A DNA stretch of 64,000 nucleotides, taken from positions 46,503,680 through 46,567,679 of the forward strand of contig NC_064841.1 in assembly GCF_024166365.1 (NCBI RefSeq), in the 5' to 3' direction. The stretch comes from Elephas maximus (lineage: Eukaryota). A model generated the notes under the pieces. That model saw only the letters and a list, made by a program, of their open reading frames with translations. It did no database searches and was not told the DNA's origin. This document shows positions 1 through 64,000 of the stretch, piece after piece (the first letter of the stretch is position 1; every line of letters starts with the position of its first letter). Position numbers and translations under genes: made by a program.

Positions 1-2259
1 ACGGTTTTTAACTTGACTTTTATTTACTTTTTGCCCAAGCAACTAAATGTTCCACAAAATATAGTATACATTTTTAGGTAAAAGGTTAACAGAACACTTT
101 CTCTCTCGCACAAATGTGACCTTAGATTAACTCTCTAGCTCTATTCCAATAGAAACCTGATAAAGGTAGAATGTTGGCTATAAAATTAGGCAAAAATACT
201 TAGGTGATAATGACCGCTGGTTGGTAAACTGTATCTGGACAATGAATGGACTATAAACACCTGGTGGGGAGCCTTAACTGTGGGTTTCCCTGAGAGCAAT
301 GACTCTTATAACTGGACATGTCCCTTGAGCGCATCTTGAATCCATGCCAATATTACAAGAGATACTGGCTCCTGTGGGGTAGAGCTTCTAAGCTCTCCTG
401 GAACCTGTACCAACCTGATGTGAGTCTCCTTCCCCTCCACCTGGGCTGACACCTGTAGCAGGAATCTGCGCGAACTGCTGTGAGGACCACCCCCACTAAA
501 GAGAAATGCCTGGTGCTGCCCTGCCTGCATAAGGAGTTTTCTGGTCTGTACACTTCTAGTGCCAGCGTGGTCCTTGGTAGATTTGTAAGTCTAAATGTCT
601 AGTTTAGAAGACACCTTAATGGGTGCTGCAGCATTTTAGTTACACTTTAGGTATTAATTCTGAATCTATGTTTGTTTCATAATTATTTTAGAATGGAACA
701 GTGCTCTTGATTTGATGCCTCTGCAAAGCCTTCCTTAACTTTCCCAGGTATCAGTATTCTCACAATGGATTATAATTATTAATGCTTTTATTTCCTTCCA
801 GATAGTAATTTCTGAAGACTAAGGTGTGGCATAATTTTTATCTTTGGGTCCTGGCATCTAATAGATTATTTGGCATATAGCAGATGCTTAATAAAGTATA
901 TTAAATGAATTACTTTTAGAGATGTTAATAGAAAAATATTTCATAAGTGATTTGGAAAATGAGCAGGAACTTTCTATGCTCTGCAACCCAGTGAGTGATT
1001 TCCTATGGCGACACCTCCAGACCATCCGTTCAGGGTACACCATTCTCACTCAGCTCTCCTCACCTGCAACACTCCAAAAGAGAACAAATTTCTTCTTCGC
1101 AAAATGATTTACCAGGTAAACTTACTGGTTTGTTCGTTAACCATGTTAAAGAACCTAATTATGGACAAGGGTGGACAAACACAGAGGAATCAATATAAAC
1201 ACCAGTACCTCAATGCCATCGGCCAGGAGGAAACATGCGGTTATTAGAAAAGGATAGTCCCACTGTTCCTGGAAGCACTGCATTTCCACTACTACAATTT
1301 CCTTCCCGCCCTCTGCCTCAATCTGAAAAAAATACACTATATTACAAACTGCGTTAGTTGAATAACAAACCACACACACCATTTAAAATGACGATTGTGA
1401 AAGTAACACATGTTCATTTGGAGATATAATTTAGAAAATACAGAAAAGTATAAAAAAATTAAAATCACCTTACATTCTACTATAGATATACAGTCACTTA
1501 ATATTTTGGTATATGCCCCTCCTGTATTTTTACCATAGATACCTCTGTATATGTTTAAATAGTACCACTTTTCACATTTTCTTTATCACAGAAGGAAATG
1601 TTATTTTCAAATTCCATTAAGATATCTAAAAAATACTAATGGAGCCTCATTTTTGAATACTAGTATTAATTTTCATTTGTATAAGGCCAGAGAAAAGGTT
1701 TTGTTTCATTTTGTTTTAATGCAAAAGCAGTGGAAATTTAACATGGCATAAGTATTTGGTGTCAAATCTGCCATTTTAAAATATAGGAAACGGTTAATTA
1801 CAGGGAGAAATTTCATTTTTAATGTTATATTTATTGTCTGTACTGTTTAAATTTTTATTAAGAATATACATTATTTTTACAGTAAAACACTAAAAACTTA
1901 GATATTAAATTTAAAATGTGACAATTTTCTTGACTTAAAAATCAACTTACATATTATGCAATTTTTATTCAGAATGCACAAATTTTCAAAACAATTAGAA
2001 AATTACTGAACAAGAAAACAATCAGAAGGTTTTTTGTTCTTTTTTCCAAATTGAAATTGAACTCTTACTTTTTCCAAGGTGTCATATTTTGCAACTTCAA
2101 ATTCTTGAGGAAAATGAGGAATTTCAACATTCTCTGTATAAAGCCTGAAATTTGTATAATTAAAGTGTTAATATTAAAATGGATTTTTAGATCACAGAAT
2201 TTTTCTTGAAGATCTCCTAATTCCTTATAAAATACACTGTCTTTGCCTGATGCTGTATC

Positions 2260-3273
2260 TTAGGTATTCTAACAATGAAATGAGCTCATTCCTCCCCGAC
2301 TCTGATTCTAAGCATTGTGACTGACTGTACTGGAAGGAGAGACTGCATGGAGCAGATGCAGGAGATGTAAAAGCACTAGGCCAACAGATTGAAGAAAGCG
2401 TCGTGCGGAGATGGCCTGTGTGCACAGCCAGGCTTCAGTCTAGAGACACGATGTGCCTACAGAAGATGCACTACCACTTGCTAGACCACAGCCAACTCCC
2501 TTCAAAATTAATGGGTCACAATTCTTATAATTCATACTTTTTATTTTGGATTTTGTTCTCTTTTAATACTACTCTTAACAAATAAAGTTAAGTCCAAATG
2601 TGATGCCAAATTAGTAACTGCTGTTTTGGGAACATGTTAAGAAGCCATATAGAACTTTAGACTCACATACCCCATTTGGGGACAGTTGTTATTTCCATTT
2701 TTGAAAATGTCAGGTACGAGTGATTAAATGTCTTTATGGTTAAGGCTATTCAGTAAGGTAACAAAGTGAGCAGGCCTCCTAAATATTAACTCCAGTGATT
2801 CCTCTCTTTTAAAACTCAGTTAATCTAACAATTACATCCAATTTCACATAATACTGAGAAGCTAAAAATAATTATTACCATAGTAGTTGAAGTAAAAGGT
2901 CTTAAATAATTAAAAATTTCATAAAGAATTACATAAGCAAAATTAATTAAAATACTAAAAAAAACCCTATGAATGTATAAATAGTATTTTAATACTATGC
3001 TTAAGGTTTCAAACTTAAGCATTAATTTTGAAGGGAGTTGGCTGTGGTCTAGCAAGTGGTAGTGCATCTTCTGTAGCCACATCGTGTCTCTAGACTGAAG
3101 CCTGGCTGTGCACACAGGCCATCTCCGCACGACGCCTTCTTCAATCTGTTGGCCTAGTGCTTTTACATCTCCTGCATCTGCTCCATGCAGTCTCTCCTTC
3201 CAGTACAGCCAGTCACAATGCTTAGAATCAGAGTCGGGGAGGAATGAGCTCATTTCATCGTTAGAATACCTAA
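2260..3273. repeat. Large inverted repeat: 254-bp arms (2260-2513 and 3020-3273) flanking a 506-bp AT-rich spacer
   Basis: The two arms are reverse complements with only a handful of mismatches. The mirrored six-frame ORFs read MHTGHLRTT(L/P)SSICWPSAF... on opposite strands (2225-2425 minus vs 3108-3293 plus). There are no obvious TSDs and no coding content. Confidence 0.85.
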
Positions 3274-3532
3274 CATGTCTGCAAACTCCGTAGAGTCATA
3301 ACAATCAGAAATACATTACTTGGTGAAATCCACAATGTTTTCCTTCTCTGTGGAATTGTCCAGGGATGGATCATCTGTTTCCACTTCTAGAATTAAAACA
3401 AACAAAAAGCTTGTTTACTGATCAAAGATTTACTATAATTAGTAAATAACTGCTGCAGTTGTTATGATTCTTGAATATGGACTGTATTAACCATGTTACT
3501 TTTGTTTTGTTTTGTTGTCCTTAAATTAGCTA

Positions 3533-3740
3533 TGTTGTTGTTGTTGCTGAGTACCACAGAGTCAATTCTGACTCACAGGGACCCAACTTGACAGAGTGGA
3601 ACTGCTCCATAGGGTTTTCTTTGGCTGTAATCTTTACAGAAGCCAAGTTGCTAGGTCTTCCTCAGAGCTGCTGGGTAGGTTCGAACCACCAATCTTTCAG
3701 TTAACAGCTGAGCACTTAACAGTTGCACCACCAGGGCTCC
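3533..3740 (-). mobile_element. AfroSINE-type tRNA-derived SINE (long variant)
   Basis: The reverse complement begins GGAGCCCTGGTGG..GTTCGAACC (tRNA-like head). The 3' region is ..CTGTGAGTCAGAATTGACTCTGTGGTACTCAGCAACAAC. It is flanked by a direct repeat, ccttaaattagcta (3518-3531 and 3741-3754), consistent with a TSD. Confidence 0.8.
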
Positions 3741-6700
3741 TTAAATTAGCTACAGTTATTGGTAACCCAAAGGCAATACAAGTGACAAAAGAGGAAGGTA
3801 TGTAACATGGACAGAATATATTATAATTCTATTTAATAGGCATATGAGGGAAATTCTAACATAATCTATATTACTTGAAACTCATTGACAGACATAAAAT
3901 TTTTGACTGGCATTCTTCTCTTGTGAAGATTACGGTAAGCATATTATGAAATGTATTTCTCATACACTGCAGGGTCAGAATGAGGTTCTGAGTGCCCTGT
4001 TACAAAGGAAGAAACCCAGATGCTCTAGTTTAGAGAAGGGAAACTCAAGGGCTCCTTTGTGAGGCTGGACTTTCTGTCTTACATTTTTCTTATCTAAAGC
4101 ATTATCGTATATAGAAGTAACTCTTTTTAATGCAAGGATTTTTTTGACTATTAATTACACTGTCATGAGTTCAAAGATTATCAATATATTTGTAGTAATT
4201 CTGAATCTGCATGTTTCTGGACGTTGAAAAATATGTTTTCATTGTGAAAGGAATCTACCTTCCTGCCCATTAGTCTTTTAGCTACCATTTACTGAGACAG
4301 CAAGAAAGCATGACAACAGTTAGCTACCATTTACTGAGCCCATGACAAAGTATGAAGACAGTGGCAGCATTTCTGGACCGTGTTTGTCCAAAAAGGGTTC
4401 ACCTTTATCAACATGTTTATTATAATATCTACCATATTTCACGTGCCTAATATAAGTTAATATTTATTAGAACTGCTTGACATTTGATCTAATCTGTGAG
4501 AAATGTATTTCTCTATGTTCAAAAGCTTTCTTCTTGGCCAGATTCCAAAGTAAAATCTGGGTTTATGAAAGATACGTTGCTTTTGGAGAGACTGTGTTTT
4601 GGAAAGAGTTTCTCTAGCAAAATGCTAGTCGTAAAATTTCCATAGTCATTAAGTTATGGTAATAATTTTCTAACACAAAGGTTATTTTCTCCTCCCAGTT
4701 AAAATTACACCTCAAGGTTTCTGAGATGGTAAGTGTTTTTGCAGTCATTTTGAATCTGACCACACTAGACTGGATGCTGAGAAATCTATTTCTATTTCTA
4801 ACACAATTTTTTGTCCTTCGCTATTTTTTGCTGCCTATTTTTCGAGGTAATAAGAAGCCTAATTAATTTTTTAGCACTTCTGGACAATCCTTTGTCTATA
4901 CTATCTTCACAAATCAAAATGTTTACTGTAGTACCTTGTGGAGTTAACTTTAAGATCAATTTGGTCTTTCTCCTTGCTTCCTGAAAGATAACCTCTAAAA
5001 CCTTGAACTTTCCCCAGTGATTAATGTATCTTTGTGAGGACTTCAGACCACACCTAAGGGTTTATGACTTATGTTGGGTTTATGACTTATGTTGGGTGGG
5101 GGATGACCATGCCAGAAAGACCTGCCATGTGATATCAACCTCATGATGTCAACCTTGTGGTATCAACCAACCTCAGGGGAAAGGGGATGAAATTTGAATT
5201 ATATAATGAGACCTCCAATAAATGCTCTGGACATGAAAGCTCCATGGGCTTCCTGGTTGGTGACAGACATCAGTGCACATGGAAACTCAGGTAGCACGTC
5301 TCTTTTTGGAACATGAAAGCTTCACATTGGGAACCATCCCAGATCTCACCCTACGCCACCTCTTCACTTATATCCTTTTTGCTATAATAAACCTGCAAAT
5401 GTTAGTTTAGCACTTTCCTGAGTTCTATGAGTTGTTCTAGTGAATTACAGAACCCAAGAAAGTAGTAGAACCCAGTAGGTCCGAAGTGGAGAGGGGGACC
5501 TGGGCACCCCTGAGCTTATGGCTGGCATCCTGAGGGGGTAGTGGGAAAACCCTGAATTCGTGGCCAGTAGGTCAAAAGTGAGGGTGTCATGGGAACTCTC
5601 ATGCTTATATGGCTGGCATCTGAGGTCCTGGGCAGACTTAGCAGTCTGGAGGACTGTGCCCTATAACTTGTAAGATCTGACCTAGCTCCAGGTGGTTACA
5701 GTCAGAGGAATAAGTCCTGCATGTGCAGCTGGTGTCTGGACAGAAGGGGACAGAATTGAACTGATCCTTACAATTTGGTGTGAGTACTGGGATTTGATTT
5801 TTCCACAGTACACCTATAATGTATTAAGTGCTTAATAGGAAACAAATACTTACCAGAACTAGTTTCCTTTTGACCAGGAGGTAGTGTGATGTCCAATGAC
5901 TTATTAGGATTGTAATTCTCTACATCCAAGAGTCTCCTTTCTTTGATAGATTCCCATATAAAATCTGGGTTTACAATATGGATATGTTTCTCCTGGATAG
6001 ATTTCATTTGATACTGACTCAGAACATCAGCATTGTCTATGATTACATGTGTACACTACAAATAAAAGAATCAATGCAATATGCATTAGTAAAAACACAT
6101 TTAAATAATTAGCATCTGTAACTTTCACCTTTAAAAAGTCTTGTTTGAAGTTAATTTGTGGTAATTTTTCTCAGGTTTCTAAAACTTTTATAAATAATTT
6201 CTAGCTACATAAAAGTTTTTAAAAAATGTGTTTTTAAAGAGTATGGATGTACCATAAGATTAGTCAACCCTAGAGGATGTTTCCAAGTTTTCACTATCAT
6301 AAACAATGCTATGATGAACATCCTCATGTATAACTCTTTGTGTACTTGTTCAATCATTTTCTTAGGAGTGGAATGGGAGGTTCAAAGGATATTCTTTATT
6401 TATGTATTTTAATTTGTTACTTTGTAATTTCATTAATTTATTTTTTTGAATAATTAGTACATGCTTATTGGTGAATAGCAAAAAAGTAAAATAATATTAA
6501 TATATTAATTTCTCCCCCAGTTACTCTCTGCTCCCAGTTACTCTCTCCAGAGGTACCTGCTGTAACCTGTTCTTCATGTGTCCTTCTACAGATATTCCAT
6601 GCATAGGCAAATACACATAAATACTTTTAACCACAAATGACAGCGTACTATGCACACTTCTGTATTTGCTTTTCTACTCAACAATTTATTTTGGAAGTCA

Positions 6701-8484
6701 TTCCTCATCATTACTTGTGGGGCTGTCTCATGTAAATTTCAAATGTTTATATACATTGACAAAATAACTTCCAAAAAGACTGCATTCATAGTATGTGAGA
6801 GTTTCTAAGAATTAAAGATCATGTTGGCATTCTCCACCAAAATATTAAATGAGAAGTTATAACAAGTATGCATTATTCATCCATCCACAGACATGGTAAG
6901 AACAGGTAAGTAAGGGAGGCTATATGAGGGAAGTATATACAATTCTGCCTAAAATGGAGATAAATAGAAACATTCTATTTCTGATATTCACATAATAACT
7001 ACTAAGCATTAGAGAAAAACCCAGCGTCCAGCTGGAGCTGAACTTGCTTCACAGGACACACACGACTCACCTATCACTACACCCCAGGGCTGGGGGTTCG
7101 AGGGTGGAGGAGATGACTAGGTCAGCCTAATCAACAGAGGGAAGAACTCTGAGAGTCAGGTCCTGCATTTGCAGCCCTGTGACCCAACTGGACCTGTAAA
7201 GAACCTTTGGGCTTCGTTTTTTTTACTTCTTACAAAGATGTGGTTAAAAAAGAGAAGGTTAGCCTTAATTATTTCCAAGATTTCATCTAGCTATAAAATT
7301 TTATATCTAAACTGTCGGGGCCTACAGTTCATTTCAAGAAATGGAAGGCAGCTTCCTTCAGCTTTAAACAAATAAAACACACAGTATAAGTTATACCCCA
7401 GAGACCAGTTCACACTGCATATTTTTGTGTCTATCTACCATGAGCCTCACTCAGAGGTATCACTAGAGTTGACATTTTGACTAGTGACTACAGTGTTCTT
7501 TTTGCAAATGCACTATGACTTTTCTCCTTTGACAACATTTTTAGCCTGAAATTATTTCTATTTACATATTCATCTGTGCTCTAATAATATCAGATCCACA
7601 GGCATCTGAGTCATTGCGCAACTGACTGAAACAGGAAGAAGACAGGACCACGCTGTCTTCCCTCCACTGACCCTCCCTGGCCAAACTTGCGCGTTAGCAA
7701 TGTCACAATTTTTCTTGCCTTTACCGACTCTTCTATCATCACTGCCATTCCGGCTGCAAAATTTTCTCTGCTTGTTCTTCTTACCATGACCCACATTCCC
7801 ATAATGCAGGGTGTTGATCACACAGTTCTTACAAAATTTGCAAATACCTGGGGATTTAATGAAAATGAAAAATTTCCACCATTTTCTTTAATGTCAGTTT
7901 GTAGCTTTTTCTTCTGCTGACGAGGTAAGTACTTGACTTTCAAATAGAAGGTACAATATGCAAAGATTCCCACAGTCATCCTGTAGAAAAAAATAAATTT
8001 CAAGCCATAGGTTTTAAGAACTCTCCTCTCAGCGAATCTGACAGTAAATTTAGCATTGTTCTACATGCAAACCGTAGGAGAATTGGGCATTATTGGAAAA
8101 AAAAAAAAGTATTACAATCATGTTACAGTCACAAAAAGAGAACATGATTTATCCTAATTTGCAACATGTACATTGGTTTTAGAATCATTTCTAGCTTTTA
8201 CATCAGATATGACACTAAAAATCCCTTCATACAGGGAAGTGTGCATATATCGTGGGGTTGGTAACCAGTGTCACAAAACAATATGTGTACTAATTGTTTA
8301 ATGAGAAGCTGGTTTGTTCTGTAAACCTTTGTCTAAACTACAATAAGATAATAAATAAAAATCCTTTTCTACACGCTCATAATATATCCTAATGAAAACA
8401 TGACAAATTTCAGTACAGAAGAGTGCATGGCTCAAGACTACAGAAGCAATTATTTCTAAACTAAAATTTAATATTAAGTGATAC

Positions 8485-10651
8485 TGAAATCACTGGGCTA
8501 AAGCGTGACCAACGCACCGCAACTCCAGAGTCACGCCATCTCCAACAGCCAGCTCCCACGCCATTTTCTTTTTCTTTTTTTCCCTTTATTCCATCTCTTT
8601 TTCCTTCCTACCTAGCCCTATACGCCACATTCCCCCTTTCCTCTGGGCCACACCACACCACTGTGGCTAGAGACCTACCAAACAACTGCTGCCCAGGGTC
8701 CACCCGGCCCCCACCCATCCCCTACCCACCATCTCCCACCAGACCATTTTTTAATTTTATTTCATTTTTTCCCTTTTTTTTTTCTTTCTCCCTCCCACCT
8801 AGCCCTATTTACCACCTCTACATCTTCCCACTGGGCCATGCCACAGCACATTGCCTAGAAGGCCACTGGCCCACCACCACCCTGGGTCAATCCCATGCAC
8901 ACCTGTCAGCTCCTGACATGCCACCATTTTTCTCCCTTTTACTCCTTTTCTTTCTCCCTACCACCTAGCCCTCTACACCACCTTCACCCCTTACTGCAAA
9001 CCCTCACTGCGTCACAGCAGCAAAAAGCCATCAGGCCACCACTGCCACAGGTCCGCCCTACCCCCACGTATTGGCTTCCATCAAAGTGCCTTTTTATTTG
9101 CTTTTTTTCCCCTCACATAACTGTCTCACAGAGCCCTCCCCTCACATATGTTACCTCCCCCCCTTCCCACTGGCCCTTGGGCACGTCCCGCCCCCACTCA
9201 CCAGCCCCCACCTTGCAGCCAGTTTTTTTTATTTCTTTCTTTTTCTTCATCTTCTTTTTCTTTCACACCTGCCCTGTACATCACCTTCCCCCTTCCCACC
9301 AGACCCTGCCACACTACCATGGCTAAAGAGCCACTGGTGTACTGGAACACCACTGCCCTGGGTCCACCCTAACCCCCTCTGATCCCCACCTTGCCACCAT
9401 ATTTTTCTTTATTTTTTCTTTCAACCTCCCACCTAACCACTGCATCACCTCCCCTCCTTTTGACCAGCCCCTGGGTCCACCATGCCCCCACTTTCTGGCC
9501 CTCACTGCATCACCATTTTTCCCCTTATTTCCTTTCTTATTTTTCTGTCTCCCCCCAAAACAGCTCCTTACACTACCTCCCACTATGTCCCAGAGGACCT
9601 GCCATGCTGCCACAAATAAAGTACCACTGGCACATCAACCTGAAGCTGCTCTGGGTCAGCTCCACCCCCACCCACTGGCCACCACTGTGTTGCCATATGT
9701 ATTTTTTCTTTTCCTTTTCTCTGTTTTCCTTCTACCTCCCACCTAGCCCTGTACACCGCCTCCCCCCCTTCCTGCTAGTCCCCAGTGCTACACACCCCCA
9801 CCTACTAGCTATCCTTTTTTTCTCCCTCTTTTCTTTCTCCCCCCTACCTTGCCCTGTATGCCACTCCCTTCCCACCGGCCCCCATAAAGCTGCTGCGCCT
9901 ACAGTATCCTCAGTGCAGAGGCCCACACTACCCCTCCCATTCTGCCACGAGAACAGCTGCTGAACACTGGGAAGTGAGCCTGTACCACTACTTGTCTTAT
10001 ACCTCCACTTATCTATCACGGGGCTGTAAATGCTCCCAAACTAATGGACCAACATCAGGAGGCAGACAGCATTTGCTCAGTTCTCCCTCAGCCACCTCAC
10101 CAAACCAACGAGGCAGGATCACCTGCCTACAGCTCCCCTGCCCACCCAGACAAGGTGGTGAGAGCTATCATCCATACATACAAGCAAGCAGAAAGGAATG
10201 CCTGACCCAACCGGCTGTGCTGACATATCAAAAAAAAAAACCAAAGAAGCAGAATAAAACAAATGAACATTACAATCAATAAATAAAGAAAATAATACCT
10301 TAAAGTCTCAGAGACAGCAGACAATATTAAAACACATAAAAATGCAAGACAAGAGGACTCCAGTGAGTGACCAAAATTAAGAATCACATGCCTTCCAGTA
10401 GAGAAGAAATGGTAGTGGAATTACCTGATATGGAATTCAAAACACTATTATTTAGGGCTCACTGAGAGATATCAGTAAGAAGATCAAAGAAAACACATAT
10501 GAAACCAAGAAAAAATAAGGCAAAATCATGCAAAACACAGATAAAAACCAATGAAAACATAGACAAAATCAAGGAAAACACAGAGAGAGCAATAAAAGAA
10601 TTCAGGAAAATAATAAAAGAACAAAACATAAGAAAAAATAAATGAAGGACA
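8485..10651 (+). mobile_element. L1 copy A (old), 5' part: monomeric 5' UTR, non-monomeric leader and ORF1 N-terminus; interrupted at 10651 by L1 B
   Basis: A tandem-monomer array is followed by a leader homologous to 48640-48800 and 50210-50300 of copy D. ORF1-like translation follows (..ELPDMEFKTLLF..KEFRKIIKEQNIRKNK). The sequence resumes in frame at 17041. Confidence 0.8.
8560..9950 (+). repeat. Tandem array of about 8-9 CT-rich monomers of roughly 150-165 bp (L1 A 5' UTR promoter monomers)
   Basis: The unit recurs as tttctttctccctcccacctagccct(a/g)tacaccacctcc...ctgggcca..ccac... Each unit carries a 40-60 nt polypyrimidine tract. The same monomer family recurs at 47700-48640. Confidence 0.75.
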
Positions 10652-12352
10652 AGGCCAAGATGGCGGAGTAGTCAGACGCTTCCAATGGTCCCTCTTACAC
10701 CAAATACCCGGAAGAAAAAAACAAGCAAATCGATTATGTATATGACAAGCTAAGAGTCCTGAATGTCAAAGGCAAAGTGAAGAAATCGGACTGAGTGGCA
10801 GGAAGAGGGGGAGACGGTTCAGAAGCAGTGAGGAGTTGCCAAACCTGACTCAGTGGGAATTGGTGCCCCTCAACTCTGATCCCCTGGCACGACCACAATA
10901 GCATTTGGTGTGCGGTTTCCTTAGAGAGAGCCAGCGCCATACAGTCTACTCACGCCTCGGGAATCAGTGAAGAATAGCACTCTTGGCATAAGATAAGTGC
11001 TTGCATCTATTTACAGCATGGATCAAATCCTTCCCCTTTCCAAAGAACTCTCTCATTTATCTGATCCCTCCTCCCTCTACCTCAGGCTCCAAGCCAGTTT
11101 CATTGACAGCTATTTCCCTGGGCGTGAGATACGTCCTACTGCACACCTGAGCCATTTTCCTGGCCTAGGAGAAGGAACAAATTAACAAATGGGGAAAAAA
11201 TAATCTGCCGGCTCCCCGAAGCTGGGAACTTAGGGCAAGGGGACTCCTGTCCAGGTACAAGTGGTCCACGAACTTTGAATGTCTTTCACCCCTATGTGAA
11301 CCCATTTCAGCAGCGAGGCCCTTGTTGTCACAGTGCAGTGGTGTATGTGCCTGAGGTCTGACTTTAACTGTTTCAGCTATGCAGCAGAGAGGCAGGTTTT
11401 TGATGTTAGACACCACTCTGTCTATTAAGCAGAATACTTACCTACCCACATCAGGGGCCTGAAGACTGGTGGCTCCACCCGCACCACCTAGCTATCTGCG
11501 AAAGGGGTCCGAGGATAAGTGGTGCCTCCCAGTCCTTAGAGGTAAAACCACTGGGTGGCTATAGGGCCCACCCACCTGTGTGCACCAGACAACAGGGATG
11601 CACCTTCCTCACAGACATTTGGAGGGTGGTTGTCAGTCCTCTGCCTTGCTCAGAATGTAACCTCCTGCTGCAACCAAAACCTTTACCAACTACTCAGAGA
11701 AACCATGTAGGCAAGAAGGCAATGGGATGACATATATAAAACCTTGAAGGAAAAAAAACTGCCATCTGAGAATCACATATCCAGCAAAACTGTCTCTCAA
11801 ATATGAAGGTGAAATTACAACATTTCCAAATAAACAGCAGTTTTGGGAATTTGCAAAAACCAAACCCAAACTACAAGAAATACTTAAAGGAGTCCTTTGG
11901 GTAGAAAATCAATAACATCAGATACCAACCCAAGATTAAAAGACAAGATAGAGAAACCACGTATCAACCCAGATAGGGAAATCACAAAAATAAATCAAAA
12001 TAAAGAAAATGCTCAAAACAGGGAGAGACATTATGTAAACGATGACAACATTAAATCACTAAAGAGGGACTAAAAAATGTAGTCATAGATCTATCAAATG
12101 GAGAGGAATTCAAGGTGATATGGAGAGAGAAAAGTATTATATAGACCCAGAAAAAATAGGGGCAAATAATGAGGTAACCACAAAGCAGACTAACAATACT
12201 ACACATCAAAAATAAATATGACAAAAAAAAAGACTCAGCAAAAACAAAATCAACAACAAAAATGAGGAAAAAAAATTTATAAAGCAAAACTACTCAACAC
12301 AAAAAATTAAGTGGGGAAAAGAAAATGTCAACAACACAAAAAAGACTACAAA

Positions 12353-15300
12353 ATGACAACCTGAAATTCATACCTATCCGTAATTACGCTGAATGTAAAT
12401 GGATTAAATGCACCAATAAAGAGACACAGAGTGGCAGAATGGATTAAAAAAAAAAACATGACCTGTCTATATGTTGCCTACAAGAGACACACCTTAGACT
12501 TAAAGACACAAACTAAAACTCAAAGGATGGAAGAAAATATATCAACAAAACAAAAATCAAAAAAGAGCAGGAGTGGCAATACTAACTTCTGACAAAATAG
12601 ATTTTAAATTAAATCCACCATAAAGGACAAAGAAGGACACTATATAATGATTAAAGGGACAATATACCAGGGGGATACTACCAATCAAATATTTATGCAC
12701 TCAATGACAGGGCTTCACGATATATTAAAAAAACACTCTAACAGCATTGAAAAGCGAGATACACGGCTCCACAATACTAGTAGGAGACTTCAACACGCCA
12801 CTATCAGTGAAGAACAGAACATCCAGAAAGAAGCTCAGTAAAGACACAGAAGATCTAAATGCCATGATCTACCAACTTGACCTCATGGACATATTCAGAA
12901 CACTCCACCCAACACAGCCAAGTATACTTTCTTTTCCAATGCACATGGAACATTCTCCAGAATAGATCACATAATAGGTCGTAAAGCAAGACTTAACAGA
13001 ATCCAAAACATCAAAATATTACAAAGCATTTTCTCTGACAATAAAGCCATAAAAGTAGAAATCAGTAACAGAAAAAGTAAGGAAAAGAAATCAAACACAT
13101 GGAAACTGAACAACACCTTGCTCAAAAAAGACTGGGTTATAGAAGAAATTAAGGACAGGATAAAGAAATTCATAGAATCAAATGAGAATGAAAACAGTTC
13201 CTGTCAATATTTGGGACACAGCTAAAGCAGTCATCAGAGATCAATTTATAGCAATAAATGCACACATCCAAAAAGGAAGGGCCAAAATCAACGGATTATC
13301 CCTACGGCTTGAACAAATAGAAAGACAGCAATAAAACAAAACCTCAGGCATGAGAAGAAAGCAAATAATAAAAATCAGAGCAGAATTAAATGAAATAGAG
13401 AACAGAAAAACAATTGAAAAAATTAACAAGACCAAAAGCTCCTTCTTTGAAAAGATTAACAAAATCGAAAAACCACTGGTGAGACTGATAAAAGAAAAAC
13501 AGGAAAGGAAGCAAACAACCCAAATAAGAAATGAGATGGGTGATATCATGAAGGAATCATATCTGACTACTATGAAAAATTGTACTCTAACAAATTTGAA
13601 AACCTAGAAATAATGGACACACTTCCAGAAACACGCTACCCACCTAAACTAACACAAACAGGTAGACCAACTAAATAAACCCATAACAAAAGAAGAGATT
13701 GAAAAGGTAATCAAAAGACTCCCAACAAAAAAAAAAGCCCTGGCACTGATGGCTTCACTGGAGAGTTCTACCAAACATTCAGAGAAGAGTTAACACCGCT
13801 ACTACTAAAGGTATTTCAGAGCATAAAAAAGGATGGAATAGTCAGTCTCAAACTCATTCTGAGAAGCCCACATATCCCTAATACCAAAACCTTATAAAGA
13901 CACCACAAAAAAAGAAAATTACAGAACTATATCACTCATGAACTTAGACACAAAAATCCTCAACAAAATTCGAGCCAATAGAATTCAACAAGTATCAAAA
14001 AAAAAAATAATAATTCACCATGACCAAGTGGAATTCATACCAGGTATTCAGGGTTGGTTCAACATTGGAAAAATAATCAATGTAATCCACTATACAAATA
14101 AAACAAAAGACAAGAACAACATGATCTTATCAACTGATGAAGAAAAGGCATTTGACAAAGTCCAACACACATTCATGATAAAAACTCTCAGCAAAATAGG
14201 AATCGAAGGAAAATTCCTCAACATAATAAAGGGCATTCATACAAACCAACAGCCAACATCACCAATGTCATCCTAAATGGAGAGAGACTGAAAGCATTCC
14301 CCATCAGAATGGGAACCAAACAAGGATGCCCTCTATCACCACTCTTATTCAACACTGTGTTGGAGGTCCTAGCCAGAGCAATTAGGCTACATAAAAAAAT
14401 ACCAGCATCCAAACTGGCAAAGAAGTAAAAGTATCTCTATTTGCAGATGACATGATCTTATAATCCAAACATAAATCCATCCACACCCAAAGTTTATTAA
14501 ATGGGGAAAAGACAGTCTCTTTAACAAACGGTGCTGACATAACTGGATCCATCAGCAAAAAAACAAAACAAGACCCAACCTCACACCATGCACAAAAACT
14601 AACTCAAAACAGATCAAAGACCTAAATATAAAATCTAAAATGATAAAGATCATGCAAGAAAAAATAGGGACAATGCTAGGAGTCCTAATACATGGCATAA
14701 ACAGTCTACAAAACATTACTAACAATGCACAAACCCCAGAAGAGAAACCAGATAACTGAGAGCTCCTAAAAATCAAACACCTACGCTCATCCAAAGGCTT
14801 CAACAAAACAATAAAAACACTACCTATGGACTGGGAAAAAAATTTTGGCTATGACAACTCCTATCAGCGTCTGATCTCTAAAACCTACATGGTACTGCAA
14901 TAACTCAACAACAAAAACACAAATAACCCGATTAAAAAAATGGGCAAAGGATATGAACAGGCATTTCACTAAAGAAGACATTCAGGCAGCCAACAGATTC
15001 ATGAGGAAATGCACATGATCATTAGCCATTAGAGAAATGCAAATCAAAACTAAAAGGAGATACCATCTTACCCCAACAAGGCTGGCATTAATCCAGAAAA
15101 CACAAAATAATAAATGTTGGAGAGCTTGTGGAGAGACTGGAATACTTATACACTGCTAGTGGGAATGTAAAATGGTACAATCATGTTGGAAATAGATTTG
15201 GTGCTTCCTTAAGAAGCTAGAAATAAAACTATCATACAATTCCACTCCTTGGAATATATCCTAGAGAAATACGAGCCTTTACATGAACAGATCTATGCAC

Positions 15301-16030
15301 ACCCATGTTCACTGCAGCACTGTTTACAATAGCAAAAAGATGGAAGCAACCAAGGTGCTTAACAACAAATGAATGGATAAATAAGTTATGATACAGTCCC
15401 ACATAATGAATACTACACAATGATTAAGAACAATGATGAACCCATGAAACATCCTGTAATGGACTGAATTGTGTCCCCCCAAAATATGTGTCAGCTTGAT
15501 TAGGCCATGTGTAGTTGTCCTCCATTTTGTGATTTTCCTATGTGTTATAAATCATAATCTCTGCCTGTGGTTACAAGCATTACTGAGGTCACCTCCCTGA
15601 TCCAAAAGGGAATTTCCCTGGGGTGTGGCCTGCACCACCTTTTATCTCTCAAGAGACAAAAGGGAAGGCAAGTAAGCAGAGAGTTGGGGACTTCACATCA
15701 TCAGGAAAGCAGTACCAGGAGCAGAGCGTATATTTGGACCCAGGGTCACTGCGCCCGAGAAGCTCTTCAGCCATGGGAAAATTGAGGACAAGGACCCTCC
15801 TCCAGAGCCAACAGGAAGAGAAAGCCTGGAGCCAATGCCCTGAATTTGGTCTTGTAACCTACCAGACCGTGAGAAAATAAATTTCTCTTTGTTAAAGCCC
15901 TCCACTTGTGGTATTTCTGTTATGGCACCATGAGATGACTAAAATACATCCCATAACATGGAGGAATCTGGAAGGAATTATGCTAAGTGAAATTTGTCAG
16001 TCGCAAAAAGACAAATATTGTATGAGACCA
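12353..16030 (+). pseudogene. L1 B ORF2 remnant (endonuclease-RT), with many stops and frameshifts, interrupted by a solo LTR at 15452-15945
   Basis: Six-frame fragments align to the intact ORF2 at 53971-57786. Examples are ...[16 protein letters not shown]..., ..[11 protein letters not shown].. and RT motifs. There is a stop in the third codon region. Confidence 0.75.
15452..15945 (+). mobile_element. Solo LTR, MaLR/ERVL-like ~500-bp family (copy a), inserted in L1 B ORF2
   Basis: It starts ..TGTAATGGACTGAATTGTGTCCCCCCAAAATATGTG and ends ..GGCACCATGAGATGACTAAAATACA. It splits L1 ORF2 between ..EPMKH and [13 protein letters not shown] termini are present and the flanks suggest a ~4-5 bp TSD (atcc). 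Confidence 0.6.
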
Positions 16031-17040
16031 CCATCGTAAGAACTCAAGAAAAAATTTAAACACAGAAGAAAATATTCCTTGATGGTTACAAGGGTGGGAA
16101 GGGAGGGAGAGGGTACTCACTAATTAGATAGTACACAAGAACTATTTTAGCTAAGGAAAAGACAACATACAATAAAGGAGAGGTTGGCACAACTGGACTA
16201 AACCAAAAGCAAAGAAGTTTCCCAAATCCAACTGAATGCTTCTAAGGCCAGAGTAGCAGGGAAGGGGGTTGGGGACCACGGTTTCAGGGGACATCTCGGT
16301 CAACTGGCATCATAAAATGTATTATGAATACGTTCTGCATCCCACTTTGGTGAGTAGCGTCTGGGATCTTCAATGCTAGCAAGCGGCCATCTAAGATGCA
16401 TCAATTGGTCTCAACCTACCTAGAGCAAAGGAGAATGAAGAACACCAAAGGCATGAGGTAAAGATGAGCCCAAGAGACAGAAAGGGCCACATAAAGCAGA
16501 GACTACATCAGCCTGAGACCAGAAGAACTAGATGGTGCCTGGCTACCACCGATGATTTTCCTGACAGGGAACACAACAAAGAGTACCTGATGGAGCAGGA
16601 GAACAGTAGGATGCAGACCTCAAACTCTCATAAAAAGATCAGACTTAATGGTCTGACTGAGACTAGAGGTACCCTGGAGGTCATGGTCCCCAGACCCTTA
16701 GCTAGGCCAAGACTGGAACCATTCCTAAAGCCAACTCTTCAGACAGGGATTGGACTGGGCTATAAGAAAATGATGCTGGTTAAGAGTGAGCTTCTTGGCA
16801 CAAGTAAACACATGAGACTATGTGGGCAACTCCTGTCTGAATGTGAGATGAGAAGGCAGAGGAGGGACAGGAACTGGCTGAATGAATACGCAGAATAGAG
16901 GGTGGAGAAGAGGAATGTGCTGTCTCACTGGGGGAGAGCAGCTAGGAGTATATAGCAAGGTGTGTATAACTTTTTGTATGAGAGACAGACTTGATTAGTA
17001 TACTTTCACTTAAAGAACAATAAGTTTAAAAAATAATAAA

Positions 17041-18442
17041 CAATTAGAAATCATACAAAAACATCAAGTAGTAATCAAAAAGATAAACAACAAAATTTCA
17101 GAAATGGACAACTTAATAGAAGGTTATAGGAAGCAATTTCAAACAACGGAAGACAGAATCAGTCAGGTTGAACACAGATCCACGGAAATCACTTTGCTGG
17201 AGGAAAAATAAGAGAGAAGAATGAAGCAAACCTAAGAATTATGTGGGACACAATCAAAACCAATATCCCTCATAAATACAGATGCAAAAGTTCTCAACAA
17301 AATTCTAACCAACAGAATTCAGCACCACATCAAAACAATAATATACCACGACCATGTGGGATTCATATCAGGTATATAGAAGGATGGTTCAACATTAGAA
17401 AATCAATAAAAGTAATGGACTACATAAATAGAACAAAAGAAAAGAATCACATGATCATCTAAATCGTCGTAGAAAAGGCATTTGATAGAAGTCCCGTACA
17501 TATTCCTGATAAAAATTCTCAATAAAATACGAATAGAAGGCAAACTCCTCAAAATAATAAAGGACATCTATAGAAAACCAACAGCCAATATCATTAGCAA
17601 CAGAGAGAGACTGCAAGCATCTCCCCTGAAAATGGGAACAAGACACGGATGCCCTTTATCACCACTCCTATTTAACATTGTGCTGGATGTCATAACTAGA
17701 GCAATAAGGCAAGAAAAAGGAATAAAGGGCATCCAAATGGGAAAGGAAGAAGTAAAACTATCCCTATTCACAGATGATAGAGAACCACAAATATCCCACA
17801 AGGAAACTACTTAAACTAATAAATTCAGCAGAGTTGCAAGATACAAGATCAACCTACAAAAATTAGTTGCATACCTGTACACCCACAAGGGAAACTTCGA
17901 AAAGGAAATCAGGAACACAATACCATTTCTAATAGCCCCTAAAAAGATAAAATAGTTAAGAATAAATCTAACCAGGGACGGAAAAGACAAATAAAAGAAA
18001 ACTACAAAACACCATTGCAACAAGCCTACTTACATGGGAAAAAAAAAAAATACAATGTTCATGGATAGGAAGACTCAACATTGTGAAAATGTCAATTCTA
18101 CCCAAAGTGATCTAGAGATACAATGCAATCTTGATCCAAATACCAACAGCATTCTTTAACAAGATGGAAAAACTAACCACCAACTTTATGTGGAAAGGAA
18201 AGAGATCCCGGATAAGCAAAGTATAATCGGAAAAAAAAGAACAAAGTAGGAGGTGTCCCACTATCTGATCTCAGAACCTACTATACTCCCACGGTAGTCA
18301 AAACAGTCTGGTACTGGTACAATGCCAGACACACAGATCAATGGAACAAAATCGAGAACGCTAAGGTAATCCTATGGTCAGGTAATCTTTGACAAAGAAC
18401 CAAAATCCATTAAATGGTTAAAAGACTATCTTTTTAACAAAT
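17041..18442 (+). mobile_element. L1 copy A continuation: ORF1 middle, then ORF2 fragments with internal deletions
   Basis: Translation ..[45 protein letters not shown].. follows directly from the ORF1 break at 10651 (compare E ORF1 ..IERQHVEIQKINNKITELDN..). ORF2 RT motifs come later (FDKV.., LFNIVLDV..). Confidence 0.75.
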
Positions 18443-20575
18443 GTTGTTGTTGTCGTTAGGTGCCATCAACTCAGTTCAGACTCATAGCAACCCTATGTCC
18501 AACAAAATGAAACAGAGCCTGGTCCTATGCCATCCTAACAATTGTTATGCTTGAGCCCACTGTTGCAGCCACAGTGTCAATCCATCTCATTGAGGCTCTT
18601 CCTCTTTTTCAATGACCATCTACTATACCAAGCATGGTGTCCTTCTCCAGGGACTGGTTTCCTGCTAACATGTCTGTCTTGGATTGAATTTTGTCCCCCC
18701 AAAATATATGTCAACTTGGTTAGGCCATGATTCCCAGTTTTGTGTGGTTGTCTTCCATTTTGTGATTGATGTAATTTTCCTATGTGTTATAAATTCTAAT
18801 CTCTGCCTTTGGTTAATAAGGGAAGACTACATTATGTTAAAGTGGATTAGGGTGGAATGTAACACCCTAACTCAGGTCACATCCCTGATCCAATGTAAGT
18901 GAGTTTCCCTGGGGTGTGGCCTGTATCACCTTTTATCTTACAAAAGATAAACGGAAAGAGAAATGTTCAGAAAGTGGGGACATCATACCACCAAGAAAGC
19001 TGCGCCAGGAGCAGAGCATGTCCTTTGGACCCAAGGTTCCTGCATAGAGAAGCTCCTAGTCCAGAAAAGACTGATGACAAGGACCTTCCTTCAGAGCCAC
19101 AGACAGAGAAAGCCTTCCCCTGAAGCTGGCGTCCTGAATCTGGACTTCTAGCCTAGTAGACTGTGAAACAATAAATTTCTTTGTTGAAGCCATCCACTTA
19201 CGGTAATTCTGTTACAGCAGTACTACATAACTAAGACAATGTCCAAAGTACGTGAGATGAAATCTTGCCATCCTTGCTTCTAAGGAACATTCTGGCTATA
19301 CATCTTCCAAGACAGATTTGTTCATTCATCTGGCAGTCCATGGAATTTTCAATATTCTACACCAACACTATTATTCTTCTGTCTCCCTTATTGGTTGTTC
19401 AGTTTTTGCATGCATATGAGGCAACTGAAAACACCATGGCTTGGGTCAGGTGCACCTTAGTCCTTTAAATGACATCCTTGCTTTTAACACTTTAAAGAGG
19501 TCTTTTGCAGAAGATATTCCAAATGCAAGGCATCATTTGATTTCTTGACTGCTGCTTCCATGGGCATTGATTGTGGATACAAGTAAAATGCAATCCTTGA
19601 CAACCTCAATCATTTACCCATTTATCATGATGGTGCTTATTGGTCCAGTGTGAGGGCTTTTGTTTTCATCATGTTAAGGTGTAATCCATACTGAAGACTG
19701 TAGTCTTTGATCTTCATTGGTAAGAGCTTCAAGTCCTCTTCACTTTCAGCAAGCAAGGCTGTGTCATCTGCATATCGCAGGTTGTCAATGAGTCTTACTT
19801 CAATCCTGATGCCACGTTCCTCTTCATATTGTCCAGCTTCTCAAATTATTTGTTCAGCATATAAATTGAATGAGTACGGTGAAAAGATACAACCCTGACA
19901 CACACTATTTCTGATTTTAAACCATGCAATACTGTCTTGCTCTGTTCAAACGATTGCCTCTTGGTCCATATAAAGGTTCCAAGTGAGTACAATAAAATTC
20001 TGGAATTCCTATTCTTTGCAATGTTGCCCATAATTTGCTATGATCCACACAGTCAAATGCCTTTGCATAGTCAATAAAATATAGGCAAACATCTTTCGCT
20101 ATTCTCTGCTTTCAGCCAAGATCCATCTGACATCAGCAATATCCCTCATTCCATGCCCTCTTCTGAATCTGGCTTGAATTTCTTACAGTTCCCTGTCAAC
20201 GTACTGCTGCAACTGTTTTGAATTATCTTCAGCAAAATTATACTTCTGTCGGATATTAATGATATTGTTTGATAATTTCTGCATTCTGTTGGATCACCTT
20301 ATTTTGGAATGGGCACAAATATGGATCTCTTCAAGTTGGTTGGCCAGGTAGCGCTCTTGCAAATTTCTTGCCATAGATGAGTAAGCACCTCCAGCACTTC
20401 ATCCATTTGTTGAAACATCTCCACTTTCTTCCATTCATCGTGCCACCTCATCTAGGCTGCCTCACAGGCTCACCTGGACCATGGCAACTGTAGATTCCTG
20501 ACTTGTCTCTCACATCTGCTCTTACGCTGCCTCCAATCTCCTCTCCACTTCACAGCTTGAGTAATTTTTTTTTTT
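18443..20575 (-). mobile_element. RTE1/BovB-like LINE, 3' ~1.6 kb on the minus strand, split by a solo LTR at 18675-19240
   Basis: The left end is (TTG)n TTAGGTGCCATCAACTCAGTTCAGACTCATAGCAACCCTAT, which is the reverse complement of the RTE 3' tail. The minus-strand translation contains an RT YADDT-like region homologous to plus-strand RTE1 at 26640-27450. Confidence 0.8.
18675..19240 (+). mobile_element. Solo LTR, MaLR-like ~500-bp family (copy b)
   Basis: Termini are TGTCTTGGATTGAATTTTGTCCCCCC ... CATAACTAAGACA. The 5-bp TSD atgtc flanks both ends. Confidence 0.6.
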
Positions 20576-20579
20576 TTAA

Positions 20580-21045
20580 TTACATCTCAGTAGAATACAA
20601 ACTCCTTATTGTGATTATTTTATGTAATTTTATGTGTCAACTCGGGTAGGTTCCCAGTTGTTTGGTCAAACACTGGTATAGATGCTGTTGAGTAGTTACA
20701 TGTGATTAAAGCAGTTGCTTTCAAGTAAAGAAGATGACCCTCCATAATGTAGCTGGGCCTCATCCACTCAGTTGAAGACTTTAAGAGTAAAATAGGAGTT
20801 TCCCCTCAGGTGTGTTCTCCTCCAGACTATAAATAGACATTTTGCCAGAAGTCACTCACTCTTCACTCATCCTGTCACCCGACCTATGGATCTTAGGACA
20901 CAAGACTGCAGGAATCTCCAGCCTGTTGCCTGACTTACAGATTTTCAACTTGCCAAACCCCCCTACAACTGTGAGTCAATTCTTTAAAATAAATCTCTCT
21001 TCATTATATATAAACTTATGTATACATAAAAAAAAAAGGAGTTTT
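20580..21045 (+). repeat. Unclassified interspersed repeat fragment (LTR-like 3' motif)
   Basis: It contains ..GGACACAAGACTGCAGGAATCTCCAGCC..TTCAACTTGCCAAACCCCCC..AATAAATCTCTCT.., a motif family typical of MaLR-type LTR 3' regions. It is preceded by a poly-T run at 20565-20578. Confidence 0.3.
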
Positions 21046-21257
21046 TTCTTTTTTTTATGTATACAACCAAAGAAATAGAAGGTATAATTTACCGGTTCCA
21101 CATGAAGACATTCACCATGGTTCAAAGCCCAGCCTCTCTCTCCAACTTCATCTCATACCTCCCCCTCCCACCCTGGCCTGGCCACACTGGCTTTTTCTTC
21201 AGGTCCACAAAAACCTCAAGTATTTGGTCCTTCAGGGCCTTCACATACACTGTTCCT

Positions 21258-21313
21258 TCACCCCGGAACCCTTCCCCACCTCCCTTCACCCCGGAACCCT
21301 TCCCCACCTCCCT
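21258..21313. repeat. Tandem duplication, 2 x 28 bp (caccccggaacccttccccacctccctt)
   Basis: Direct adjacent repeat read from the sequence. Confidence 0.85.
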
Positions 21314-21860
21314 TCATCCCATGCTTGTACACTCACCTATAGGACCGAGTAGTATCTTCAAATGAATGCACAGATTCAGTGTTCATATTTTTTTTCTTTC
21401 TTATGAGGTCTGGTTAAACTAAAGTACGATGATTTACTTTTGCCTTTTCATACCATTAACATTTACTAAATTTTGTATTTATTGATTGTCTTTTACATTA
21501 AAATAGATTCATAATAAGCATCTGCTTGTAGATGGGCACTATAATAATGATGGATACTATTTAGGTTCTTCAATCCTGCTCTTAATCTCTGATAGTTAAC
21601 AAATTCAACAAGCAAAACACCAAACCTCTTTAATGAAGCTTTAACAATTTTAAGGACAGTCTCTGCACAGCATCATAACCCTGGCTATTGTGGGCATCGC
21701 AAGCTCAAGTAGGTATGACTACTCAGGTCCACTTCTCCAGGTCTCTCCTGAGTGTTTTCTTAACCCCTCTCACCTGTTCTTTTTATTTAAAAAAAGTTTT
21801 CTAATACTAGAAATATATGCTCACTATAGAAATTTTGAAAAATACAAAACTGCATAAAAC

Positions 21861-22011
21861 CCAGTGCCATCGAGGTGATTCCGACTCATAGCGACCCTAT
21901 AGGACAGAGTAGAACTGCTCCATAGACTTACCATGGACTGCCTGGTGGATTCAAACTGCCGAACCTTTGGTTAGCAGCCATGGCACTTAACCACTACGCC
22001 ACCAGGGTTTC
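21861..22011 (-). mobile_element. AfroSINE
   Basis: The reverse complement is GGAAACCCTGGTGGCGTAGTGGTTAAGTGCCATGGCTGCTAACCAAAGGTTCGGCAGTTTGAATCCACC..TATAGGGTCGCTATGAGTCGGAATCACCTCGATGGCACTGG. The TSD aaaactgcataa flanks both sides. Confidence 0.8.
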
Positions 22012-22519
22012 CAAAAACTGCATAACAACAGTAAAATACTCTCAAAATCTAGGGTCAAGTAAACATATTTTGTTACTTTTTCTTCCAGGGGTATATATTG
22101 TAATCAACACTGGAATCATACCAACACCCAATACCTATTTTTGCTATTACAAGTCAACATTTTATCTTTAACGTTTAATCATTAAACATTCTTGTATTTT
22201 TAATACAGGCTAGGGTCTGGGTTTTACCTTAGATAAGTACCATAAATAAGCTATTTCTGTACTGTTCAACAATTAAAATATTTCTAATTATTGTTACCAA
22301 AAGCAAAGTTGTGATGAACATCTTTGTATGTAAACCTTTGTTTGCATTTCCGATGACTGTCATAGAAACAATCCTTAAATACACCTCCTGAGCCAGAGTA
22401 GTTCTACTTAAGTATTTTTATTCTTATTAAAATTATAATACTTTTCATATTTTCTTAAATTGTATCACTTTCTGGTTTTGCTTGAATTTCCTAATATATT
22501 TGGAAATTACTATTGAAGA

Positions 22520-24779
22520 CAAGGGTCAAAAAATAAGTCGTGCTTCTCAGTCCTTACAACCAACAGCATTGGGTGCCCAAAGTCTGGCTGCATAACATAC
22601 CCACCTACATGCTGGAGAGAACAGGGACTCATCTTCCATCCAGGTACTCAGGGGCAGCTATCAGCCCCCTATCTTGCTAAGTACACAACCCCTACTGCAG
22701 CCAGATACCTGTGCCTGCTCCAATCACCCCTATGTAGCTTTCCCCTTCTAGGACTGTAGGTGAGAGCCTGCCCTACACACTGGTGACTGAAAACCTGGAC
22801 ACCTGAGCTCAATCCACACAAAAAAAGTAAACTCCTGGGCTCATATACGTACCTAATAGCAGCTCTAACCACCTGGTGACAGACATGAAAGTTTCAAAGT
22901 CACCAAAAATCAAACTAGCTTACACAAGCAGTTGATTTGGGCACATCAAAACAAAACAAGAAGCTAGGACACAGTAAGCAAACATAAAATAAATAAATGT
23001 AATAACTTATTGATGGCTCGGTGACAACAGTCAATATCAAATCACATAAAGAGGCAGACCGCGATGGCTTCAGCAAGTGAACAAAACAAAGAACCAAAAA
23101 ACTTCCCGGAGGAAGAGAAGATCTTAGAATTACCTGATATAGAATTCAAAAAATTAATATAGAGAGCTCTTTAAAAGATCAGGAAGGATATCAGGCAAAA
23201 TGCAGACCAATAGAGACAAAGAAATGGAGGAATTCAGGAAACCTATACAAGATCAGAATGACAAATTTAACAGGCTGCTAAAATCCATAGGGAGAAGGCA
23301 AATAGAACTCCAAAATATTAACAATAAAATTTCAGAATTAGACAACCCAACAGAAAGTCATAGGAGCAGAATTGAGGCAATGGAAGTCGTAATTAGTGAG
23401 ACTGAAGATAAAGCACTTGACACCAATTTATTTGAGGAAAAATCAGATAAAAGAATTTAAAAAAATTAAGAAACCCAAAGAATTATGTGGGACAACATCA
23501 AGAAGAATAACTACGAGTGATTGGAGTATCAGAACAGAGTGGGATAACACAAAATACACAGAGAATTGTTGAAGATTTTTTGGCAGAAAACTTCCCTGAT
23601 ATTTAAATATTTATGCACCCAATGACAGGGCTTCAAGATACATAAAACAAACTCTAACAGCACTAAAAAGAGAAAAAGACAGCACTGCAATAATAGTAGG
23701 AGACTTCAACACACCACTATCAGTGAAGAACAGAACATCCAGAAAGCTCAATAAAGACACAGAAGATCTAAATGCCACAATCAACCAACTTAAATTCATA
23801 GACATATACAGAACACTCCACCCAACAGCAGTCAAGTATACTTTCTTTTATAACACACATGAAACATTCTTCAGAATAGACCACATATTAGGCCACAAAG
23901 GAAGCCTTAACACTGATCCAAAACACTGAAATATTACAAACCATCTTTTCTGACCGTAAGGCCATAAATATAGAAATTGGTAACAGAAAAAGCACAGAAA
24001 AAAAAAAAAATACATGGAAAACTGAACAACACCTTGCTCAAAAACTACTGGGTTATAGAAGAAATCAAGGACGGGATAAAGGAATTCACAGAATCAAATG
24101 ACAATGAAAATATATCTTACCAGAACCTTTGTGACACAGCAAAAGCAGTGCTCAGAGGTCAATTTATAACAATAAATGCACACATCCAAAAGGAAGAAAG
24201 GGCCAAAATGGAAATTTTAACCTTATAACTCAAAAGAATACAAAGAGAGAAGCAAAAGAAGCCCATGGGCACCAAAAGAAAGGAAATAATAAAAATTAGA
24301 CCAAAAGAAAATGAAATAGAGAATAGAAAAACAATTGAAAGAGTTAACAAGACCAAAAGCTTGTTCTTGGAAAAGATCAACAAAATCGATAAACCACTGT
24401 CCAAACTGACAAAAGAAAAACAGGACAGGAAGCAAATAACCCAAATAAGAAATTAGATGGGCGATATTGCAACAGACCCAACTGAAATTAAAAGAATCAT
24501 AACAGAATAAAATGAAAAATTGTACTCCAACAAAGTTGAAAACCTAGAGGAAATGGAAAAATTTCTAGAAATACACTACCCACCCAACCTAACAGAAACC
24601 AAGGTAGAAAAACTAAATAAACGTATAACAAAAGATGATTGAGGAGGTAATTAAAAAACTCCCAACAACAACAACAAAACCCTAGCCCTGATGGCTTCAC
24701 TGGAGAATTCTACCAAACTTTCAGAGAAGAGTTAACATCAGCACTACTAAACATATTTCAGAGCATAGAAAAGAATGGA
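22520..24779 (+). mobile_element. L1 copy C: non-monomeric 5' UTR, degenerate ORF1 (from ~23065, MASASEQNKEPKNFPEEEKILELPDIEFKK), internal deletion at ~23605, ORF2 fragment
   Basis: ORF1 coiled-coil and ORF2 peptides appear in the six-frame ORFs (23200-23460, 23723-23929, 23977-24228, 24265-24456). The 5' UTR style resembles B's. Confidence 0.7.
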
Positions 24780-25268
24780 TGTCCTAGTCATCTAGTGTTG
24801 CTATAACGGAAAACAAGTGGATGGCTTTGGCAAAGAGAAATTTATTTCCTCGCAGTAAAGTAGGCTGAAAAGTCCAAATTTCAGGGGGAAGGCTTTCTCT
24901 CTCTCTCGGCTCTGGAGGAAGGTCCCTGTCCTCAATCTTCCCCTGGCCAAAGAGCTTCTTGGGCACAGGGACCCCAAGCCCAAAGGACGTGCTCTGCTCC
25001 TGGTGCTGCTTTCCTGGTGGTATGAGGTCCCCAAATCTCCGCTTGGTTCCCTTTCCTTTTTATCTCTTGAGAGATAAAAGGTGGCGCAGGCCACACCCCA
25101 GGGAAACACCCTTTACATTGGATCAGGGAGATGACCTGGGTAAGGGTGGCGTTACAATCCCATCCTAATCCTCTTAACATAAAAATTAAAATCACAAAAT
25201 GGTGGACAACCACACATGGCCTAACCAAGTTGATACACACATTTTAGGGAGAACATAATTCAATCCAT
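24780..25268 (-). mobile_element. Solo LTR, MaLR-like family (copy c), inserted in L1 C ORF2
   Basis: It is the reverse complement of the family consensus: the left end is GTCCTAGTCATCTAGTG.. and the right end is ..TTCAATCCATGACA. The approximate TSD is tgga(t/a). Confidence 0.6.
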
Positions 25269-25570
25269 GACAGTGGAATACCCCCGAACTCATTCTATGA
25301 AGCCACCATATCCCTGATACCAAAGCCAGTTAAAGACATCACAAAAAAATTACAGACCAATATCCCTCATGAAGATAGACACGAAAATCTTCAACAAAAT
25401 TCTAGCCAATAGAATTCAACAACACATCAAAAAAATAATTCACCATGACCAACTGGGATTCATACCAGGTATGCAGGGATGGTTCAACATTTGAAAAACA
25501 ATCAATGTAATCCATCACATAAATAAACAAAAGATGAGAACCACAGAATCTTATCAATTAATGCAGAAAG
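25269..25570 (+). mobile_element. L1 copy C continuation (ORF2 RT region), truncated by RTE1
   Basis: Translation is ..[44 protein letters not shown].. Confidence 0.7.
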
Positions 25571-27452
25571 GAATCTCTGAAACTTGCTCCTGAGCGTCGA
25601 GTAGCTAAAGCAAAAGGAACAATTGATGTAAAAGAACTGAACAGAAGATTTCAAAGGGCCTCTTGAGAAGACAAAGTGAAGTATTATAATGACATGTGCA
25701 AAGAGCTGGAGATGAAAACCAAAAGGGAAGAACACGCTTGGTGTTCTAAAGCTGAAAAAACTGAGGAAAAAATTCAAGCCTCGAGTTGCAATAGTGAAGG
25801 ATTCCACAGGGAAAATATTAAACGATGCAGGAAGCATCAAAAGAAGATGGAAAGAATACACAGAGTCATTATACCAAAAAGAATTGGTCGATACTCAACC
25901 ATTTCAAAAGGTGGCATATGATCAGGAATTGATGGTACTGAAGGAAGATGTCCAAGCTGCTCTGAAGGCATTGGCGAAAAACAAGGCTCCAGGAAGAGAT
26001 GGAATATCAACTGAGATGTTTCAGCAAACAGGTGCAGCACTGGAGGTGCTCACTCCTCTATGCCACAAAATATGGAAGACAGCTTCTTGGCCAATTGACT
26101 GAAAGAGATCCATATTTATGCCTATTCCCAAGAAAAGTGATCCAACCAAATGTGGAAATTATAGAACAATATCATTAATATCACACACAAGCAAAATTTT
26201 GCTGAAGATCATTCAAAAATGGCTGTAGCAGTATATCAATAGGGAACTGCCAGAAATTCAAGGCCAGTTTCAGAAGAGGATGTGAAACCAGGGATATCAT
26301 TGCTGATGTCAGATGGATCCTGGCTGAAAGCAGAGAATACTAGAAGGATGTTTACCTGTGTTTTATTGACTATGCAAAGGCATTCGACTGTGTGGATCAT
26401 AACAAACTATGGATAACACTGTGAAGAATGGGAGTTCCAGAACACTGAATTGTGCTCGTGAGGAACCTTTACATAGATCAAGAGGCAGTTGTTCAGACAG
26501 AACAAGGGGATACTGATTGGTTGAAAGTCCAGAAAGGTGTGCGTCAGGGTTGTATTCTTGCACCATACCTATTTAATCTGTACGCTGAACAAATAACATG
26601 AGAAGCTGGACTATATGAAGAACAGGGCATCAGAATTGGAGGAAGACGCATTAATAGCCTGAGTTATGCAGATGACACAACCTTGCTTGCTGAAAGGGAA
26701 GAGGACTTGAAACACTTACTGATGAGCATCAAAGACCACAGCCTACAGTATGGATTACATCTCAACATAAAGAAAACAAAAATCCTCACAACTAGACCAA
26801 TTAGCAACATCATGAGTAAACGGAGAAAAGATTGAAGTTGTCAAGGATTTCATTTTACTTGGATCTACAATCAGCACCCATGGAAGCAGCAGTCAAGAAA
26901 TCAAAAGACACATTGCATTGGGCAAATCTGCTGCAAAGGACCTCTTCAAAGTGTTGAAGAGCAAAGATATCACCCTGAAGACTAAGGTGTGCCTGACCCA
27001 AGCCATGGTATTTTCAATTGCATCCTATGCATGTGAAAGCTGGACAATGAATAAGGAAGACTGAAGAAGAGTTCATGCCTTTGAATCATGGTGTTGGCGA
27101 AGAATATTGAATATACCATGGACTGCCAAAAGAACGAACAAATCTGTCTTTGAAGAAGTGCGGCCAGAATGCTCCTTAGAGGCAAGGATGGCGAGATTGC
27201 GTCTTATATACTTTGGATATGTTGTCAGGAGGGATCAGTCCCTGGAGAAGGACTTCATGCTTGGCAGAGTACAGGGTCAGCGGAAAAGAGGAAGACCCTC
27301 AACGAGGTGGATTGACACAGTGGCTGCAACAATGAGCTCAAGCATAACAACAATTATAAGGATGGCGGCACGGGACCAGGCAGTGTTTTGTTCTGTTGCG
27401 TACAGGGTTGTTATGAGTCGGAACCGACTCAACAGCACCTAACAACAACAAA
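25571..27452 (+). mobile_element. RTE1/BovB-like LINE, 3' ~1.9 kb with reverse-transcriptase remnants
   Basis: ORFs at 25794-26102 (..KNKAPGRDGISTEMFQQTG..) and 27107-27442 are present. The RT ..SYADDTTLLAE.. lies at ~26650. It ends with the RTE tail ..GTACAGGGTTGTTATGAGTCGGAACCGACTCAACAGCACCTAACAACAACAA, which is shared with AfroSINE 3' ends. Confidence 0.8.
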
Positions 27453-27618
27453 CACCCATTCATGAGAAAAACTCTGAATTAAACTAAGATTTTCCTTTCT
27501 ATTCTTCTCAAGAAACCATTCAGCCTTTTTGTCAAAGTTTTATAATTTGAAAAACAGAAGGCAGGAGTTAGAACTTCTAACCGAGATAAAGAATTGCTAG
27601 GTACCTGTTAAGAATGTG

Positions 27619-27774
27619 TGGAGTCCTAGTGGCACAGTGGTTAAGAACTTTGGCTGCTAACCGAAAGGTTGGCAGTTTGAATCCACCAGCTGCTCCTTGG
27701 AAACCCTATGCAGCAGTTCTACTCTGTCCTAAAGGGTCACTATGTATTGGAACTGACTTGACAGCAATGGGGGT
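27619..27774 (+). mobile_element. AfroSINE
   Basis: It begins GGAGTCCTAGTGGCACAGTGGTTAAGAAC..GTTTGAATCCACCAGC and ends ..GGGTCACTATGTATTGGAACTGACTTGACAGCAATGGG. The TSD is ttaagaatgt. Confidence 0.8.
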
Positions 27775-28362
27775 TTTTGAGTTTTTAAGAATGTTTACAC
27801 AGCTGGCCCCAACGATGGTGACTTTGTGAAATAGAGGTTAAAAGATAGAACTGATACATTAAATGACATTAGAACCCATTGTTAAAAGGGTTAACCTTTA
27901 ACCACAGCGGGCCACAACCACAAAATGCCAACTTGTTTATCAGAATCTGCAAAGCTTAAAAAAATAAGAAACTACATCAAAGGGTAGAACAGTGTGCTCT
28001 AACCAGTTCAGTGGACTGTGGATGTGTATACCAAAACTAAGCAGCAATTTATCCAGGAATCGAGTTAAAAATCCGCCCAATATCACAAGTAGCCCACGTA
28101 ACAAAAAACAACAATCATATAACAGACCCAGGACCCCTGAGCCAAGAGACCAAATTGTTAAAGAAAAACACAAAAAAGTCACCCAATCATGATCTTAATT
28201 CTTTGTCTTTACTTTAACCAATCATATTCTGTAAGTAATTTACTCATTGATATGTGTTCTAATGATTGTAACGGGCATGTTGAAAGACCCTTACTCATAA
28301 AGAATCAGCACCTGTCAAAATTTATAAAAAGCACTTATAGACTGTACTTCTTTGGATTTTGC

Positions 28363-28392
<30 letters not shown>
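28363..28392. repeat. (TG)15 microsatellite
   Basis: Read directly from the sequence. It abuts the 5' LTR-like region of ERV-1. Confidence 0.95.
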
Positions 28393-28394
<2 letters not shown>

Positions 28395-29297
28395 TTATAG
28401 CCTGAGTGCAACCAATAAAACACCTTGCTGTAGAAGGCTCTCGTGAAGGTTGCTATTCTACACCACACTGACACAGAGTGAACAGAGTCTTCACCAGCGA
28501 ATTCCTCACTGGATGTCCAGAAGACCAGTACTGCTTGTTGTTACCACAGCCAATCCATGGTATCCCACTTCTTACACTCTGGTCCCCTTCAGAGATCCTC
28601 CAACTGAGGTAAGCGCTATCAAAGTACGAACTTTATTGCCTTTCTGTGTAACAGGAGACATTATTGGGACATATTTCTGTTAAACCGGTCTGGTAACTTT
28701 TGTTTGAAGCTTCATTTTGAGATTTTTGTTTGAGAACTCCATCTGGAGGTCTTTTGGTAAAACTGTAGTTCTTGATTTTATGGTTGTGTTTCTGTTTCTC
28801 TTTGTCTCCTGTTCTTTTGTTATCTAACAAAAGAAAATGGGAAATAATAACAAGAGTGATAAAAGCCCCCCATCCGGGACCCCTGCTGCCTACATGGTTC
28901 AAAACTTTGATGCCACTGCTGATTGTTTAGAAAAATGGCACAATCTCACTAAGGGCTGTGAGACTAAACAGTGGCCCCTATGGGGGCATTTTGATTTGGC
29001 TAAAATATTAGAGATGTGAACTAGAAAGTCAAGGGTCTCATGTAAAGCAACCACAGGGGGAAATTGTTTATAATTGGTATTCTGAGACATCTCCATAACA
29101 ACATCATGTCACATTTGCCCTCTACAGGAAGTAGTGTCTAAGCAAGCCAAACAAATTCAAAACATTGCAAAAAGCATTGGAAGGCAGTATAAAATTGGAC
29201 TCAGTCAAACAATTACCTTCCAATCTCAATCCAGACTTACAGAATTCAGCTTTATCTGAAATGTTACTTGCTAGGTCAAAAGATATTGGGCCCACCA

Positions 29298-29417
29298 TGT
29301 CCTAGGTAGCTAAACAAAGGACCAAAGGCAGGAACACTGAGGTCTCTTTCCACAAGGCTGAACTTCGGGCCAAACAAAGGACCAAAGGCAGGAACCCTGA
29401 GGTCTCTTTCCACAAGG
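29298..29417. repeat. Tandem duplication, 2 x 60 bp, inside ERV-1 gag
   Basis: caaacaaaggaccaaaggcaggaac(a/c)ctgaggtctctttccacaaggctgaacttc(g/a)ggc is repeated head to tail. Confidence 0.85.
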
Positions 29418-29796
29418 CTGAACTTCAGGCCATTATAAAAGAGTTTCCTGATTCAAGGGAAAATCCCCACAAATTTATTCATGAATTTAGGATGTTAACT
29501 GACACATATAGCCCAGTGCCGCTGATATCTATAATTTAATAAACATGTTGTTAGGTCCCAGCGATGCCCATCAGTTAATGGAAGCAGCAAAATGGGTAGA
29601 TCCTGAAAAAAAACTTTAAGTGTCCCTATAGGAGCCTCTATAACTACTGTTGTTCTAACAACTATTAGAACAGAAACCAATAAATTATTAGAACAATGTA
29701 CAGGCTGTTTTCTTTAAAATTTTCCCTCTAAAAATCAATTGGGCAAAATTACAAGCCTGCATTCAAAAAAAAAGATGAATCTATCTGTAATTATAC

Positions 29797-29958
29797 CCAA
29801 ACCAAACCCACTGCCGTTGAGTCGATTCCGACTCATAGCGACCCTACAGGACAGAGGAGAACTGCCCCACAGAGTTTCCAAGAAGCGCCTCGTGGATTCA
29901 AACCGCCGACCTTTTGGTTAGCACCCGAAGCTCTTACCCAGTATGCCACCAGGGTTCC
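29797..29958 (-). mobile_element. AfroSINE (first of an adjacent pair)
   Basis: Reverse-complement tail (CAAAC)n, then CCACTGCCGTTGAGTCGATTCCGACTCATAGCGACCCTA...GGGTTCC. Confidence 0.8.
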
Positions 29959-29969
29959 CTCTATAATTA

Positions 29970-30140
29970 CAGGGATACAAAAACCAAAAAAACCCACTGC
30001 CACTGAGTCGATTTCGACTCATAGCGACCCTATAGGACAGAGTAGAACTGCCCCATAGCGTTTCCAAGGAGTGGCTGGTGGATTCGAACTGCCAGTCTTT
30101 TGGTTAGCAGGCTGAGCTCTTAACCACTGTGCCACCAGGG
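29970..30140 (-). mobile_element. AfroSINE (second of the pair)
   Basis: Same structure as the first. The flanks ctataattacaggga / caattatagagacagg resemble the flanks of the first copy. Confidence 0.8.
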
Positions 30141-30321
30141 CTCCAATTATAGAGACAGGTTAACTAAAATGTTTATAGGACATTCAGAGTTAAAAATAAC
30201 CAATGAAGGGGCTAAGGTCACCTTTAATTCAACATTTGTAGGAGAACTGAATCTTGAATTAGCCCAAATGATATAAAGGCACAGTTAAATTGGGAAGCTA
30301 TTGATATTTTATTGATACTTC

Positions 30322-30472
30322 GGAAACCCTCGTGGGGTAGTGGTTAAGTGCTACAGCTGGTAACCAAAAGGTCGGCAGTTCGAATCCGCCAGGCTCTCTT
30401 TGGAAACTCTACAGGGCAGTTCTACTCTGTTCTATAGGGTCACTATGAGTTGGAATTGACTCCACGGCAGTG
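30322..30472 (+). mobile_element. AfroSINE
   Basis: GGAAACCCTCGTGGGGTAGTGGTTAAGTGC..GTTCGAATCCGCC..GGGTCACTATGAGTTGGAATTGACTCCACGGCAGTGGG. The TSD is ttttattgatacttc. Confidence 0.8.
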
Positions 30473-32073
30473 GGTTTTATTGATACTTCTGAATTAGCCA
30501 CTTTAGCCTATAAATTAAACCAAACAATGGAACAGCAAAACAAAGAGGCTCAGGAAAAAAGTAAACAAAAATTAATGGCTCTCCAATTACAGAAGTTACA
30601 GAAAGCTATGGGAGCAAAGCCAAACAAAGGAATTCTCCCACCAATATTGTTCCCTATGGTCTGTAACTACTGCTAGTAACCGGCAGTTTAAAACGGATTG
30701 TTTTAAACTTAAGAATAAGCAAAATGTGACTCCTTTAGAGCCACCTTTAGAAAAATCAATGCAAGGATACTCCAGGGAGTTTACAGAGGATTTGGCAGTA
30801 ATCCCCTTGTCCCAATGGGTAGAAACAACACTCCAAGTAAATGGGGAGCCTTTTACCTTCCTTGTGGGTGGGTGCAACACTGTTGCAATCACCCTACAAG
30901 TTTGCAAAGACCTCTTCCCCAGAATACCCAGACATCTCCTGCCTTAAGGGTTTCCAGTGAGGAAAAAAAATTAACGCATTCTTTACTCATACAAGTTTCT
31001 TCAGAGCCAATAAAAGACCTCTACCCAGTTTTACTAAGCTATAGCACTCCTGTAAATTTGTTAAGGTGTGACTTTCTTTCCAAATGGAAATGACATATTC
31101 AGTTTACAGACAGAGGAGATACATTACTGAATTTCTCTGACACTGAAAATGAAGACCCAGATGCCTGAGACAGAAGAAATCCTTTGTTTATTACAAGGTC
31201 TTCTGGTAACAGAGGACAAGGATACAATGCCCTTACAAAACGAAGACTCGAATTCTTAATCAAATACCATCACAATTATAGGCTTTCTCTTTTGACCGAT
31301 GTCAGCCATATTCTATTGGCTGAACTTCTTAAAGTCCAAATAGGCCTCACTAAGACCTTACCTAAAATAGCTCAAAACCCTTTAAAATCTGAAGGAATGG
31401 AAGGACTGAAACCTATCATCCAAGATTTTTTAGAAAAGAGATTAACCATTCCATGTACTAGCTTTTGTAATACCGCAGTATTGCTTGTCACAAAACCCAA
31501 TAACCGTGGTTGGCGATTTGTATAATACCTTAGAGGTATTAACCACACTGTTATCCCTCAAACCTCTGCTGATCCAAATGCACATTTGCCATTAGCCCAA
31601 ATTCCACCAGACACCATATGGTTTACAGATAGTGACGTCTGTAGCACTTTTTTAGTATTCCGGTTCATCTAGACAGCCAATTTTTGTTTGCTTTTATGTG
31701 GGATAATCAACAACATTCTTAGACTGTCATGCCCTCAAGGATTCACTGAAGGCCCAAACTACTTTTCCCAGATTTTACATGCTGACCTGTTGCCTTTACA
31801 GTTTGAGCATAAATTTGTATTACTCCAGTATGTTGATGATCTCTTAGTCTGTTCTAACACCAAGCAAGCAAACATACAAAAGTTAGTCTTCTATCATTAT
31901 ATCATCTGGCTGTTAGAGGGCATAAGGCAACAAAGGAAAAATTAGTTTGTCCTTCCACAAGTAAAATATCTTGGTCATTTAATCTCAGGAGAAGGAATGT
32001 CAGTTGACCCAAAACAAAAAGAAGCTATCTTTCCCTACCCTATACCTACAAATAAACAAGGGGATTTGGGGGA

Positions 32074-32572
32074 TTGTGTCTGTCTTAGTTATCTAGTTCT
32101 GCCGTAACAGAAATACCACAAGAGGATGGCTTTAGCAAATAGAAATTTATTTCCTCACAGTAAAGTAGGCTAGAAGTCCAAATTCAAGGCATCAGCTTCA
32201 GGGGAAGGCTTTCTCTCTCTGTCGGCTCTAGAAAAAGTTCTTTTCCTCCATATTCCCATGGTCAAAGACCTTCTCAGGTACGGGGACCCTGGGTCCAAAG
32301 GATGTGCTCTGCTCCTGGTGCTGCTTTCTTGGTGGTATGAGGTCCCCTTGTCTCTCTGCTCACTTCTTTGTATCTCAAGAGATTGCCTCAAGACACAATC
32401 CAATCTTGTAGACTGAGTCCTGCCTCACTAACACAACTGCAACCCGTCCTCCCTCATTAACATCACAGAGGCAGGATTTATAACATATAGAAAAATTACA
32501 CCATACCAGGAACAATGGCCCAGCCGAACTGATATACACATTTTTGGGGGAACATAATTCAATCTGGGACAG
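32074..32572 (-). mobile_element. Solo LTR, MaLR-like family (copy d), within ERV-1 pol
   Basis: Left end CTGTCTTAGTTATCTAGTTCTGCCGTAACAG.., right end ..TTCAATCTGGGACA. Confidence 0.55.
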
Positions 32573-33649
32573 CGTGGATACTGTAGAGCTTGGATTTCAA
32601 ATTTCTCCTTGTTGGCAGAACTTCTTAAGCATAATATTTCTGAACTTTCTGAGCTGTCTGTGGGAGCCGTGCAAGCCATAACCAAATTGAAGAATCTCTA
32701 ACTCACACTCCAGATCTTGGATTCCCTAATTACTCCTTAGATTTTTCTCTTTTCCTTTCTGAAAAATGAGGGAATGCCTTAGGAATCTTAATTTAAAGAC
32801 ATGGAGATAGACAGAGACCTGTAGGTTACTACAGTATACAATTAAATCCAGTAGCTAAAGCTTATCCTCCATGTCTTCAAGTGGTTACAGCCACTGCCAA
32901 ATTAGTAGAAACAACAACTGATACAGTATTGGGAAATAATCTAGATGTACAAGTTCTACATGCAGTTTCTGCCTTCTTAAATTCTACCCTAATCCAACAC
33001 TTTCCTGCTAGCTGATTAATTTCATATGAAGATCTTCTTCTAGTTGCCCCCAACCTTAGATTACACACCATAGGGGGCCTTACATCCAGCTACCCTCACG
33101 TCTGATCTCAATAATTACATTGACCATGAATGTTTTGATTTAACAGATCAACTTTTATCTCCTAGAACAAATCTCTAAAAAACTCTGCTCTCCAAACCTT
33201 CACTTGTACTGTTTGTAGAAAGCTCCTAAAACCTGAAGCTTCTAATTCTAGGTATCAAGGAAGGTATGCCATCACCACCACAGTACAGGTATTAGAAAGC
33301 GGACCCTTCCCTGAGGTAACCTCAGCCCAACAAGCCAAGCTTACAGCCTTAAAAAGAACATGTAAGTTGGCACAAGGCCAGTCGGTCAGTGTATACACAG
33401 ATTCTCATTACAGGTATGGAATAATTCCTGACTTTGGAATGTTATGGAAACAGGCAATTTTTAACTTCCTCAGAACAACCTGTAAAGAATGGTACTTTAG
33501 TGGCCAGTTTGTTGGAATAGCAGCAATAAAAATATAAGCTCATCAACCCAAATGAGGTTCCCAAAACAGAGGAAATAAAGGGAAATAGACTGGCTGACAA
33601 AACTGCTAAACTGGCTGCTCAGATCCCCATTTACGAATATTTAGTCTCA

Positions 33650-35090
33650 ACAACTGCGCAAAATAGGAACTCACCTCATTCTTCTGTGTGTAGTTTTATT
33701 TTTATTTTTTATCATACTTTAGATGTTTACAGAGCAAATTAGTTTCTTTAAGTAGTTAATACACATATTGTTTTGTGACATTGGTTGCCAACCCCTTGAC
33801 ATGTTGCCACTCTCCCACTCTCCCCTTCTCAACCTTGGGTTCCCCATTACCAGCTTTCCTGTCCCCTCTTGCCTTCCCCTCCTTGCCCCTGGGCTGGGTT
33901 TGCCCACTTAGTCTTGTTTTGTTTTGCATGCTTGTCTAATCGTTGGCTGAAGAGTGAACCTCAGGAGTGACTTCGGTACTGAGCTATGAAGTTATCTGGG
34001 GGCCATACTCTCCAGATTTCTCCAGTTTCTCTCTGACCAACAAGTCTAGTCTTCTTTTGTGAGTCAGAATTTTGTTCTACATTTTTCTCCAACTCTGTTG
34101 GGGACTGTAGCCACCCAAACCGGGCTAGGACCAGGTCTGGTCCAGGTCCCCACTCAGTGCAACGTGGATGAACAGAAATGGACACGGCTGTTAAGGCAAA
34201 GTGAAGTATATATTTAGTTGGCCAAGTAAAGGAGCATGCCAGGACTCTAGCCACCAAGGCAGCGCCCCAAAACTGGGTGGGGGTCATCATAGTAAGCAGA
34301 ATCAGGAAGTTATACATATTCATAATTTTTGCTGATTATTCATTGAGGGGCAGGGCTAGGAATTGGCATGGAAGCAACTGTCGGAACTTTTGCTTATGAA
34401 ATGTGCTTGGCTTCCACAGATGATGTAAGTCCAGTGGTTTTTTGTTCCTTGGCATGAGTCTTTTGGTTCCTTGATATGAAGTTTTCTGATTTATCTGCAC
34501 ATGTCTGGTGGTCTGGTGCTGGTTTTCCTCGGAACTTTTTTTTATGACTTTTAGTTGTGGAACTATCCTAAACAGTAGGGAAGAAGTTAGACATTGTCAT
34601 ACAATTTTGATCTGAAGCCCCAATATAAGCCTGCTTCTATGGTGAGGGCAGGAGTGCAGTTTAGCAACCACCTCAGGACCCTCTACTGTGATTCCTGTCA
34701 GAGCAGTCAGTGGTAGTAGCCAGGCACCATCTAGTTGTGCTGGACTCAGTCTAGTGGAGGCTATGGTACTTGTGGTCCATTAGTTCTTTGGCCTAATCTT
34801 TCCCTTGTGTCCTGGTTTTCATTCTCCCTTGCTCCAGATGGGGTGGGACCAGTACAGTATCTTAGATGACCGTTCACAAGCTTTTAAGACTCTAGATGCT
34901 ATTCATCAAAGTTGGATGTAGAACATTTATTCAACTCATTTTAAGGGGATTAGCACAGGCTTCCCAAAAATTCAAGATCAAAGAATTAGAGGTCTTCCCC
35001 CTCCTCTTGTTGACTCCCAATCACCATTCATAACTTACCCATGTTTTCAAACAACGTCAGCAGTTAGCTCCAGAAGAAGTACTTAGTTGG
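33650..35090. mobile_element. Unclassified ~1.4-kb non-coding insertion between ERV-1 RNase H and integrase
   Basis: Retroviral pol homology stops at ~33640 and resumes at ~35090. The inserted block has TG..CA ends (TGTGTGTAGTTTT...GTTTTCAAACA) and no recognisable ORF. Confidence 0.4.
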
Positions 35091-36707
35091 GTCTCAAGGG
35101 AGTATTATCTAGACAACCACTACCCAATTATGGATGGTGCCCAGAAACAGACCAAGGTCTCCAAATTACGTTATTATTAACTTGTCTATTTGAAATCAAA
35201 TCTATACAGGAGGAAGATCTAATTGCCTCTTTAGATCAAAGTTTCTGGGGAAATTTTAAGGCAGCAGCCTGTTATCTATATGAGGTAGGAAGTGGACTAG
35301 TGTCAGAATTCAGACTACTGCTAATGGCTGGAGGAACTGAACATATAACATTTTTTGGATGGGATCAATGTCAGATTTATCATAATGGACAATATATCCA
35401 GGGAAAGAGGTGGAAGAAATACAGCATAGCTTATCATTATATCGAAAAGCTACCCCTTCCTCAGAACAAGATCAATGGAAAGCTGAAGGATATAAGATAA
35501 ATCAGCAAACAGGATTGTGGATGGGACTAAATAATCAGTATGTATTCTCTAAGGATTTACAGATCACAGGTGATACTAGTTTTCATTTAAGAGATCATTT
35601 AGAATGGGATAAGACAGTACAAACAATGAGGAAATACCACTGGGGTCACTTCTGGAGGGCTGCAGATAAGTTACTCAGGCAATGTCCAACCTGTGCTGAA
35701 TTTAATGCAGTGAAAGCACTCAGACCCCCTGTTGACAAGTACCCTTTTCCCATCAGACCTATGTTCAATAGGCAAATGGATTTTATTCCGTTAACTCCCT
35801 CACAGGGATACAAATATATATTCATCATGATTTGTAGATATTCTCATTGGGTACAGGTTTTTCCTTGTAGCAATGCCACTGCCACTTTTGTAGCAAAGAA
35901 GCTTTTAGAAAACAGAATTTCTACTTGGGGTACTCCAGGAATTCTCTGTAGTGGTTGAGGAACTCATTTTACTGGGCAAGCAGTAACCGCTATGTGCAAA
36001 ATTTTTCGCATTCTACAGAGCTTGCACTGTTCACATCGTCCCTGATCCTCAGGACTGGTGAAAAGAACCAATGGTATTATAAGAACCAATTAGCTGAATT
36101 AACCTCTTCATTAGGGCTGTCTTTGCCTCAAGCTTTTCCCTGGTGGTAATAAATTTAAGATCAACTCCCTTTGGTCCTCACAAGCTAACCCCTTTTGAAA
36201 TTATAACTGGTCGCCCTATGGCTTTACCTTATGGGGTTAAAAATATTGAGTCAAATTTCCTTTCCACTAATCTGTTAAAATATTGACAAGTACTAGTTCA
36301 ATACGCAAAAGATCATGCTTACCAGCTGCAACATGCATATCAAACAAGCACACCTGCTTCCAATTCTTCAAATTATAAAGCTGAACCAGGAGATTATGTG
36401 TACTGGAAACATCACCAAATTAAGAATTCTCTCAGACCTTAATGAAAAGGACCTTGTTTAGCTAATGATTTTGCGACTAAATTACAGGGAATAAAATCAT
36501 GGATCTAGCTCTTCCAGCCTAAGAAACCCAAAGTTCCTTAACGGGTTATTGAATCAGTAGGAGGATGAAAACTGAAGTTTAAAATCTGCCTGCAAACCAC
36601 CAGCAACTGTCCTCCACCAAGGGCCGAACATTCCCTCCAACCTATACCAGAAAGTGAAGAAATGGAAAATCCCTGGCTGAATTAGTAAGACTTATACGAA
36701 CTTACAG

Positions 36708-36853
36708 AGCTCTGGTGGTGCAGTGGTTAAGAGCTACGCTGCTAAGCAAAGGTCAGCAGTTCGAATCCACCTTGGAAACCCTACAGGTCAGTTCTACTCT
36801 GTCTTATAAGGTCACTATGACCCAGAATCAACTCAACAGCAATGGGTTTTACT
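36708..36853 (+). mobile_element. AfroSINE with an internal deletion
   Basis: GAGCTCTGGTGGTGCAGTGGTTAAGAGCTACGCTGCTAAGCAAAGGTCAGCAGTTCGAATCCACC^TTGGAAACCC..CAACAGCAATGGG. Confidence 0.75.
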
Positions 36854-36859
36854 GACCAT

Positions 36860-38030
36860 ATTTTTTTTGTAACCATTGTATATTGAAAATAGGAATGTTA
36901 AATACTTTAGATTGAAATTTGTGATTTAGTCTAATCAAGGCAATGATCCTGACAGTTGCTGTATTTTATACATGTAGAAGGCTTTGGTGAAAGTTGCTAC
37001 TTTACAACACTGTAAATAACTTTATAGCCACGATAAGTATATACCAAGTCTTAGTTCCACATCCTGACTCTCAGATTAAATCTTCACTCACTGGGATATT
37101 TTCACTGTATTTCTGCTCTTTGTAAATTTGAAACAAGGTAGAGATTAACTTTGTTAAAATAAAGAGGTAGATCTCAGCTACAAAAGCCTTGACTGTTTGC
37201 AACACAAAGAGTGCAGAGATTTGAGCTTTAACTTATGTAAATTAACTTGCCATGTTAACTGCTTTCAGGGAATTCACCCAGTGAATTCCCAGACTCTAAC
37301 TCACTCCCCCTTAGCCAGATGGGCAATGTTTACATTTCAAAAGGCTTCAGATTTAGAGCTGATTTAATCTTCACTCTTCCCCAGCTAAATGGTCAGCTTT
37401 ACATTTCAAGGGCTCCAACTTGACTCAGTCTGCAATTCACCACTAAATCCTCATATCAAGAATGTTTATACATCTCATTTTAGAAATATTGCCTTAATCA
37501 AGCTGTATCAGGAATAAGAGGCTTGTGTTAGGCTAAAAATTAATGTTAAGAAAGTTTGTAGTTTGACAACCCCTTGTAAATCTCCCCTCCTTCCCCTGCA
37601 CTGCCTTTGATATAAAACCATTTGCCTTTGTTTACTCTGCCTGTTAAATACCCTGCAGTTACCCCTGCAAGGTAGAACATGTACTGCAGTCTGTTTGAAT
37701 GCCACGTGTTCCTCCATTTCATTAAATGAAATTATTCCTTCAGTAAATTCTTTAATTTCTATTGAAGTGTCACTCTAGTGACTTCACTAGGACATTTCTT
37801 GGCAATCACAAAGGGACCCAAAGGATTTTACCTCTGCAGCATCCAGGGTAGTGAGAAAATCGAAGCTTCTGGCACCAGCAAAGACCTCTTAGGCCTGTCT
37901 GCTTTTCACGGGATCCTGGGAGTTGTGGCAGGTAAACACCTTTTGGGTCCAAGCCCCACTTACTTTGCATACAGGCTCCCCAAACTTTTGTTGAAGGATT
38001 TGTCTTCCTCTTTTCTCTTTGTCTTTTAAA
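36860..38030 (+). repeat. LTR-like region between the two proviral bodies (probably ERV-1 3' LTR and/or ERV-2 5' LTR plus leader)
   Basis: 36933-37100 is homologous to the ERV-1 5' region at 28425-28520. It contains TATA-like GATATAAAACC (~37600) and ATTAAA/AATAAA-like signals (~37715). ERV-2 gag starts 400 bp downstream. The boundaries are uncertain. Confidence 0.4.
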
Positions 38031-38438
38031 TAGAACATAAGTTCCTTTGTTTTAGGTATCTTATGGGCACTGCTTAGGGACCTCAGAACTGTAAAAAGCT
38101 GCATTTCCAAGCTCTGTAGCACTCCTATGTCAGGGGTATTAGTTGGTTCTGAGAAACTGAGAGCTCTGACCTTTGAAAAGCTTCCAAAGCTAAGCTTACA
38201 CTACCTCTGGAAATATAGGAAATGCCAAACCTAAATGCAATACTGAGCCTCCTCCAAGGACTTCCACTCATTATATGAATGAGCATTATGGTTCTTCTTG
38301 TTTATTTTTGTCTGCTTGGCATGACTTGACAAAGGCAGTTTGGATGAATAGCCACTTAATGGGACATTTAAATTTTCTAAGATAATTTTCCTGCACAGTG
38401 AATTAGAAAAAAAGTGTCCCGGATAAAAAATTTCAATG

Positions 38439-40245
38439 GGACAATTTTTCCAATTGGTAATTGCTAGCAATGAAATGACATCAACAAAGTAAAATAATTT
38501 CTCTACAGAATTCTGTATCTAAATTGACTGAACAGAATAAAAAATTGCAGGATTCAGTTTCTGAATTCATTAAGTAAAAAATAGAAAAGTCAGAGCTCTG
38601 CTGTACTTACACCATCCATTGCAGCTCCCTCTGCCCCTCTTCCAGCAGCTGTTTCTCTGTACCCCCCTCTGACACCCTCCACTACAGCTTCCTCTGCTTC
38701 CCTGCCAGCAGCCTCTTCTCTGTATCCTGCTCTGCCTCTTTATGCGTCTGGAAACTCTCTGTCTTAACTTCTTTTCTTCTCAGGAAGAGAAGCTACTGAA
38801 GAGTCAAAGCCAGAAGAATCTGCTAAAAAAATTCTAAGCCAAAAAGCTCAAAATTAGAAGGCTAAAACTAGAAAGTTCAAAAGGGAGTTCAGAAAAAGGG
38901 AGTCCAAATTTAGAAAAAAGCAAAGTCAAAGCCCTTTCATAAAGTATCTTTTAAAATTTGCCCTGCAGAATCTGGAAACGGCACTGGAGAAAATCCAAAG
39001 AATACTGTTATTTCTTTCATTCCCTAGACTCGTACAGAATTACACAGCATTGCTAAAGATTTTCCAAATTTACATGAGAATCCTCATAGATTAGCTAAAG
39101 AATTCAAAGTCCTTATCAGTGCTTATCAACAGGATTAGCTAATTTATATCAATGAGTCCCTATGTTAGTTGGCCCTGTAGAAGTCATATTATGTTTAAAA
39201 CATGCTAAGTGGAAAGATTCCTAAGATGACTTAGCTTTGAATACAGCAAAAATGGCTGAAATCCTCCTCACAGAGGCTCAAGAGAAGGGCAAAGATATTT
39301 ATGATGCAATCCTTAAGGACTTTCCTCCAAAAAATAGATTGGACAAAAGTTAATTCTTGTATACAAGGCCAAGATGGAAGTTTTTATGATTATCAATCCT
39401 ATTCCAGAAGTTTCTGGAACATTCTGGGTTGACCCCTTCAGATGAAAGAACAAAGAGATCTTTAACGTGGTATTTATTTCTGGCCTCAAGCCTGAAATTT
39501 CAGCATTATTTAAGAGACATCGTTTAAATTGGAAGACTGCTTCTATTGAGGAATTAACTACTTTATAGCTCATGAGCTTGCCCAAACTTTAGAAACAAAG
39601 CAGACTGCTCAAACTAACAAATTAAATAAATAATGGCCCTTCGATTACAAAAATCTACAAAGACCTGCTCAGAAAAAAAAACCCTCAGTGGACCTAAAAC
39701 TGGTCTCTGCAACTATTGTAAAAAAACGTGGCCACCGGAAAAGCAAATGCCTTAAGTTAAACAGAAAGTTTCAAACTCAACCACTCCTCCCTGATTCAAA
39801 CTGAAGGGGCTCCAGGGACAAAACAGGGACTTTTCCTATGGTAGCTCTAAACCCTCAAGGAGAAGAAACTGTGTATATTAATGGAGAACTTTGTACGTTT
39901 TAATTAATTTGGGGGTTACATCATCCAAAATTAATCCCATGTGCCTAAAAAAGCCCCTACCCCAGAGTAGAACGCTTCAATCATGGTGGGAGTTACAAAT
40001 AAGGAACAAACACTATTTCATTCTCAACCTATGCCAATTTCTCTTGGCTCATTAGAAGATTTGCATCCCTTTCTGCTAAGTCCTGAAACCCTGTTAATTT
40101 AATAGAAAGAGATATTTTAACTAAATGAATTGCCATTTACAAGACAATGAAAAGGGGGAAATATTATTAATCTTGCCTGATAATCAAAACTCAGGAATAG
40201 ACAACAATCAAACAGAAGAGGCTATCTGCCACATACAAGCCTGTC
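38439..40245 (+). pseudogene. ERV-2 gag-pro remnant
   Basis: MGQ start, proline-rich region (PSAPLPAAVSLYPPL..), CA motifs and a degenerate CCHC knuckle (CNYCKK..). Confidence 0.6.
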
Positions 40246-40749
40246 ATGGATTGAATTGTGTCCCCCCCAAAAAAGTGTGTATCAACTTGGTTAGGCCATG
40301 TGTGGTTGTTGTCTATTTTGTGATTTTAATTTTATGTTAAGAGGATTAAGGTGAGACTGTAACACCACCCTTACTCAGGTCACCTCCCTGATCCAAGGTA
40401 AAGGGGAGATTCCCTGTGGTGTGGCCTGTACCACCTTTTATCTTTCAAGAGATAAAAGGAAAGAGAAGTAAGCAGAGAGTTGGGGACCTCATACCACCAA
40501 GAAAGCAGCACCAGAAGCAGAGTACGTCTTTTGGACATGGGGTCCCTGCGCCTGAGAAGCTCCTCGATCAGGGGAAGATTGAGGACAGGGACCTTCCTCC
40601 AGAGTCAATAGAGAGAGAAAGACTTTCCCTGGAGCCAACGCCTTGATTTGGATTTGTAACCTACTAGACTTGAGAAAATAAATTTCTCTTTGTTAAAGCC
40701 ATCCACTTGTGCTATTTCTGTTATGGTGGCACTAGATGACTAAGACAAA
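40246..40749 (+). mobile_element. Solo LTR, MaLR-like family (copy e), inserted in ERV-2 pro/pol
   Basis: Termini TGTCATGGATTGAATTGTGTCCCCCCC ... GATGACTAAGACA. The 5-bp TSD aagcc flanks both ends. Confidence 0.6.
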
Positions 40750-42205
40750 GCCCTTACTATGCCTCTTCAAAATTCTGTTCCAACAGATCCTCTCCCCACT
40801 GAAATTATTACTCAGGTCCCCGAAACTTTGTGGGCCATGACTTTTACAGATGTTGGCAGGGTTCTGTCCGCTGAACCTATTAAAATTCAAATGGACATGT
40901 CTAAGCCTTTACCTAAGATCTCACAATATTCACTTAAATGAGAAGAAAAAAAGGAATAACCCCTATTATTCGAGATGTTCTTTCTAAAGGGTTAATTGTC
41001 CCCTGCTTTATTAGTCCTTACAACACCTCTATCTTTCCAGTTAAGAAACCTCCCGGTAGAGGTTGGCGGTTAGTTTAGGATTTGTGTGCCATAAACCACC
41101 CTGTTAACTGTACGTACCCTGTTGTCCCTAACCTACATTTGTTACTTTCCAATGTTCCCTCTGAAGCAGTATGATTTAATGTTATAGACCTCTGTAGCAC
41201 ATTTTTCAGATCTCCTGTCAAACCCAAGAGTTGAAATTTGTTCGCTTTTACTTGGGAAAATCAACATTTTGCCTGGAATGTTATGCCTCAGGGTTTTACA
41301 GAGGCTTCCACTTACTTTTCCTCAAATTTTGTACACATATTTGCACCCTTTGCAATTTCCAAATAAATCTACTTTATTACAATATGTTGACGATTTGCTG
41401 GTGTGTTCCACCTCTCAACAGGCTTGCCTGGAGATCAGCATAGACATGCTAAAACATTTGGATGGAGACATAAAGTTTTAAAAGAGAAATTGCAAATTTC
41501 TGTCAAATACTTAGGTCATTTGATCTCTGCAGAAGACATTTCTATTGACACCAAGAGAAAACAGGCTTTTGCCACTTTTTTCCTGCCTAAAACAATGGAA
41601 CAATTAAGGGGATTTCTGGGTCTTTGTGGTTATTATCCAGCCTAAATTCCTAATTATTCTCTTATAGCACAGCCTTTATGTAAATATTTGAAACATTTTA
41701 TGTAAATATTTGAAAACCTCTGAGCTTGATCCATTCTATCTTGCCCCAGAGGATCAAGAGGTGATAACTAAGTTACAACAACCTTTGATTAAAATGCGTG
41801 CTTTAGGATTTCCTAACTACCATTTGGACCTCGTACTTTTTGTGCATGAAATTTCTGGTAATGCACTAGGTGTTCTTATATAGAAACACAGGGAACAAAA
41901 TAGGCCTGTGGGTTCTATGGTCTGCAGCTGGACCTCATGGCCAGGACCCGCCCTCCCCCATGCCTTAGGGTGGTGGCCACCACGGCAAAATCAGTGGAAA
42001 ACATGGCAGATATCGTTTTGGGAAACCTTTTAAATGTATATGTACCCCCACACTGTATCTGCATTAATTAATTCCACTTTAACTCAACATCTGTCTGCCA
42101 TTCATTTCCTATGAAGTGCTTCTTCTGGCAGCCTCTAATATTAGATTACATACAGCAGCTACTTTAAACCCAGCTGCCCTTCTCCCTACAGCTGATAACG
42201 ACTGT

Positions 42206-42366
42206 CCTTCCCATGGAGCTATGGCGGTACGGTGCTTAAGAGCTTGCTGCTAACCAAAAGGTCAGCAGTTCAAATCCGCCAGCCGCTTCTTGGAAACCTT
42301 ATAGGGCAGTTCTACTCTGACCTATGGGGTCACACTGTGAGTGAGAATTGACTCAATGGCAAGGGG
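42206..42366 (+). mobile_element. AfroSINE
   Basis: GAGCTATGGCGGTACGGTGCTTAAGAGC..GTTCAAATCCGCCAGCCGC.. TSD ccttcccatg. Confidence 0.8.
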
Positions 42367-42743
42367 TTTTAGCCCTTCCCATGATTGTTTAGACTTAACC
42401 AAGCAGGTTCTGACTCCTCATAGTAATTTAAAAGAAACTCCTTTAACAAACCCTGATACAATATTGTTTGTAGATGGCTCTTATTTGAAGCCAAGTCCTA
42501 AATCTCACTATCAGACTGGTTACACTGTTATACTACTTCTACTGAAGGCCTTGAAGGCCAGCCTCTTCCTAAGGCCACTTGAGCTCAACAAGCTGAACTT
42601 CATGCTCTTACCAGAGCATGTCAACTTGCTAAAGAAAAGTCCATAAATGTCTTAACAGACTTAAAATATATATTTGAGACTATTCATGATTTTGGAATAT
42701 TATGAAAACAAAGAGGTTTTTTAAACCTCTTCTGGTACCACTA

Positions 42744-42897
42744 TGGAGCCCTGGTGGTGCCGTGGTTAAGAGTTCAGCTACTAACCAAAAGGTTGGCAGT
42801 TCGAATCCACCAGCCACTCCTTAGAAACCCTATAGGGTGGTTTTACTCTTCCCTTTTATAAGGTTGCTATGAGTTGGAATTGACTTGATGGTAATGG
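42744..42897 (+). mobile_element. AfroSINE
   Basis: GGAGCCCTGGTGGTGCCGTGGTTAAGAG..GTTCGAATCCACCAGCCACTCC..GTTGCTATGAGTTGGAATTGACTTGATGGTAATGGG. Confidence 0.8.
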
Positions 42898-43947
42898 GCT
42901 AGATTGAGTTTTCGTAACATTATTAAAAATGGGCTTTAGTAGCAGACCTATTAGATGTCTTGCTGCTACCTTCTAAAACTGCTGTAGTTTAAACACAAGC
43001 ACACCAGTTAAAGGGAGTGTCCCAAACTGAAGAAACTGGAGGAAATAATCTTGCTGATGCAGCTGCTAAAATAAAGCTGCTTCCCAAGTTATCACTGCCC
43101 CAAACAGCAAAAGGGTATATATAACGGCTTTTGGAAGAACCTATAGGAAGCTATTCCTGTGAAGCCACTGCAACATTCACACCTACCAAAGAGAAGATTT
43201 TAAAACATCGGCAGGTGGCTCATTCTAATGAAATTGAAAAATGGAAAAAGTCAGGCTGTTATCAAGACCCTGACGCTAAACTATGGTTAGGACCTAATGC
43301 CAAAATTGTTCTTCCTAAACTTTTAGACTTCCCTATTTTTTTTATGATGAGGACTCTACATGAGAATACTCATCTAGGGAGAGTTCTTAAAAATTACTGG
43401 TAGGGAATTTTTTCTAAAGCAGCTGAGCATGTGACCACCCACTGCCCTATCTGCCCTCATTATAATCCTGGGAAACATCTTAAAACTTCCCCTGGACAAT
43501 ATCCTTTGCCTTCTGGGCCTAGGATCAAATAGCAGTTGGACTTTATCCAGCTTCCACCTTCAAGTAGTAACAAACATGTTTTAGTAATAATTTGTAGATT
43601 TTCACACTGGGTAAAAGGTTTTATTTGTCAATGGGTCACTGCTTCTTTTGTGGCAAAAAAGCTCCTTGAAAACATAGCACCTACTTAAGGAACACCCAAA
43701 ATTCTTTGCAGTAATTGAGGAACTCATTTTACTGGACAAGTTACTCAAGAATTATGCCAAGTTTTTCCTATATACCAAAGATTACATTGCCCTTACTACC
43801 TATAGATTTGGGGCTGGTAGAAAAAACTAATGGTATGATAAAAACTCAACTTGCTAAATTTTCTGAATCCTTAGGTTTGCCCTGGACTACAGTTCGCCTT
43901 TTAGTCCCTCCAAATTTAAGACTCAGTCCTTTCAGGTCTCATAAACT

Positions 43948-44889
43948 TGTTGTTATTGTTGTTGTTAGGTGCTTTCGAGTCGATTCTGACTCATAGCAAC
44001 CCTATGTACAACACAATGAAACACTGTCCGGTCCTGCACCACCCTCACAATCACTGCTATGTTTGAGCTCATTGTTGCAGCCACTGTGTCAATCCATTTT
44101 GTTGAGGGTCTTCCTCTTTTTCACTCACCCTCTACTTTACCAAGCATGATGCCCTTCTCCAGGGATTGGTCCCTCCTGATAATAAGTCCAAAGTATGCGA
44201 GACGAAGTCTCGCGATCCTTGCTTCTAAGGAGCATTCTGGCTGTACTTCTTCTAAGACAGATTTGTTCGTTCTTCTGGCAGTCCGTGGTATATTCAATAT
44301 TCTTCACCAACACCATAAATCAAAGGCATCAATTCTTCTTTGGTCTTCCTTATTAATTGTCCAGCTTTCACATGCATATAAGGCAACTGAAAACACCATG
44401 GCTTGGGTAATGTGCACCTTAGTCTTCAAGGTGACATCTTTGCTTTTTAACACTTTAAAGATAAAGAGATCTTTTGCAGCAGATTTGCCCAATGCAATAC
44501 ATCATTTGATTTCCTGAGTGTTGCTTCCATGGGTGTTGATTATGGATCCAAGTAAAATGAAGTCCTTGACAAATTCAGTATTTTCTCCACTTATCATGAT
44601 GTTGCTTATTGGTCCAGTCATGAAGATTTTTGTTTTATTTATGTTGAGGTGTAATCCCTACTGAAGGCTATAATCTTTGATCTTCATCAATAAGTGCTTT
44701 AAGTCCTCTTCACTTTCAGCAAGCATGATTGTGTCATCAACATATCGCAGGTTGTTAATGAGTCTTCCTGCAATCCTGATGCCTCATTCTTCTTTATACA
44801 GTCCAGCTTCTGGATTATTTGCTCAGTATACGGACTGAGTAAGTATAGTGAAAGGATACAACCCTGATGCACACCTTTCCTGAGTTTAA
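43948..44889 (-). mobile_element. RTE1/BovB-like LINE, 3' ~0.94 kb on the minus strand, inserted in the ERV-2 IN/env region
   Basis: The left end is (TTG)n TTAGGTGCTTTCGAGTCGATTCTGACTCATAGCAACCCTATG. The minus-strand ORF 44304-44492 (..AKDLF.FKVLKSKDVTLKTKV..TQAMVFSVALYACESWT..) matches the plus-strand RTE1 copy at 26930-27100. The TSD is ataaactt. Confidence 0.8.
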
Positions 44890-45016
44890 ACCATGCATAA
44901 ACTTACTCTTTATAAAATAATCATTGGAAGGCCCATGATCCTTCCCTGCATTGCCTCTATGGATCCTAACTTAGTACAACCTCAATTATTACAATATTGT
45001 CAATCTTTAATGCAGT

Positions 45017-45170
45017 AGGAGCCCTGGTGGCAAAGTGGATGAAGAGCTTGACTGCCAACCAAAAAGTCAGCAGTTCGAATTCACCAGCCACTGCTTGGAA
45101 ACTCCATGGGGCAGTTCTCTGTCCTACAGGGTTGCTATGAGTCAGAATCAACTCAATGGCAATGGGTTTA
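45017..45170 (+). mobile_element. AfroSINE
   Basis: GGAGCCCTGGTGGCAAAGTGGATGAAGAGC..GTTCGAATTCACCAGCCACTGC..GTTGCTATGAGTCAGAATCAACTCAATGGCAATGGG. Confidence 0.8.
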
Positions 45171-45727
45171 AGAAAGTATTTTTCACAAGTTAAAGAGGCA
45201 TTTGGAGAGCAAGAATCTGATTCTCCTCCCTCAATTATTATTAACTCAGAAGATTATGTTTATTGGATAAGATCGCTAGAAAGGGCCTTATCTTGCCCTT
45301 CTGATTAACCCTCGTACAGCAAACTAGAAGGAATTAACACTTGGTTGGATACATCTATCACAGTTGAAGAAAGCTAAAATGCCCATTTGGACTTGCCAGC
45401 CAGGCAAGAGATTTAGAACTCAGACTGAAGCAGTGCCCCGGAGACCAGAAGCAAGGTGCTTCAAAGCCAAGCTGCTGACCCCAAAGTCACAGAGCGAGTT
45501 AAAGTGACAGCTGCTAAAATCTATAAACTCTGGTTTTTAATTGTTGGTATTTTAGGTCTTGATTACTTTTGCTTAATTGTGGAATTATTTCTTAGTAGCT
45601 CTAGTAATCACTGTGTATCTTCAAACCTAGAAGTATAAACTTTTTATTCCTTATACAGAAATTGAACTAGTTTAATATTTATAACCTTTTTGAAATAGTT
45701 TTATTTTACCTACTTGTATCCATCTCT

Positions 45728-45795
45728 ATGGGGCAGTTCTACTCTGTCCTATAGGGTTGCTATGAGTCCAAATCGACTCGACGGCAGTGGTGGGT
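45728..45795 (+). mobile_element. AfroSINE 3' fragment (5'-truncated)
   Basis: TGGGGCAGTTCTACTCTGTCCTATAGGGTTGCTATGAGTCCAAATCGACTCGACGGCAGTGGTGG. Confidence 0.6.
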
Positions 45796-46274
45796 ATCCA
45801 ACTCTTAGTGAATTACTAGAAAAAAAAATGTTTTATACTCATTAATTTCCTTTTGTTTTACTATATTGTTTTAATTAGCCTTTTTATTATGTTTATAATA
45901 GTTTTCCTCTGTTTTTTATAACCAACACTGATGCTTAGTGAAAGAATTTTTTTTATCAAATTAGCTCAATCACTTGCCAATCCAAGCAATTTAACAGAAT
46001 GTTGGGTATATCACTGCCCTGCAATCCACACACAACCAAATAGATCCTCCTGCTGTACCAGTTTTAGATTATAAGTTCATACCCAATTTTACTATTGATT
46101 TTAGAAAAGCATTTAACCGAGCCATCTGTGTCAAACTATGGCTACCCCAAGAATTGTCCATTTATTCATCAGCTCCCTGTTTCAACCTTTCCTGTCTACT
46201 CGGTCCACACTATGTGAAGTTTTTGTTAATGATGCTTAGTATTATCACTTAATAATAGATAACTGTATTGTATT

Positions 46275-46427
46275 GGGAGCCCTGGTGGCACAGTGGTTAA
46301 GAGCTTGGCTGCTAATCAAAAGGTCAGCAGTTCAAATCCACCAGCCACTCCTTGGTAACCACATGGGGCAGTTCTACTCTGTCCTATAGGTTCGCTATGA
46401 GTCAGAATTGACTCGACAGCAACGGGC
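46275..46427 (+). mobile_element. AfroSINE
   Basis: GGAGCCCTGGTGGCACAGTGGTTAAGAGCTTGGCTGCTAATCAAAAGGTCAGCAGTTCAAATCCACCAGCCACTCC..GACTCGACAGCAACGGG. Confidence 0.8.
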
Positions 46428-47699
46428 ATCATAATTAATTCAAATTTCCTTATATGTGTTTGCCTCCGGGATCCCCTAAATTTTGGAAAACTGTCCATTC
46501 GTGATGACTTATTAACCGCCACCTGGCTTAAAAGAGCCAATCAGTCCATTTCGTTTCCTGATATCCAAACTGGAAAAGGCATGTTATGTGCCCCATCTGG
46601 ACCTATTTTTTATGTGGAGGATCAACTTATGCAAGAAAAAAGTCCAATGATTCACCCTATACTTGGGCTTTGCCATGTTTAAATGGTTGCAGTATGATAG
46701 GCCAATGTACTTTAGGAATATTAGGAGTTCCCATGAGTACCCATTCATAAAATAACAGCTTTCCATGAAACACTGATTTAAAATTAATATCTATACAGAA
46801 GAGAAACCTCATCCTCTCAGGAATCCCATAGCTAATTACTCAGGGTGGGGACAGTCTTTCTTACATGCTATTATACCGTGGTTTAGGATGGGCAATTAGA
46901 AATGTCCATTTGCAATCTATTTGCCACCATGGGCCAAACTTATGATAGTGTTGCTAATGGAATGGCTACACAACAAAAATCTTTAGAATCCTTACCCAAG
47001 AGTTGTATTAGACAAAAGAATTGCCTTAAACTTTCTTTTAGCTCAGCAAGGAGGAGTCTGTCGCCAGTATCTCTTACTGTTCATGGATAAATAGCCTCAT
47101 GGCTGCATACCAATCCTCCCATAACAGTTTCTTCCTTCCCTGGTATTTTTAGCTGGTTACCCCAAAGTACTGAGTCTGGGATACACTCCTTTCTACTAGC
47201 CTGTCTGCTTCTTCTAATCATTGTAATTATTTTTATAAGACTTGTTTAAATAACGTTTTGTGTTTCTCATTGCCACAGCCAACCTGCAGGACATATGACC
47301 ATGCAACCAATTATGTATCTAGAAGAAACTACTTTCTCTAAAGAGGCTGAGGTTTAGTTCTGAAGCCAAACCCTTTCTGGAATACCAGTTATTCCTCTAA
47401 TATGGCTCTGTTCACGACACTCACCCCAACCAGAATTTACCCACCTTGAAGATGAAAATCAGAACTAAAGTCAGATGGTACCCAGTAGGCTGCTAAAAAA
47501 TCAAAATGATGTGCAGCTGCAAAAAGACAGCAACGAAGGTCTTAAAAGCTGCCAGAAGAATGGCCCATGTTCTCCAGCAAAAGCTCCCACCTCTGGAGTT
47601 CAGAGAGAAACACGGTGACATCCAGAATAGCCACCTAAAAATAGTGGCTTAAAGACTCCAGCCCTTCCCAGTGGGCCACGCCATGCCGCTCAGTGAGAC

Positions 47700-48640
47700 A
47701 CCAGCTTGCCACTACCCTGAGTCCACCCTGCCCCCACTGGCCAGCTCCCTCAGTGCCTTTTTTTTCCTCTTTCTTCCTTTTCTTTCTCCCTCCCACCTAG
47801 TCCCATGCGCTGCCTCCACCCCTTTCTGACAGGCTGTGCCACAACGTGCCACTCGTCTGGATAGGCACCAGCTGGCCATCACCCTGGGCCTACCTGCCCC
47901 TACCAACCAGCTCCCACTGTGCCATTTTTTTCTTTTTCCCTTTCTTCATCTATCACTGAACCACCTAGACCTGTACACCACCTCCACCCTGTCCCAGCGA
48001 TCCATGCCTCACCACCTTAGCTAGAGAGCCACCAGCCCCCAGCCACCCTGGGGGCGCCCTGACCCCACCTGCTGGCTCCCATCACCCTATTTTTTTGCTT
48101 TTGCTTGTTTCTTTCTTTTCTTTCCTCCTCCCATCTAGCTCTACATAGCACATCCCATTCCTTCCAACCAGCCCTCAGGTCCACAGGCCCCTATAGCACT
48201 GCCAGTTTTTTCTTTTTCTTTTCTCTTTCTTCCCTTTCCTTCCTCCCTCAGATGTAGCCCATACACCACCTTCCACATTGCTACCAGACTCCCCTGCACC
48301 ACCACAACTGGAGAGACACTAATTCACTGCTGCCCTGAGTCCAACACACCACCACTATGGTGTCACTTATTTTACATTTTTCTCTTTTCCTTCTACCTCC
48401 CACCTAGTCTCATACACTTCCCCCTTTTTCTATCTGGTCCCTGTGTTTACCCAGCCCCCACCCACCATCTGTTTTTTTAATCTTTCTCTCTCTTTTCTTT
48501 CTCCATCCCCCACCTAGCCTCATATGCCACCCCACCTCTCCTCCAACCTCCCAATATACCACTGCAACTAGAACATCCCCAGTGCTCAGGACTGCCAGCA
48601 CTCCAGGCCCACACTGCCCCCTTCACACCACTTGACCAGC
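47700..48640 (+). repeat. Tandem array of about 6 CT-rich ~150-170-bp L1 promoter monomers (same family as 8560-9950)
   Basis: Repeated ..tttctttctccctcccacctag(c/t)cc.ta.a.cacc..cc.. units. Confidence 0.7.
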
Positions 48641-49507
48641 TGCTGAACACTGGAAAGCAAGCCTGTACCACTCCCCATCTAAGACCCCCACCTATCTGAC
48701 AAGAGGATGTGAACATTCCCACACAGCCAGATCAACATCAGGAGGCAGACAGCACCTGCCCAGTCCACCCCCATCCACCTCACCAAACCAGTTGAAAAAT
48801 GGAACACTGGCCGTGTCTGACCTCCTGTAACTTCACAAGGGGGGAGGCCAGCCCAAGGATGATTTCTATGAGGCACAGTTCAGACATTCCCTGTCTCTCT
48901 GACATCTTTACCAATTCTGACATCAACTGTCCCACCCAAGATGCTCTCTACTTCTCTGCTGGGCTCAATACTTCATTGCAATGGCCACATGGAACTCACA
49001 GACAATGCTCACGATACTCACAATTGTGAGCTTTATGAGGGAAGTAACAGGTTACAATTCAGGCTCAGGAACACTCAGAATACAGTATCCATCAGGACAA
49101 ACTCTTTTCAGTTGTGCTTGCAGGCACACCTCTCTGTGGCCCTAGGCCTCTGCTGTGCTCAGGCAAGTACTACAAAGCACTTTTAGCCCCTGCCAATAAA
49201 TGACTGGTGGTACCCTACTCCATCAGTAAGCCTTGGCCCAAAGGAACTCAGCTTTCTTGCTCCATCGGCTGGGAAGTCTACTGCGTGGTCTCCTGCCAGT
49301 CTCTCATGCCACGACTTCTTGCCGTCTACAAGGTTACACCTTACTCTCCCTCTCAATCTCCTGGTTCCAGGAGCTCCTCAGCACAGGGATTCCAGGTTCA
49401 AAGGGTGCACTCTCTGCTCCTGGCTGTTCTTTCTTGGTGGTGGTGGGATTCTCTCTCTCCCACTTCTCGGATGGCTCACCTCAAGCCCAGCAGAATGGCA
49501 AAACTGA

Positions 49508-50023
49508 CTGTCTTAGTTACCTAGTGCTGCTATAACAGAAATACCACAAGCAGATGGCTTTAACGAGATAAATTTATTCTCTCATAGTCAAGTAGATTAC
49601 AAGTCCAAATCAGGGTGTCAGCTCCAGGGTAAGGCTTTCTCTCTTTGTCAGCTCTGGAGGAAGGTCCCTGTCCTCACTCTTCCCCTGGTCGAGCAGATTC
49701 TCAGGTGCAGGGACCCTGGGTCCAAAGGACACACTCTGCTCCTGGTACTGCTTTCTTGGTGGTGTGAGGTCCCCAGCTCTTTGCTTGTTTCCCTTTCCTT
49801 TTACCTCTCTACAGAGGTTAAAGGTGGTACAGGCCACACCCCAGGGAAACTCTCTTTACACTGGATCAGGGAGGTGACCTGAGTAAGGGCAGCGTTAAAA
49901 TCCCACCCTAATCCTCTTAACATAAAATTATAATCACAAAATGGAGGACAACCACACATTACTGGGAATCATGGCGTAACCAAATTGACATATATTTTTG
50001 GGGGGACACAATTCAATCCATGA
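49508..50023 (-). mobile_element. Solo LTR, MaLR-like family (copy f), inside L1 D's 5' UTR, with an adjacent partial tandem copy at ~49230-49505
   Basis: Left end CTGTCTTAGTTACCTAGTGCTGCTATAACAG.., right end ..TTCAATCCATGACA. The TSD is ctgac. The 49230-49500 region repeats the LTR-internal ..CTCTGCTCCTGG..TTTCTTGGTGGTG.. block. Confidence 0.6.
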
Positions 50024-51639
50024 CACTGACCAATCCCTTTGGTGAACCACAATTAGCCTATTGGCACAGTCCTGCCCAATCACTGTGGTGGGAGTTAGAA
50101 AACCATGGAGAGAAAGGCCACACAAAAGCAATGCAATCCATCACACCACACCAGTGTACAGTGAAGTGGGCTTGCCCTGCCTACTTGCTGCCTGGCCCAC
50201 CTGAATAAGGTCGTGAGAACTATCATGACCACAGACGATCAAGCAGCAAAACACACCCGGCCAGCCCATCCTGACGTATCACAACAAAACAAAAAAGCAG
50301 GATAAAACATATGAACACACAATCAATCAATAAATAATACCTTAATGTCTCAAAGACAGCAAACAATATCGAAACATATAAACAAACAGGACAAGATGGC
50401 TCCAGGAAGTGACCAAATTAAAGAATCAGAGAACATTCTGGTAAAAGAAAAGGCAGTGGTACTATCTGATATGCAATTCAAAAGACAAATATTTGGGCCT
50501 CTCCAAGACATTCCAAGACATTAGGTAAGAAATCATGGAAAACACAGACAAAACCAACAATGAAAATATACCCAAAATCAAGGAAATCACAGATAAAGCA
50601 ATAGAAGAATTTAGTAAAATAACACAAGAACAGAAAACCAAAATAAATAAATTAGAAATCACATAAAAACAGAAACTAGAAACCCATAAGAAAAATATCA
50701 AAATTTGAGAAATGTACAACTCAATATAAGATTTTAGGAGCCAATTTGAAACAGTGGAAGACAGAATCAGCAAGTTTTAAAAAATCTATGGACGCCACTT
50801 TGAGGAAAAATCAGAGAAAAGAATGACAGAAACAAAGAATTATGTGGGACACATACAAGAGCAAAAATGTGCACATGATTAGAGTTCCAGAATAGGGGGA
50901 GAAGATGGAAAACACAGAGTAGATTGTTGAAGATTTGCTGGCACAAAACTCACCAAATATCATAAAAGATAAAAAAGTAACCATCCAAGAAGCTCAACAA
51001 ACCCCATATACATAAACCCTAAAAGAATGTCACCAACACATCATAATCACACTTGCCAAAATCAAAGACAAAGAATCCTGAGAGCAGCTCAAGAAAAATG
51101 AAGTCACTTACAAGGGGGTAAAAATAAGACTACTGTCTGATTACTCAGCAGACACTCTGCAGCAGGAAGATAATGGGATGGCATACACAAAACCATGGAA
51201 GAATAAAACTACCAACCAAGAATAATATATCCTGCAAAACTCTCTCTCAAATATGATAGTGAAATTAGGACTTTTCCAGAAAAACAGAAATTAAGGGAAT
51301 TCGCAAAAACCAAACCAAACTTACAAGAAATACTAAAGAGAGTCCCTCGGTTAGAGAACAAACACCATTAGACTACAACCAGAGTCTAGAACACAGGACA
51401 GCATCAGCCAGGTACCAACCTAGGTAAAGAACTCTCAATAATAAAACAAAGCTGGGGGCAGAGCCAAGATGGCGGACTAGGCAGACGCTACCTCGGATCC
51501 CTCTTACAACAAAGACACGGAAAAACAAGTGAATCGATCACATACATAACAATCTACGAACCCTGAACAACAAACACAGATTTAGAGACGGAGAACGAAC
51601 TAATACGGGGAAGCAGCGATTGTTTCCAGAGCCTGGAGC

Positions 51640-52240
51640 CAGCGTACCAGTCAGGTACGGCACAAGCACAGAGAGCTGCTCCACCCCCCTGAACTAACCC
51701 CGGGAGGGGGACCAGCCGGTTCCATGGGCGGCGTGGGACGCAGCCGGTAGGAGAAGTCCCCGGGAGGCAGTGACTGGTTCTGGAGCAGAAAGAGCAGCGT
51801 CCGAACCGGGGAACCATCCTGCAGGGATTTGGACTGGACGCAGGTACGGCATAAACACGGACAGTTGCTCCACCCCCCTGAACTAACCCCGGGAAGGGGA
51901 CCAGCCAGGTCGCGCGGGCGGCGTGGGACTCAGCCGGTAGGAGAAGTCCCCAGGAGGCAGCGACTGGTATTGGAGCGGGGAGAACAGCGTCCCAGCCGGG
52001 ACACTCGGTCACGGCACAAGCACGGGGAGCTGCTCCACCCATCTGAACTAACCCCGGGAAGAGGCCCAACTGGTTCTCGGGGAGGCATGGCCACGCGGCT
52101 GGAGGGACGAGAAGTCCCCGGGAGGCAGTGACTGATTTTGGAGTCGAGAGTGCACCGTCCCAGTAGGGGAGCCTTGACGCTGGGCGTGGGGCTGGAAGCA
52201 GAGGATCTGACCGTGACTCCAGCGGGCCAGACCCCCCGGG
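51640..52240 (+). promoter_or_regulatory. CpG-rich tandem monomers (~3 units of ~170-190 bp) in the L1 E 5' UTR, a putative L1 promoter
   Basis: (G)TACGGCA(C/T)AAGCAC.G..AG.TGCTCCACCC..CTGAACTAACCCCGGGA.G.G.CCA.C.GGT... repeated three times. It is very CpG-dense (ccggg, gcgg, cgcg), unlike the CT-rich monomers of copies A and D. Confidence 0.6.
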
Positions 52241-52491
52241 GGCAATCTCCACACAGCCAGCACACATAGGCGACGCACCCCCGGGAATCTCAGATATAAT
52301 AGTCATTCCAAGCAAGACAAGCAACTCTGGCTATATTCTGAGGTGCTACTCTCCTATCTCTCTGTTCCCTCCCCCACCCTCCCCAGGCGGCTTCATTAAA
52401 ATCTGAATAGCCTGAGCCAGAGGGAGAACTCTGATAGGGATCTGACTGCATTTTTTTTAACGGATTTTCTGGAAAAACTAGTTTCCCAGCG

Positions 52492-53509
52492 ATGGCTCGG
52501 AGACAACAATCCATATCAAACCACTTAAAGAAGCAGACCATGACAGCTTCTCCAACCCCCCAAACAAAAGAATCAAAATCTTTCCCAAATGAAGATACAA
52601 TCTTGGAATTATCAGATACAGAATATAAAAAACTAATTTACAGAATGCTTAATGATATCACAAATGAAATTAGGATAACTGCAGAAAAAGCCAAGGAACA
52701 CACTGTTAAAACTGTTGAAGAATTCAAAAACATTATTCAAGAACATACTGGAAAAATTAATAAGTTGCAAGAATCCATAGAGAGACAACATGTAGAAATC
52801 CAAAAGATTAACAATAAAATTACAGAATTAGACAACGCACTAGGAAGTCAGAGGAGCAGACTCGAGCAATTAGAATGCAGACTGGGACATCTGGAGGACC
52901 AGAGAATCAACACCAACATAGCTGAAAAAAAATCAGATAAAAGAATTAAAAAAAATGAAGAAACCCTAAGAATTATGTGGGACTCTATCAAGAAGGATAA
53001 CCTGCAGGTGATTGGAGTCCCAGAACAGGGAGCGGGGGACAGAAAACACAGAGAAAATAGTTGAAGAACTCCTGACAGAAAACTTCCCTGACATCATGAA
53101 AGACGAAAGGATATCTATCCAAGATGCTCATCGAACCCCATTTAAGATTGATCCAAAAAGAAAAACACCAAGACATATTATCATCAAACTCGCCAAAACC
53201 AAAGATAAACAGAAAATTTTAAAAGCAGCCAGGGAGAAAAGAAAGGTTTCCTTCAAGGAAGAATCAATAAGAATATGTTCTGACTACTCAGCAGAAACCA
53301 TGCAGGCAAGAACGGAATGGGACGACATATACAGAACACTGAAGGAGAAAAACTGCCAGCCAAGGATCATATATCCAGCAAAACTCTCTCTGAAATATGA
53401 AGGAGAAATTAAGATATTTACAGACAAACACAAGTTTAGAGAATTTGCAAAAACCAAACCGAAGCTACAAGAAATACTAAAGGATATTGTTTGGTCAGAA
53501 AACCAATAA
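52492..53509 (+). CDS. L1 E ORF1 (RNA-binding chaperone), complete apart from a single frameshift in a G-run at ~53035-53045
   Basis: ORF 52492-53064 (MARRQQSISNHLKKQT..coiled coil..VIGVPEQG) and ORF 53012-53509 (..TENTEKIVEELLTENFPDIMKDE..YPAKLSLKYEGEIKIFTDKHKFREFAKTKPKLQEILKDIVWSENQ*) overlap in different frames. Confidence 0.8.
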
Positions 53510-53970
53510 TATCAGATATCAGCACAACACAAGGTCACAAAACAGAACGTCCTGATATCAACTCAAATAGGGAAATCACAAAAACAAACAAATTAAGATT
53601 AATTAAAAAAAAAAAAATACACATAACAGGGAATCATGGAAGTCAATAGGTAAAAGATCACAATAATCAAAAAGAGGGACTAAATACAGGAGGCATTGAA
53701 CTGCCATATGGAGAGTGATACAAGGCGATATAGAACAATACAAGTTAGGTTTTTACTTAGAAAAATAGGGGTATATAATGAGGTAACCACAAAAAGGTAT
53801 AACAACTCTATAACTCAAGACAAAAACCAAGAAAAACGTAACGACTCAACTAACATAAAGTCAAACACTATGAAAATGAGGATCTCACAATTTACTAAGA
53901 AAAACGCCTCAGCACAAAAAAGTATGTGGAAAAATGAAATTATCAACAACACACATAAAAAGGCATCAAA

Positions 53971-56900
53971 ATGACAGCACTAAAAACTTACTTATCTATA
54001 ATTACCCTGAATGTAAATGGACTAAATGCACCAATAAAGAGACAGAGAGTCACAGACTGGATAAAGAAACACGATCCATCTATATGCTGCCTACAAGAGA
54101 CACACCTTAGACTTAGAGACTCAAATAAACTAAAACTCAAAGGATGGAAAAAAGTATATCAAGCAAACAATAAGCAAAAAAGAAGAGGAGTAGCAATATT
54201 AATTTCTGACAAAATAGACTTTAGACTTAAATCCACCACAAAGGATAAAGAAGGACACTATATAATGATAAAAGGGACAATTGATCAGGAAGACATAACC
54301 ATATTAAATATTTACGCACCCAATGACAGGGCTGCAAGATACATAAATCAAATTTTAACAGAACTGAAAAGCGAGATAGATACCTCCACAATTATAGTAG
54401 GAGACTTCAACACACCACTTTCGGAGAAGGACAGGACATCCAGCAAGAAGCTCAACAGAGACACGGAAGATCTAATTACAACAATCAACCAACTTGACCT
54501 CATTGACTTATACAGAACTCTCCACCCAACTGCTGCAAAATATACTTTTTTTTCCAGCGCACATGGAACATTCTCTAGAATAGACCACATATTAGGACAT
54601 AAAACAAACCTTTGCAGAGTCCAAAACATCGAAATATTACAAAGCATCTTCTCAGATCACAAGGCAATAAAACTAGAGATCAATAACAGAAAAACGAGGG
54701 AAAAGAAATCAAATACTTGGAAAATGAACAATACCCTCCTGAAAAAAGACTGGGTTATAGAAGACATCAAGGAGGGAATAAGGAAATTCATAGAAAGCAA
54801 CGAGAATGAAAATACTTCCTATCAAAACCTCTGGGACACAGCAAAAGCAGTGCTCAGAGGCCAATTTATATCAATAAATGCACACATACAAAAAGAAGAA
54901 AGAGCCAAAATCAGAGAACTGTCCCTACAACTTGAACAAATAGAAAGTGAGCAACAAAAGAATCCATCAGTCACCAGAAGAAAACAAATAATAAAAATTA
55001 GAGCTGAACTAAATGAATTAGAGAACAGAAAAACAATTGAAAGAATTAACAAAGCCAAAAGCTGGTTCTTTGAAAAAATTAACAAAATTGATAAACCATT
55101 GGCTAGACTGACTAAAGAAATACAGGAAAGGAAACAAATAACCCGAATAAGAAATGAGAAGGACCACATCACAACAGAACCAAATGAAATTAAAAGAATC
55201 ATTTCAGATTATTATGAAAAATTGTACTCTAACAAATTTGAAAACCTAGAAGAAATGGATGAATTCCTGGAAAAACACTACCTACCTAAACTAACACATT
55301 CAGAAGTAGAACAACTAAATAGACCCATAACAAAAAAAGAGATTGAAACGGTAATCAAAAAACTCCCAACAAAAAAAAGTCCTGGCCCGGACGGCTTCAC
55401 TGCAGAGTTCTACCAAATTTTCAGAGAAGAGTTAACACCACTACTACTAAAGGTATTCCAAAGCATAGAAAATGACGGAATACTACCCAACTCATTCTAT
55501 GAAGCCACCATCTCCCTGATACCAAAACCAGGTAAAGACATTACAAAAAAAGAAAATTATAGACCTATATCCCTCATGAACATTGATGCAAAAATCCTCA
55601 ACAAAATTCTAGCCAATAGAATCCAACAACACATCAAAAAAATAATTCACCCTGATCAAGTGGGATTTATACCAGGTATGCAAGGCTGGTTTAATATCAG
55701 AAAAACCATTAATGTAATCCATCACATAAATAAAACAAAAGACAAAAACCACATGATCTTATCAATTGATGCAGAAAAGGCATTTGACAAAGTCCAACAC
55801 CCATTCATGATAAAAACTCTTACCAAAATAGGAATTGAAGGAAAATTCCTCAACATAATAAAGGGCATCTATGCAAAGCCAACAGCCAATGTCACTCTAA
55901 ATGGAGAGAACCTGAAAGCATTTCCCTTGAGAACGGGAACCAGACAAGGATGCCCTTTATCACCGCTCTTATTCAACATCGTGTTGGAAGTCTTAGCCAG
56001 GGCAATCAGGCTAGACAAAGAAATAAAAGGTATCCGGATTGGCAAGGAAGAAGTAAAGTTATCACTATTTGCAGATGACATGATTATATACACAGAAAAC
56101 CCTAAGGAATCCTCCAGAAAACTACTGAAACTAATAGAAGAGTTTGGCAGAGTCTCAGGTTATAAAATAAACATACAAAAATCACTTGGATTCCTCTACA
56201 TCAACAAAAAGAACACCGAAGAGGAAATAACCAAATCAATACCATTCACAATAGCCCCCAAGAAGATAAGATACTTAGGAATAAATCTTACCAAGGATGT
56301 AAAAGACCTATACAAAGAAAACTACAAAGCTCTACTACAAGAAATTCAAAAGGACATACTTAAGTGGAAAAACATACCTTGCTCATGGATAGGAAGACTT
56401 AACATAGTAAAAATGTCTATTCTACCAAAAGCCATCTATACATTTAACGCACTTCCGATCCAAATTCCAATGTCATATTTTAAGGGGATAGAGAAACAAA
56501 TCACCAATTTCATATGGAACGGAAAGAAGCCCCGGATAAGCAAAGCACTACTGAAAAAGAAGAAGAAAGTGGGAGGCCTCACCTTACCTGACTTCAGAAA
56601 CTATTATACAGCCACAGTAGTCAAAACAGCCTGGTATTGGTACAACAACAGACACATAGACCAATGGAACAGAATTGAGAACCCAGACATAGATCCATCC
56701 ACGTATGAGCAGCTGATATTTGACAAAGGACCAGTGTCAATTAACTGGGGAAAAGATAGCCTTTTTAACAAATGGTGCTGGCATAACTGGATATCCATTT
56801 GCAAAAAAATGAAACAGGACCCATACCTCACACCATGCACAAAAACTAACTCCAAGTGGATCAAAGACCTAAACATAAAGACTAAAACGATAAAGATCAT

Positions 56901-57786
56901 GGAAGAAAAAATTGGGACAACCCTAGGAGCCCTAATACAAGGTATAAACAGAATACAAAACATTACCAAAAATGATGAAGAGAAACCCGATAACTGGGAG
57001 CTCCTAAAAATCAAACACCTATGCTCATCTAAAGACTTCACCAAAAGAGTAAAAAGACCACCTACAGATTGGGAAAGAATTTTCAGCTATGACATCTCCG
57101 ACCAGCGCCTGATCTCTAAAATCTACATGATTCTGTCAAAACTCAACCACAAAAAGACAAACAACCCAATCAAGAAGTGGGCAAAGGATATGAACACACA
57201 TTTCACTAAAGAAGATATTCAGGCAGCCAACAGATACATGAGAAAATGCTCTCGATCATTAGCCATTAGAGAAATGCAAATTAAAACTACGATGAGATTC
57301 CATCTCACACCAGCAAGGCTGGCATTAATCCAAAAAACACAAAATAATAAATGTTGGAGAGGCTGCGGAGAGATTGGAACTCTCATACACTGCTGGTGGG
57401 AATGTAAAATGGTACAACCACTTTGGAAATCTATCTGGCGTTATCTTAAACAGTTAGAAATAGAACTACCATACAACCCAGAAATCCCACTCCTAGGAAT
57501 ATACCCTAGAGATACAAGAGCCTTCATACAAACAGATATATGCACACCCATGTTTATTGCAGCTCTGTTTACAATAGCAAAAAGTTGGAAGCAACCAAGG
57601 TGTCCATCAACGGATGAATGGGTAAATAAATTGTGGTATATTCACACAATGGAATACTACGCATCGATAAAGAACAGTGACGAATCTGTGAAACATTTCA
57701 TAACATGGAGGAACCTGGAAGGCATTATGCTGAGCGAAATTAGTCAGAGGCAAAAGGACAAATATTGTATAAGACCACTATTATAA
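53971..57786 (+). CDS. L1 E ORF2: intact endonuclease / reverse transcriptase / Cys-rich protein (1271 aa)
   Basis: A single uninterrupted ORF. EN N-terminus [35 protein letters not shown] motifs ..[16 protein letters not shown].., LFADDMIIY, and a C-terminal [20 protein letters not shown]ys-rich domain. Confidence 0.9.
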
Positions 57787-58780
57787 GATCTTGAGAAATA
57801 GTAAACCTGAGAAGAACACATACTTTTGTGGTTACGAGGGGGGGAGGGAGGGAGGGTGGGAGAGGGTTTTTTATTGATTAATCAGTAGATAAGAACTGCT
57901 TTAGGTGAAGGGAAAGACAACACTCAATACATGGAAGGTCAGCTCAATTGGACTGGACCAAAAGCAAAGAAGTTTCCGGGATAAAATGAATGCTTCAAAG
58001 GTCAGCGGAGCAAGCGCGGGGGTCTGGGGAACATGGTTTGCGGGGACTTCTAAGTCAATTGGCAAAATAATTCTATTATGAAATCATTCTGCATCCCACT
58101 TCGAAATGTGGCGTCTGGGGTCTTAAATGCTAACAAGCAGCCATCTAAGATGCAGCAATTGGTCTCAACCCACCTGGAGCAAAGGAAAATGAAGAACACC
58201 AAGCCCACATGACAACTAAGAGCCCAAGAGACAGAAAGGGCCACATGAACCAGAGACCTACATCTTCCTGAGACCAGAAGAACTAGTTGGTGCCCGGCCA
58301 CAATCGATGACTGCCCTGACAGGGAGCTCAGCAGAGGACCCCTGAGGGAGCAGGAGATCAGTGGGATGCAGACCCCAAATTCTCATAACAAGACCAAACT
58401 TAATGGTCTGACTGAGACTGGAGGAATCCCGGCGGCCATGCTCCCCAGACCTTCAGCTGACACAGGACAGGAACCATCCCCGAAGACAACTCTTCAGAAA
58501 TGAAAGGGACTGGTCAGCGGGTGGGAGAGAGATGCTGATGAAGAGTGAGCTAATTATATCAGGTGGACACTTGAGATTGTGTTGGCAACTCTTGCCTGGA
58601 GGGGGGATGGGAGGATAGAGAGAGAGGGAAGCCGGCAAAATTGTCAAGAAAGGAGAGACTGAAAGGGCTGACTCAAGACGGGGAGAGTAAGTGGGAGTAG
58701 GGAGTGAGATGTATGTAAACTTATATGTGACAGACTGATTGGATTTGTAAACGTTCACTTGAAGCTTAATAAAAGTTATT

Positions 58781-58801
58781 ATAAAAAAAAAAAAAAAAAA
58801 A
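58781..58801 (+). repeat. Poly(A) tail of L1 E (21 nt), the junction with L1 F
   Basis: TTATAAAAAAAAAAAAAAAAAAAAAGCAGCC. F begins immediately, inside ORF1. Confidence 0.9.
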
Positions 58802-61800
58802 AAGCAGCCAGGGAGAAAAGAAAGGTTTCCTTCAAGGAAGAATCAATAAGAATATGTTCTGACTACTCAGCAGAAACCATGCAGGCAAGAACGGAATGGG
58901 ACGACATATACAGAACACTGAAGGAGAAAAACTGCCAGCCAAGGATCATATATCCAGCAAAACTCTCTCTGAAATATGAAGGAGAAATTAAGATATTTAC
59001 AGACAAACACAAGTTTAGAGAATTTGCAAAAACCAAACCGAAGCTACAAGAAATACTAAAGGATATTGTTTGGTCAGAAAACCAATAATATCAGATACCA
59101 ACACAACACAAGGTCACAAAACAGAACGTCCTGATAGCAACTCAAATAGGGAAATCACAAAAACAAACAAATTAAGATTAATTAAAAAAAAATACACATA
59201 ACAGGGAATCATGGAAGTCAATAGGTAAACGATCACAATAATCAAAAAGAGGGACTAAATACAGGAGGCATTGAACTGCCAGATGGAGAGTGATACAAGG
59301 CGATATAGAACAATACAAGTTAGGTTTTCACTTAGAAAAATAGGGGTAAATAATGAGGTAACCACAAAAAGGTATAACAACTCTATAACTCAAGATAAAA
59401 ACCAAGAAAAACGTAACGACTCAACTAACACAAAGTCAAGCACTATGAAAATGAGGATCTCACAATTTACTAAGAAAAACGCCTCAGCACAAAAAAGTAC
59501 GTGGAAAAATGAAATTGTCAACAACACACATAAAAAGGTATCAAAATGACAGCACTAAAAACTTATTTATCTATAATTACCCTGAATGTAAATAGACTAA
59601 ATGCACCAATAAAGAGACAGAGAGTCACAGACTGGATAAAGAAACACGATCCATCTATATGCTGCCTACAAGAGACACACCTTAGACTTAGAGACACAAA
59701 CAAACTAAAACTCAAAGGATGGAAAAAAGTATATCAAGCAAACAATAAGCAAAAAAGAAGAGGAGTAGCAATATTAATTTCTGACAAAATAGACTTTAGA
59801 CTTAAATCCACCACAAAGGATAAAGAAGGACACTATACAATGATAAAAGGGACAACTGATCAGGAAGACATAACCATATTAAATATTTATGCACCCAATG
59901 ACAGGGCTGCAAGATACATAAATCAAATTTTAACAGAATTGAAAAGCGAGATAGATAACTCCACAATTATAGTAGGAGACTTCAACACACCACTTTCGGA
60001 GAAGGACAGGACATCCAGTAAGAAGCTCAACAGAGACACGGAAGATCTAATTACAACAATCAACCAACTTGACCTCATTGACTTATACAGAACTCTCCAC
60101 CCAACTGCTGCAAAATATACTTTTTTTTCTAGCGCACATGGAACATTCTCTAGAATAGACCACATATTAGGTCATAAAACAAACCTTTGCAGAGTCCAAA
60201 ACATTGAAATATTACAAAGCATCTTCTCAGACCACAAGGCAATAAAACTAGAGATCAGTAACAGAAAAACTAGGGAAAAGAAATCAAATACTTGGAAAAT
60301 GAACAATACCCTCCTGAAATACACTGGGTTATAGAAGACATCAAGGAGGGAATAAGGAAATTCAAAGAAAGCAACGAGAATGAAAATACTTCCTATCAAA
60401 ACCTCTGGGACACAACAAACGCAGTGCTCAAAGGCCAATTTAAATCAATAAATGCACACATACAAAAAGAAGAAAGAGCCAAAATCAGAGAACTGTCCCT
60501 ACTACTTGAACAAATAGAAAGTGAGCAACAAAATAATCCATCAGGCACCAGAAGAAAACAAATCATAAAAATTAGAGCTGAACTAAATGAATTAGAGAAC
60601 AGAAAAACAATTGAAAGAATTAACAAAGCCAAAAGCTGGTTCTTTGAAAAAATTAACAAAATTGATAAACCATTGGCTAGACTGACTAAAGAAATACAGG
60701 AAAGGAAACAAATAACCCGAATAAGAAATGAGAAGGACCACATCACAACAGAACCAAATGAAATTAAAAGAATCATTTCAGATTATTATGAAAAATTGTA
60801 CTCTAACAAATTTGCAAAACTAGAAGAAATGGATGAATTCCTGGAAAAACACTACCTACCTAAACTAACACATTCAGAAGTAGAACAACTAAATAGACCC
60901 ATAACAAAAAAAGAGATTGAAACGGTAATCAAAAAACTCCCAACAAAAAAAAGCCCTGGCCCGGACGGCTTCACTGCAGAGTTCTACCAAACTTTCAGAG
61001 AAGAGTTAACACCACTACTACTAACGGTATTCCAAAGCATAGAAAATGATGGAATACTACCCAACTCATTCTATGAAGCCACCATCTCCCTGATACCAAA
61101 ACCAGGTAAAGACATTACAAAAAAAGAAAATTATAGACCTATATCCCTCATGAACATTGATGCAAAAATCCTCAACAAAATTCTAGCCAATAGAATCCAA
61201 CAACACATGAAAAAAATAATTCATTCTGATCAAGTGGGATTTACACCAGGTATGCAAGGCTGGTTTAATATCAGAAAAACCATTAATGTAATCCATCACA
61301 TAAATAAAACAAAAGACAAAAACCACATGATCTTATCAATTGATGCAGAAAAGGCATTTGACAAAGTCCAACACCCATTCATGATAAAAACTCTTACCAA
61401 AATAGGAATTGAAGGAAAATTCCTCAACATAATAAAGGGCATCTATGCAAAGCCAACAGCCAATATCACTGTAAATGGAGAGAACCTGAAAGCATTTCCC
61501 TTGAGAACGGGAACCAGACAAGGATGCCCTTTATCACCGCTCTTATTCAACATCGTGTTGGAAGTCTTAGCCAGGGCAATTAGGCTAGACAAAGAAATAA
61601 AAGGTATCCGGATTGGCAAGGAAGAAGTAAAGTTATCACTATTTCCAGATGACATGATTATATACACAGAAAACCCTAAGGAATCCTCCAGAAAACTACT
61701 GAAACTAATAGAAGAGTTTGGCAGAGTCTCAGGTTATAAAATAAACATACAAAAATCACTGGGATTCCTCTACATCAACGAAAAGAACACCGAAGAGGAA

Positions 61801-64000
61801 ATAACCAAATCAATACCATTCACAGTAGCCCCCAAGAAGATAAGATCCTTAGGAATAAATCTTACCAAGGATGTAAAAGACCTATACAAAGAAAACTACA
61901 AAGCTCTACTACAAGAAATTCAAAAGGATATGCTTAAGTGGAAAAACATACCCTGCTCATGGATAGGAAGACTTAACATAGTAAAAATGTCTATTCTACC
62001 AAAAGCTATCTATACATTTAACCCACTTCCGATCCAAATTCCAATGTCATATTTTAAGGGGATAGAGAAACAAATCACCAATTTCATATAGAAGGGAAAG
62101 AAGCCCCGGATAAGCAAAGCACTACTGAAAAAGAAGAAGAAAGTGGGAGGCCTCACCTTACCTGACTTCAGAACCTATTATACAGCCACAGTAGTCAAAA
62201 CAGCCTGGTATTGGTACAACAACAGGCACACAGACCAATGGAACAGAATTGAGAACCCAGACATAGATCCATCCACGTATGAGCAGCTGATATTTGACAA
62301 AGGACCAGTGTCAATTAACTGGGGAAAAGATAGCCTTTTTAACAAATGGTGCTGGCATAACTGGATATCCATTTGCAAAAAAATGAAACAGGACCCATAC
62401 CTCACACCATGCACAAAAACTAACTCCAAGTGGACCAAAGACCTAAACATAAAGACTAAAACGATAAAGATCATGGAAGAAAAAATAGGGACAACCCTAG
62501 GAGCCCTAATACAAGGTATAAACAGAATACAAAACATTACCAAAAATGATGAAGAGAAGCCCGATAACTGGGAGCTCCTAAAAATCAAACACCTATGCTC
62601 ATCTAAAGACTTCTCCAAAAGAGTAAAAAGACCACCTACAGATTGGGAAAGAATTTTCAGCTATGACATCTCCGACCAGCGCCTGATCTCTAAAATCTAC
62701 ATGGTTCTGTCAAAACTCAACCACAAAAAGACAAACAACCCAATCAAGAAGTGGGCAAAGGATATGAACACACATTTCACTAAAGAAGATATTCAGGCAG
62801 CCAACAGATACATGAGAAAATGCTCTCGATCATTAGCCATTAGAGAAATGCAAATTAAAACTATGATGAGATTCCATCTCACACCAGCAAGGCTGGCATT
62901 AATCCAAAAAACACAAAATAATAAATGTTGGAGAGGCTGCGGAGAGATTGGAACTCTCATACACTGCTGGTGGGAATGTAAAATGGTACAACCACTTTGG
63001 AAATCTATCTGGCGTTATCTTAAACAGTTAGATATAGAACTACCATACAACCCAGAAATCCCACTCCTAGGAATATACCCTAGAGATACAAGAGCCTTCA
63101 TACAAACAGATATATGCACACCCATGTTTATTGCAGCTCTGTTTACAATAGCAAAAAGCTGGAAGCAACCAAGGTGTCCATCAACAGATGAATGGGTAAA
63201 TAAATTGTGGTATATTCACACAATGGAATACTACGCATCGATAAAGAACAGTGACGAATCTGTGAAACATTTCATAACATGGAGGAACCTGGAAGGCATT
63301 ATGCTGAGCGAAATGAGTCAGAGGCAAAAGGACAAATATTGTATAAGACCACTATTATAAGATCTTGAGAAATAGTAAACCTGAGAAGAACACATACTTT
63401 TGTGATTACGAGGGGGGGAGGGAGGGAGGGTGGGAGAGGGTTTTTTATTGATTAATCAGTAGATAAGAACTGCTTTAGGTGAAGGGAAAGACAACACTCA
63501 ATACATGGAAGGTCAGCTCAATTGGACTGGACCAAAAGCAAAGTTTCCGGGATAAAATGAATGCTTCAAAGGTCAGCGGAGCAAGCGCGGGGGTCTGGGG
63601 AACATGGTTTGAGGGGACTACTAAGTCAATTGGCAAAATAATTCTATTATGAAAACATTCTGCATCCCACTTTGAAATGTGGCGTCTGGGGTCTTAAATG
63701 CTAACAAGTGGCCATCTAAGATACATCAATTGGTCTCAACCCACCTGGAGCAAAGGAAAATGAAGAACACCAAGGCCACACGACAACTAAGAGCCTAAGA
63801 GACAGAAAGGGCCACATGAACCAGAGACCTACATCATCCTGAGACCAGAAGAACTAGTTGGTGCCCGGCCACAATCAATGACTGCCCTGACAGGGAGCAC
63901 AGCAGAGGACCCCTGAGGGAGCAGGAGATCAGTGGGATGCAGACCCCAAATTCTCATAAAAAGACCAAACTTAATGGTCTGACTGAGACTGGAGGAATCC
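58802..64000 (+). mobile_element. L1 copy F: 5'-truncated (begins in ORF1 at the position equivalent to 53215 of E), ~96-98% identical to E; ORF2 broken by at least two lesions; runs into its 3' UTR at the window end
   Basis: ORF1 C-terminus 58802-59088 is identical in protein to E's. ORF2 is split into 59546-60334, 60292-62091 and 62143-63360, with a 9-bp to 5-bp change at ~60325 and TGG to TAG at ~62090. The 3' UTR is colinear with 57787-58430 of E. Confidence 0.9.
59546..63360 (+). pseudogene. L1 F ORF2, frameshifted and stop-containing
   Basis: See the L1 F entry. Otherwise colinear with E ORF2. Confidence 0.85.

Follow-up and report, generated by a model that had tools for sequence, protein, structure and literature searches.

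A young, near-intact L1 copy with a frameshifted ORF1, and its truncated sister, in the Asian elephant genome

The question raised by this locus is whether a full-length L1 element of the Asian elephant (Elephas maximus), with a long uninterrupted ORF2, could still move on its own. The window, meaning the whole stretch of DNA analyzed, is 64,000 nucleotides long. It contains a full-length L1 of 7.35 kb at positions 51454-58803 (+), with its parts in the order 5'UTR, ORF1, intergenic region, ORF2, 3'UTR, AATAAA, and poly(A). This element is a young, near-intact, yet as assembled non-autonomous L1 copy. An Afrotherian origin of the sequence is supported by its best named matches, which are to Loxodonta africana and Elephas maximus, and by seven AfroSINE cores in the window (zero expected). 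The features of the element and its surroundings are as follows.

50817-51453 (+): left flank, ORF1 and intergenic sequence left from an old L1 (~74%), host of the insertion of the young element(s); ends ...ATAATAAAACAAAGCT
51454-52491 (+): 5'UTR, 1038 nt, 58.6% GC, 58 CpG, CpG o/e 0.65; starts GGGGGCAGAGCCAAGATGGCGGA
51465-51473 (+): YY1 box CAAGATGGC, placed by sequence, with the consensus and YY1 taken from PMC5381506
51652-52201 (+): about three ~190-bp monomers within the 5'UTR, two at 86% identity and the third at ~75%
52492-53509 (+): ORF1, 338 codons and a stop after removal of one base; coiled coil, RRM, CTD
53033 (+): inserted C, +1 shift of ORF1; interrupts a G6 run, premature stop at 53062-53064
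53311-53313 (+): ORF1 codon 274 encodes Thr (ACG) where human ORF1p has R262; also in the sister, Arg or Lys in other proboscidean copies
53510-53970 (+): ORF1-ORF2 intergenic region, AT-rich, 461 nt
53971-57786 (+): ORF2, 1271 aa, uninterrupted; EN, RT, C-terminal Cys motif
57787-58782 (+): 3'UTR, ~995 nt; G-rich polypurine tract at ~57836-57866, AATAAA at 58768-58773
58783-58803 (+): poly(A), 21 A; the last four A are alternatively part of AAAAGCAGCC of the sister or target
58804-64000 (+): sister L1, 5'-truncated; begins at the ORF1 equivalent of ~53223-53227 and runs past the window end

Termini, architecture, and relatives

The mammalian L1 5' consensus is G2-6(A/C)G2AGNCAAGATGGCGGA (PMC5381506). 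The sequence GGGGGCAGAGCCAAGATGGCGGA at 51454-51476 differs from it by one mismatch, outside the YY1 box, and a G5 run opens at 51454. The same start offset, 9 nucleotides before GCCAAGATGG, is present in L003 (CM057419.1), an independent full-length elephant copy from Loxodonta africana in which a target-site duplication (TSD) of its own defines the 5' end. The first-pass annotation had described a full 5'UTR starting at the canonical terminus. The consensus match and the L003 offset agree with this, with the start corrected from 51455 to 51454. The 21-nucleotide length it gave for the poly(A) also stands, and the end it gave, 58801, is two nucleotides short.

The monomers of the 5'UTR are reported by TRF as a period of 190 with 1.8 copies. 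Self-BLAST matches 51652-51995 to 51841-52163, and 51657-51843 to 52011-52201. The elephant 5'UTR motif has been described as triplicated (PMC5381506), although that paper describes motifs of ~70-100 bp in general, compared with ~190 bp here.

The element is a mammalian LINE-1. It has EN, RT, and CCHC in ORF2, a Transposase_22-type ORF1 that is interrupted once, the 5' consensus, and the 3'UTR features. Its architecture matches the elephant L1 family as described in print. Shared features are the YY1-box 5' terminus, the GC- and CpG-rich 5'UTR, the triplicated motif, an ORF1 of ~1 kb and an ORF2 of ~3.8 kb, a repeat-free AT-rich intergenic region of several hundred nucleotides, a 3'UTR of ~995 versus 994 bp, and the polypurine tract, which is conserved in mammals (PMC5381506). 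Long intergenic regions (423-719 bp) occur in elephant, hyrax, opossum, and pig L1, and elephant and human ORF2 are 61.9% identical in the same source, compared with ~60-64% between the window copy and boreoeutherian ORF2s. The window copy differs from the family in its ORF1 +1 frameshift and in the Thr at the R262 equivalent.

Human L1PA1/L1Hs (L1.3 and L1RP; ORF2p 8uw3, 8sxt, and 8c8j, ORF1p 2ykp) has the same domain order, with N14, E43, D145, N147, D205, H230, D600, FADD 700-703, and the CCHC at equal positions. ORF1p is 338 aa in both, and both have a YY1 box, a poly(A), and a 3'UTR polypurine tract. The human L1 intergenic region is 63 bp long. It is put at about 40 bp in PMC5381506, and in either case differs from the 461 nucleotides found here. 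Further differences are a 5'UTR that is unrelated after the first ~25 nucleotides and carries monomers, a 3'UTR ~5 times longer, a PIP-box Gln replaced by Lys in all proboscidean copies seen (IKRIISDYY), and the frameshifted ORF1.

Among individual copies, the closest to the element are the sister (98.0%) and L002, an ENA contig with an intact ORF1 (96.5% nt). Both are closer than two Loxodonta africana copies, L001 (CM057421.1; 92% aa, 92.4% nt over 3.8 kb) and L003 (89.6% nt over 6.4 kb). The 5'UTR of L003 agrees with that of the element over its first ~130 nucleotides but has a different body; L003 also has a clean 13-nucleotide TSD and is an older subfamily member. L001 is also an older subfamily member and is 5'-truncated.

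The best reading, with a probability of roughly 87%, is a germline-fixed or segregating insertion from the youngest L1 family of proboscideans, which is the single elephant family that Boissinot and Sookdeo (2016) describe. They built its "active or recently active" consensus from at least 8 full-length copies at <2% divergence (PMC5381506). The family is delimited as a monophyletic cluster with terminal branches of <2%; the private branch of the window copy, with four copies for comparison, is ~0.7%. For the Asian elephant, a 2025 preprint counts 4,143 full-length L1 copies that are ≤5% diverged (PMC12424770). An earlier remark that Afrotherian genomes are known mainly through their old repeats fails for elephants on both sources.

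Coding capacity and age

The alignment of ORF2 to human ORF2p (8uw3) is full-length, residues 1-1268 of the query to 1-1269 of the chain, and Pfam identifies Exo_endo_phos (E 1.9e-24) and RVT_1 (E 3.8e-48). A 3.8-kb open frame with full-length ORF2p homology is beyond chance. The EN residues N14, E43, Y115, D145, N147, D205, and H230 are present, as are D600 and FADD 700-703 of the RT, and a CX3CX7HX4C motif starts at residue 1128. The uninterrupted 1271-aa ORF2 with EN, RT, and Cys-rich domains noted at first pass is thus confirmed by the open frame, the Pfam matches, and the ORF2p alignment. The copy differs from 45 near-invariant columns of mammalian ORF2, and 44 of these differences are common to other proboscidean copies. 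The remaining one, I641V, is the sole copy-specific ORF2 change at a position conserved across mammals. All of the EN, RT, and Cys-motif residues checked are kept, and ORF2 has lost no catalytic or mammal-invariant residue. ORF2 is predicted from these comparisons to be functional, being intact and undamaged by copy-specific change at conserved catalytic sites.

ORF1 is in a different state. As assembled it runs from 52492 to 53064 (190 aa) and continues in a second frame to 53509. Removal of one base restores a single 338-aa ORF1 with no further stop, so the number of frame breaks is one. The repaired ORF1 matches Transposase_22 (PF02994, E 4.7e-18) and Tnp_22_dsRBD (PF17490, E 7.8e-25), with a weak, under cut-off match to the trimerisation domain (PF17489). 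Its match to human ORF1p 2ykp has an E value of 1.6e-57 and covers the RRM and CTD, and its identity to the intact relative P0121 is 95%. The truncated product is a coiled-coil stub of 190 aa that lacks the entire CTD and most of the RRM.

The lesion reads GGAG[C]GGGGGACA, where an intact relative has GGAGGGGGGACA in the DNA alignment. The break had been described as a single 1-nucleotide frameshift in a G-run. It is the sole frame break, but the extra C interrupts the run and leaves its length unchanged; a sequencing artefact would be expected to alter homopolymer length. In pairwise and multiple DNA alignments, the C at 53033 is missing from all four other copies that cover the site (L002, L003, and the old fragments in the window near 23.5 kb and 50.9 kb). 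It is therefore copy-specific and probably a real mutation.

A second feature of ORF1 is the Thr at codon 274. The YPAKLS motif is kept, and ART is present instead of ARR at the R261/R262 equivalent. In human ORF1p, R261/R262 are tied to nucleic-acid binding and chaperone activity, and an RR-to-AA mutant is inactive (PMC9410894, PMC11260458). To judge from this correspondence, the Thr may itself impair ORF1p.

The CpG o/e of the 5'UTR compares with 0.18-0.24 in old L1 and in the whole window. Measured against the sister and an outgroup, private divergence of the element is 32 changes in ~4700 polarised sites (~0.7%). The private ORF2 changes are 9 nonsynonymous and 10 synonymous (dN/dS ~0.32, p=0.012 versus neutrality). 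Since these changes look selected, much of the small divergence predates insertion. The chance of an open ORF2 would be ≤3% had neutral decay been ≥0.57%. With 19 coding substitutions, and with assumed values for both the neutral rate and the omega of the selected lineage, the rough age is 1-4 Myr. The CpG ratio, the low share of private sites, the 9N:10S ratio, and the retained ORF2 residues all bear out the first-pass description of the copy as young and near-intact. The element would have arisen from an active progenitor's full-length L1 mRNA by target-primed reverse transcription (TPRT) roughly 1-4 Myr ago.

The sister copy and the head-to-tail junction

The sister (alignment 58800-64000) is 98.04% identical to the element over 5209 nucleotides, with 94 mismatches and three gap openings; this is the top of the ~96-98% range first suggested for a copy directly downstream. 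Its ORF2 has a 1-nucleotide deletion (equivalent to 54742), a stop at W849, and FPDD for FADD, and it is a dead copy of the same subfamily. Its private ORF2 changes are 21 nonsynonymous and 9 synonymous. The contrast with the element is not significant (9N:10S versus 21N:9S, Fisher p=0.14), while P(N≥21 of 30) is 0.0105 if the sister had the element's omega of 0.32. The sister appears to have decayed longer than the element.

The poly(A) of 51454-58803 is followed by the sister L1, and comparison of that sequence with the left flank (...AAAACAAAGCT) revealed no TSD. The element therefore lacks one of the classical marks of a clean TPRT insertion. A composite TSD, if any, would fall past the window end.

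The reading of the tandem that survives best, at a little short of even odds, is that the sister inserted first and the full-length copy later, at the EN-consensus TTTT/AAAAG, either within the sister or on its edge. Variants of it include an insertion-mediated deletion of the 5' portion of the sister, or a blunt 5' junction without a TSD. TTTT/AAAAGCAGCC in L1 ORF1, a near-perfect L1 EN target, is the exact site of the 3' junction, and the sister is seemingly older by dN/dS and lesion count. The missing TSD counts against two successive insertions, which also require that at least 1.8 kb was deleted or that the insertion point coincides with the sister's truncation point.

A single insertion of both copies, with one TSD pair around a 12.9-kb composite, is unlikely but deserves weight. 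TPRT would begin on the sister RNA, and the nascent cDNA (…CTTTT-3') would jump at ORF1 UUUUAAAAG to the poly(A) of a second, full-length L1 RNA, which would then be copied up to the cap. Both copies point the same way, head to tail, the poly(A) abuts the sister at an A4 microhomology, and no TSD is seen for the element alone. The end of the left flank, ATAAT/AAAACAAAGCT, is an EN-like site and could be the composite TSD. Template switching has been given as the origin of same-orientation chimeras in which a full-length 5' partner is joined to a 5'-truncated L1 as 3' partner (bioRxiv 10.1101/2025.02.02.635956). The known U6/L1 and Alu/L1 chimeras share this arrangement and a microhomology junction, but here the 5' partner is a polyadenylated full-length L1. 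They are also defined by a flanking TSD, and the 3' end of the window pair falls outside the window. Against a single event, the sister's ORF2 changes look neutral and those of the element look selected, which suggests longer decay of the sister. The sister RNA could alternatively have come from an already-decayed source.

Either an assembly artefact, for example a mis-join or collapse involving two young L1 loci, or rearrangement after insertion, for example by non-allelic recombination among L1 copies, is improbable. Kilobase-long young repeats at 98% identity are a classic substrate for mis-assembly and ectopic recombination, and the element has no TSD, but the poly(A) runs cleanly into ORF1 sequence at an A-run, which looks retrotranspositional, and the 94 substitutions are evenly spread along the copies, with no collapsed or switched segment seen.

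Retrotransposition competence

L1 retrotransposition needs ORF1p in cis (see also PMC10202459). A competent L1 has both ORFs open; here ORF2 is open and ORF1 is frameshifted. The copy would thus supply no functional ORF1p and would be unable to retrotranspose autonomously. If transcribed, it could do no more than provide ORF2p in trans, or depend on inefficient rescue by the ORF1p of other copies.

The first-pass annotation had proposed the copy as a candidate for a currently active retrotransposon, and this does not hold for the copy as assembled, given the copy-specific frameshift and the 190-aa ORF1p. It had also held that an ORF1 frameshift absent from other copies, together with altered catalytic residues in ORF2, would argue that the copy is dead. 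The first half of this is what was found, in four of four copies, and the EN and RT FADD residues are all kept, in alignments to human ORF2p and proboscidean copies.

That the locus is nevertheless competent, the C at 53033 being an assembly or polishing error or a private haplotype mutation with intact alleles segregating, is a long shot. The element is one base short of two fully open ORFs, its ORF2 is free of copy-specific damage, its 5'UTR CpG island and YY1 box are intact, and assemblies can err in G-rich runs such as the one that holds the lesion. Yet a C placed into a G-run without change of length is not a typical homopolymer error, and the Thr at the R262 equivalent may be damaging in its own right. 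At ~0.2-0.4% neutral decay, moreover, roughly 30-45% of copies should carry one disabling hit in an ORF1 of 1 kb, which makes a real mutation the simpler reading.

There is a slim chance of one of two outcomes: either the extra C is an error or private allele and the Thr is tolerated, giving an active progenitor in a living proboscidean, or the 12.9-kb pair is a single L1-to-L1 template switch. A competent locus would be a live, possibly "hot", elephant L1, and a template switch onto the poly(A) that copied a complete second L1 would represent a natural case in which template jumping yielded a full-length L1. Recent elephant L1 activity is already documented, and the family of the window copy is already known. 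The element is an example of that young family, and is neither a new kind of element nor a demonstrated "hot" L1.

Architecture and family of the element

The element is a full-length LINE-1 of 7,350 bp with the following parts.

Features of the element
51454-58803 (+), whole element
5'UTR (+), 1038 nt, 58.6% GC, 58 CpGs, CpG o/e 0.65
5'UTR monomers (+), about three of ~190 bp
52492-53509 (+), ORF1, split in the assembly
Intergenic region between ORF1 and ORF2 (+), 461 nt
53971-57786 (+), ORF2, 1271 aa
3'UTR (+), ~995 nt, with a G-rich polypurine tract at ~57836-57866 and AATAAA at 58768
58783-58803 (+), A-run, 21 nt

The first bases are GGGGGCAGAGCCAAGATGGCGGA. They fit G2-6(A/C)G2AGNCAAGATGGCGGA, the consensus 5' start of almost all mammalian L1s (PMC5381506), and the YY1 box is exact. 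The 5' end of L003, an independent Loxodonta africana genomic copy (CM057419.1), is set by its own 13-nt TSD. This copy starts 9 nt before GCCAAGATGG, the same offset as in the element, which is therefore full-length to the nucleotide. The first-pass annotation gave 51455 as the start; the full 5' terminus holds, but the G5 run opens one base earlier, at 51454. The 21-nt poly(A) that it reported is present, but ends at 58803, 2 nt past the stated end of the element. For comparison with the 5'UTR, the CpG o/e is 0.18 in old L1 sequence of the window and 0.24 in the window overall.

An antisense ORF of 256 aa, opening with TTG, spans the 5'UTR monomers (51554-52324, -). It has no Pfam match and, given this, the TTG start, and the GC-rich repeats, an ORF0-like gene was rejected. 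The ORF most likely results from the scarcity of stops in GC-rich repeats.

Among named proteins, the closest are models of Loxodonta africana and Elephas maximus that contain L1 ORFs. NCBI elephant models made largely of, or including, L1 ORF1/ORF2 include zyg-11 homolog B isoform X1, GNB1L isoform X1, NUP42 isoform X1, and LOC126084693 (tied here to L001 and P0014, and to P0123, P0124, and P0126); they are likely annotation chimeras with L1. At the DNA level, the element is 92.4% identical to L001 (Loxodonta, CM057421.1), 89.6% to L003 over 6.4 kb, and 96.5% to L002. The last is a 2434-bp metagenome-assembly contig (ENA ERZ18707846 NODE_2706), presumably host (proboscidean) DNA inside the metagenome sample. 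The match spans 5'UTR to ORF2 start, and the contig is the only source of a close intact ORF1. With the EN region as query, the best homology match was 87%, and full-length ORF2 gave one elephant match at 92%, in a protein collection that under-samples elephant repeats. The exact 1271-aa ORF2 sequence had no match in public assemblies, and P0126, an Elephas model with an ORF1, returned no record.

Boissinot and Sookdeo (2016) described just one elephant L1 family that is active or was so recently, with a consensus from at least 8 full-length copies at <2% divergence, a 3'UTR of 994 bp, an intergenic region that is long and free of repeats, and three repeats of a motif in the 5'UTR (PMC5381506). 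The element agrees with each of these structural features. For the Asian elephant, a 2025 preprint gives 4,143 full-length copies with a divergence of <=5% (PMC12424770). Ivancevic (2016) listed four Afrotherians as L1-extinction candidates and nevertheless showed a Loxodonta RT family. Recent elephant L1 activity is already established. The element belongs to a known family and is well preserved.

State of ORF1 and ORF2

ORF1 in the assembly is a 190-aa frame (52492-53064) followed by a second frame up to 53509. Removal of one base gives a single 338-aa ORF1 with no further stop, which has the length of human ORF1p and is 95% identical to the uninterrupted ORF1 of the relative P0121. In the DNA alignment, CAGGGAG-GGGGGACAG in the relative corresponds to CAGGGAGCGGGGGACAG in the element, which places an additional C at 53033, where it splits a G6 run. 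The single 1-nt frameshift previously described is therefore present. It does not alter the length of a G-run, and a G-run length error was rejected as its cause by the alignment. The check for a copy-specific frameshift proposed in the first-pass annotation was carried out. The C occurs in the element only and in 0 of 4 other copies (L002, L003, and two old L1 fragments within the window), so the insertion is copy-specific. The assembled product is a coiled-coil stub missing most of the RRM and the entire CTD.

ORF1 codon 274, equivalent to human R262, is ACG (Thr) in both the element (53311-53313) and the sister, the 5'-truncated L1 directly downstream (58890-58892). It encodes Arg (AGG) in L002 and Lys (AAG) in L003. 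The Thr predates both insertions. R262 is part of the ARR motif, the target of the mutation in the well-known inactive construct RR261-262AA (PMC11260458, PMC9410894), and the shared Thr may possibly alter function.

ORF2 is open over 1271 aa, and its alignment with human ORF2p (8uw3, 8sxt) spans residues 1 to 1268. Pfam EN and RT domains are detected, and N14, E43, Y115, D145, N147, D205, H230, D600, FADD (700-703), and the CX3CX7HX4C motif are all retained. The complete ORF2 with EN, RT, and Cys-rich domains claimed earlier is thus confirmed. ORF2 was further compared with four proboscidean DNA copies projected onto codons and 14 other aligned mammalian ORF2 proteins. It departs from the mammalian residue at 45 columns that are nearly invariant. 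In 44, one or more of the other proboscidean copies share its residue, which makes them lineage traits, and the conservative I641V is the one copy-specific change among the 45. Ten residues, all of them non-catalytic, are unlike every other proboscidean copy available at the site, and V761I among them returns to the mammalian consensus. Judged from its residues, the ORF2p looks functional.

The PIP box (PCNA-interaction) at ORF2 residues 407-415 (55189-55215) reads IKRIISDYY, with Lys in place of the canonical Gln of the human box (QTTIREYY). The same Lys occurs in the sister and in the Loxodonta copy P0014, and it is therefore a trait of the lineage rather than damage.

A competent L1 is, by the basic definition, one with ORF1 and ORF2 both open. 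With ORF1 frameshifted, the element as assembled falls outside this definition unless the C is artefactual, and its earlier proposal as a candidate active retrotransposon is not upheld. An artefactual C, which would leave both ORFs open, is very improbable.

From established L1 biology, possible residual roles of the frameshifted element are supply of ORF2p in trans or inefficient trans-complementation. The AfroSINE core motif GAGTCGATTCCGACTCATAGCGACCCTA was found seven times in the window with up to 3 mismatches, against none expected by chance.

AfroSINE cores
29804-30144, including a 186-bp tandem dimer
21872, 30435, 43977, 45752, and 46387, further cores

The seven cores support an Afrotherian origin. 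Mobilisation of AfroSINEs by an ORF2-only copy was rejected, and they are not expected clients of the element, because their partners are RTE/Bov-B LINEs and not L1 (PMC6007223).

Age, the sister copy, and the junction

The sister (58804-64000, +) is 98.04% identical to the element over 5209 nt and adjoins its poly(A), in line with the ~96-98% identical downstream copy first reported. Its start corresponds to ~53223-53227 in the element's ORF1, and it extends past the window end, with its poly(A) expected at ~64,380, ~380 nt further on. Its lesions are a 1-nt deletion, a stop at W849, and FADD changed to FPDD.

Differences between the two copies were polarised by L001 (54967-58429) and L002 (53221-54470). 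Over ~4700 polarised sites, the element has 32 private substitutions and the sister 47, and the branch lengths are alike (0.7% versus 1.0%). The private ORF2 changes of the element are 9 nonsynonymous and 10 synonymous (dN/dS about 0.32; p=0.012 against a neutral expectation of 74% nonsynonymous), and those of the sister 21 and 9 (dN/dS about 0.83). The pattern in the element indicates that most of its small private divergence arose under selection in the active lineage. Post-insertion decay would then be only about 0.15-0.37% of sites, which at 1-2.2e-9 substitutions/site/year suggests a rough age of 1-4 Myr with a wide margin of error. Had neutral decay reached at least 0.57%, a 3.8-kb ORF2 would be unlikely (<=3%) to stay open, and at 0.2-0.35% one disabling ORF1 hit is unremarkable. 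The dN/dS values of the copies differ with a Fisher p of only 0.14, which sustains neither a clearly equal nor a clearly different age for the sister.

The left flank of the element is an old L1 fragment ending ATAAT/AAAACAAAGCT. On the right, the poly(A) passes straight into the sister at TTTT/AAAAGCAGCC, an L1-endonuclease-like site. Both the left boundary and the right one, poly(A)/GCAGCC (the TTTTAAAAGCAGCC site of the sister), resemble L1 endonuclease sites. No TSD was found for the element alone in the flanks 51440-51453 and 58783-58815. Either template switching or nested insertion plus a deletion is compatible with the junction pattern. Later insertion of the element into or beside the sister, with a deletion or blunt junction, is slightly favoured because the sister looks older. 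A single template-switch event producing both copies is a rather doubtful alternative. Same-orientation chimeras are recognised to form by template switching (bioRxiv 10.1101/2025.02.02.635956). Mis-assembly or later rearrangement of the head-to-tail pair is unlikely.

Two C/T-rich blocks (47600-48800 and 8800-10100) have strongly negative GC skew and ~70% mutual similarity. Both lie a short distance upstream of old + strand L1 bodies, at 50.0-51.45 kb and ~10.5-17 kb, respectively. The blocks probably represent the 5'UTR of an older L1 family, which would put the young pair within an old full-length L1, in its intergenic region. Elsewhere, a 182-aa ORF (35410-35958, +) has weak integrase zinc-finger and integrase core matches, both below Pfam cut-offs, and is probably what is left of a degraded pol of an endogenous retrovirus.

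Significance

The element matters little beyond annotation, as the family consensus, low-divergence full-length copies, and recent activity are already documented. Its main use is as a clean family exemplar, full-length to the nucleotide and with ORF2 undamaged. The head-to-tail junction offers a small test case for telling template switching from nested insertion. With the frameshift removed, and possibly T274 changed to R, the element could template a synthetic elephant L1 for retrotransposition assays, which would be relevant to elephant retrogene expansion, for example of the TP53 retrogenes.
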